This document shows positions 1-64,000 of a stretch of DNA of 64,000 nt, one piece after another. The stretch is from Octopus sinensis (taxonomy: Eukaryota): contig NC_042998.1 of NCBI RefSeq assembly GCF_006345805.1, positions 118,048,001 to 118,112,000 on the forward strand. Reading direction: 5' to 3'. The notes under the pieces were generated by a model, which worked only from the letters and a program-made list of their open reading frames with translations, had not been told where the DNA came from and searched no databases. Each line of letters begins with the position of its first letter. Positions within the stretch are counted from its first letter, which is position 1. Position numbers and translations under genes: made by a program.

Positions 1-599
1 TGTGCCAAAATTTGAAACCAACTTAATTTTATTAATATCGTAGCGACGAATTACTTGAACAAGACATACAAATTACAAAAGATATTTTGTTATTATGGTT
101 GAAAAGATTGCGAGACAAAGTGACAGTTTATATGAGATATTGACGTCATAGATACAGTACTTGAAGGAAAAGTACACGCGATATAGGATGTCAAGTAAAA
201 GTAGTGATTTGTGTATAATGGTGTTTGATACCGCGGACGTTACAATAAGACACTCATAAAATCTAAATAAAATGGGAATGATATATAATAAATGTAATTA
301 TAAAAACGAAAATTAACACAACTATTGTATATCTTGTATAAAGACTTGGTGTAAGATTTATAATTATAAAGTGAACTAAGCGTCTGTTATGCACATCGAC
401 GAAGAAAATAGGAAAGAAGACGTGCACACACGCGCGCATAAAGGAATTCATAATACATGCATGCATACATACATGTATACATACATGCAAACACATACGC
501 GCGCACACATTCACACACATGCGCGCATGCGATATACATATATATTTTCTAATATATACACTGCGCAAACGTGGTCCAGGAAGAATATTGGGATGCGAA

Positions 600-805
600 T
601 TGTGTATTTCCCACACCACTTGACAATGTTTTTCAGGTTTTTTTTATGTATTATAAACCGCTGACGTCTTAGTTCGACCAAAGTGATTGAGAGTATATGC
701 ACGAAACTATTAAATGTAAATACTGATGCCGATTTGATCGATCAATCCATTTTAGCAGCTGCTCCATAGTGGACAAGGTTGAACATATTAAAATAAAAGA
801 ATAGA
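600..805 (+). mobile_element. Degenerate 3' half of a tRNA-derived SINE
   Basis: Decayed match to the SINE body/tail at 9921-10274 and 33851-34150 (ccacttgaca...tactgatgccgatttgatcgat...gctgctcca...aaaataaaaga). Confidence 0.45.
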
Positions 806-857
806 ATATAAAACACATTCACACACACAAACACGCACACACACATATACATACGTG

Positions 858-888
<31 letters not shown>

Positions 889-1425
889 TGTGTGAATGTG
901 TGTGTGTGTGTGTGTGAGAGCGTGTGTGTTTTCTGTATGGGAGTAGTATTCAAAGACACTACTTTATCAGTATATTACTCTCTTAGGGCCAATTAAAAGT
1001 TTGGGCTCTGTGTATGCTTTTTTCTTGTTTTTGAGATCACCGATGGCGGACAAATTCTTAACACAAAATAAAGACACATGCAATCATTGTTAGCATAAGT
1101 GTGGTACATATCGACTTATAAATTGACAACTTTTTAATTGTAAGACTCGGGTGCGAATGTTTCAACTGTGTTACAAAGAAATATTCGAAAATTATAACGA
1201 CACTGCAATTCACACAACGGGACCAAAATTTATCGTCGACTAACTTAAAAGCCGTAATCCATGCAGACATTTAAGCTAGCTCCAGCAGGGGGATAATTGG
1301 GCCTGATGCCCAAAATTAAAGAGGGAAATAGTGATAAAACATTGACTGGTATTCTACAATTTCAACTTTATAACACAGAGTATCACATTTGAAGAAATTT
1401 GAATCACTGTGACATTTAGAGACCA

Positions 1426-1545
1426 CTGTAAGGAAGCAGGATAAACAATATTTTTGGTTTTACCATTTGGTGTTAGAATGAGGAGATTTCCAAATCTAGA
1501 ACGACCAACATAGAGCTGACCATGAGAAAAGCACTGCTTATAGCA
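1426..1545 (-). mobile_element. Helitron Rep/Hel (PIF1-like helicase) C-terminal fragment
   Basis: Translation CFSHGQLYVGRSR...PNGKTKNIVYP matches the FSHGQLYVAxSR...TKNIVY C-terminus of Helitron helicases. Confidence 0.85.
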
Positions 1546-2244
1546 AAAATAATCGTATTTCAATAATTGGCATGCAAAACTTCAACATACCAAATATGAA
1601 ATCAATTGAACTTAAAAAAGTTTAAAAGTAAAAGCCACACAAAAAAACGTACTAATCGTGCATGTATTTTAAATTAAATAAGTTAATTTCCAATATTGTG
1701 TAACATAAATTACAGTAGATGTACGGACATCGTATTATTGCAATATCTCATTGGTTAATATTTGATTTTCCTTTAATTTCTTTCATAAATCTCAGACATA
1801 CGCAAATTAATATATTATTAACTCCATGCAGTTTGCTTTCCATATAATGGTCCAAGTGATTTTTGTACTAAATCGCTTTATTGGGAAACATCCACAGGAA
1901 ATTAGATTTATTTCTATGCATGAAGCTGCAAGTGTTTTTCATATTTACTACATTTAACATTATTTAAGGTTCACCGCTATATATACATAGGCATTACCAT
2001 AAGCACGTACAGAAAATCGTACAGAACATAGTGTGAAGACGTGTTTTTTTTTAAACCTGATTATTAGATGAATAAAACCTATAATTTAGATTAATTCTAG
2101 CAGTCACATGATTAGAACATAGTGTTTATCTCATTTATTGTTGACAATTGTTGTGTATATAATACACGTACCTATTATCCATAATCTTTCAAGCAAATAG
2201 TCATAATTAACTGAAATTAATTTTCCTATGACATCTTTTTATCT

Positions 2245-2375
2245 TTTTCTTTTTGATTCAGTCACTAGAATGTGGTAATCCTGGGGCACAACCTGAAGAA
2301 TTTTAGTCAAACGACCCAAGTACTTTTATTAGTTTCCGTCTGCCAAATACACTCACAAGGCTTAGGCAAAGTTCT
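2245..2375 (-). mobile_element. Degenerate internally deleted SINE
   Basis: Similar to 9921-10274 (ttcagtca...ggggcac...gaagaattttagtc...agtttccgtctgccaaatacactcacaaggc). Confidence 0.55.
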
Positions 2376-3452
2376 ATTGCTACCACACACTTACTATAAT
2401 AGAATAAAAACAAAAAAAATAAGGGTGTACCTCAGAAACTCTTTGTCTTGTAACACTAGTAGCAACGAAGAATTTAATTTTAAGATTGGAAGACGAAAAA
2501 GGAAAGAAAAAAAAGAACAAGCGACATTGCGGCTGGAAAAAGAAAAGGAAACGTTAAGTGAATGAGAGTCATGTACAAATATAAATATGCAATTCGGTAT
2601 GTTATTGCTTATGTTGTCAACGTAACAGAGGTATTAACAGTTTTATTAACAATCCTTGTATTTATTTCTATGTGGGATGTATGAGATACCAGTAAATTAA
2701 TAAGTCGTATAAGACATAAAGTGAACTTTCAATGGCTTATTGATGTAAATATGAATGCATGAGATTAAATACTTATCGAAAAATATAGATATTGTTCAAT
2801 AGATCGAAATGTAAATAATTCATTAGTGCATACTTTCATTAGAATATAGAACTATAAAGATTTTATTTTAATATTTTCATTAAAGATGTATTATAACAAA
2901 AAGAAAACGGAAGGAAATATCGCAATGATTTTGTATTATTTCCATACTATTGAAACTGACGTTAATGTCCCATTCTGATATTCATAATGAAAACCAAATA
3001 GCTCCTTTCGAAGCATGCATTTTGTAAACCTAAAACACCATGAAGAAAACATATATAGAGAGAGATTTCCTTAGATACCATATATTTAATTATAAATGGA
3101 TAATGGTAAACAGATTATTACAACTTTCTATTATGTTCATAATGCATATCGTACTTAGTTTTTAACATTCCAAAATATCATAATTGAAATTGGAAATATA
3201 TACATTAATGCTGTATAATGTATTTTTACGAAAAGGGTAGCATTCTATATCATTTTGAAGAATACGCACATAAGCCACAAAATTTCTTCACTGTGTATGC
3301 AATTCTGATTTCAAATCATATTCTGGTTGAGTTAGCTCATTTTCCAACCGAAATAGAGTCTGAAGCAGAGTAAAAATGTCTCACATATGAATTTATGATT
3401 ATATGATATATCTATCAATCTATCAGTATATACGCGCACGTACACACATAAC

Positions 3453-3517
<65 letters not shown>

Positions 3518-5169
3518 TGTATATATAAGTGTGTGTGTGTTCATTGTGTGTGTGTCCTTGAGTGTGTGTATGTATGCATGTATATGTATATATTGGTGTG
3601 TATATTGGTATATGAAATAAAATTACATGTGATATTTAGATACAGTAATGTTACTCATTTTTAACATAAGTTTTCTTTTTGACTTTCATGGCTTGCCATA
3701 TTTTATCGATATACTTATTTTACCGCAAGTTAATGGAGTAATTTGAAACCTTTCAAAGCAGTGTTCCAGCGTAAAGGTCGTCCATTTTCTATAAACCGGT
3801 AATTCATAGAATAATAATAATAATAGTAATAATAATAAATTGCTGTTTTTAATTTCTCGCATTTAGAAATAAATTAGCCTTTCCAAATGTTTTTCTGATG
3901 ATCTTTGTGAGCAATATTTTTTTCTTACGAAAACTATTTAGTTTATGGCGTCTTAGATTTCATTACATCAACCTCTGCAATATCTGTATTACGTGAATAG
4001 TGAGGCTATGAGACTATTAACGTATGAATGCAACAGAGTAAATATATTTCCGCTAATCGAAACTTTCGATAAAATACATATACGGAGTCCTTAAGAAGAG
4101 CAAGAACAACAAATAACTTCTTAGTTTACATCTTTACACACAAACAGATGCATACACACACACACACACACAGACACACACACACACACATACATATATA
4201 CATACGTGTGTGTGTGTTTATGTGTACCACAGATTTAAATTTTGAAAATAGAAAGAACTAGAATATAAGCAATTTGAATTTTTACACTAAAAATCTGAAG
4301 GAAACAGAAGTACCATTTTTGCAGATGTATCGATTCTAATAGAAAAATCGATGGCTATGTTTGTTACTTTTTTGTTTTATATCAAGGAATAAACCCCGAG
4401 GTTATATATTGTTTTCAATCGACGATGAAATAAATTACAAACATATTTAATGATTTATTAAACATATTTCATCACAGGTTCTCTAGAAAATCATGAAAGT
4501 TTTAATAAATTTCTGAACTTTAACACAAATCAGCGCACAGAAGGGAATATTTCTTGTTTTCAAAAGCTGTCAGCGTCTCAGCATTCATTTAACTACTTAA
4601 TCGAATGACTTGACTGAAGTCAGTTGAAAAAATACACTCAACAGAAGAGTAAAAAGTTTAATCAACTAATGGTTTAAGTTCGAAGAACAGCAGAATGGAT
4701 TAAATTTTCAATTCAGTAACAGTCCCAATGCATTGTGTATAATGGATTGAGATTAAAGACCGTATTTATAAATTTATAAATATGAGGCGACTAAATAAAA
4801 TACCAAAAATCCCTATAAAGTTATTTGAGTAATTTTTCTTTAAGGGATTAAACTTAAGTAATGAATATAATTGGAGACTTTTAAAACTCCTCTGAAGAAA
4901 AGCTTCAGCCATGACGTGAGGCGACCCAGCTGCATAGTTTTTCTATCTCTCAATGCTCATTCTCATGCTCACAGACATATATACCCAAACACATACACAA
5001 ATGTGATGTTTTCATCTACCATGAATCATTCTGAAGATTATTCAAGTATTAAACATTCTCAGCAAACTTGTATAGATGGCTGTGCATCGGAAAAAACACA
5101 CACACACATATATATATACGCGAAGATAAAATTAGTTAGAAAGCGTACGGAAGTGTGGTAACTACTGGT

Positions 5170-6810
5170 ATGGAAAGGAAGGTGCTAAAAGCAACTTCCT
5201 ACGCCTAAAACCTTGCAGAATCAGAACATAAGCAAAACTCTCCACCATCACCACCAAAGGGCCAAAAGCCAAAGGAAGACCCCAAAGGAGAACCAGTCGC
5301 ACATGACCTGCATCAAAACTAAAATATTTTGATGAATTGTGCACTACCTCTAAAAGCCACCCCTATCCGGAATCCGTCATAAGGCTGCAGCTGAACAATA
5401 ATACTTTTTTATGCATACAAAAGATTGTGCAACAACTAAGCCACCACAATCAGCATACAAGACTGCCATAGACAATGACTCCAAGACTGTGGTAACAAAT
5501 TTGGCAATTTTTGGCAAAATATGTACCCTTTTACCAAGTTATAACAAAAAGTTAGTGAAACATTTAAAATGTTTACAGTTGGATAGATAGACAAATATAA
5601 CAAAATAATTTGATAAAAAATGTGAATTTTTAATTATTATCTGAGATTTTACAAAAACAACAAAAATCTGGCATCAGCAGAGATATGGCACCAATATACT
5701 TCATAAAATATCAGAAGATTGTTACAGCTCAGTAACAGAACCAGAATTACCTTCCCGAAAGACTTTGTGGGGAAAGCAATCGAGCCCTATATATGGCAGT
5801 CACCGAAGCACACCTAAGACCCGACATCGCAGATGCAGTAATTCATATAGCAGAGCATGTTGTATTGCAAAGAGACATAAAAGACAGGCTGTTTTGTACA
5901 AGCAATATGGATCTCATACATAATAAGAACGTCCCACCAACACTAGTCTCGGACCATAGCATAATAGAGATGACCATATATGAACCAAAGGAATCTGCAG
6001 ACATGTAGCCTATGAGAAGCATCCAAAATGTATCCAATCTGAACTACCACAAAGTAGACTGGAAATCAATAGAGAAAGAGATCACCAAATAGTATTGGCC
6101 TCCAGTGTCACTCTACACCCAAGAATGACATGAAACTGAAAATATTCATGTCCGCTATACCTTTGTCACAGAGAGAATGGCCACTGCACATAAAACAAGA
6201 TTTCCAAGAAGAGAAAACTTCTTATTAGAGGATGTACAATGATTATAAACCTCTCCAATACAGAACTCAATAACAGTGAAAAATTAAGCCTGGAAACAGC
6301 ACTGCTGGAAATTGAGAAACATCTAAAAATGCCCCAAGGAAAAAGAAAGAGAAGTCGCCAAAGCCTGGTTTATAAAATAAATATAAATTCAAACCCTAAA
6401 GCCTTCTTTAAATATGTCAACCAGCTGCCTCCATGTGTTACAAAGTAGGGCCACGTCTCCAAAAAGATGGTTCCCTCACAGGAAATACAACAGAGTAAGT
6501 GAAACACTGAATGAACAATTAAAAATTGTCTTCACACCAGCTTTTGGCACATGCAAGTTGGCAGACCTGTAGAATTCTATACCACCACAAATGTAGACGG
6601 GGAGGCAGTAACTGTTGAGTACACCAACATAAAAGAAGATGATTAATACTGGCAATAGATGGCGCAGACCGAAACTCAGCTGCTGGCTCCGATGTAATTC
6701 ATAGCATTCTTTCTCAGACTATCAAAACAAGCACTTGCAAAACCGCTGCAGCTCGGTTTCAAAGCTTCCGAGCAAACTGAATGAGGCAATAATATGCCTT
6801 GTTCATAAAC
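5170..6810 (+). mobile_element. Decayed CR1-like LINE (APE endonuclease and linker fragments)
   Basis: Fragments AVTEAHLRPDIADAVIHI...RD, NMDLIH...PTLVSDHSIIE (APE SDH motif) and INSNPKAFFKYV; many stops and frameshifts. Confidence 0.75.
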
Positions 6811-7003
6811 GAATAGCCTACTCCAGCTGCTTATCAATGGAGTCTGCACTCGATATATATGGCAACAGGGAAGCGAACCCCTACCAGATTTTCTAGCAGG
6901 CGACGAGACCACCAGACCGTACGGTTTAGATGTATTTTTGCTCACTCTCAGAGGTGGACATCCGACCCTAGGAATCGGCTCCAGCTCGCAATATATAGAA
7001 AAA

Positions 7004-7570
7004 CTAGCATAAAGTGACCCGCTCTACGCGCGGGTAAGAGTGTGGTTGTTACTTTCTATTGCTTCCTTTCTGTTCTTTATCACCAAATTCTCCCTCTTTG
7101 TTTCTCTCTCCTTTCTCTCTGACTTTCCCACTCTCTAACTATTCCTTTCTCTCGGACTATCCCTCGCTTTCTTTTTCTATCTATATATCCCCCGTTTATA
7201 AACAACAAAAATCTTCAGTAAGTTGAAAAAGAAAATATTTTGAAAGATCAATCATAAATATCAGGCAGTAACAACGGAAATGTCTGCTTCAAGGCAGACA
7301 GCAAAACACTAACATTAAAAAAGGACAGACGAACTTGCGAGCTGAATAAAAATAAAAGAAAATATTGGAAACCAAACTTTGAAAGGATAGAATCTGAGAA
7401 TAGTAGAGTCACCACGGGTGGCATTTCTTAACGACGGACAGCAACGTAGTGGTAGATTAAAGGCTGGCGTAAAATTTGAGGTAATTTGCCATATTACTGC
7501 TCTCCGTGCAAAACTGCTATTTACTATTCAAGTAAATTCATTGGAATTTACTTGAATCTTAATTGCTTAT
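7004..7570 (-). mobile_element. Non-autonomous Helitron; 3' terminus at 7004, 5' limit approximate
   Basis: Minus strand reads ACCCGC-gcgtaga-GCGGGT hairpin, 9 nt, then CTAG followed by T: the canonical Helitron 3' end. Confidence 0.6.
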
Positions 7571-7589
7571 ATATATACATACATATATA

Positions 7590-7636
<47 letters not shown>

Positions 7637-7637
7637 A

Positions 7638-7714
<77 letters not shown>

Positions 7715-9920
7715 TATATACTCTTTGTATATATACATTATATGTACATATTTATATATAGAACACACACACAAACACATATAAATTAACCCAATAAATA
7801 TCTGATTCCTAATATTTGTTCTCATGATTGTTTGGTGGTTGTGGCGATAATAAAACTCTCTATGAATGCAGACAGACATACACTGAGAGAGGGGGAGGCG
7901 GTGGGGGAAAGAGGGACAGCGCTGGCGAAGGCAGCGGAGGGAAAGATATTAGTATCTGTCAAACGTCGTTATAGAGAGAAAGTGATGGGAAGGGAGGAAA
8001 CAGAGAGAGACGGAGGCAGACATGCAGATAAGAGAATGAGAGGAGACTTGACAAAGTGTAGGTTTTTTGCCCTAGTAACGACACTCTAATCTAGCCCACT
8101 CACATCCATAACTCATTTTACATGTCCCTCTAAATTTTGGAGTCAATCTGACGGGATCTAGTGCCCTTTAACCCGTTCCAATTCTAAAACCAGACAACCA
8201 ATCTTTTTGCATTTCAGATTTATAGATATTGATGAGTGACAACCGGTCACTGCATCTGTAACAAGCAAAGTAGTTACTTAGAAGATCGCTATAAGTGATG
8301 AAAGTAGTAACTATACTGAGAAGTAATGTTTATCACCAATTCAACATGGCTGTTTCGAAGAAACCGAAGTTAGTATCGTGTTTGTCGTTTGTTCTCCTGC
8401 TTACAATATATATCGGGTGCAGACACACGCACACACATAAACACACACATACACACACACGATCCCTCAATACACACACGCACAAGGTCACAACGGACTC
8501 CAGTTTACTAAATGTCAGGCAAGAGATAAGAAATTCTCAGTTCATCAATTTGTAACATTACGTATGTTTCTGAATGGAATAACACCAGACTACCATTAAG
8601 AATTCTAATAACAGTCTCTTGAAAAGGATGCCTTGCATGCTCACCAATTCGGGGTATTGGAATTTTCCCGATCAGGTTGGAAGTTCATTCTCATCCAGAT
8701 CAAACTCAATAAAATCTGTAGGTATTACAGACATGTTTGTCAACATTGTAATGCAGATTACTATATATACCACAATTATTACGAAGGTCACGAAATTGGC
8801 TTTGTTTCATAATCACTTCATTTTAGGATTGACATATGATACAGAAACGATTAACAATATTCCATGAACATGAATGACCATAGCATGAGGTGTTTCTAAG
8901 AAGCAAATTTAAGGAGTGTAATTTAAGAATATCCATCAACACAGGCATATCTTATTCATTATTACATTACACTTAATGCCTGGAAAACAAAAGAGTATAT
9001 AAAACTAATTAAAGATATATTACATATAAATTAAATATCTACTACCACAATCCCGCACGCCACAAAATATCAAACCCAGCAAGAATCTACTATAACCGAG
9101 CATTGATAGGAGGAGTGTATAAGGATAATTATTAGGAGCTGAAAATGCTCCATAACAAAATAAAGAAATGAAACACCACATGGTTGCGTATCTCCTAAAT
9201 CTTAACTGTAAAATCTAATATAGCCTGTAATTTCCTGTTGTTGATAGTATAGCGTCTGTTTAAGCAAGATGATAAGTTTAGCTACCACTCCTTAATGAAT
9301 ATCCTACGTGAATTATCCAACCACAAACTCGATCATAAAAGTTGAAATACCTAGACCAAATGTATGAAATCATTTGCAACAACTAAGTCCTGTTCGCTTT
9401 AAGATAAATGATTTTGTATACAGATAACATATAACAACCCCATTATGTTATGAAGAATATGTATATAAAAGAAACAAATATTTAAATCCAGATGCGCACA
9501 GTATACTCAGACCATTATACATGTCAATCCACAGAAATTTGTATCTCTCTATTTATACGTCTGGATAAAGAAAACGATTAGAAAAAATTAACATCCATAC
9601 AGAATCTAGCAGCTCTGAAAACCCGGAATTTCAATGGTTCATACATATATAGCCAATAATTGATAGAGAAATGGAGCATCTATTCAAACCGTCAATGTAA
9701 TGAAGTGATTATACTTGTATTCATTTTATTTACATTTCCCTACCAGGCATTCCGGAATACTTAAACTCCATACCATTAAATGCGGGACATGTAATTTCTC
9801 TTACGTATTTAATGAAGGGAAAAACCAGTCACTTTCGTCTTTTTCGTACGTTCAAATACATCTAAGTAACATTATCAGCTGCTTTATATGACAGCTTTTA
9901 ACCAATATATTCTTTTATAC

Positions 9921-10274
9921 ATTTACTCTTTTACTTGTTTCAGTCATTTGACTGCGAACATGCTGGAGCACCAGCTTGAAGGGTTTTAGTCGTACAAATC
10001 GACTCCAGTACTTATTTTGTTAAATATTAGTACTTATTTTATTGTCAAGCGATGGTGGAGGGGCAAACGCAGCTACAAAGACATGCACACAGATACAGAA
10101 ACACATAAATTTATATACGACGGGCTACTTTCAGTTTCCATCTACTAAATCCACTCACAAGGTTTTGGTCGACCCGAGGCTATAGTAAAAGACACTTGCC
10201 TAAGGTGTCAAACAATGGGACTGAATCCGGAAACATGTGGTTGAGAAACAACCTTCGTACTCCACAGCCACGAC
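9921..10274 (-). mobile_element. tRNA-derived CORE-type SINE (Octopus OR/OK-like)
   Basis: Minus-strand head with A/B-box-like gtggctgtgg...ggattcagtccc, CORE-like ccttaggcaagtgtc, tail actgaaacaagtaaaagag; related copies elsewhere in the window. Confidence 0.8.
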
Positions 10275-10376
10275 ACGTGTTGACTGAAATTTGACAGGCG
10301 GAAAGTGAGGAACCTCCTTTTAGCAAGACATCACGGTTGAACGTGAATATATCATATGTTATATGATATAAAAGAA

Positions 10377-10425
<49 letters not shown>

Positions 10426-10441
10426 ATTATATATATATATA

Positions 10442-10474
<33 letters not shown>

Positions 10475-10671
10475 TATGTTCAATCTGCGTTCAGCTCCAT
10501 TCTTCAATTCACCAATAATGTTTTAATTTCAATTATCCGCACCAACGCACGGTTGCAACGCCAGATGGTTGTACCTCCAACCGTGCTGTTTACTGCTGTG
10601 ATTTTTGCTACTAAGGTATCGGTTAAACTGTTGATTAATCTACTACAAGATTATTCATCTGTCTATTTCAC

Positions 10672-10728
<57 letters not shown>

Positions 10729-10834
10729 TATATATATATGTAACGTTGCTTACCTTATACTTGTGATTTCGTTTCTGTTACTCATCTCCAGAACAGACTT
10801 ACTTTGGAAAAAATTCTAGCATATCATTTTGCAT

Positions 10835-10868
10835 TTTCCTGATATGTAGTTTCTACGAAATTATATAA
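10835..10868 (+). ncRNA. Degenerate hammerhead ribozyme relic
   Basis: CTGAT-A (G lost), stem II GTAG/CTAC, GAAA; followed ~60 nt later by GCTGCTATTTCTAG as in other hammerhead elements here. Confidence 0.35.
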
Positions 10869-11518
10869 CCCAGTATATTTCCTATAATCGCGTTAGTAAT
10901 TTATATCCAGAAGGGTATTTGCTGCTATTTCTAGCGTGGAACTGAAGATGTTGTCCCTCCCTGAAATGCTTATAGTCTTCGTTATTAACACATGTTTTAG
11001 AAAAGAAGATTGACTTACAAATAATAACTTGAGAAAAAATATATATCTTTTCTTAGGTATTAAATTACATAATTGTTAAACATACTGCAAAGAGCAAACA
11101 TTAGTTTGTATAAATTATTTCGTAAGATACCGAGAGTTTGATGCCAGGTTTATTTAAATTATCATCTGAAGTGTAGCAGGATGCAATTAATATTAACTCT
11201 AGTACGAAAACAGCAAATGTTAAGGAGGTATGTTATATTAGTAGTCGTATACGTATATGTTGTACAATCGATATTCTGTCTTATTCATATATCGAATAAA
11301 TCGATATTATCAATGAAATTCCGAGTATCAATGCACCGAGAGATATTCCCAGACACAGATATACTCTGACAAGTTTGTATTGACTGTCGCTGTTACAAAT
11401 CTCACCAAGCATAGCTCAGTATATCGTTGATCGCAGCGACGACATTTTTATGCAGGTCAAATTCACGAATGAGACATATTGTTTCTCTTTGGATGCTCTC
11501 GGTGGAATCAGTTCAGGG

Positions 11519-11689
11519 AATAATTCCGTTCTGGAATCTCCTTTCCAGTTAGGCAATGTCTCCATATTTATATGTGATACCGAACCCACGCGCTGACGCC
11601 CAATAATTTCAGTTCTGGAATTTCCTTTCCAGTTAGGCAATGTCTCCATATTTATAGGTGATACCGAGCCCACGCGCTGACGCCCAATA
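11519..11689. repeat. Tandem duplication, 2 x ~84 bp
   Basis: gttctggaat(c/t)tcctttccagttaggcaatgtctccatatttata(t/g)gtgataccga(a/g)cccacgcgctgacgcccaata occurs twice. Confidence 0.95.
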
Positions 11690-11759
11690 CTTTATATATG
11701 TACACATGCAGACGAATAAATGTGTTTACATACACATACATACTCTTAAGCAAGTATAT

Positions 11760-12430
11760 TATTGATAGTGACCACCATGTTCCGGCCAGTTAAACCACCG
11801 TCGTACTGCGATGCATTGAAGTCAATTCTGGTTTTATATAGTCTTTATTGAGTTACAATCTTCCTGAGGCTCTTGGATTTGCAGTGATCATTAAGTTTTG
11901 GGACAGGTTGTTATGGAAATGTGTTTTGGAAAAAAATTATTATTTATTAAACTTCGGGTTGTGTCATTGTTTAGAATCCATGCATAAATTTGGAAGCAGA
12001 TATGCATATTTATGTGACTCACCTTTATTATGGTAAGTATAGTATATCTCAGTAATTTTAAACACTTTAGTCTTTATTGGATTGAATCCGTTACTTTGTT
12101 AAGATCAAAGATACAAAGTCCAGCATTTAAAAACTTAGTAACTGTATCTGTCAAGTTTCTTATAGAAGGAACTTTTAAAAGTTTCCCAAATGACTGTAAG
12201 CAGGTGGTATGTTTTAACTGCTTAGTTTCTTTACTTGTCATTCTTATTTAGTTTATTTACTGGTGTTTTTATGCTTTGGAAGATGGAGTTATCCGTTGGA
12301 AAGCGTGTCACGATGTTGTTGCTACAGAGTCTTTTTTATTTGTGCTTTGATATCCATAAAAGGATATGGGTAGATGCAAAGTTCGTTGGTCTGTATGTTT
12401 CCCTCTTACTGTTCATTATTCTATAAGCAA
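11760..12430 (-). mobile_element. Highly decayed Penelope-like element 3' region with relic hammerhead
   Basis: Scattered PLE-like peptide remnants (DNSIFQSIKTPVNKL; terminal PKLN) followed by a mutated hammerhead-like layout at 11767-11807. Confidence 0.3.
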
Positions 12431-13360
12431 TTTGATTAGTACGTAGAAAGCTTTCCCGTTATATTTTATGAGAGTAGACATTTTGAGCTATATATATGTA
12501 TGCGTGTGTGTTCGTGTATGTAGATTTGTGTAGGTATATTTGAAAATCTTTTATGGGGATTTGGTTGGAGATAAGTAATTTCTACAGCAATTGTTTAATG
12601 GAAGTCTCTATTTTAATGTACTTATATATGTTTGAATATTGACGTATCATTTCCCCTATTTAAATTGCGAAACGTATGCCTGTGTTGGCTTTATCCTATT
12701 TTCAACCGGTTTGCTATAAATCATATATATGTAGATATAGTAAATAGGGTCGTACTCGTAGTTACCCTATATACAATGTTTATTGAGAGAGGGTTTCTTT
12801 GTATATGACAGGATAATGTTGTTCTACATTTGATATTGTTATGTGTGTGGTTTAGGTTTTCAAGTTGAGAAAATATTTCGTAGTTGTAATTATCACTAAA
12901 CTCATATCCATACAACGGAGACTATATAAATCTATGATTAACTTTAATGAATCGCAGTCTGCAGATGTTTTAACTGGCCGAAAAGTATTGTCCTCATCAC
13001 AATGATATACTTTATGAGGATAAGAAATTCGCACTCTACAAATGTATGGAATGTTTTTTTATTATAACTGAAAAAAAAATAACAAACATTAACATGCATG
13101 TGTGTGAGGGGTTGTATGTACGAGGTTGTATTTAAGTATATATATGTTATGTTTGAGTGAATGTGTATGTGTGTTTATGTATATATGTATGTATGTGTGT
13201 ATGTATGTATGCATACAGCCATATATATACAGCTTTACAACCATTACTCAAAATCGGAGGTAAGTGATATTGCATCTAGTATACAACCATTATATCGTTT
13301 ACTAACGAAAATAGTTTTGAGTTTTGTATATATATATATATATATATGTGTGTGTATGCG

Positions 13361-13417
<57 letters not shown>

Positions 13418-14551
13418 TGAAATATTCAGAGTTTTCTGTTAGGATTGCTCAAATACAGCACTACCTAGTTTCTAAATTCGGAACCAGGCCATTAGAATAT
13501 TGTGTATTATGCTAATAGCGATGAGAATCGATCCCAGCTCGACATAGCATAGTCGAATAACTTTCATCAGCATAAACACCACAAAAATTGTACTTTACTC
13601 TAAAATAGAAAACTCACGAACCCTTCAATTAGTTTTTTTTAAAGCATTTTTTAATTGTTACTGCGTCAAAAATATTTTCATGTATTATAACATAGGAAAG
13701 CGATGACCTCTACAGTTCACTCACTACAACCATGCAAAATCCTTGAATGCAATTTGCTTAAGCTACATCAGTTACATTTCGCACATTTTTTTGGAATAAG
13801 TCTGCATACAACTTATTTTCCATCGCACTGATAATGATTCATTGCTATCTAGATATTGCATAAAACTTGTTTAAGCCAGAGGAAATATATTGCAATCGAT
13901 GACATGCATGCTGGTATATATGTCTTATAACAGAACGTAACCTATCTACCAATGACATTAAAAAAAAACTCACTTGAATCATAGTGTTTGAAATTAGTCA
14001 TTGAGAGATGCAAATTTGCCATCGGTCCATAAAAATGTAGATACTATATTTTGTTTCTATTAGACCAGAGGTTTAAACTTCATAAAGCACTTCTTTTGCT
14101 TTTCTTTTTGTTTTGTTATATTTTTCAAAATCCCGGTTCTCGATATTGCTTTCCATACCGAGACATGTTGACGACAATCTACTTATAAATATATGATCAA
14201 TGTTCTTCAGTTGCTGTAATGAATCATTTCATCTTTTTTGAGCATTAGAAAATATCCCAAGATCTCTCAATATGAATGATATGATATAGATATGGACACA
14301 CGCACACATATACACACATGCAAACACACACACACGTGAGTGCGTGTATGTGTATATATATTTATTTTTTATCTCCTACTTGTTATAATCATTAGACTGC
14401 AGCCATGTGAAATACATGTTAGATGGCGGTTATTTTGATCTTTAGTCCCTCCATCCTACTATTATAATATAAGACTCACCATTCTTTATCTTTATTCTCG
14501 TTACCAATATATCCCTATGTCTCTCACTCGTCTTATCTCTACATATGACTC

Positions 14552-14607
14552 TGCATTCTGATGATTTCTTCCACTATAACTGGAAAACAGAAACTATCGT
14601 AAATGTA
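14552..14607 (+). ncRNA. Type I hammerhead ribozyme motif
   Basis: Stem I UGCAUU/AAUGUA; core CUGAUGA (14558-64); imperfect stem II UUUCUUCCA/UGGAAAACA; GAAA (14590-93); short stem III AC-uauc-GU; GUA cleavage triplet. Confidence 0.75.
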
Positions 14608-14863
14608 CTATTACAACCACTTTTCTTTATTAATTAATTAAATTAATGGCTTACTAGCGCAAGCGACCAACTTCTTGCTGTTATTTTTCTTCCATTTTCT
14701 TCTTGCATTTAATTTAAACTAAGGTTTACCCGCTGAGTTACCTGCTACCGTATACCTTTTACCAAGAACTTACCTACGCAGGTAATCACCAGGAGCGTCT
14801 TTGGATTTAACCATCGCTTAGAGATTTTTAACACCTCTGACTTATACTTATATACCTATATAT

Positions 14864-15458
14864 AGCAAAATCAAGGAACGGCCATAATAGGCCATTCACC
14901 CACTAGAAATAACAGCCAAAGCTTCAACCGCAAAACAACATTAATTCCGCAAACCAGGAGAAAATTAAAAAAACATTTACCCTGTAGTTCTTTATACGAT
15001 GCACCGTTTCATCTATTGTTTAATGGTAAACCAACCTGATTAAATTAAATCAAGCTAGTCTTCCATAGGCCGATAGATTCGTCAGTAAAGAACGGCCAGA
15101 TCGGAGCAGATATTTACACGAGGCACTTCCATCACTGTCTCGGCACTATCTGACCTAAAATTTTCAAATCATCGCACTCGCGCCAAATTTATCGGCAGCA
15201 AATATAAGCCGCCGATTCCATTACGGAATTAACCAGAAAATTCATAATTAATCAATATAGGGTGGCAAAAATTTCGTAGAAATCTTTTGCCACCAGCGGC
15301 CTAGTGGGAAAAAATTAAATAGTCATAGACCATTTATAAATTCAACAGCAAAATCAAGGAACGACCATAATAGGCCATTCACCCACTAGAAATAACAGCC
15401 AAAGCTTCAACCGCAAAACAACATTAATTCCGCAAACCAGGAGAAAATTAAAAAAACA
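14864..15458 (-). mobile_element. Non-coding hammerhead-bearing retroelement (retrozyme- or PLE pLTR-like): 483-bp unit plus 112-bp terminal redundancy
   Basis: Direct repeats 14864-14975 and 15347-15458 (one mismatch), internal complete hammerhead, both ends bordered by atacctatatata, (TA)n on the right. Confidence 0.75.
14987..15093 (-). ncRNA. Complete type I hammerhead ribozyme with long stem II
   Basis: Minus strand: GUUCUUUA-CUGACGA-AUCUAU...AUAGAU-GAAA-CGG-ugca-UCG-UA-UAAAGAAC; 8-bp stem I, GUA triplet at 14995-14997. Confidence 0.92.
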
Positions 15459-15459
15459 A

Positions 15460-15526
15460 ATACCTATATATATATATATTAAAAAATACCTATATATACC
15501 TATATATATATATTAAAAAACAAATA

Positions 15527-15583
<57 letters not shown>
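15460..15583. repeat. Stuttered aaaaa(ca)aatacctatata copies merging into (TA)n
   Basis: Direct inspection. Confidence 0.9.
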
Positions 15584-15587
<4 letters not shown>

Positions 15588-15686
15588 ATCTAGTTTTATG
15601 TGCAAATACGCCTTAGATTTATACTCTCCTAATAAGAAAACGCGAATGGAAATTGTACATCAATGGCACACCAGTAATGATAATAT

Positions 15687-15687
<1 letters not shown>

Positions 15688-15722
<35 letters not shown>

Positions 15723-15730
15723 CACTACTA

Positions 15731-15765
<35 letters not shown>

Positions 15766-15830
15766 ACTACAACTACTACTGCAGTTTCTGCTGCAGCTTT
15801 AACAACTACTACTACTGCCACCACCACTAC
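15688..15830. repeat. Compound (ACT)n/(GCT)n microsatellite
   Basis: Direct inspection; a similar array lies at 31521-31630. Confidence 0.95.
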
Positions 15831-15867
15831 TCCGTCTATTTACATTTCGCTTTCCAATTTCGCCAAG

Positions 15868-15995
15868 ATCATCTTTGCCGTGCATCATTTTCGGTGTCGA
15901 TGAAATAAGTACCATTTGAACTCTGGGATCGATAATATTGACTGAATACTGCCCACCCAAATTGATTTTAGCCACGTGCCAAAATTCGAAACCAT
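15868..15995 (+). mobile_element. Degenerate Nin/Deu-domain SINE fragment
   Basis: ctttgccgtgcatcattttcggtgtcgatgaaataagtacca resembles the Deu/Nin core; tail gtgccaaaattcgaaacc. Confidence 0.6.
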
Positions 15996-16874
15996 GAGTA
16001 TTAGAAGTGGTGGTGGTAGTCGTCGTTGTCGTGGTAGGAGGGTAGGAGGAGGATGAGGTGGTGGACGTGGAGCTGGTGGAGTGGGTTGTGGTGGAGGTGG
16101 TGGTAGTAGAAAAGGAGGAGGAGGGAGAAGAATTAGAATAGCCAGGTTATAAAAAATGATGTAAGACTTAAATATAGAAAATAGTTCGTTGATAGAATTC
16201 TTAAAAACTTTGCCCTTTTTTATTTAACGATAAATTAGAGTAATTCATATGTGTGATAATGTTTGTTGCCACTATGAAACATTATCATAAGTTCAGGTTT
16301 GCGCCTCTTCGGATTTATTGAGAAGTTTCGGAAAAGTGCACATAATACTTTGTAGAGATACTTCGAAAGAATCGATTACCATTATCTTGAAGAATATTTT
16401 TCATGTAAAGGTTTTGAAGGTGGAGATGGGAACCATTCACTATTCACGAATTTGATTTCACATAACCCTTCTTAAAAAGTATACTTTAATGACATTTTCA
16501 TAAAATATTTTTTGTGTTCGTACATATATTTTAATGTAGTAGTTTGAAAGGAAAATATGAAAAAAACAAGTAGATTTCTTTTCTTTACGGAAATTCATGA
16601 TGACAAAAGCAGGAGCGGGGAAATGATCCGTTAATCCCTAAAAGAATTCGTTTCTCTAAATTTTATCGATATATGTACATAATGTACACCCTGCATAATG
16701 TATCATAAAAAAAATTTCCTAAAGAAATGTTGCATATTTCAGAAAATAATAAGGAAATATATGTGCTCGTGTGCGCGCGTCTGTGTTTGTCTGTGTGATT
16801 GTACTTTACTTGTGTGTAGGAAACTTAAAACATGGTATTTCGGAAACATTATTAAATATGTAATACGTATACAT

Positions 16875-16911
<37 letters not shown>

Positions 16912-16934
16912 ATATATATATATATATATGTATG

Positions 16935-16987
<53 letters not shown>

Positions 16988-17086
16988 TATATATAAAATA
17001 TTATTCGAGACAAAACCACTATTTTGCAAAACAAGCAAGGAAAGACTTAATCAATACATAATTTTAATAAATAGTCAAAAAAACCG

Positions 17087-17129
17087 CCACTACAATCGTT
17101 TCTTGTCTTGATCGACAATCTTCAGGTGG
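17087..17129 (-). ncRNA. Minimal type I hammerhead motif (left arm)
   Basis: Exact reverse complement of 17204-17246. Confidence 0.8.
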
Positions 17130-17203
17130 ACTTCCAATAATTCAGTGTCAAATTATGAAGTCAATTATGAAACTTCATAATTTCTCACTGAATTATTGGA
17201 AGT

Positions 17204-17246
17204 CCACCTGAAGATTGTCGATCAAGACAAGAAACGATTGTAGTGG
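17204..17246 (+). ncRNA. Minimal type I hammerhead motif (right arm)
   Basis: CCAC-CUGAAGA-UUGUC-gaucaa-GACAA-GAAA-C-gauu-G-UA-GUGG; stems I and II pair fully, 2-bp stem III, GUA triplet. Confidence 0.8.
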
Positions 17247-17444
17247 CGGTTTTTTTGACTATTTATTAAAATTTATGTATTGATTAAGACTTTCCTTGTT
17301 TGTTTTGCAAAATAGTGGTTTTGTCTCGAATAATATTTTATAATATTTTACTATAAAATCGATTTAATCATAAATCTGATTTTTTCCCTGTAAATTTGGA
17401 TTTATTCCCTAATATTTATTATTATTATATATATATATATATAT

Positions 17445-17545
17445 ATACGACTGGTTTCTCTCAGTTTCCGTCTATCAAATATGCCTACAAAGTCACAGGC
17501 AAACGCTTAAACAAGATGCCCCGCAATGAAACTGAACCATGTAGT
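17445..17545 (-). mobile_element. Degenerate SINE 5' fragment
   Basis: Similar to 10115-10240 (cagtttccgtctatcaaat...aaactgaacc). Confidence 0.45.
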
Positions 17546-17599
17546 ATATATATGCATGCACACATTCACACGCAGATAAACACACACACAGACAGATAC

Positions 17600-17795
17600 A
17601 TATGATTGACCGCTAACACCAAAAGTTTTTATTTTATTCTCTTTCTTTTTATTTCCTCGTGTTCCTTTCTGCTGAAGGGCGTAGGCTCGAAACGTAGAAG
17701 ACTTTCTCACTTTCTCGACCGTCAAATAAATACATTTCCTTGTTGTTTATACACCTGTCTTCGTCTTTTGCTTTACTGTAAATGTCAACTATATA
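17600..17795 (+). mobile_element. PLE pLTR-like short repeat with variant minimal hammerhead (17665-17700)
   Basis: CUUU-CUGCUGA-A-GGGC-guag-GCUC-GAAAC-GUA-GAAG; related copies at 18815-19010, 57301-57410 and 58410-58540. Confidence 0.6.
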
Positions 17796-17877
17796 TATGT
17801 GGGTGTGTGTATGCGTGTGAGTGCGTGTGTGTGTGTGCGTGTGTGTGCGTGTGTGTGTATGTATGTACATATATATA

Positions 17878-18575
17878 CTCGTCAGTAAAGTCACAGAGGG
17901 TACAAAGTGATGCCAGCATTGCTTGAAATTAAAGTCGAAACGACTCATTAGCAACAAAACCACTATCTTGGTAAGTTGACGAGGGAGACAAAGCTCACTA
18001 CAGTCGCAGATATGGCTAATCACGCGATTTCGAATTGTGATGCAGAGCATCTTAATTCTCGTCAGTGGCTCCTACTGCGCCTAGGGTTAAACTCAGCTCG
18101 CTGGCATCTCTGCAGATCCACTCTGGGTGAGAAGCTAGATGGTATATTAATGCGATGCTGCTTTTTGTATTGTGGTTTTCTGTGGAATGGCGATAGATGC
18201 CACATACATCATACATTCTTTAAAAAAATTTCAACTCGCCTCGTCAACTTATAAGGCAAACCGTTGAAAATATATGTTGATTTCAACTTACTAAAATAGG
18301 GCTTTTGTAGCTAATGAGTTGTTTTGACTGTTATTTCTAGAAAAGTTGGTACCTCTTTGCACCCTCTGTCACTATAGCGATGTCAATAAATTTGCTCTTA
18401 GGTACTTGAATTGCTAATAAACCACCCATAAATATTTATAGTTTACACTTCTCCCGTTTTTGGAAGCATCACATGTTTTCAATGGTTGACGAGGCGAGTT
18501 GAACTTAATCCTAAGCGCAGTAACAGCCACTGACGAGAATTAACATGCTTTGCATCAGAATTCAAAACCACTTTA
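17878..18575. mobile_element. Two diverged, oppositely oriented copies of a hammerhead-bearing element
   Basis: 17888-17967 is inverted relative to 18295-18373; 18025-18101 is inverted relative to 18494-18570; cores CUGACGA-GAAUU...AAUUC-(G/A)AAA. Confidence 0.65.
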
Positions 18576-18886
18576 TATGTATGTATTTTCGTTGATTTTT
18601 CATATTTTATCCCTATATATATATATATATATATATCTATATATATATATATTTACGTGTGTATCTGTGTGTGTATGTGTGTGTCGTGTGTGTGTTCGTG
18701 TGTGTGTATATGTGTTTGTTTCTGTGCGATGGGAAATCGTATGTCGAAACTGATATAGTTATATTTCAAGATGGTTATGCTTTAAATGATACATACATAT
18801 ATATGTACGTACATTTCAAAATGTGACCGCTTGTGTATCGTTGGCGATTTTCTTTCTCCTTCTTCCCGTCTTTGTACTTTTTCTAT

Positions 18887-18921
18887 ATTTCTGATGAAGA
18901 GCTCCGTTCGAAACATGAAAT
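18887..18921 (+). ncRNA. Minimal hammerhead motif, cleavage triplet degenerate
   Basis: AUUU-CUGAUGA-A-GAGC-ucc-GUUC-GAAAC-aug-AAAU. Confidence 0.55.
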
Positions 18922-19436
18922 TCCTTTTCTTTTCTCTACTTTCCTGAGCGTCCAATAACACTGTATTTATTTCACGTCCTCGCGTTATTGTTTTTCTTGC
19001 TTGTTCATGTTTGGATTCACTACATACATACATACATACGTACACACAAGCATACATACATATATGGATGCACACACACACAGACTCACACACACATACA
19101 CACACATACATGTATGCATACACAAGCAGACGAACAGACATCACGCTGACGCACTCGCATACGCACAATCAGACCAAAGTAACGCAATTCCAATAACGGA
19201 CAGAGTCAATATCCAGTAAAAAGGTTGGGAAAGCAACGAAAATTTTGGAAGAAAAAGAAATAATATAAAAAATAAATGGGTGAAAATCGAGCCGGTGAGT
19301 GTGTTAGATAATGAGGCCTGAAGACTCTCAGCAGACACAAAAAAATTGTTTCAACACACGAAATGATATAAAGAATTTTGCAAAACAGATACTAAAACGA
19401 AATGCGTGTGTGTGTGTGTGTATGTGTGCGTGTATG

Positions 19437-19477
<41 letters not shown>

Positions 19478-20406
19478 TTATATATATACATATATGTGTA
19501 TGTATATGCGCGCGTGTGTGTGTGTTTCTGAGTGTATGTATGTGTGTATATGTGTATTTCTGAGTGTATGTATGTGTGTATGTGTGTGTATATATGCATG
19601 TATGTATATAAATACATATTGGTGCCCCTCTCGAGTTTCTCTTTCTTCGTGGATTTTTGAAAAATGTTGTTGGAGGTGTAGACCTGGAAAAAACATTGGG
19701 GTTTTAGACTCCATAAACCCAGGAACTCCTGAATCAGAGTGCAATATATGAATGTAGTGCAAAGTTGTACTCTTGCAAGGTCTTCACCATACGTCTAGGG
19801 CAAAATTCGGCTGTCGATCTCATGATTCACTGCTGTGAAAATGTTTGCTTCGACTCATATATTTGGTATTCTTTTTAATGCAACATCTCAACGAAGAATG
19901 TCTTTCATACGAAATCCACAGTATCATGCTATTAGACGCTGTATATACATCTAGTATCATACAAAGGTGGCAATATATGTGTACGTGTGCTGGAGTGCGT
20001 ACGTATTGTGCATAAATTTTATTAGCACATTAAATATATAATAATGACAGGTAATAAATATGGCTAGAAGCTACTCTTTACTGAGCGACAGCATACTAAT
20101 TTTTATTCTTTATCATTTATAATTCGACGAATATCTGGTGCAATATCCTTTGAGCCAGAGCACTCCCTGTTTATGATTAATATATGGAATATAATATATT
20201 TAACCATCCTGTAATTGCTATCTCAAGAGAGAAATATTGTCCTTCGAAATTTAAAGCAGCTGAATAACATGTTATATTTGAGAGAAAATTTCTCTTTATG
20301 GAATCCATGCATTGTTTTTGTTCCTATAAATTTCTATTTTACTCAGAACAAAGGTTCCACAATAATGCCGCACACACACATAACAACACGTTGTTGCACA
20401 TAATTA

Positions 20407-22825
20407 CACTGGTCAACAAAATTAAATGTATTATAGTCGTTACAAATGCAGCCCAATTTTTTTACACTAATTTTTCATGCTGATTTCAAAATGTTACTTT
20501 ACTTGTATGCAGCACGTATCGTGGTTTTAGTAGATACATGAAAATATTTACATAATTGTTCATATAAAATAATTAAGGACATAATCTTCTTAGAAAGTAA
20601 ATGAGTTTATTGAGTTAAAAATCATCAATATCATTCTACAAAGAGTGAATACACAAAAAATGGCACAGATAAAATAGACAAAATTAGAACAACAGAGTTA
20701 TTGTGATTTGGATTTTCTGCGGTGTTCTTGATCTGGTTGATCATGTTAAAGAGTTCAGCAGTGGTCGGCCAGCATCCTGTCATTCCAGAAGCCTTGGTGC
20801 CGTTTCTCCATAGCTCTAATATCCTGGTGAAATCTTTCACCATGTCCATCAGTCACTGCTCCAAGTTTATCTGCGACGAAATCCAGATGGGATTCCAAGA
20901 AGTGAACTTTCAGTGACATGCGACAACCTTTGAGTACTTCTCTAATTCGGGGTCCGACAAAGACACCCTCTTTTAACTTCGCCTGTTGAGAAGCCAGTAG
21001 GACATTACATGGAGCTACAAGAGGTGTACACTCGACACTAGACAGTCCTAGCTGGTATGATGTTCTGTCAGTTGCCCGACTATCCCATAGACACACGAAA
21101 CAGCACTATTTTGAGAAACCTGACTGCATTCCCATTAACATAACAATTACTTTTATATCTCCACCTATTTTCCATGAGTATCGTTCACAGGCAATAGCAT
21201 GAAGTAAAAGTTCCATATTCTCATACCATACCTGAAGACGAACATAGTGTGCAATATGAATGGAGGCTTCAATTGAGCGCTATGGACAAGTACAACTTTT
21301 AAACGTCGTTTTGAAGAGTCAATAAACAAACGCCAGGTTTACAGGATCATGATTTTGTAATAAACATTCGACAGGTCCATCGATGTTACAGCAAAGCAAA
21401 GCAAAGCGGGCCTTCAACAGAGAAACACGTTTATAGAACCACATTTCTCTGCCGAAAATCAGTTATACTAACACCGTGCCCTGGCAGATACTTTCCATTC
21501 AGTCTGCTTCATCTTTTGAGAGGGAGAGGTCTCTAACATGGTCAGTCAGTTCACCTTGAAAACATTTCTGAGGTTCAAATCTGTCGTGATCAGCCACGTA
21601 ATCTTCCTCAGGAATACTATCGTGACAGTCAGTATTAACTTCTGATGTTTCAAAACATATTTCTTTACTACCCACAAGGGGCTAAACACAGAGGAGACAA
21701 ACGAGGACAGACAGATGGATTAAGTCGATTATATTGAGACCAGTGCGTAACTGGCACTTAATTTATCGACCCCGAAAGGATGAAAGGGAAAGTCGACATC
21801 GGCGGAATTTGAAATCAGAACGTAACGGCAGACGAAATACCTATTTCTTTACTACCCACAAGTGTCTAAACACAGAGGAGACAAACAAGGACAGACAGAT
21901 GGATTAAGTCGATTATATTGACCCCAGTGCGTAACTGATACTTAATGTATCGACTCCGGAAGGATGAAAGGCAAAGTCGACCTCAGCGGAATTTGAACTC
22001 AGAACGTAACGGCAGACGAAATACTGCTAAGCATTTCGCCCGGCGCGCTAATGTTTCTGCCAGCTCGCCGCCTTTTAATACCACCATCTAGTGGAACTGG
22101 AAATGGCAGATTTCCATTATGATGCACAGCTCTCATTGCGGAATCCAAATTGGGATACACAATCTCGTGTTTATTCTTCATAGAAAATCCTGTGATATTT
22201 ACATTGCAAAAATAACAGTCATTAAAACGATCTTTCGGCTCCCTCTATATCAGTGGAATGGCAAGCCATTTGATAAGGCTGAGCAGATAATATATAATGC
22301 CCAAAACTAGTCCTGATCTCCAAGAGGGCGGTCAAACTAGCTTATAAATCTTCTAATGTCATTGTACATTTTTGAGCTTTCACAATAAATTGTCTACACA
22401 CAAAACGCATCAGGACGATTTCCACGCTGTCTTGACATTGTTAACTCTGTAAAACAAGTAAGGAAATATATACTAACGGTTATACTTATACTGAATATGA
22501 GATGATGAAATATTTCATCTGGACAGTTTGAGATGTTGAAATACCTATTTAATCGGACAAAACTTGATTGGTTAATTTAAAGATGATGAAATATTGTATC
22601 TGAACTATGCAGCAATAAATAATCTAGCTTATTTTGAAGGTATGTTTCCATGATGCAAATGAAATACATGCATACACGTCATTAATTGGAGCTAAAACCT
22701 CAAAATACTTCTGATCTTGAAAACTGTACGTGATGTCAAGAAACTAATTGAATATTTGAAATCAGCATTAAAAACTACACTAAGTAGACCTTGATATGTG
22801 TTTGATAAAAAAAACTTAACCAGTG
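20407..22825 (-). mobile_element. Chapaev-type (CMC superfamily) DNA transposon, transposase pseudogene
   Basis: Termini CACTGGT(C/T)AA...CAGTG; N-terminal MSRQRGNRPDAFC from ATG at 22438; C-terminal motifs CLWDSRA, KLKEGVFVGPRIR, MSLKVHFLESHLDF...GAVTDGHGERFHQDI; frameshifted, deleted and SINE-interrupted. Confidence 0.85.
21659..22074 (-). mobile_element. Tandem tRNA-derived Nin/Deu-domain SINE (full copy 21843-22074 plus 5'-truncated copy 21659-21842)
   Basis: Head ggcggcgagctggcagaaac...gagttcaaattcc (A/B boxes), gactttgcctttcatccttccggagtcgata core; the 184-bp 3' part is duplicated. Confidence 0.9.
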
Positions 22826-23257
22826 TCGTTTATATCTTTATGTGTATTTGTGTGTATGCGTGTATGCGTGCACGTTCGTGTGTATGTTGCGCGTGTGTGT
22901 GTGTATGTTTGTATGTGTGTGTGTGTGTATGTTTGTATGTGTGTGTGTGTGTGGCACTCGTGCACAACCATATTTAACGTTATTATTTAGCATTTTATGC
23001 TACATTCGTCTATAGCTTGTTGATACATTCTAATAGGTGCCTCCGTATTTTGCTATGGTTATAGTGTACAAACAATGTGTGCACCTTAGACAAACGGTTA
23101 ATATATTACGAAGATTTTTGGGAAGAAATTTGAACCGTAATGAAATTTCAACACCAATATCTAGTTACTGAAGTTGACTTCAAAATTAAGTTCCTTCATT
23201 TTACTTCGAGATTTCAACGATTTAAAGCCATATTTATCTACGTTTATAGAAGTTGTT

Positions 23258-23741
23258 GCATAACCGCCATAGGACTGCAAAAATATCTACTTCAGAAGGA
23301 AGGAAAACTGATCCAGATAGCGGCAAAACACGAGCAAAACAAAAAAACTGTTCTCAGTATTTAAGGAAGCTGACAAATACAAACAAGAAATCATACCACC
23401 TAATAAACATGAAGAAGAAGAAGAAGATGAAGAAACAACAAAAGCTATGAAACAAATGAAATCCAAACTAAAAATAGAACAGCAACGAACCATGATAAAA
23501 CGATGGCAAGAAAAGCCCCTTCATGGTAAATACTGGACTAAACTAAACGCAAAAGAAATAGACAAAGAAAAATCCCAGCAATGGTTGAGAAGCTCAGGAC
23601 TCAAAGCAGAAACAGAGGGATTTTTAATTGCAGCACAAGACCAAAGCCTCCCCACCAGAAATTACCAAAAACATGTAATGAAAAGAAATATTACAAGTAA
23701 CTGCAGAATATGTGGAGATGGACAAGAAACAATAAATCATA
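23258..23741 (+). mobile_element. R4/Dong-like non-LTR retrotransposon fragment (post-RT region to zinc knuckle)
   Basis: WQEKPLHGKY...QWLRSSGLKAETEGFLIAAQDQSLPTRNY...CRICGDGQETINH. Confidence 0.9.
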
Positions 23742-25000
23742 AATCAGCTTGAACGAAGATTTTGCTCGCTTCTTCAGGCCAAATTCCATATTTCTGTCAT
23801 CGCTGAATTTTTTCACACTTACTAATATACCTTTCAGATTATTGTCATCTTTTGCATATAATTTCAGATCAGCCATGTAGAGCAAGTGTGAGATGATCTT
23901 GTCAAACATTGTGTAACCGTAAATTCTTCTATTGAGCTCGTGGGACAAGTAATTGATGGAAAGAAAGAAGAGGAGATGGGGAGTGAATCAAGCTGGAATA
24001 TTCCATGGTTTACTTTGATGTTCTCTGGTACATACAAGCCTTTCTTGTGGTTGAGAAATAATTTTGTGATCCACAGTCACATACTGTGATGTAAAAAACC
24101 TTTTACGAAAGGAGAATTCTGTTATATATTTAGTGTCTCTGAAATCCATCTATGTGGAACATTGTCAAATACATTCCGTGCTAAGATTTCGTTTTGCAGC
24201 TGTACAATTTTCGAGTATTATACGATTTATTAACAGTTGGTCATTGCAGCCCTATGAGTTTCTTTTGCACCCTTTTTTTATTCAAGAGGAATTCTGTTGT
24301 ATCCATCGAGAAATTAGTACATCATTTCGGTGAGGATGGATGTAATTGTTTTCACATTGTGGTCAAACAAGTGACCGACCAGTAGTTGTTTGGATTTCTT
24401 GAATAGCTTGTTCTAGAGAATAGGTGTGTTATCCCTACTATCATCCATCTTACTGTCATTTCGGGGTTTCTCATGATATTAGAGAAACATACCATTAACT
24501 GACGGTTGGATGATGACATGCTGACAAAATAGAAGTCTGCGATTTTATCGTGTACAGGAGAATCCACTTATGAGTTTTAGATAGATGTAGTTTCTGCAAT
24601 GCAATAACATTCCATCTCTGTTCTTCTTCTCCCGTTGTCCATTCAGCTTCCTTCGTAAATTCATTTCTATCACTCCATACCCTTTTCCAAAATATCACTG
24701 TCTTTCATATTTGTCTGGTATTTTACTTCGATCGAGAGTTTCCCTAACTATCTGTGGAATTTCACGATGTCTCCCGTGGTCAGTCTATTGGCCATGAAGG
24801 GTTTCTTGTAGCAGCACTTATCACGGTATTCAGTACACGATTTGACTTACAGCTTTTCAAAAAATGTTTCTGGTGTCTCTATTTTCTTCTCTATTTATCT
24901 TTCATATCATCCTCTATTTTATATCTGTTGCAATGCTTGGAAACAGAAAACACTTTCATAATTCATTTATCTATACTTTCGCAATCCTACTGTGAAAATG
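23742..25000 (-). mobile_element. Decayed R4/Dong-like reverse transcriptase region
   Basis: ISHLLYMADLKLYAK (YMDD variant), MEFGLKK, IFWKRVWS; many stops; far boundary approximate. Confidence 0.8.
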
Positions 25001-26841
25001 TTAGAATGATTTTCAGCTGCCTACACTCGCTACTCACAGAATTCGTAAATAATATATCTATATCAGAATTTGGAGTTGTAAATCCAATTATTTTACTTAT
25101 ATTTCTATCAAACCTTCTTTGTCGCTTTATCATCCAGCTGAAACTATTATAATTAGAACCAATTTGTAGAGCAGCTTGTGTATTGGTGTATCTCAATTTA
25201 TTTCTTTGTATTTGGCTTTGCTTTAAGTAATATTGTATCATACTTATAATATCCATCGTTATGTATTTCTTTCAATCCTATGTCTGTGTTTACACGGAGC
25301 CGTTCGTTGATTTTTAAATATTTGTATATTTATATTTGCACATGTATAATAGTGTTTGTATTCTGTATTACATGATGTTTGTGTGCTGAATTAAGATACC
25401 TCTGTTTAATGTTGTTTTGGTACATAACCCTAATTCGAATTCCATATCAATTTTTTCCTGGTGAATTGCTATAATGTCTATTTCCAGAACAGCATGCGAG
25501 GCCAGCAGTACACGACACGTGCTTAACTATATTAACATATCATTTGTACACAAGTCCAGTCATGTTTTGAATATTAGTTAAAGAAGACAGAAAATATGGG
25601 AATGGAAAGAAAGAAGAACTTTCGAATATTTCTCTTCTAGTTGAGAATTGTTTCCTTTATATAATAATTAATTTTGCCTATATCAGTAAAATTCCTACTT
25701 ATAAATTGTGTCATGTATCTCATTAATGGTGCCAGTGTTTTCACGATCCACCTGTGAGAAAGACTGTCAAAAGTCATCTGGTCCTCAATCAATACAATGC
25801 TCAGAATTTGTCTATACATCCCGTAATTTTTGATAGGGTTTTTTGTCAACAATTGGTCATTCTTGGTTTATGAGCCTATATTGAATCACACGATGTGTTA
25901 AAACTTTCTGTTCGTGTTTGAAATATTTATTTATAAATAGTAATATTGCACTAATTTTTATCAGGATATTTATCCCGTAGTTACATTGGAAAGGTATTTT
26001 CAGCACACTTACAATTCGTGAGAGGAATTGTGTACTTATTTAAGCAATTATTAGATATTTTTCTATAAATTTATCCTGTATCCGTTCATATTTTTAAATA
26101 CTGCATGGCGTACACCCAATTTTAGTACTAATCAGGAGCTTGAGATATATTTCTCTTCGTCTGTATGATACTTCCTTGTTCTCACGCCACTCCTACCTCT
26201 CCCGCCCCACATGTGCCTGACAAATTCTCTACGCATCTTTTGGCACTTATATTTTGATGCGTTTTTTGTCAATACAATATTTTTTACTTAGAGTGGTACT
26301 TCAATCGACACTTGTAATTATATAATTTAATTTGCACGTGGATGCACGTGTAATTTTTTTATCCTTTGTCTTTGAATACGTAAATGACACATGCGCCGTT
26401 GTTCCATTGTATAAATTTTTAAGTTAGTCTAAAATAACAGAGAGAATATCATTTTGCTTACAATATCAAACAACATTGAGCAATATTTAATCAACCTCAA
26501 TCAATATAAATGTAGAATAATGTATAAGATTACATGTCTCAAAGAATGTATTAAGCTATAAAAAGCATTAGGTCTTCAAAAATAAAAGCACATAGAAGTA
26601 TATCAACATATTCTTTAAAAATGAGTAAATGAGAAAGATATATAGAAAAATCGAGCAACCTTATCGAAAAAAGTTGACATGACTGACCTGTTGTAGGGCA
26701 TAAACAATTACGTGAAATAACATAATTTTTGCTTACTGGAATAAGGCATTCCTTTGTCACTAACAATACAGATTGAATTCTTACTGTTAGCGATATGGAG
26801 TTTTCAACAGAAAAATCCATACCGCGAATATATTTTTTGGT

Positions 26842-26975
26842 AATATTAGTTTCAAGTTTTGGTACAAGGCCAGGAGTTTGGGGTAAGCCGATTACATTGA
26901 ACCGAGTACTCAAGTGGTACTTATTTCATCAATCCCGAAAGTATGGAAGGCAAATTTGACCTCGGCAGAATTATG
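26842..26975 (-). mobile_element. Degenerate Nin/Deu SINE fragment
   Basis: ggtacttatttcatcaatcccgaaagtatggaaggcaaatttgacctcggcagaatt matches 21935-21995. Confidence 0.7.
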
Positions 26976-27061
26976 ATGTGATAATATCAATTTCTGTTTA
27001 AGATGCCGACCCGAAGGACCGTTAGCTGACAGAATTTCTTTCAGGTGCTGAGTTGATAAAA

Positions 27062-27260
27062 TCGTCAGCAGAATCGTTAGCACGCCAGACAAAATGTCTG
27101 GCGCCATTTCATCCGTCTTTACATTCTAGATTTAAATATCGATGTGGTCGACTTCAACTTTCATCCTTTCAGAAACGAGAAAATATGTACCAGTTATTCA
27201 CTAGGATCGATGTAATGAACTTGCCGCCTCTCCCAAAATTGCTGGCTTTGTGCTAAATTA
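27062..27260 (+). mobile_element. Degenerate Nin/Deu SINE
   Basis: gcagaatcgttagcacgccagacaaaatg...ggtcgacttcaactttcatcctttc. Confidence 0.75.
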
Positions 27261-30200
27261 TGTATCTCGATAGGAAGTGTGTAGCTGAGTGAGTATACTC
27301 AAAACGAATCAGTTTCTTAATTTTATGAATCCAAAATACAAACGATAAGTATATTCTCATAATAGTTCGAACTTAGAAATTACTGGCGCGCAAATAAACA
27401 ACGTATTTCATGTAATTAGCTTTTACAACCTCCATGCCACAGATGTTATATAAATTCATGACTAAGTAGTTCATTATTTATCATTGGCAGTTATTGCAGG
27501 CCTTCAGTTTGAATATAATATCACCAGTATTTTCTTGATACTGTTTTGATGTAACTCATAGGTAGATGGATAGGACGGGCGTAATAGAGTTACACCGACC
27601 ACATTCTAGAAAACATACTTTTGGTGAAGAAAACTTACACAAGTAGCCGAACAGTTAAATACCATATCTGGGACTACATATATGAGAAACAAACTCTTTC
27701 ATCCAACGGATTTTTAGTTAGCCTTTATTATTTATTTGGAATTAGATAATGGAGTACTTTTATACCTAAATTATTAACTATTTACTTACAACTCATAAAT
27801 TAACGTTCACACTGAATTCTGATGCTCTTTGTGGCAAAGATGTAGGTAAAAATCAATAGCATTTCCTAAGATACGAAAAGTCTGCATCTTTTGTCTGTTT
27901 GCAAGAATTCTTATCCTCGTGGGTGGGTGAAAACATATCAATTCCAATAGAATTTGCTTGCATAGATGCCGAACTATTGAAATACGGGCAGTTATGAAAC
28001 AAACTTCTCACTTTAACCACGCAGCCATAACTGTATCTATGATACTGGTAACCGAAATTATCATTGAGCCATATTTCTGATGTTCTTGTAATTACATTTT
28101 TTTTCTTTTTTCTTTGAAATTATATTATTTGATAAAATATCAATAACGAATGTAATGTGTAAACAGTTGCAAATCAATGATCGAATAATATCATTGATTC
28201 TACACTAAATCGAACATTTATATAAGGAATCTTTCTTGCTGAATGATACTCTGGCGATTCTAAAAATTATAACATTAATAGATTACACTATGTTAGTTGT
28301 CATGAAACCAAATGGCGAATCAAGTTTTACTGCCATTACTTAAAAGCCACTTAAATTATCAGAAAGATGAAACTTTTTCGTGTATTGAAACTTTGAGTGG
28401 TTTGTATATAGAGAAGCAAGCTGTGTTGTTCATTTCACCGTTGGAGGTCCATTTGTTAATCAATCTGTTTGAGAAATTTCAAAATCGATAGCATTTTATA
28501 TGCGCGACCTGTTGATTTCTTGAGAATTTAAGTAAAACCATCAATGAACCAATTAAATATTATCGATATCTTAGCAAATCGTCAACGCTGCGAATTACTT
28601 CCACTAGCCTTTCAAGTAATTGAATGAATTCTGTTGCTAGTATTTATATAGATACCTTTAAATACACATAAAAATATATATCTTATACGGACATATACGG
28701 AAATGCGAGGAGGCACGTATTAGGATAAAGACTTGGGTAACTCAACGTGAGAGCTTATACGTATTTGATTGAATTGCGACACTTAGTAACTATGTAAACT
28801 CAGATAGCAACATTATTTTAGATTCGATGGAGCACATTAAACTATCTGGTCCCTGGTGAACTTAACCTACGGATATTAAGAAATTACAATCGCACAAATA
28901 CACTCATAAATACGTGTGTGTTTGTGTTTGTATGATTGCTCTTATATCCATATCTATCCTTTCATTTTAGCTTCCTTTCTTTAGAAGCAAATATGATTTC
29001 AATAAGTCAAAAAGTTGTCCTGTATGTATTTGATTTTTGTTCAGTCTAAATTTATTATACTTTGCCCAAGTCTATTGGTATGACTGTGAATTAATTCCCT
29101 TGCCTTATATCCGTTTTACCTATTCAAAATTAACTTAGGATATAAATATTAACCTCTATGTTTACATACTTCGGAAACGTATATTTGCAGTAATCCACCT
29201 TGGACAACTACTGAACTGATAATGCCTCTTGAAGCAGAAATAGTGCTCACAGCAGTCCACTTGTCTCCAGACAATGATTTTTTACAACGACAGGCCAGTC
29301 TTTCAGATTTAACCAATCAAATCACCTTTGCATTCACAATTGCCAACAGGCGTACTTTTTACGTGTTTCGAGTCGAAGTTAATGCCAGTAACTACATATT
29401 ATTTCAAATAATTCTAAACAACATTAGTCTCCAAATGTATAAATATCATACGCACATATGAATAGGTATGTGTGATTATGTACGTTTGTGCGCATATGCT
29501 TTTTCAATTTAGGGCTTCAGCGCCATGCTAATGCTATCTGAGTATTAATGTTATGAGGGCATAGATTACGCGGGTGCATAGAACGATATCAGAAGGTAGG
29601 CAATTGATAGAATAAATATAATACTCATCTTACGAGTGAGCAGTAGTTCCTATATCCTACACACAGACGCATATCAGGCTAAAATTGCTTGTTCGCCTTA
29701 GTATGTATGCATGTATGAATATATAAGTGTATATGATAGATATACATATACAGACACAAACACACACAGACACACATGCACAAAGATGTGTGGGGTGGTG
29801 GGGGTGGGGGTGTATACATTTTATGTAGAAAGATTTAGAAAGTGAGAGAGATGCATTGATATTTAGGTAGAATAGAGGTAGATATACAGAGAGAGATTTT
29901 AAGGGAAAGTACGTAGAAGTAGATACACATTATAAAAGAGTGCTAGAATAAACAATTCCTGTTTCATTCGGCGAATATCAGATTAAATAAACATTTAAAT
30001 AAAAAAAACCAATATTTCAATCGTACAATCGGGGTTTAACCAAGTCAACGTAATCATGCAACACACATTATATGTTCCGTTATATGCACTGAAGCGTTTA
30101 GCTGCAACTATTTCTTTTGATTCGGAAATTTTCTTGTTTTATATATTCTTCTGCCCGTCTTTATTCGCATAAATAAATCCATTCAGCAATATGCTGCAAT

Positions 30201-31519
30201 TACAGTTTGTGAAATCCATATCAAAAATGAAATTGATGAGTTACCTTCATGCTCCAGCGAAGTTTCATTTTGAAGCATTTCTAATGATTTAACTTCAGCA
30301 GGATAACTATCCAGTTCCTGTAAAATCTGTACGGCAAAATGGCTTTTGTGATCACTATTTTCCTATAATATATTTAATTAAATATGTTATACTTATTAAA
30401 CCGAACAAAGTAACATGAAGCATGCATTGCTTCTTAATTATTTCAACGTTGCTTCAGCTACGGCTGAGATGCAATGATGTTATTATCCACTATCTCTCTT
30501 TTGTGTTATCTTCAGTACACATGTTAAAAATAATAAGATACACTATCGGAATGGTGATGGTGATGATGATGGTAATTTCTTAACCACTAAGGGTTTTCAA
30601 AAATGAATAAGGACCGCACTACGCAATACTGAGATTACATGAAAAAACAATAATTACTGATTCAAACTGCATACAATTCTCCCGATAAATTTGGCAAAGG
30701 TTTTCTCTCTATTGTTCCCCTTCAATCTACAGGCGCATGGTTAGAGTAGGCTCATTTACTCGGACCGTACACGGAACTTTTATCCACCTTTCACCAAATT
30801 GGCTAGGAGGAAGCACAGCCTACTTCAACTTCACCATCCTTCATCTTAAGTGGCACCGAAATTGCATTTGTTCTTCAAAAGCTTTGCTTGAAATTTACTA
30901 ACATATTTCAGATAGATATCCTCCTTTTAAAGAAATATTTTCTCTCTACCTATTGTAAATTTTAGACATAACAAAAATATATGAGAATCTATTACCTCTA
31001 ATTGTAATCAAAACTGCATTGGGGCTTTGAACTTTGTACACTTAGAGTCGCAAACTAAGTATAACAGGTGAATTACATCACACATTATAACAGAATTGTT
31101 ATAATTTATACAGGTGAGAATTGCAATAATTTGTTGTACAGAGCTGAAGGTACCAAACATAATTTGATTTAATGGGCATAGGCATGATGTCAGAGAGTAC
31201 ACTAGGTAAATCACTGGACGAATAGTATGAGAATTCCATCAGATCTATACAAAACGTTTTGATTAAGGCATATCATGCGTTTCCTTTATATTTCATTCTT
31301 GGCCTTTTTTCCCTCTTTTAACTAATTACAAACAAGTGAGACTTGATGACATTAGTTTTTACTTCTTTTTTTGTCTAGAACGGATTGCAGGATATTCCAG
31401 CTGAATATTTCTACTTTTCTTTCATTTTCCATTTTGAATACTAAAACAGACGTTCGAATTATTGTGCAATTCAACAAGAGTCAACCTGCGTTGTATTACA
31501 TATTGCTTTGCGCTCTTTT

Positions 31520-31520
<1 letters not shown>

Positions 31521-31564
<44 letters not shown>

Positions 31565-31641
31565 CACTACTACTACTACTGCTGCTGCTGCTACTGCTGC
31601 TGCTACTACTACTACTACTACTACTACTAAAATAATAATAA

Positions 31642-31676
<35 letters not shown>
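31521..31676. repeat. (ACT)n/(GCT)n/(TAA)n microsatellite
   Basis: Direct inspection. Confidence 0.95.
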
Positions 31677-31677
<1 letters not shown>

Positions 31678-31684
31678 CAACATA

Positions 31685-33000
31685 ACCTGAAGGAACCAAG
31701 GTTGAAAAGGGAAATAACGCAGTTTATTAACGAGATCAGGAAGCATAGTAATATTTTGTGATATGAAAAAAGAAATAAAGATCAGCGAGAGAAATATGTT
31801 GAGCTAGAGAGGAAGTATAGGGTGAAGAGAAATGGAATCACTGTTGTGACTGACGAATTAAAACAGAGATTGAAAGCTAAAGCACATACACTAAAGAGAT
31901 ATGGACAGAGAATTGAGCATTACAGATTAAACAGACTTTTCGAACAAAATCAGACATGAGTCTATTAGGAAGTGGATGGGAAAGAAAAAAATGAAAAAGC
32001 CGTGCTAGATGCTGAAGAAAGCAAAAGATTCCGGGCAAACATTTGGTCTCAGGAGATGCAAAACGAATATGATTGGGAGTGGTTAAATACACTCAAAGAG
32101 GAGAGCGGAGATTATCAACAGGAGGATTTGAAAATAAACGAGGAGATGATTATAGAACATTATAGAACAGTGCAGGAGAATTCCCAACTGGAAAGCGCTT
32201 GGCCCAGATGAGGTTCATGGCTTTCGGCTTACAATATTGGCAGCTCTGCACAGGAGAATTGCGAGACAGCTGAACGAAACACTGAGTAGTGGCATCCAAG
32301 TACTGGCCAAGATGACAAAAGAAGGAACAGTACTATGCCAGAAGGACCCAAGTAAAGGGAATGCGGTTTGAAATTTTCTACTAGTTTCTTGTTTGCCACT
32401 GATGTGGAAACTGATGATGCCCATCATATCGAACACCATCTATATGTACCTAGATGAGAACGACCTACTAGTGGAACAAAATGGGTATAGATATAAGAGT
32501 AGAGAAACGACGGATCAATTACTAATCGATAAGACTATCTTGGCTGTCTGCAAGAAGAGAGAAAAAATTGGCGATGGTATGGATGGACTACAGGAAAGCA
32601 TATGACATGTTCCCACACCTGTGGATTATTGAATGCCTGAAACAGCTTAAGGTCTCCCACAATATCATGAAGTGACTACAAAGCTCAATGGCAACGTGGC
32701 GAACTGAACTCACAGCATGGGGAAATAAGCTGAGAGAGGTAAATAATACAAGAGGAATCTTTCAAGGGGATAGTCTGTCGCCTCTCCTATTTATAGCCTG
32801 CATACTGCCACTAACGAGTGTTTATGAAAGATATGTGCAGGGGGTGGGTTTATATACTGGGCAGGTTTAAAGTAAACAACCTGTGGTTTATAGATGGCCT
32901 AAAGCTATTTGCTAAGACTGAGAAACAAATTGAGTTTCACGACATGGAATTTGGGATCGAGAAATGTGTAATGATTTTAAAAAGAAGGATAAACAGTAAA
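31685..33000 (+). mobile_element. Decayed RLE-clade (R4/Dong-like) LINE, RT domain
   Basis: PNWKA.GPD, CLPLMWKL, TTDQLLIDK, DYRKAYD, GIFQGDSLSPLLF, FIDGLKLFAK, MEFGIEKC; begins right after a (TAA)n tract. Confidence 0.9.
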
Positions 33001-33019
33001 ATTCTAAAGTATATTCTCA

Positions 33020-33826
33020 TTTCCAACAGTGCTCCTCCCTATATGTAGTAGACATGCAAGTCCCCTCTTCCAAAATTCAGTTATCCGTGATGAAAGACAC
33101 TCCTCCAGTAGTTCCGACCTCTTCAACTGAATACATATTTTTCCCATCCAAATAATTTTGAAGACGGCAGAATAAATGATAGTCAAATGGGGCAATGTCC
33201 GGCGAATATGGTGGATGGGACATCGTTTCCCTTTCAAACTGCTCCAGCCTTTGAAATGTAATTTTTGCTGTATGTGGCCGAGCATTATCCTGATGGAAGA
33301 ATGCCTTTCGTCTTGAAACCAAAGACGGCCCTCTTTCTTCTAACGCTGACTTGAACGACTGGTTGAATGACCAAATCCACACTTCTCTTCTAGTTCCTCA
33401 ACAGTTACTATGTGATTTTATTCCACCAGGGTTTGCAGGACGTCCTTGTCAAAATCTACATATCTTTCAGGTCAAGGTTCGTCTTTCGGAATTTCTGGAA
33501 CCACCGTTGACACTTGATTACAATTATTGTCCGAGCCACATATACTGCATTAATAATCCTCGAGCTTTCCATTGCCTTACAGTTTATGAGTATATTGAAC
33601 TCAGAAAGCAAAATAGCAGGATATGGTCTTTTACCACTTCCATTAAAGCTTTGGGAAAATAACTTAAAATCGAACTGCACTCTTCAAAACTTGCACTGAG
33701 GATAACTACTAGGTAAAATTACTACCTGCTATTATAGAAAGATGATGCAGGTAGTTTATCCCGTCTTCCCCCGACTTTTAGTTCATGCAATGGATAAACA
33801 CGCATTATTTATGGGATGATCCAATA
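33020..33826 (-). mobile_element. Mariner transposon remnant, internally deleted
   Basis: FHQDNARPH...HPPYSPDIAPFDYHLF catalytic motifs; CQRWFQKFR HTH segment; TIR-like TATTGGATCATCCCATAA ending at 33826. Confidence 0.92.
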
Positions 33827-33850
33827 CATTTGTATACATTTCATATCAGT

Positions 33851-34150
33851 AGGCGGAAGCGTGGTTGTGCATTATGAAGCTTGATACATAACTATTCGGT
33901 TCCGAACTCAGCCCCATGCGTGGCATATTGTGCAGGTGCTTTCTACTATATTGCCAAGGCAACCAAATCGTTGCGGATAGATTAAGTATTATATGTATAT
34001 GTGTTTATTTTTGTTCCCCTCTGTCACTTGATAACCGATATTTTAAGCAAGAAGCTTTAAAATGAAAATTACCGGTGTCGTTATGTCGAATTAGACACTT
34101 CAAGGCTTTCCTCCAGCAGTAACTGGAACAAGTAAAAAATAAAAGATAAA
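33851..34150 (+). mobile_element. Degenerate CORE-type SINE
   Basis: ggcggaagcgtggttgtg...ggttccgaactcagcccc...ttctactata...actggaacaagtaaaaaataaaaga. Confidence 0.7.
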
Positions 34151-37100
34151 TGATATCGGCCTACATGTCTCTCCCAGACATATTTCCGCAGTGTGAAAAA
34201 TAAATGAACAAAACAGAAAACGTAACTATAGCTCTGACATGGTAACCTTGTCTATCTATTTCCAAATCTCTGGTGGCAGTAGAAAACTTCACTTTTTAAT
34301 TACTGTATCCTTTTCGCCTACTGCTAGATTTATTCATCCAGCAGCATCTAGCCGCCGCAAACATCATCACCTTCACCTACTGTTGTATTGTCGATAGAAT
34401 ACATCTGCTAATACACAGCACAACGTGTCAGCTAATGTAAGCGTTATGACACTACTTCCAAGCGGCAATTTTCCTTCACCCACAACACTTTCAAAATCCA
34501 TAATCTCAGGAACATTTCTAAATCCAAAATCGCTCTAGAAACGCACCACTAATTCAGACTATTTCCATAGTACCTAAACAATTATTCTAAAATTCATCCC
34601 CTCAAAAAAATGTTATCCTACTAAACATGCTCCCTATCGATAAACCTCAGCTACTATATTACCATCATCCATCGTTCATCAATGCTGCTGATCCATAACG
34701 ACGCAAGTTAGGAAACGAAAACTGAAGAATCAGAGGGAACGATTAAGACATTTCCAACTACAGCTGCTGCGACTCCAGGCGCCAACCGTACACTTTCTTA
34801 GAAAAGTCCTTTTTAATCATGCGTAACGTACCTGAGAAAATCCATAAAAGTATTCTTAATATAACTCATTAATTTATTCCTGTTCGACCAAAAGTTCCCA
34901 CTGATGCAATCAGGTAGCAGAAAAAAAATTGACACGACTGGAAGCGTCACAAGGAAAAGCCTAGCTTACCATTGACAACTAAAGGTTGGCGGTAACAGCT
35001 CGTGTATAAATGCACAAAAAAGAAAACTACGATATACTGAGGGAGAGATTGTCGATAACCGAAGTTAATCTTTCTTTGCGTCTCAACTGAGACTCAGCTT
35101 AGCGATTTTCATTTAGCAGCTTGCAATGGAAGAGATTATGCCACATTCTTAGAGAACACATACGCCGAAAAAAGGGAGGCACTATTTTCTTTCATACCTC
35201 TTTCATCTAGCGAAAATATACAACGTAAGGAAAATAGGGAATATTTACAAGTTATGCAAGACGCATTTATGTAGCTATCACTGTTCGTTTAGTCAGTCAA
35301 TGTTGAACTGGTGAATATATTTGTGTCTATGTGTATAAGTATGTGAATGTTTGTTTGCATATAATATCTGATTGGAGATTTATGCCAAATCTTCCCTAAT
35401 GCTTATCTGAATTATATTTTTCGTTTTATATGTACGCACATATGCTTTAATTTCCTGCTGAGATGTAAAAGAAAGAACGTTTTAAGAGTATCTTCATTAG
35501 CGATATAGTATGTGAATGCGTATGGGAAATGGAATATTAAAACATTTGGAATGATGGAGAAAGCGTATACATTTTGAAGTTCATTAAACCAAGTAGGTTT
35601 CACTTTGTTGAAGCATATAAACCTTAGAAAAGTAACTACATGTTTATAAATTATGCCACTGGGAAGGGATGCTATTCTATAGCATAATTTAAAACATAAT
35701 ATAGTATATATTATAAACTCAAAATTATTTAGCTAACACAAATTGTCAGTTTACTATAATATTCTGACGTATTTTTCTTATACAATTCAATTTATATATA
35801 ATAAATACATTTATTTCCCTCCTATATCCATCTGATATTTACGCATCAATAATTATATCTGGTGATATTTAAAATTCCTTGTATAGCTTCGAATAGTTCA
35901 CACGGTTGTTCTACGACAAAATGTTATATCGTTCGAAACCTGTATTATACATTAGCGTTTTTTATTATTTGCCTTTCTCACTCGTCACTTCATTGCTCTA
36001 AATCGCTCCTGTTTCAATACGTAATCCTACGACTTTTCTTTATATTTTCCTATTACATAATAGAACCGAAACTTCCACGTATCTCAGTATTTTCCCTTAC
36101 CATCCTACTTGTCCTGTTTTCCCTATTTTCAATCACAAGCGCCACTGATGCACGAGCTTTTTTTAATCAATAATTCTGCTTAAATCAATATATAGGATCG
36201 CTCTAAAACATTTTCTTAATTTATTTGTTTTGTTGTTATTTTTCCTTTCAACCTTTTCTCTATAATTTCTCAAACACATTTTCTTTTATCTTTAATCTTT
36301 TAATATTAATTTCCACTTTTTCATATGAGACCGAATTCTATATCAACGCCAAAACATATGTGATCCCAAATTAAATTACGTGTTTATTTTCAAATAATTT
36401 ACGTTTATGTATCTTCAATCGAATGGTTATAAATACATATTTATCGCCAAACCACTAATAACGGGTAACCAGATATAAGGAACTTAGAGTCGTATTGGTA
36501 ACGTTTGAAATTCAATTAAGTATTTTATTATTTTATGCTCTGATGTACGTGCACTCATACTTCGACACAGATATGTGTACACATGTGCTTGTATACATAC
36601 GTATATATATATATATATACAGAGAGAGAGGGGGAGAGAGAAATACTTATATAGAGAGGAAAAATACTGTAGTTTCATTCGGTTTGTTATATATACAAGA
36701 AGGGGCTTCTCTCTAATTTAACATCAGTTATAACGATAAAGTATTTATATAACGCGATAAAGGTGTCACTCTTCGACTTCACTCGAGAACTGTTACCAAC
36801 GTTGAAATGAACACTTCCGAACATGTTCATTATTTGGAACGTTAAAAGGTGTTTCAGTATCTCACTCCCTACATACGTGTCACATTTATGTCGCAAGAAA
36901 TACTTTATAATGTATAATACCGAACAAACAAGACTTTTGTAAAATGGAAATGCAATGTACATACTATTACGCTATTCGACGGTGCACGTCGAAACAATAT
37001 GTGCCAGATGAATAAATAGGGACCATCGTTTCAAAGGTCCTGTATTGACCGATAAACACTTTAAAAATAGATACATAACACACCAACCTTTTTGTTTTTA

Positions 37101-38907
37101 AATCATAGAAACGGAAACATAACAGTTTTAACGAAATACATTTGGCATTCAAGGACAAAATATATTAATATGATTAAGAAAGAAAAAAGAAAATGCATAT
37201 AAAATTAAATATGGTAAAATCGACACTATTGAAATAATAAATAATTTCAGCTGTTTGAAATGACGTTTTTTTGTCAATGCAGCCCCGTGAAACCGTGAGA
37301 AATATCGGGACCAAATCCATAACATAGGCAAAAAACATTTATGTTTTGTGCATTGCTAACATTCAGGTCTTTTTTTTACTGCCAAAATCTATTTGGTGAC
37401 ATTACATAGTAGGCTCAAATTTTAATCATACCCACTCGATGAAAAATTATTTTGTTATTACGGAAAATGTTGAAGATGCTTTGTTTTACAATGACTAATC
37501 ATGACACTAAATGTGGGCATTCATTGTCTCGTCCAATTTAGATAAAAGGGTAACTGAAAACATTCACTTAGATACGTAAGCACTAATACCATAAGCTCCA
37601 GGATATCAGTTTTCAGGTTTACCGCTACAATACAATATTTTCGTCCATATGCAGCTTAATCCTTTTCCTTCCATGAAAGCCTATAACCCTATGGTAACAG
37701 GTTTTCATTCGCCTGAGAAGGTTGTGGTATGTTAGATTCACAGTGGCTAGCCCAAAAGCCACTTTACATAATATGTTGCATTATTCGCACGAACTGATAC
37801 AGGAAGTATGACTGACACTAATTGTAAAAAGCTAATTATGAGAATCTTATGCAAGGTAATTCGATTCACACTTGAACAGCTTGTTATCATTACGATAGAA
37901 AAAAGGAAATGACTTTGTACGTTGAAAATAATTGCTATCTAGAAACAAATGTTCTTTTTTCTTCTTTCTTCTTTCTTCTTTCTTCTTATTTCCCACTCGA
38001 TATCCTTGGAATTTAAAAGGAATAACATTATTTGAATAGCATGATTTATTAACTGCTAATTTATTGTTCCATTACGATATTATAGAGAGACGATAAAGAA
38101 GTAGGCAGTTCACAGATATAAAATATGCATGAAATATTAAATGTATGATAAATATGATAGCTTGGTTCACTTATCAAACAGATAATTTGAAAAAGAAAAG
38201 CAAAGGATATGAATTTCATATACGTTCATTCTTATATGGAAATAGGGGACCCATTACGTAAAGGGAGACAAAATTGTATAAGGTATTACACCATAGTGCT
38301 CATTCGCATGAAGATGATTTTGGCGTGATTTTGTACAGGCATTTTGCCAAGATATAATACAGACAAAAACACTTGTAAGTACCTCTCACATCTGTTAGAA
38401 CATACACACACACATGTAATGGGTCGATGATTCTAAATGATGAAGATTGTCAATAACATTGCTGGACTCGAAAGATAAACAGACTGCATTTACCTTGATA
38501 GTAATGGAAAATAAATTAAGCACATTCCAAATTATCTCTATCTCAAAAACTGTGTCTCGATAGTACATCTTTCATCGTCTTCCTTCATTAAACAGCTAAT
38601 TTAAAATGAAGACTGTTACTCTAATATAATAATCTGATTAAGTTATTGTCTATCTATTTACTGTTCAACAATTATGAAGACGTACAAGAAAGAGGAAAAG
38701 GATGGACATTGATTCTTAAAACGTAGGAAATGTTAATTAATGAAAGTGTAGACAAAATAAATTCTTGAATCTCTTTAAATGGGGAACAGGAAAAAAAAAG
38801 ATTTCCCCTGTTTTCCTTCCATACAAGATAATGGCTGAACCAAGAGGGAAATTAATACTATACACACAGACACACATCATATATGTATAAATGCGTATGT
38901 GTATGTA

Positions 38908-38961
<54 letters not shown>

Positions 38962-39046
38962 AGAAGCACATAAATGCGAAACAATGTGGAAAAGTAGTAC
39001 TCGAAACTAGCGGTAGAGTAATACGCTTTATTAAAAAGAAGTAAAA

Positions 39047-39068
39047 ATAATTAAGATGAGTATATATA

Positions 39069-39099
<31 letters not shown>

Positions 39100-39113
39100 C
39101 TCATCTTAATTAT
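39047..39113. repeat. Inverted repeat closing around a (TA)n tract
   Basis: ataattaagatgag-(TA)n-ctcatcttaattat. Confidence 0.9.
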
Positions 39114-40086
39114 ACACACACACACACGCACACTCTCACACACACACAAACACATACACACGCACGCACGCGCACACACACACACACATATATATATATA
39201 TCAAAAGCTACTGACCATTTTAAAATATGCAATTTTATATACCTATTTTCGTGTTTACATATTAAAAGCTTATCCAAAAACAACTAGCTTTCAGCAAGAT
39301 CTATTTATTTACAATGTTTTTGTTTCCATCAAAACACAAAACATGTCTGGAAAATGTATTAAACCTTGATGCGCAATTTATTGTTATTCTTTTCTTTGAA
39401 AAGAGGGCCTGCTGCTTTACGGTCGTAACTATTGGATATGATAGATAATTCCCATGATTATTTCGTCTAGTGGCAAAATATATTAGTTACTGTAGTACTA
39501 GCTAGTTCATAAATTACATGATACAAACGGTAAATATAAGTTTAAAGTATGTCTGCTATATTAATATAAAACTGGGGCTATGCAACGACAATGAGAAATA
39601 TGTTATCAATCTGCCTTAAGTTTGCAAACATCTTACATAATATAAATCCACCATTTCTACTAATTATATTAGTGATTGAAAATACCTCTGCTAAGGTATT
39701 GTCACATGCGAACGTAGCAAACGTTACTAATATAAAATAAATATTTGAGATTATCTCATACAATTCGTCTAGGTACTAATCATAACTCAACCATTAAAAC
39801 TATAATCTTACCGACTCCATTACATTTTCTGCTGGTTTAAACACACGCAAAGACACATACCCTTATACAATTACATAATGTATACATAATTATATATAGA
39901 AGCGTGCGGTTCGTGTTTGTTTGGAGAAATTCGGAATAGGTAGATCATGAAAGATTAAAAGTAATAATATAAATAAAAGCGCAAAAGCTTTAAATAAAAG
40001 AGAGCAATACAGAAAACGATAGGAATTGTGTAATATATGAGAGTATACGGCATTGGTTTCCGCATAAAGATATATGTATATATGAG

Positions 40087-40181
<95 letters not shown>

Positions 40182-40729
40182 ATATATATGCACAAACACG
40201 TACAAACACACACACAATCACATATTTGCATGTGTGTGTAAACTCAAGCGTTAAACGTTCCATATAAAAGGTATTGTGCATTTCGAAGGAAAGCAAATAA
40301 CATAGGAAAAAGAAGAGCAATATTTTCCATCATTTCTGCTTACGAAATGACTTGGGGCATTGATTCAAGATAAATATCTCAATTCCAAAGCCATTACCTT
40401 CCAACCGCAATCGATAAACATAATCTTCGCTCGGAGATGGGATTCCATCTGCTTGTCATAGGTTTTTGTCATATTAATAAATATTTTAATTTCATTGAAA
40501 ATAAAATCTCCAACCTCTTCAATAGAACTGAGCTTTGATTAAAACAGTTGAAGTCACTATCAGAAAATATTGACTCTAGGCAATTATTATATCGGAACGT
40601 TACGTCATAGATTCCCTCTAACACATAGTATGTTCCTCTCGCTCTCTCTCTTTCTCTCTCCCTCTTTAACAACCTCATATCTTTATATGTAATATATATA
40701 TATATATACATATATAAATATATATATAC

Positions 40730-40760
<31 letters not shown>

Positions 40761-40950
40761 CGTATATATATATATATATATATATATGCGTGTGTTTGCG
40801 TGAGTTTACGTATGTGTAGATATATATATATATATTATATATATATATATAATATATACTATATATAATACATATAACGTTATAATGTTTCATATATGTG
40901 TGTATATATATGTATATATATGTATATATGTATGTGTATGTATATATATG

Positions 40951-41004
<54 letters not shown>

Positions 41005-41043
41005 GTGTGTGTGTGTGTCTGAGTGTGTGTGTCTGTGTATTAT

Positions 41044-41260
41044 CTTTCACTAGTTTCAGTTTTGAAATTGTGTCCATACTGGGGCACCGGCTTTAAGAAC
41101 TTTTAGTTGAACGATTCTAATTTACATATATATATTTATATACGACAAATCAACTCACCATCCTATGGTCGATCTGACGCTATAGTAGAAGATACATTCA
41201 GAAGGTGCTCATTCAGTGGAACTGTACCCTGAATCATGTGGTTGGGAAGCTAATTCTTAA
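41044..41260 (-). mobile_element. Degenerate CORE-type SINE
   Basis: Similar to 9921-10274. Confidence 0.65.
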
Positions 41261-41309
41261 TATAAATATACAAACGTATATGTAGATCTATTGTGAATGA
41301 TATATACGT

Positions 41310-41356
<47 letters not shown>

Positions 41357-41363
41357 ATGAGTG

Positions 41364-41638
41364 ACCCTTGGATTGCACCTAAAATGTTACCTTCCGAGGC
41401 ACAATCCGGGCAAGGTTTTTTTTATGGAAGACCACCAGTCTCCCGTGCGTTCAGGCCTTCCCTCTCTACACTCCTCATGTTATCCGAGGGAAAAGCAAAA
41501 GCCGATTCAGCTTGGCACCAGTGATGTTGCAACTCATTTCTACAGCTGATGGACGTGAAATAAAGTGTCTTGCTCAAGAACCAACACGCAACCTCACGAT
41601 CGTAAGCTCGACTCTCTAACCACCGAGCCATGCACCTT

Positions 41639-41640
<2 letters not shown>
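41364..41640 (-). mobile_element. tRNA-derived SINE, third family
   Basis: Minus-strand head gtgaaggtgcatggctcggtggttagag (A box), ttcttgagcaagacactttatttcac core. Confidence 0.75.
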
Positions 41641-41674
<34 letters not shown>

Positions 41675-41762
41675 CATGTATGCATTCATGTTTGTATGAT
41701 TGTATGTATATATATATATATAAATATATACACATATACATTTACATATATGCATACATATG

Positions 41763-41832
<70 letters not shown>

Positions 41833-41918
41833 TTAGTTGAATATGGTACTCAAGATAAAGGCACCAGAATTTGGTATGGTATTATCCATGTAATTCAAAA
41901 TGGGATGATTATATTTTG

Positions 41919-41949
<31 letters not shown>

Positions 41950-44900
41950 TACGTATATGTGTGTGTACCTATTATGTGTGCATGTATATACAGACTGTTG
42001 TGGGTAAGTCAGTTATATATCGTAATGCAATCAAAATTATATAGGTAGCATGTTATATAAAGAACTTAGTATAAAGGATGCAATTTTGTGAAAGCATTAT
42101 CCATAAAAGCTACTCTATCCTAGCTGAAATATTCAATTGTTCTTGGATAATGCTTTTGTTTTTATTTCATTCTGCCAATAGACATTTTCCATATCGTAGA
42201 AAGCAATCAATATTAATTTCTTTATGGAAGAAAGAAGAGCCAATATTAATCCCTTAAATTATCTTGACTATAATTTGATGCCCTAGTCGAATTATTACAA
42301 GAAAATATGGAAAATACATTGTTCTTTCAAACGACTTTGATACTGTCGATTAAAAGGAGAGTTACACAGAAAATGAACTATCAGATAATAAGAAAAAAAG
42401 GTATTTTCAGAAACCAAAACAAAATTAATTATATTCAGAGAAAAGGGGTTGAGAATGACATGTTAATAAACAATTTATGGAAGAAAAATTTATAGGTTTT
42501 CTGAATTAATGATTAACACAACCTGAGAAAGACAGTTTTATAAGATATTTCCCATTTTTTTCTTATAAAGATAGTGCATATTCAAAAGAAAATTAGAATC
42601 AAAATAAACCGTATCACGGTATCCACCAGATAATCGGATGTTCTTTTACATCATTGATGAAAATGCACTTAACATCGTTTTAGTTTTGAAATGATGCAAC
42701 TCCGCTGGTTAGGTGCCTTTAAGTAAAAATCAGAAAGTGTGGAATATATAGCGGCTATGCATAGAATGTTGTGTGAATGTGTTGAAGTTCTTTCAAGAAT
42801 TCTGTACCATTGTAAGGGATATGTTTTCACTGTTATAAAAGAAAAATATAGTGACTATCCATTATAAACATTTAAGTGAATGTATCATAGAATTACTGGT
42901 ATATAACTATCGAACAAAACCCTGAGCATGCATATATGTGCGTGTGTGTGTGTGCTTATGCATATATGTGTGTGTGTGTGGGTGTGTGTGGGTGTGTGTG
43001 TGTGTGTATTCTTGCAGACATGCTTAATATTCATAATCATCATATTCAATTATAATTATAATAAATATACCTATGTTTAAGATATTGCTATTTTAGCAAA
43101 CAAACAATTAACAATAGTAAAGCAAAACAGAACTTAACACGAAGCCAACTTTATATAAGAGCAATGATTTCCAAAATAAGAAATATTTATAGGAAAGCGT
43201 GAATTACCATTCCTGCAAGATTTACAACAATATGTAATTAATTTGATGCGGTTATACTGCGAGAAACAGGTAACAAATGCGTCAAAAGTAATCTGGAATG
43301 TTAAACGTCCCACAAGAAAAGTGTACCTTATTTGCATATAAATATGAAGAAAATAATTTCCAATCATACATCATCCAATACACATTTGCACAATACAATT
43401 GAGACATGGAGCAGTATAAAGGAATACAAGAAACTAAAATATACACATTACTGTGTATTTTTAATATATAATTAACAGATCTCAGAACAGATAGAAAAAA
43501 GTCGTTCATAATACAATAGACTTAACTCAAAAGAAATTAATACAGACTAAATGAAAATAATGATTTCTTAGAAATAAATTAAAGCTGCATAGAGAGGTTC
43601 ACAATAAATAACACATAACACTTAGATACAAAACATAATACATGATAAATTGTCACATATGATTACTTCCCCATGAAATCGTACTTATAAATACCAAACA
43701 AAATCTCATGCAAACGTAAAGCCTATTTTATGACGACTAATTATATTAGAATTAGAGATTATATAAATTTTAAAACGTGTGCAATTGTTAGAACTCGTCC
43801 TTTAAAAGTTATCCACTTAAACCTACGCAGAGAAAAATATCATAAAACTATCTCAGGAGAAACATAGAGTGAATACGAATGACAAAAATAAAATTAATTA
43901 TTACACATTTAAAATACTTCACAAAGCTATGGATAATAAGAGAAAATCGAAACTATAATGAAATAAAATTACGCTGTTCCTCGATATTGTTATTAAATGA
44001 ATACAAATATTATTATAGTAAACTAGCAAATTCACGGAGAATCTTAAACGTTAGTGATGGAAGCTAGAATTAATCTTAAAAAGATAAAATGTTTTGCTCT
44101 AGCTTGTTTAAGAAAATCGAAAGAAAATAAATTGTTAAAATTGAATGAGAAAACACTATACGTTACTTAGCAGAATATGGTCTAATTTTCAAAATGAAAA
44201 AAAAAATTATGAAAATAATTTCTAATAACATACAAATGCAATATATTCTGAAATTTGAACGAAATGAATGACTTTAATCAAGAGCTTCCAAAAACGATAA
44301 TTTGGTAAACAAATGTTTCTTCAATTTATCTTTTTATGAATTCGTCTGAATGGATATGGGAAATGCACATAAAATTTTTCAGTTTGCTTTTCAGACCAGA
44401 GACATTTAACGAGGTATACATCACTAAATAGTATTGTTAAAATGGATGATAGATTAAGTGCACTAGTGAAGAAATTAATAGATGTTTTAAATAGGCTAGC
44501 ACACAGATTCCGTTCTCCATATTTAACACACAAAAGTTTGGTCAAACTGAAGCATGGTATTATTCACTTCTTCAAGGAAGAATATATTTCACAGTAATTC
44601 CGAATTTTCGGCTAATTACGTCATCATCAAGCTGCAGTCCGACGACAGCTTAAATGGCCGAAACTGTCAACAATATTCTTCTTAATGAATACATATTTAC
44701 TCTACAGAAGTCAGGCTTTAGAATAATATACTACTACTTTTATTATAACGAAGCACACACACACACGTGTATGTGTGTCTGCTTGTGTGATGTATGTTTC
44801 ATGGATATATATTAAAAATCGATGCTTTCATAGCTTCAATCTTAGGCTTTCTTAATTTAACTTTTTCGGCACCCACGAACGTCTTATAATTAAAAGATAT

Positions 44901-45283
44901 ATATTTAATATAAACATAATATAAATACATATCTAAATTATGTTATATAAAACGCTTCACACAGACAGAGAAAAGTATTCTTTCCCAATTAAAATGCTAT
45001 TGAAAACATAATAGCTTTCTTTCGTATCTTTATAAGTTATAACTTATTGCTACATATTTTAGATTGCCTACAATCTATATATTTAAATAAGCATTAGAGT
45101 GTGGAAGGAGACTGGAAAATATTTTACTTCCAGAAATTTTTTATTGCGCCCGCAGCTGATGGATTATTACATATACTGTCGAAAGTAGTAAAACAATACA
45201 TGTTGATGGTTTGTAGTTTTACCTTGTGATTCAGATTTACGTCTGCCTCAAAAAATCTTCAGAAAAAGTTGTTGCTAACTGAC

Positions 45284-45497
45284 CTGTCTGGCCTGTAATG
45301 TGTGTACGTGTGAGCGTATAAAGTTTGTACTGCGTTGTTGCAATGGAAAATCAAGTGCATGCAGTTTGAATCTGTTGTTACTACATGGGGTGCACTTGTT
45401 AAATATAAGGGCTCTTTTTATTCTCAAGTTTCCAATGTTTCCATTAAAGCGAAGATAGATATGTAACGGTTTCCTTTTGATGAAACCGATCATGTTG
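45284..45497 (-). CDS. Candidate first coding exon, unknown gene; peptide resembles a mitochondrial presequence
   Basis: Acceptor ttgttccttttatctcttttgtttag, CAAC-ATG context, 70 open codons MIGFIKRKPLHIYLRF...LQARQ with one acidic residue, donor CAG|gtcagt in phase 0. No homology recognised. Confidence 0.35.
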
Positions 45498-48400
45498 CTA
45501 AACAAAAGAGATAAAAGGAACAATAGATTGGTTGATGAGATCTGAAACTTATCATAGGTCCATGTATATGCATAGTAGTTTGAATATTGAGATAACACAG
45601 TGAGTATTCCAACTTCACACGGTACAAAAGCACTGTAACATAAAGTGATATAACTTAAAAATAGATGGTAGAGAGTTCACGGTACTTAGAGAAATTCCTA
45701 GCAAAAAGAACATACAGCAGAAAACCACATGCAGGGTTGTGCCCTTGCTACTGTAGTTGAATAGGGACATGCCGTCTGTGCACATAAATATCTCTTCAAT
45801 GTCTTGTAGTACGACTCTTAAAAGGCATTTAACTCCATAAACTCGACTTCTACAGATCCCTAGTGTTGCTTAACGAGACTTAATTAGTTTTCGGACATAG
45901 AAATATGAAAGATGCGGAAGCTAAACAAATGTTCAACATAAATATAGCCTTCCAACTGTAAATATTTGTTTTCGTTTATCTTAAAACGAAAGCCTAATCT
46001 TAATCCAATATCAATAATTTGAACCTATCCCAAAATATTAATCATATTCTGAAATATACGTGTAACCCGAATCTCTAAACACCAACTGTAAATTCCCAAA
46101 TTCAATCATTTTATTAAAATCATTCACAAACATTAATCTAATAAAAAACCTAGCCTTTAAGTTTAAAGATATATCTTGAATGTAGACGTATAACTCAAAC
46201 ACTTTACCTATCCCAAATCGTCATTAAAAATTTTATTTGTATCTTAAATTGCAATGTTTAGTGAATAATCCTGCTATATTTTTTAGACCATCAATAATTA
46301 ATTCTGAAAATAAATTGCTTTAAAACAGAATTTCGAAATGTGAGACTTGCTTTTATTTATTTATTTATTTATTCATTCATTCATTCGTTTCTTTATTTCG
46401 TTCAAAGCATTGTTTTGTGTCTGAGTCTGTGCATTAGCAACTTTTTGATTTGTAACGAAGAGTTGCTGGTACGGACATGATTTTCTAAGAGGAAATAAAC
46501 CAGAAGAGATCACTTTCTTTGGAAATGGCAGAGTAATCCTATCTGTATGGGTTGATGTTTCCTCTGAATTACCATTGGTGGAATGTTCCGTTATTGGGAA
46601 AGTTATTGCCGTTGACAATTTTAAAACTCTGTTTTAATATATTTTCTTATATATTTTCTTATATCTTTTTTTTGTGGGCACCTTTGGCCCATGATATTAT
46701 TCATATTTTTCTTACTTGCATATTAGCAAGTGCTATCTAAGAGGTCTTTGGAAACCCACGGCAAAACTCTATTCCACAGGACAAAATTAGTGAAATAATA
46801 TATTCTCTGTTCTGGCACTCTCTGCACTCAATATTTAATTCCTTCCTACTGGTGGTCACAACAATATTTACGAGTAATAACGCCTCTTAAATGAAAAAAT
46901 TGATATCATAGGCAATGAAACATCCTTTGAAATTACATATCGTAGCATTAAACTAGCTACAACTATTTTAGATTCATAAAACGGATCGATAAAATTTAGC
47001 AAAATATTTATAGTTCTTCTCTATCAGCAAAAACTGTAAAAGCAAATAGACAGATAAATAAAGAACTAAATATTTAACCAATATTTCTCTAACCTAAATG
47101 ATTGATCGCCTATTACCAAAGTCACTTTCATTAGTTATGCGGATGCATTTTGCTTTTGTTTTTTTCTATTGATTTCCTTCTATCATGTTCGTAAATTTTT
47201 AAATAATAATGTGCACTAGTTCACCTTGTTGGGTTTTAATTATTTGAAACGCAAGGAATGTATCATTTATCACCAACAAATGTATTGGAAATAAAAACAC
47301 ACATTGAAAATTTTAAAAATACAAAGTAAAAGGAAAAGGTGGATGGAGAAGGGAGGAGTACGAAAACAGTAAATAGCGAAGATGATTCAGATGAACTGTT
47401 GGGAAAAATAGATACACTGGTATAGAAACACTGAGAAAAAAATAAGTCACAATGAGAAAACATAAAAAAAGAAATAGAATAAATATATGCATACTCAAAC
47501 TCACATATCTGCACACGCACACGTAAATACCCATACATGCATATTGATAGATAAGAATATCGACTTACAAACTCCGATGCGATAGAGGTGAATGGGAATT
47601 ATTATTAGCTGTGAATAAATAATGATGGAGGAAGAACAAATAATTAAGAGATTCAAGTGAAGGCATACAGATATTTCATAAAATGAAGTTAATTCACAAA
47701 ATAAATGTGCAAATAATAATAATTGTGTGTGTGCTTGTGTATGTATGTGTGAGCCTGTGTCTGTGTGTGCGTGCGCGCAAGGAATACGAATTATGAATAA
47801 AGGGATGAAATATGAGAGATAAAGTATTAGAAGACAACATATGTGAAAGGAGTAAAAAAGATAAAATAGAAATTGTGGGATTAAAATAGATTTAGACGAA
47901 GCAGAATGCAAAGAGTGTTATGATGACTATAGAAGACATCAGTTGTTCGATATAAAGTATTCGAGGAAGGTGGGTAGGAAGATAGAAAATAACTGAAACC
48001 TCAGAAACAGCTATGAACGGAGAGTGAGAGGCAGACAGAGAGAGAGAGAGAGAAAGGGAAGGAGAAAGAGACTCGTAAGATTCAGGAGAAAGAAGTGTTT
48101 ATGACGCCGTTTCTTAATTACTTGACTGCTGAAAATAAATATAAATGGTTGAACTCAAGATCATATTTTATGTAAATATAACAACATCAATCTATTTGTT
48201 ACGTATTTTATTTCATTCATTACATTTACTTTTTAAGTTTTGTTTATTTATCATTTTGACATTACTGAAAGAAAAATTGACTGGCAACAATTGTTCTATT
48301 TTCAGAATGCATTATATTTTCCATTAAAATTAATTGCATAAAATTTGTTTCAATTTCACTTTCCTGCAAATACTTCATATTACTTTAGGAAATGTATATT

Positions 48401-48754
48401 TCAATTATAAGTGTAGCTTCTTGAAGTAGGCTGTTGGTGGGGCGTTTATGTGCCTGCGAGTGAATGTGTATGTGAATTTCTGTGTATGTGTGTGTTTTTC
48501 TGTTTATATTATGTATTATTACACCTCATCAGATTGATACACATTCATTCATTTAACAAAACACAAATAATGAATAAATAAGCAGGAATAATGGTGTTAT
48601 TTAGTTGAAAATATTACAGAAAAATATACGTCTTTGTAGGGTACATGCAGAGGGAGACAATTATAAACATAACACTTAAGGGGAAAACAAATTGTAACAA
48701 AGAAACTAACAGATATGCAGATATTGAATATGACTATACATACACACACGCATT

Positions 48755-48836
48755 CATACATACATGCATACATACATACATACATACATACATACATACA
48801 TACATACATACATACATACATACATACATACATACA
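48755..48836. repeat. (CATA)n microsatellite
   Basis: Direct inspection. Confidence 0.95.
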
Positions 48837-49177
48837 TGTAAACATGCGTTTACACCAATACGTATGTGTGTTTGTTTGTATGTATAGGGCAATGAGCGTC
48901 TATGTTTTTGTGTGCAATTGTCTGCGCGGATGCATGTGTGTGGCTGTGTGTGTATTTGTGCATGAGCGTCTTTTTTGAAGTACTGTATTTAATCCCGACA
49001 TTTATCACATATGCATACAAAAACGTACGCATACATACATCCATCCATCCATCCATAATACATGCATACATTCATACATACATATACATCCATACAAACA
49101 TACATACATACATACATACATACATGCATGCATACATACATACACACATACATACATACATACATGCATATATATAT

Positions 49178-49270
49178 GGTGTGCTGGCAGAATCGTTAAT
49201 ACGCCGGCCGAAATACCCAGCGGTATTTCGCCAGTCGCTACGCTCTGAGTTCAAATTCCACTAAGGTCTA
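49178..49270 (+). mobile_element. SINE tRNA-derived head, 3'-truncated
   Basis: gctggcagaatcgttaatacgccggccgaaatac...ctgagttcaaattccactaaggtc; same family as 21843-22074. Confidence 0.85.
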
Positions 49271-49273
49271 AGG

Positions 49274-49293
49274 TGTGTGTGTGTGTGTGTATG

Positions 49294-49339
<46 letters not shown>

Positions 49340-49758
49340 GTGTGTGTGTGTGTGTGTGTATGTATACATATGCTTATTTCTATATGTATACCTGCATAAA
49401 CATACATCTATGTAGACAGATAGATTGATATAAAATAGAATGCATTAGAAATATATATAAAACCATAACCCAAAAGAGTCATTCTTCGTTCATCTTATAA
49501 TTAAGTTTTAATTAAGACATAAAATGTAATCAATATGCAATCTATAAAGGAGCATTTCAATTTACTTCATATAAATAGAATTGTTAAATACAGAAATAAG
49601 TTGTAAAGTTAGTAAATTATGTTTGCATAACATACATTAAAAATGTAGCAATAAGTCTATGACGTAGAACTGTTTTCTTCACTCATTTAATCTACGTTTC
49701 CCAAAACAGCAATATGTATACTTACATATATATATATATATATTATATATATATATAT

Positions 49759-49798
<40 letters not shown>

Positions 49799-49817
49799 GT
49801 GTGTGTGTGTGTGTATG

Positions 49818-49887
<70 letters not shown>

Positions 49888-50260
49888 ATACATATGCTTA
49901 TTTCTATATGTATACCTGCATAAACATACATCTATGTAGACAGATAGATTGATATAAAATAGAAATGCATTAGAAATATATATAAAACCATAACCCAAAA
50001 GAGTCATTCTTCGTTCATCTTATAATTAAGTTTTAATTAAGACATAAAATGTAATCAATATGCAATCTATAAAGGAGCATTTCAATTTACTTCATATAAA
50101 TAGAATTGTTAAATACAGAAATAAGTTGTAAAGTTAGTAAATTATGTTTGCATAACATACATTAAAAATGTAGCAATAAGTCTATGACGTAGAACTGTTT
50201 TCTTCACTCATTTAATCTACGTTTCCCAAAACAGCAATATGTATACTTACATATATATAT

Positions 50261-50290
<30 letters not shown>
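49274..50290. repeat. Near-identical ~525-bp tandem duplication bounded by microsatellites
   Basis: 49367-49730 repeats at 49891-50255 with only a one-base indel seen in the unique part. Confidence 0.95.
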
Positions 50291-50294
<4 letters not shown>

Positions 50295-50404
50295 AATATA
50301 TATGTTAAAATTATAAATTAGGGTATCTACGAGATAGTACCATGCTGAAAATAACAGCCATGATCGACTCTAAAACCACCTTAAGTTTTCATATAGCAAC
50401 ATGT

Positions 50405-50473
50405 AGAGAAGACAAAGAGACAAGATGAAACTAGTAATTTTTAATAGTTTCATCTTGTCTCTTTGTCTTCTCT
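50405..50473. repeat. Perfect 29-bp-arm hairpin
   Basis: agagaagacaaagagacaagatgaaacta-gtaatttttaa-tagtttcatcttgtctctttgtcttctct. Confidence 0.97.
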
Positions 50474-50477
50474 CCAC

Positions 50478-50915
50478 GCAAACATTTTGTAACTGTTCCA
50501 CTGGAATTCTATTCCAATTTCTTTTATATTCTTCTAGGTGCCTTCTGAAACTGTTCCCAAGGACCCAACAATAATTGCCACTATCTTCACATTCTTCATT
50601 TTCTATAGCTAAGCTATTTTGTACTTAAGAGGGTTGTTTCTATCTATCTTTTGGCTTTCCCTCCTGACTACTCGAGAGTCAAAGGGGCATGAAACATCAA
50701 CTATATAGCATATGTGGTGCACCTTGTCCACCACCACAAGGTCTGGTCTGTTATACTCTAGCACCTGATCTGTTTCGATTGGGAAATCCCTGATGATTTT
50801 GTCAATCTCCGACTCCGACACACTTTGCGGTTCGTACTCTTACAACATCCTGCTTTCTCTTGCCCCCACCTTTTGCACATTTTCCAATGTATCACTTTCA
50901 CTATCTGGTCGTGTA
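50478..50915 (-). mobile_element. RLE-clade LINE endonuclease fragment
   Basis: RDFPIETDQVLEYNRPDLVVVDK...IVDVSCPFD...K (PD-(D/E)xK restriction-like endonuclease). Confidence 0.88.
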
Positions 50916-51675
50916 GCCATAACTTCTTATTATTATTATCATTATTGTCGTTGTTGTTGGTGGTGGTTGTCTTCTTGTTGTTGTTGTTGGTGGTGGTGGT
51001 GGTAGTGGTGGTGGTGCTATTTTCCTTATAGTAGTTAAAGCATTACAACAGAATAAAAGATGTGAACCATTGTGCCAAGAGTTATTAATTTTATCTTTAA
51101 GCATCATTTGAATTCTATGTAAACGGAGAAATGAAGATTATAAATTGTATTAATAAGATAACATGCATTAATTATAAACAAATTGATATCATCAAAAACG
51201 ATAATTATTCGCATTTATTCTTAGAGTCTGAAAGCACACATCATTAGCGCTTAGAATTGTCTACGATATTCATAAAATAGTCGGATTTAACATGGTTTTA
51301 TTTATAAATCTTTCGGCAAAACATTTCCAACTAAAAGGTGTAAATAATGTATTATTACATTGCAAAAGCACGAGAAGTGTCACTTGGATATAAATATATA
51401 TATATAAATATATATATTTGTTTAAAAATTCCAAATCCGTACATATTCTCTGATGAAGGAACTGTGGATTACTGAAGTTCAAAATGTTTTACCGACACAC
51501 TTCTTCGCACATTCGCGGATATGGCCGTAAGATTCTTTCTATTTATTGGATACATTTGAGGACTCAACGTTTGTATTATATTGAACTGTTACCTCATCAG
51601 CTTGGACTTCTTAACTTATCTTTATGTATTCGAGCAAATACTTATCGAACTTTCATTTGGGCACGGAATTACACT

Positions 51676-51716
<41 letters not shown>

Positions 51717-51717
<1 letters not shown>

Positions 51718-51845
51718 ACGGTTAAATTTGTTTTTATTTTTCATTCCTTCGAAATTTTATCCCTAATGGTGGTTTGGAAGTTAAGTGTCCTCTCTAGCGT
51801 GCAGGTAGCCTTAAGCTGGATACCTCTTATGTGCTTAAATTTACA

Positions 51846-51891
<46 letters not shown>

Positions 51892-52434
51892 TGTATAGTC
51901 GATTGACTAAATTTCTGCAGGCTAGGCCACAGGTAATGGAAAATACTAATATTTCGGATGACCCTTTGAAGGATTTTTTATTATTGATAATTTTTCCTGG
52001 ATAATTTTCGAAATGAAAAAGCCGGCATATTTATTTAGTGCCAACAAAAAAGCTGCGCTTGCGCGGTAGATTTGAAGAATTAGAATGTATTAGCACGGGG
52101 CATATACTGGATTGCCTCGTGTATATATATTAAATCGAAAGTGTACCTACTGACGAAGGCTTCGCCTAGCAAATTATTTTATTTGCTAAAAAATGTCTGA
52201 AACCATTGGTCCAGAAGATAGATGGTAAATTTTTCATTCCCTTCGAAATGTTATCCCTAATAGTGGTTTGCAATTTAACTACCCTCTCTAGCGTGCAGGT
52301 AGCCCTATGATGGATATCACTTGTGTGTTTAAATGTAGACTGTATTTATATGAATAATATATAGTGTATTGACTAAATTTTCACACACTAGGCCACTGGA
52401 AATGGAAATTTCTAATATTTCAGATTACCCTTTG

Positions 52435-52435
<1 letters not shown>
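51717..52435 (+). mobile_element. Partial-tandem non-coding element with hammerhead (52150-52211)
   Basis: Diverged direct repeats 51717-51969 and 52221-52435; between them CUGACGA-AGGC...GUCU-GAAAC-C-auu-G-GUC; TA tracts at both ends. Confidence 0.6.
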
Positions 52436-52531
<96 letters not shown>

Positions 52532-52587
52532 ATGTGTTTGTGTGTGTGTGTGTGTAAATATAATATGTGACAATTATTCGGCAGCCA

Positions 52588-52650
52588 TGATGAAACTCCG
52601 AATTTCGGAGGCAGAGTTGGAAATCCACGCCGCCATCTCTTCAGTTACCC
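52588..52650 (-). ncRNA. Degenerate type I hammerhead motif
   Basis: CUGAAGA, imperfect stem II (GGCGG...CUGCC), GAAA-UUCGGAG-UU. Confidence 0.45.
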
Positions 52651-52899
52651 GGCCATCGGAAAAATGCTAGCAAAAATGACCGTTATACAAAGGGAAATTA
52701 CTGTGTGAGTGACCGTTATTAAGACAAAAGAGCTATTAGAATGACCGCTAAATGAGGGGAGGGAGTACAAGTAAGGGGGTAAAAATTTTATAGTATTCGC
52801 GTAAGCGCGCATATTCATACCTACACATGCGATCCCGCACACCCACATGCGTGCGCCTAAAAGTATACATTCATCTAAAGGAGTGTACAAAGAGTAAAC

Positions 52900-53175
52900 C
52901 ATGTCTATATACGCACATACCCGTATGCACGCACACACACACGCGCCTATATACGCACATACCCGCCCACATCTGTATACGCCCCCACACACGCGCGCAC
53001 AAAAAAGATCATACATACGTCTATACACAAGAAAAAACAACGTTAAAAGCAAAAATACAGGAAAATGTGTAATGCCACTGAGTAAAACACGTCTATATAC
53101 GCACATACTCGCATGCACGCACACATACACACGCACGCACACAAGAATCCATATACACGTCTATATACGCACAGG
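52900..53175. repeat. Diverged minisatellite (ctatatacgcacatacccg-like units)
   Basis: About six decayed copies separated by CA-rich spacers. Confidence 0.7.
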
Positions 53176-54082
53176 GAAAAATGCAAGGTGAAAGGGAGAA
53201 TACAGAAAAATTATGTGTAAAAAATATATAAGCAATAAACCTATAAACCAATATCTCTATAAATATGTAAGAAATATATGTATAAAAATTATAAATAAAA
53301 ATATATAAGAAATATAAGTAAAAGTTATAAAGAGATAAAAAGTTTGTGCGTGGACACAATATAGAAAGCAAGTTCTATCTGCAGTCTCGTGGGGACCAAA
53401 ACGTGAAAAAATATTTGGCCACATTTGGGCATGACCCGAAAAGTTCATTTCTTGAATTCAGACATATAGCGGGGTCTAAGCTGCTTTTCCAGATGAGCCA
53501 TCTTTCCATATCACATAGACCGCACTTTCCACTACCGTAGGTGTAGGGCTTACACTTGGCTGAGATCTTCCAATGGATGTTGTAACTGACACCTTTATCT
53601 TTTAATGACCATATATGACTGGATAATTTTGTCGTTTTCCTTTCATCTCAGTGCCTTACTCTAAGAAACTTTTGGAGAAAATTATAGACCTGAATAAGCG
53701 CATGAGAGGGAAAGTTTTCTTTTACAACACAGAAGTGGACACTATAGTAACACGTTTATTTGTCTTGCAAAATTTCGTACTAAAGCTGAGTCGTAGATGC
53801 AATACTTAAAACATCTTAAAATAATTCTGCCTACATTCAAATTCTAGAAATGTAAAACTTTATCTTCATTTCAGTGTCAAGTGAAATATACTACTCAGAT
53901 AATTTAATTTCCTGTACATATTCATCAATCAAAAATTACTTTGTATTTCAATTAAAGAGCTTGGTACATCTGTACAAACTACGATAAATAAATAAAACAT
54001 TATTAAATGCTTTAACGTAAATACTCATCACTTTGTAGCACATGCCATAAGCGAGAAAATGATGGGACAGGACCATATATAG

Positions 54083-54129
<47 letters not shown>

Positions 54130-54213
54130 AATATAATATATATATATATGTATGTATATATATACATATATACATATATATGTGTGTGCGTGTGTGTGTG
54201 TGTGAATGTGTGT

Positions 54214-54527
54214 GTACAGGACGTCACCAACTGTGTAAACAACATGAAGTACGAAAACAAACGAACGAGTTAAGTACGCAAACAACGAGAGGTGAATTGG
54301 AAAACAGGACAAGTAGCACAAAGAACGTCCATTCATCAGTTGTCAGCTCTGTATCTACTCCTCATTTCGAGCATTCCCGAAATCAGTTATAGATTGACAG
54401 CCGACAACTGATGAAAGGTCATTTTTTGTGTTACTTGTCCTTTTTTCTATCTGCTCTCAATGTTTGTGTATTTAAATCGTTTGTCTTCATACTTCATTTT
54501 GTTTACACAGTTGGTGATGTCATGTAC
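54214..54527. repeat. Diverged ~135-bp-arm inverted repeat between microsatellites
   Basis: 54214-54348 is inverted relative to 54399-54527; both arms carry gacaaCTGATGAa near the centre. Confidence 0.9.
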
Positions 54528-54531
54528 CCAT

Positions 54532-54584
<53 letters not shown>

Positions 54585-54585
54585 G

Positions 54586-54640
<55 letters not shown>

Positions 54641-54829
54641 GCATATATATACTAAGTTGTCACACATGAAATCTCGCATTTTTAATTACTTGTTATTTTA
54701 ATAACTTAATATCTCAATTTTATATATCCTTGCATTTAATCTTGACTATTTCTCTTTCCAAACAATATTACTAAAATAAAAATAAAATCGTATCCACTGC
54801 TCTTATAGAAATGATAACAACCATACATC

Positions 54830-55817
54830 TGTGTGTGAGTTTCTTGTAAGAGTACAGACTGGGTCATTCTGCCTCAGAAGATCTACGGAATAACAAGCGG
54901 GCCTTTGGTAAGGGTTTTCTTGACATCAGAACTGCTCAGGGATGATTCTAAAGATCTCGTTCAGGAGATGATAGCCTTGAAAATAAACGAAGTGGGAGGC
55001 CACAGCCAGTTACTCGGTATGATGGATTAAATGTGTTTTGATTGAACAATATCCGAGAACAATGGTACTAAAACGTTCATCACCACTCCAAACATCGCAC
55101 ACAAATGTTTCTCGACTACTGAAAATATTGGAAAAGTCAAGAAAATGGATACGTTTGTTCCACATCAACTGAAAGTGAACTCCTTATTGCTTTCTTGAAA
55201 GGAAAAACAAACCATTTTTGCATCGAATTATTACATTTGATGAGCAATTGATACTCTTTGACAACAGCAGGAGAACAGGACAGTGATTAGACGCAGGAAA
55301 GTTAAGTAAACACTACCCAAAACCACCATTGTACCCTAAATAGTTGGTGGTCATTGTTTGGTGGTCTGCGAAGGGAATTATTTTTTATCCATTTTTGCAA
55401 AAAGGAAAAACGGTAACAGCAACATCGTATTGCTAGCAAATTGATTGTATGCATGAGAATTTGAAAAAGAAGACTAGTGAATAGAGATGGCCCAATTTTG
55501 CTTCACAACAATGCCTAAATTATGAGATTTTGTAACATCCTCCCTATTCCCCTCACATCTGTCCTACTGATTATCACTTATTTAAGCATTTTAAAACTCT
55601 CATGCGCATTACAACATTCTTAAATAGAGACGTAATTGAAGTATTCAGACAGTTTATCACAACAAAAGATGAAATTGTTTTTTAAAGAATCTATGACCTA
55701 CAGAAACGTTGGGTAAAGGTCACATGGATCGTACTTTGATTAAGTAAATCAGTTCTCTAACACTTCTGAAACATTTTATTGTTACTTTTCTAATACGACA
55801 TTTCATGCGCAATAACC

Positions 55818-55822
<5 letters not shown>
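54830..55822 (+). mobile_element. Decayed mariner transposon
   Basis: GHSASE...AFG, RSGDDSLE...SGRP, VPHQL, HRIITFDE, VWWSAKGII, LLHNNA, HPPYSPHICPTDYHLFKHF; TIR-like end followed by TA. Confidence 0.88.
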
Positions 55823-55848
<26 letters not shown>

Positions 55849-56319
55849 GTTGTTGAAAAATAAGTCCCTGAAGCTAACAAATCTTCTTGCAACTGCTTTC
55901 TGGTGATCGTTGCGTTTTCTTTACGATTCTTCACTTCATTTTTCTTAAAGATCTAGGGGAAATTTTGCATGGTACACTGGATCTTATTCTGTTTTCAGCA
56001 GTTCTCGATTTTTATATCTTTGAATAAATGAAGATATGGTAGAAAATGGAATACAAAGGGTCTCTGATATTTTCCTGTAAATAAGGAAAAGAAGACAAGG
56101 TGGAAAATGCTAAAATAATTTCATCTTGAAGTATATTTTAGTACCTCTTTTCGTCTTCTTAGACTTTTACAACTAAGAGTAAATTAAGAAAAACAATTAA
56201 ATTAGAGAATAAATAATTGAAATGTTTAGTAGATATTTTCATAAATTTTGAAAAGGTAAATATTTCCATAGTTTACAGACAGTCTGTCTCCCTCTCTCTT
56301 TATTCCTTTGTGAATGCCT

Positions 56320-56385
56320 GGTAGGTAGGCAAGTTGTTAGGTAGGTAGGTAGGTAGGTAGGTAGGTAGGTAGGTAGGTAGATAGG
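56320..56385. repeat. (TAGG)n microsatellite
   Basis: Direct inspection. Confidence 0.95.
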
Positions 56386-56599
56386 TGTGTTGTCATATAT
56401 GCATATATCTTTTTTGTATGTGTGGGAGAGAGAGTGTGATGTCTAAGTGGCATTCACGCTCTCTCTCTCACACACACGCACACAGACACACGCACACATA
56501 CAAAAAGGATATATGCATATTAATTTATGCATATACGAAAACACACCCCTTCTCTCCCCCTCTCTCACACACGCTTCCATTTCATCTGATGTTTGATAC

Positions 56600-56639
<40 letters not shown>

Positions 56640-57199
56640 CGAGCGTGGGACGTTCCACAATCGTCATTCCAATTGCTCTTGTGAACATATTGACGTAACT
56701 AATTTTTTCATTTAATCCGCATTTTAATTTTCGAAACATTTCCGAGAACAATGCTCTCACATTGCAAAATGAGTCGGGGTAGATGTAGATGATCAGTATT
56801 CTACAATGACGTAAAATGAATACAGGTAGCCAGCGTCAATGTTGAGTTCTGTAACTCTGTTAACTCTAACATGTATGTTTGCAAACATATGTATAAACAA
56901 ATGTTTCGATGCTGCAACGCATACTCTTATGTAGAATGGCAGCCAACAGATAAATAAAAATGACGAAGATGCACTTTATGACGGAGAAAGATACACTAGT
57001 ACCAATGAGGATTTTTTTCGCGTCTTCAATTTTCCCAATCATGACAGGCACCCAGCCATCAATCATCTGAGTGTTCGTTTAGAGAATGACCACAGGGTTA
57101 GCTGAGTTACGGTTTAAAATAATCGTCTAAGGGATAGAAATATCCATTATACTACTGTTATATACATACATACCCACACACACACACACACACACACAC

Positions 57200-57242
<43 letters not shown>

Positions 57243-57300
57243 CAGAAAAACGCCAAGAATTATATATATATTCATATATACATTGAATTATATATATATT

Positions 57301-57410
57301 CGCCATGACAGATCGCTAGCCACTACGCATTCTTTATTTTCTCTCACTGTTCTTTCTGTGTTCCTTTTTGTGGAATAGCGTAGGCTCGAAACGTTAGAAA
57401 GACGTTCTAA
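57301..57410 (+). mobile_element. PLE pLTR-like repeat, degenerate hammerhead
   Basis: agcgtaggctcgaaacgt shared with 17677-17696; follows a (TA)n tract. Confidence 0.55.
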
Positions 57411-58409
57411 GGGTTCACTGAAAAAAAAAATAAACATGGTTCCAGTGCCAATATAATTTCGAGATACCTGAACCCTTAGGAAGACTGTTCACTGAACTTT
57501 GTCACGAAGAAATAACCTCGCTGTAGACAAAGAGATGAAAAAATAACCTCGCTAGATGCCCTTTAGGGGATAGCGGGAGGAATGCATTTCGATGTAGTTA
57601 TTTTCTCATCATCCGAAAGCACAACCAGTCAAATTATTTGGATTGGTCTTGAATAATAGAAACCTTATCAGTTTCGAATGGACTATTTTGTATTTGGTGC
57701 TGTTGAGAAGATATCTACTTAAAATGTATGCAACCATCTATCTATTAGATGTCTCTCTAAACTGACTATGGTGCTTATATGTCTAAGCGAGAATACTCCT
57801 CCAGACAAGCTGCAGGTTTGATCCCTGTAAGGTTTCAAGTATCTCTTAAGTATATTGGAACTAGTACCACGTTTACGCACACACACATCGGATTGTATCG
57901 AAACTGTGGAACCGCCTTGACGGCTTTAACTGAACATGCTGCATAGTACTTATTGTATCGGTCTCTATTTGCCTATCCAAAAAGTTCATATATTTATTAA
58001 CATACACAACTTAAGAATACATATTAATTCGAAGTTTCGCCGGTGGAGCTTATATATTCAGGTTGTCGTGTCTCTTTATTACATGATGCTTCAAATGCGT
58101 ATTTATGTTCTTCAAAGAACAGATTTTTAATGCACCTTAAACTTATTAATTGAATAAATCTCTCAGGAATGCGTTGTGTGTACAAATCTGTTTGTCCGAT
58201 TCACTTAATAGCGGATTTAGCACCGTTCCAAAAGAAGTTACACAACCACTGATGTATTCCTAATACTGTATTAATCTTATTTCTCTTGATCCCTTTGCTC
58301 TGTCGCAGAAATACTGTATTTAAAGACGCGGTGCATAAATTTGAATATTACAGTATTGACTAAAATATATTGATATATTCTATTGTAAAGCATTGCCTTA
58401 TATCAACTC

Positions 58410-58900
58410 AATCATAATGCTTGGCTAACCTACCGACACATGCATTATTTTCGCACGTTTTTTTTCTCTCTGATTTTTTTCCTCTGACCATCTGTTTTCT
58501 CTATTCTTTCCTTTCTATAGAAGAATGTAGGCTCGACATACCTATACAATACGGTATGGACATTGAAAGAAGAATGAATAAGCAGTCCCCAGATAACATG
58601 GAGAACATGGAGTATTCTTGCAAGACTCAGAAATTACAAGGGAAGGGTTACAAATGTGAGATTTGTATTACTGAAAAGGTAAATATAATCCAGTCAACAT
58701 CTTAAATATCAAGGATGAAACGTTTGTTGCCTGCATCCAACGATCCTAACTGAGTTTTCTTCCCAGAACGTGAACATTGAATATATACACCATATGAACT
58801 TCACACATATAAGACACTTTCCCTACTAATGTACTCCCTCAACACACAAACATACCAACATTACACATACCCATAATATAATATAAATAAAGCCAATTCA
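58410..58900 (+). mobile_element. Penelope-like element fragment: pLTR piece plus GIY-YIG endonuclease C-terminus
   Basis: Frameshifted W.LKEE...ITWRILAR...KCEICITEKVNII...ILNIKDE...C matches the PLE GIY-YIG C-terminal pattern; preceded by a gtaggctcga pLTR remnant. Confidence 0.7.
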
Positions 58901-59604
58901 ACATCCAGCACAGTTTCTTCCTAAAGTGAAAGCCAAGAGAGATAATCATTCAAAAATTCTCATCCACGCGTGTAGTTCCCATTGATTTTTTGTTTTGTTT
59001 AGGAGAATTTACTATGAATTCCATACAATTATCGAATTTTTATCCAATATGGATGCAAACACAATTCCTCCGTGTGATCAGCTTCAAACTTCGTTTGCTG
59101 TTGCCTCACATGTCACTATCTTGTTTATTTGTATAAGTCTGAACTACGTGTGTGTATTAGTAAGAAAGGAGAAAGACGAAAAGCAATTGGTATCACTTTA
59201 CAGCATTTGATTTATAATTTAATCACAGTACTGAGTAGTTATAGTAAATAGAGGATTATGAAGTAATGCGTAAATAATCGCGTATTCATAATCCTGAATT
59301 TATTATAAATACTCTGCACCATGTTTACATTATAAGTTCTACGTTCTGAAGTGATACTAAATATTTTGCTTGTTCATTCTCTTTTTCTAATAAGTATCTA
59401 CTTGATCAACGATGAACCACTTCTAGCCGTCTTTGATTAGCAGCTTCAACATCGCCTTTCTTTCAGTCGCATTTCAAGCCCGGAGTTTTCAAACCGAACA
59501 CTTATACTACATATCCATTACGTTGCATCATTATACGAACATTTTTCATATATACGTTCGTAAGTGTGCCTGTGTGCGCGTGTGTATGTATGAATATATG
59601 TATG

Positions 59605-59679
<75 letters not shown>

Positions 59680-60048
59680 CGTGTGTGTGTGTGTGTGTAA
59701 AATGAAAGCAATTGAAATAAGAAGACAAAAAGCGACTTTATTATATCTTTAATGACCAGTTACAATTGTTTCTCTACTAACTTCACAGTGTGCCATGTGA
59801 AGAACTACGTGATATTTGCGATTTAAACATGAGAATGGTAATTTTTCAGACATCCATCACAGGTACTCTCTTGCATTTTGCGTCTGCCACTTTTTGTGTT
59901 TTGCATATATTGGGAGGAGAAAGAATAAAATACATTTGAGAATTGTGAAACGACGAACAGGAGAAATACAATGTCAGTACTAAAGCAGACAGGCATATGG
60001 TTAGTGAGCGAAAAAGCAGTCGAATAATGATAACAAGAAGAAGAAGAA

Positions 60049-60080
<32 letters not shown>

Positions 60081-60859
60081 AAACAAGAAGAACAACAACA
60101 ACAAAGCTTATATTAAGAAGAAATAGAAGAGATAGAAGAAAATGATGAGAGTTAAGTTGAACAAGAAGGAGGGGAAGCGAAAACGAAGAGAGAGAAGAGG
60201 AAATATAATTTATATTGGAAAATATGGCGATACCGACGCCCGTAGCAAGTTACAACAGGGACAAGTGAGTATAGTAATTTAGTACGGAACTATAAATATC
60301 TATTAGATATTTATTCTAGATAAAATAAGTGAAGTAGCAATACGAAGAAAAATTATGATGAAAACTAAAAACAATGACACCAACATGGATGATTATAAAT
60401 CTGATAATAACAATACTAGAAATAATGGCTCTCATCGTTTTTTTAATCACAACTGGTTGGAAGTGCTATCCTGTACATTGTTTTGTTTTGGTATAAAAGA
60501 TGGGCTACAACAGATATTCTGCACAATACCACAGATTAACTTGTCAATTGTTTGACTTTAACCAGTTGAGCATATCCCTTAGTGGCTGACTATAAGTGCA
60601 TCTCTGATCACGAGCAGAAGTAGTTGGGGAGCATCATAGCCATGTGTTTTGAGGAATTCTTTTGGGTTTGGATAATTCATCTCTGAAAACAAAGGTGTTT
60701 CATTCAACGTGCTTAAACAATCCTTATTCTAGGACCTTCTGAGCGGGATGGTCTACACGACACGAAGAAAATAATATTTGGACTCCACCAGCATGGTTTA
60801 ATCTTGATATGAGACCACCATATGGGGCCAAGAATCTTCCTATTGGATTGATATTTTTA

Positions 60860-60898
60860 TTATCATTATTATTATTATTATTAATATTATTATTATTA

Positions 60899-60939
<41 letters not shown>

Positions 60940-60957
60940 TATTATTATTATCATTAC

Positions 60958-61010
<53 letters not shown>
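60860..61010. repeat. (ATT)n microsatellite (a second tract lies at 61666-61741)
   Basis: Direct inspection. Confidence 0.95.
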
Positions 61011-61012
<2 letters not shown>

Positions 61013-61663
61013 TAGTTTTATTTTTATAGCGTGCTTTCACTTCACTACCGAGCGCAGCTCTGTGTGCCTTGGGTATGTGCTGTGATTTGTTGTGATGCTC
61101 TGATGGTTATTGTATGGAAAGTGTTCTGCGTAGGATGTGTGCAGTGCCTAGTAGTGCAATTTTCTGTATGTTATATGTGTTTGTAAGTCCTGGTGTTTTT
61201 GTTATGTATTTGTCTGAATATTTTTTTATCATGCCTAATGCACCTACTATGATAGGAATTGTTCTGTTTTCAGGTTTCACATTCTAGTTATCTCTATTTC
61301 CAGGTCTTTGTATTTTGAGAGTTTCTCCATTTCTTTTAGAGACACGTTGTCATCTGCCGGTATTGATACATCAATTAGAAAGCATTTTTTTTCTTCATGA
61401 TCTCTGACAACTATATCTGGTCTGTTGGCCTTAATTTCTCTATCTGTGTGTATCGGCATATCCCAGAGTATGGTTGCTTTCTCGTTTTCTGTGACCTTTT
61501 CTGGTGTGTGCCTATACCATCTTTTTTCTGTTGTTATTCCATAATGTTGGCATAGCTTCCAATGTATGTAGGTTCCAACTCTGTCATGTCTGTGAATATA
61601 TTCCTTCTTAGCCAGGACTGGGCAGCTAGAGATAATATGATTTATTGTTTCTTGTCCATCTCC

Positions 61664-61665
<2 letters not shown>
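61011..61665 (-). mobile_element. 5'-truncated R4/Dong-like LINE inserted in (TAA)n
   Basis: GDGQETINHIISSC...WDMPIHTDREIKANRPDIVV...DVSIPAD...EKLSKYKDL...ALLGTAHILRRTLS; TAA repeats on both sides; a stop and frameshift near 61277. Confidence 0.93.
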
Positions 61666-61741
<76 letters not shown>

Positions 61742-61918
61742 CGGTTCTAGTGTTTCTCATTCGCAAAATGAGATCCACTTAACTTCGCTCATATTGCTTT
61801 CAATTTTGGTGTATCGATGCAACTCTGAATTTTGATTACGATCAGCCAATTTACTTTATCTCATAAATTAAAGAATTTGATGTTATTTGGAATTCAATTT
61901 GGGAAATTTGGGTAATTT

Positions 61919-61978
61919 TAGCCAATCAACAGACAGCGTAACATTAACAGCTTGTTACCATGGCAACCGTACGCTGTG
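61919..61978. promoter_or_regulatory. RFX X-box with nearby CCAAT box
   Basis: GTTACCATGGCAAC at 61954-61967 fits the X-box consensus GTTNCCATGGNAAC; agccaatca at 61920-61928. Confidence 0.35.
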
Positions 61979-62094
61979 TTGTGGTTCAATATTGTCTGTG
62001 CCGCCGTTGCCTATGTTGATTTTTCACACTTAGTATTTTTACATATTTTTCATATAGTATTAAAGAGAACTGGACGGGCTGAGGTAAAATAGTT

Positions 62095-62430
62095 GTGGCG
62101 TAATGTTATATATCCTGAGTTCGATTTTTATAGTGGGCAGATAGCACGGGGGCCAAGTCTTTGGTGAATATTAAAGTTTGTGCAACGGCGGGGTTGTTGA
62201 AAGTAGAGATTGAGTTTCTTTAATCGACTGCAATAGTCAAAGCCTATCATACCGTCTATCTTTCTTGTTATTGACCTTTGTAGAGCTTCCACTTTCATAA
62301 TGTGTTGCTTCCTGTGGAGAGACATCAGTGGGCAGCAGTACTCAAGGTGGGGTTGGGCAAAAGTAGAGTAGAAAAGGATGATGATGTAGGCATCGGATTT
62401 GCTCACAAAATCTAATTCCATGTAACACAA
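62095..62430 (-). mobile_element. CR1-like LINE 3' fragment
   Basis: FYSTFAQPHLEYCCPL...KVEALQRSITRKIDGM...DYCSRLKKLNL. Confidence 0.85.
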
Positions 62431-63210
62431 GGGTTACAATTTCTACATACTAAAATTTTTTGTAGAACAATGTTCACCTAGAGAGCAACATACAGACCAG
62501 CGAACGTTACGCCCACCCACGTTGTTTGTGAATAACAAAGCCCACAACAAGCTAATTTTTGTGCTAACAAGTCCATGACGACGTGATCGACTAATAACTG
62601 CCCTCTTCCAAATAAAAACAGGAAACACCCTAAATACCAACAACAGCAGTAAAATAACTAACAAACCAAAACAAGCCGCCTATTTACATTTTCTGCTGAA
62701 GCCCTAAGAATTTCTATTACTAAAATGTTGATACACCCAATTAGTAAGAAAGTAAGGAATAAACATTGAATTCTTAACCTTTACATTGTCAAAGCAAAAG
62801 AATAAAATCAAAACTAACTAAACCAAAACTAACCAAAGCAACTACCTTATCCTGTTCGTACACATCTGAATATTCACACCTGCTTACCAAGTTATACAAG
62901 CGCGAATAAATTCTACAAAACACTAAAATAACCTGAAACCAAATCGATAAAATTTCTCCAAAATATCTCTCTATAACAACCTACCCTGAAACCTAGTTAC
63001 TACTCTACAGAAATCACATACCTAAAGAAATCTTTAACTTAAGGGAAACTATATAAAGCCAATATTAATTTTACTGCATTGGAATCTGGACGAAACTTCG
63101 AAATCGCTGTCAATAATATTGTGCACATCGAAGTAATATGTCTGTCAGATAGAGAAAGAGAGTGAGAGAAAAAGTGTGAGAGAGAGAAAGTGAGAGAGAG
63201 AGTGAGAGAG

Positions 63211-63262
<52 letters not shown>

Positions 63263-64000
63263 GTTTATAAAGTAATGCATTATTCGATTATTACATCGAA
63301 TATGTTTTGGAGCATGGAACTTTAATTGTATTTCTTCTAAATAATGATGTGTTGTTATAATCATGGAACAATTCCGCTGAATAAGAGACACCCGGTCTTA
63401 TAGTATTTTGCATGAAATGGAAAGAGATTAATCATGAACCTATTAAATTTCTCGAATCCCATTAAAGGAGTTGGTATGTTGAGTAATTGCATTTGCAAAA
63501 ACTGAACCATGATCATTTTGCTCTGAAAGAATGATAAATTACTTTTTGTTTCTTTCTAGTTGAAGTCACACCAATCAGTCTTAATCTCAGTTGAATTTAA
63601 TCTAATATATTATCAGAGTAGTTCTATTTCCAATGACGTTTCCGGCGAAATGGTTTCTTTACAGTCAATAACATTTTCAGGAAATATCACCTTATCACAA
63701 ATGATTGTTATAAATGTGTTTTCTGAAATAGAATGCAAATCAAAAAGAATGGCTCGTTTCGAGCACATCGAAGTAATTACACAATATAGATGGCGAAAGC
63801 AAAGTGAAGAACACTGCTCTGTTTCCCAAAACTTAGACAAATCCTAACAATTAAATCAGTCTGTTGTTCCTTTTGGTTGAAAGGTCTCCCATTGCCATCA
63901 AGTGAATTATACATCAATTTACTATTTCTTGTGTCACCCGCTGATCTAATGTCTTTCAGACGAATGTGAAGAGAACCAAATATCATTATTTGTCGGATGT

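Follow-up and report, generated by a model that had tools for sequence, protein, structure and literature searches.

A non-coding hammerhead tandem in Octopus sinensis whose insertions carry the end signature of Penelope-like elements

The window analyzed here, a stretch of 64,000 nucleotides from Octopus sinensis, contains a short non-coding hammerhead tandem that we interpret as a non-LTR retrozyme. Its insertion anatomy ties this retrozyme to the machinery of Penelope-like elements (PLEs), as the two fixed 3' ends and the inverted copies found across the genome constitute the PLE "tail" signature, that is, two internal start sites of reverse transcription. We hold with high confidence that the element is a PLE-driven retrozyme. 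The fuller account, which we consider probable, is that it was copied in trans into a (TA)n target, likely by the reverse transcriptase (RT)-endonuclease of a PLE and likely from a circular RNA of about 483 nt. The features of the window copy are as follows.

14864-15458, minus strand: whole insertion, 1.23 retrozyme units, with its 3' end at 14864 and its 5' truncation at 15458
14864-15346, minus strand: single retrozyme unit, 483 bp, 38% GC (38.3%), non-coding
15347-15458, minus strand: second lap, partial (112 nt) and 5'-truncated, equal to the second 112-bp repeat
14987-15093, minus strand: type I hammerhead with a long stem II and a predicted cut at 14995/14994
14864-14897, minus strand: fixed 3' end A (14864) and its upstream hairpin (14876-14897), putative RT start site 1
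15244-15294, minus strand: site B (15244) and a hairpin (15261-15294), putative RT start site 2
14852-14863, plus strand: left copy of the 12-bp target-site duplication, ATACCTATATAT
15460-15471, plus strand: right copy of the 12-bp target-site duplication, ATACCTATATAT
15472-15584, plus strand: short re-copied junction pieces and a (TA)n run at the 5' junction

The first-pass annotation had described 112-bp direct repeats lying 483 bp apart with one mismatch, in a segment without an ORF, and both observations stand: the repeats (14864-14975 and 15347-15458) are 112 nt long with a period of 483 and differ only at 14881 (G/A), and no ATG ORF of at least 20 aa overlaps 14864-15458. The same repeats had been read as a terminal redundancy of the element, which they are not. 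The 5' ends of copies are scattered, and the 112-bp repeat is thus the arbitrary point at which the second lap of this copy was truncated; it varies among copies, and no true LTR is fixed in the retrozyme. Their near-identity had also been taken to suggest a young insertion. This fits a young copy, but since the units within one insertion were probably copied from one template, the similarity of the repeats dates the insertion only. End A lies 131 nt 3' of the predicted hammerhead cut, and site B, which lies inside the window copy, is where other copies have their second fixed 3' end. The target-site duplication is readable in the window copy only, those of other copies being obscured by (TA)n, and the junction pieces at 15472-15584 are either a repair product or assembly noise. 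Elsewhere in the window, a near-perfect long inverted repeat (16992-17342; 102-nt arms, 98% complementary) has a MITE-like or hairpin layout, and a weak zf-RVT match under the cut-off (23321-23752, plus strand; E=0.0013) is probably a LINE fragment.

A complete type I hammerhead had been proposed on the minus strand, and each of its elements was found. Stem I comprises 8 bp (15093-15086 paired with 14994-14987), the core sequences CUGACGA and GAAA begin at 15085 and 15010, the G-U-containing stem II region measures 68 nt (15078-15011), and stem III is capped by UGCA, with GUA at the predicted cleavage site. A strict hammerhead descriptor matched once in the 64-kb window and in none of 20 dinucleotide shuffles of it, and folding z-scores reached -5.1 for a 121-nt hammerhead piece and -5.6 for the unit folded as a circle. 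An Rfam search of the window returned no hammerhead match at E<=1. The predicted active fold lies above the lowest-energy fold by 2.1 kcal/mol in the isolated piece, by 4.0 in the circle, and by 4.1-7.4 in five longer linear contexts.

To these measures can be added an alignment that combines the window motif with 14 representatives; 15 had been drawn from 63 distinct motifs, and one with a 10-nt insertion was dropped. In the alignment, 97.4% of 505 cells are paired, a value as high being seen in 0 of 500 shuffles, and six pairs in stems I and II changed on both sides, a number reached by 57 of 500 shuffles; both measures are inflated by the relatedness of the sequences. Sliding the alignment as a control brings pairing down to 27-44%. 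Loop 3 is palindromic in two versions, UGCA or UAUA; the triplet GUA is constant. The alignment indicates structural conservation of the predicted hammerhead, with covariation of its stems from one subfamily to another. A palindromic loop 3 is given, in the accessible text of PMC4209133, as a hallmark of metazoan type I ribozymes able to act as dimers, and eight of nine predicted Xenopus retrozyme dimers are recorded as showing no cleavage in vitro in the available part of Li, Clavereau & Pollet (2026, bioRxiv 10.64898/2026.07.22.740005).

The O. sinensis genome (2.72 Gb) is rich in microsatellites, and the family to which the window copy belongs is widespread in it. An exact 23-nt stem III/stem I pattern has at least 3,822 matches genome-wide (control, 0). 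A similarity search with the unit gave 1,333 candidates, of which 40 were scored; full units among them are 94-100% identical, and older subfamilies lie at 84-95% identity. Tandem copies elsewhere in the genome, which the first reading had proposed to look for, do occur: the short units form dispersed dimers to multimers, the longest arrays having about 12 units, almost always within (TA)n, and a type I hammerhead is present in each repeat unit. Six arrays diverge internally by 0.4-0.9%, and a seventh locus, which pools two insertions, by 1.5%. Judged on its sequence, the element is a non-LTR retrozyme by every feature testable here.

The link to PLE machinery is drawn from the ends of the copies. 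On the ribozyme strand, copies end at A (14864) or, 103 nt farther round the unit, at B (15244), in both cases directly after a hairpin and against (TA)n. Exact junctions of the B end with (TA)n number 645 genome-wide (control, 0). A (TA)4 run was present no more than 25 nt away from the end in 90 of 92 cases for A and in 92 of 93 for B. Among 40 regions found by similarity, 39 were complete, comprising 23 inverted A+B copies, four other inverted copies, and 12 direct ones. A further sample took the first 60 of the 645 B/(TA)n junctions in order of position, skipping two that had already been sampled; in the 51 inverted copies the far end was A 50 times, another position once, and never B, with nine direct copies making up the remainder. 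Pooling yields 108 insertions, 60 of them selected by the B/TA pattern, with 76 simple A+B inversions, no A+A, and no B+B; the rest are six with one A or B end and an odd end, 25 direct, and one complex. Thus, simple inverted insertions are A+B in 76 of 82 cases and A+A or B+B in none. The two 3' ends (the tail), the inverted 5' copy, the 5' truncation, and the microsatellite target, all of them PLE-type features, are present in copies of the unit.

The arms of these inversions also bear on how they were made. The A arm is the longer in 35 of the 76 A+B inversions, with no regular bias. In four of the 76 the arms have no template in common, so one arm in those insertions is not a fold-back copy of the other, and such non-overlapping arms argue for two priming events over fold-back copying. 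Arms end at the same unit position in 14 of the 76 (1.1 expected); these are explained by annealing at palindromes and are uninformative on a circular versus a linear template. The terminal trinucleotide is duplicated (GCT GCT, GAT GAT) in about eight of about 65 A ends (e.g., L018, L029, L198, L210), which suggests slippage and re-priming at initiation. A "ruler" setting end A at a fixed distance from an upstream UUGAUU was considered and dropped, as the apparent 5-nt deletion subfamily proved to be a substitution variant; end A falls at the same homologous position across subfamilies, 6 or 7 nt after UUGAU.

The same rule governs related families. A 535-bp hammerhead sister family, homologous to the 483-bp unit (z=7.3 for the region 3' of the ribozyme), has copies that are 99% identical, arrays of up to about 18 units, and a tail of 128 nt; 19 of its 21 complete inverted copies end A+B. 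It is probably very young and is the best test system, with one example at L127:6665-7767 (C6). A 478-bp retrozyme-like family likewise has two ends. A copy of this third family, inserted downstream of a 781-aa PLE at locus L125, had been considered as the pLTR of that PLE and was rejected in that role; the corresponding z of 4.1 compares two retrozyme families, not a retrozyme with a PLE pLTR. At least three further hammerhead repeat families share the inverted, TA-flanked layout (L288:1026-1980, L123:7786-8872, L128:8283-8829). The window itself holds a second, diverged hammerhead repeat of a related family (51716-52417, plus strand; nhmmer E=9e-8 against the unit), of about 1.3 units, with a core CTGACGA near 52151, a stem I that looks decayed, and (TA)n both flanking and interrupting it.

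Autonomous PLEs are present in the same genome. A search for GIY-YIG domains gave 5,029 candidates, of which 150 were scored, and recovered RT plus GIY-YIG ORFs of 775-883 aa; these carry the linker cysteine motif that the accessible text of PMC8557442 assigns to Neptune and Nematis. In the youngest autonomous family (781 aa), about 40 nt separate the two ends, which lie in (TA)n; an inverted copy was seen at five of the eight loci examined for the second end, in all five with the other end, and no hammerhead was found in the family's 3' region. In a second PLE family, a relaxed scan picked up a compact hammerhead at 26 of 28 loci tallied, placed about 144 nt ahead of a marker close to the first end, a predicted layout that resembles the retrozyme's. 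PLEs are described as single-ORF elements. At L125:1174-4874 and at L128, copies of the youngest family have an additional 479-aa open frame that lies upstream of the RT-endonuclease frame, overlaps it, and has no Pfam match over the cut-off. Just to the right of the window, at L340:2351-4606, a decayed PLE ORF has a remnant hammerhead-like motif near its 3' end.

Whether the unit ever adjoins an RT/GIY-YIG ORF had been raised by the first-pass annotation, and it was found joined to a PLE ORF at 0 of 72 loci (60 plus 12), the PLE fragments nearby being separate insertions; there is likewise no RT plus GIY-YIG ORF within the retrozyme element. Conversely, the unit forms the terminus of a PLE at 0 of 70 PLE loci (50 in one set; 38 more of one family and 30 of another likewise negative), and none of the autonomous PLEs among the sampled loci (150 of the 5,029 GIY-YIG candidates scored) was found to have an end homologous to the unit. 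A 3.6-kb gap between two hammerheads on C1, considered as a possible PLE, turned out to be filled by two distinct insertions along with other repeats and to lack a PLE ORF. The 781-aa family is a candidate partner by timing, target, and end rule only.

A retrozyme-like element and a plain pLTR had been offered as alternatives for the window copy. The genome-wide tandem arrays, of the non-LTR retrozyme type, and the lack of a joined PLE ORF speak for the former, yet the two alternatives merge, as the copies are non-coding tandems and at the same time have two fixed PLE-type ends. In its literal form, the pLTR reading makes the window copy a 5'-truncated partial tandem of the pseudo-LTR of an autonomous PLE, and the PLE-type ends, the inversions, and the placing of the hammerhead, which precedes the 3' end by about 130 nt much as in the second PLE family, would all suit it. 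We nevertheless regard it as very improbable, given that the unit is joined to itself in arrays and was found neither beside a PLE ORF nor as a PLE terminus. A repeat propagated at the DNA level, either as a satellite or as a tandem carried by a Helitron/Helentron with the hammerhead as a passenger, would also yield tandem arrays, and TA-rich insertion sites are used by other elements as well. Such an origin seems to us extremely improbable in view of the fixed 3' ends with variable 5' truncation, the A+B head-to-head inversions, the appearance of the same end rule in an RT-encoding PLE, and the covarying ribozyme stems.

A more substantial rival, although still an unlikely one, keeps the PLE-driven element and changes the template to an uncleaved linear multimeric transcript of homogeneous source arrays, with the ribozyme acting at a different step and arrays growing or being homogenized at the DNA level. 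Uncleaved RNA is indeed the main substrate of a purified PLE in the accessible text of PMC11167929. Copying passes through the cut site in 229 of 244 units of the 483-bp family and in 156 of 158 of the sister family, which a linear template would predict equally well. In 48 insertions, 483-bp units diverge by 1.1% within an arm and by 3.4-3.6% between insertions, being about three times more alike within than between insertions; in the sister family, the values are 0.35-0.6% within and 1.8% between (39 insertions, two duplicates dropped). The nearest unit lies in the same insertion for 90 of 143 units and in another for 35, with 18 ties. Across arms, units in the same register differ by 1.25% and those in different registers by 1.20%, and this lack of a register effect weighs against a linear template.

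Nine variants private to one insertion, relative to the insertions sampled, are fixed in all (at least three) of its units; they occur in six of 47 insertions, seven of them on both arms, and 11 such variants are found in eight of 28 insertions of the sister family. A new variant fixed in a whole array and in both arms implies that one unit was read repeatedly, as a circle would supply, and such a single-unit bottleneck is beyond linear copying alone. The retention of the ribozyme with compensatory changes also counts against the linear account. Against the circle, 30 columns vary in only part of an insertion's units, and such subset variants in neighboring units suggest duplication after insertion; one insertion (C17:32873329) resembles a mosaic made from two templates; and homogenization by conversion or by assembly polishing is possible. 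A marked accumulation of 5' ends at the cut site was sought and rejected: the 483-bp family shows only a weak excess (12 versus 5.9 expected, P=0.017, the interval having been picked post hoc), and the sister family shows none (2 versus 1.8 expected). The weak excess suggests that some linear cleaved RNA is used. Assembled contigs of four presumed-RNA runs cover 26-29 of 29 unit bins, and two bridge the head-to-tail junction, a pattern in which circle, tandem, and DNA are indistinguishable. Internal initiation by a PLE would permit a template without a 3' end, and both the homogeneity within insertions and the read-through of the cut site fit a circular one. Given PLE-driven mobilization, a circular rather than a linear template thus appears quite likely to us. 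The first-pass annotation had suggested that the 1.23-mer could come from reverse transcription running more than once around a circular RNA of about 483 nt; copying over several laps fits the data, and the circle itself we infer.

Under the circular reading, multimeric transcripts would self-cleave into monomers that are ligated into circles. A PLE enzyme, probably a dimer, would nick both target strands and begin one cDNA from each of the sites A and B on the same RNA; each cDNA would run a variable distance, up to several laps, before the two ends join head to head. Priming on a single strand would give a direct, 5'-truncated copy such as that in the window (A end, 1.23 laps). In its strict form, this scheme has the dimer grip two fixed sites on one circular ribozyme RNA, prime one strand from each, and roll round, and we advance this one-site-per-strand version only tentatively.

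Parts of this scheme have precedent, here as given in the available portions of the sources. Purified PLE protein (Poseidon of Anolis) nicks and extends both strands, and its reverse transcription starts internally at two sites, the gap between which is the genomic tail (Frangieh et al., PMC11167929). In the same work, the start site showed no strand difference in vitro, and ribozyme cleavage was dispensable; mutants still inserted, and uncleaved linear RNA was the dominant substrate. The PLE tail is often found at one end only (Craig et al., PMC8557442; Arkhipova et al., PMC3846280) and is 30-40 bp long (PMC8557442, PMC11167929). Retrozyme circles have been shown in coral, mussel, and axolotl, with PLEs proposed as the mobilizers (Cervera & de la Pena 2020, PMC7229834), and the PLE link is supported by co-occurrence and pLTR trees (10.64898/2026.07.22.740005).

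Compared with these systems on the same portions of the literature, the element shows both shared and distinct features. Like animal non-LTR retrozymes (PMC7229834; 10.64898/2026.07.22.740005), it consists of non-coding tandems with one type I hammerhead per unit and GC below 50%, ranges from monomers to multimers, has a target duplication of more than 4 bp, and coexists with PLEs. Unlike those first reported, its 483-bp unit exceeds 170-400 nt (PMC7229834), although it lies within the later range of 51-972 bp (10.64898/2026.07.22.740005), and its stem II is very long. As in EN+ PLEs (PMC11167929; Naiad/Neptune, PMC8557442; rotifer Penelope, PMC3846280), tandems can be partial, 5' copies inverted, and 5' ends truncated; the tail is found at one end only, the targets are AT-rich or (TA)n, and a hammerhead lies upstream of the start sites. 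Unlike EN+ PLEs, the element lacks an ORF, its tail measures 103 nt (128 nt for the sister family) rather than 30-40 bp, and its short unit forms complete multi-unit tandems. The non-autonomous Chlamys elements, such as MRC1 (PMC8557442), are likewise PLE dependants with multicopy head-to-tail insertions, but they resemble their autonomous partners at the 3' end, whereas no homologous partner was found for the unit here. Naiad, the sister clade of Chlamys, is described in the accessible text of PMC8557442 as without canonical hammerheads, while the hammerhead here is complete.

In conclusion, retrozymes are a known class and their link to PLEs has already been proposed; the strict A+B rule adds unusually clear mechanistic evidence. 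The mobilizing enzyme and the circular template of animal retrozymes had previously been argued from co-occurrence and pLTR similarity, and PMC7229834 and 10.64898/2026.07.22.740005, in their accessible portions, make the case from co-occurrence and pLTR homology without fixed twin 3' ends, inversions, or TA targeting. A literature search, with subscription journals and Repbase outside its coverage, returned no description of twin fixed ends in retrozymes. Here the PLE two-start-site signature appears at high counts, in a genome that also contains PLE ORFs that are young and intact. Rolling reverse transcription can be tested directly, with the RNA and its target defined, both start nucleotides predicted, and candidate enzymes available, and the missing A+A and B+B insertions constrain how a PLE handles the second DNA strand, a step unsettled in vitro. 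If the proposed mechanism is true, internal initiation would explain how PLEs can spread circular RNAs that have no ends, in contrast to retrotransposons dependent on a free 3' end of the RNA, and circular RNAs could recruit the enzyme despite little terminal sequence homology.
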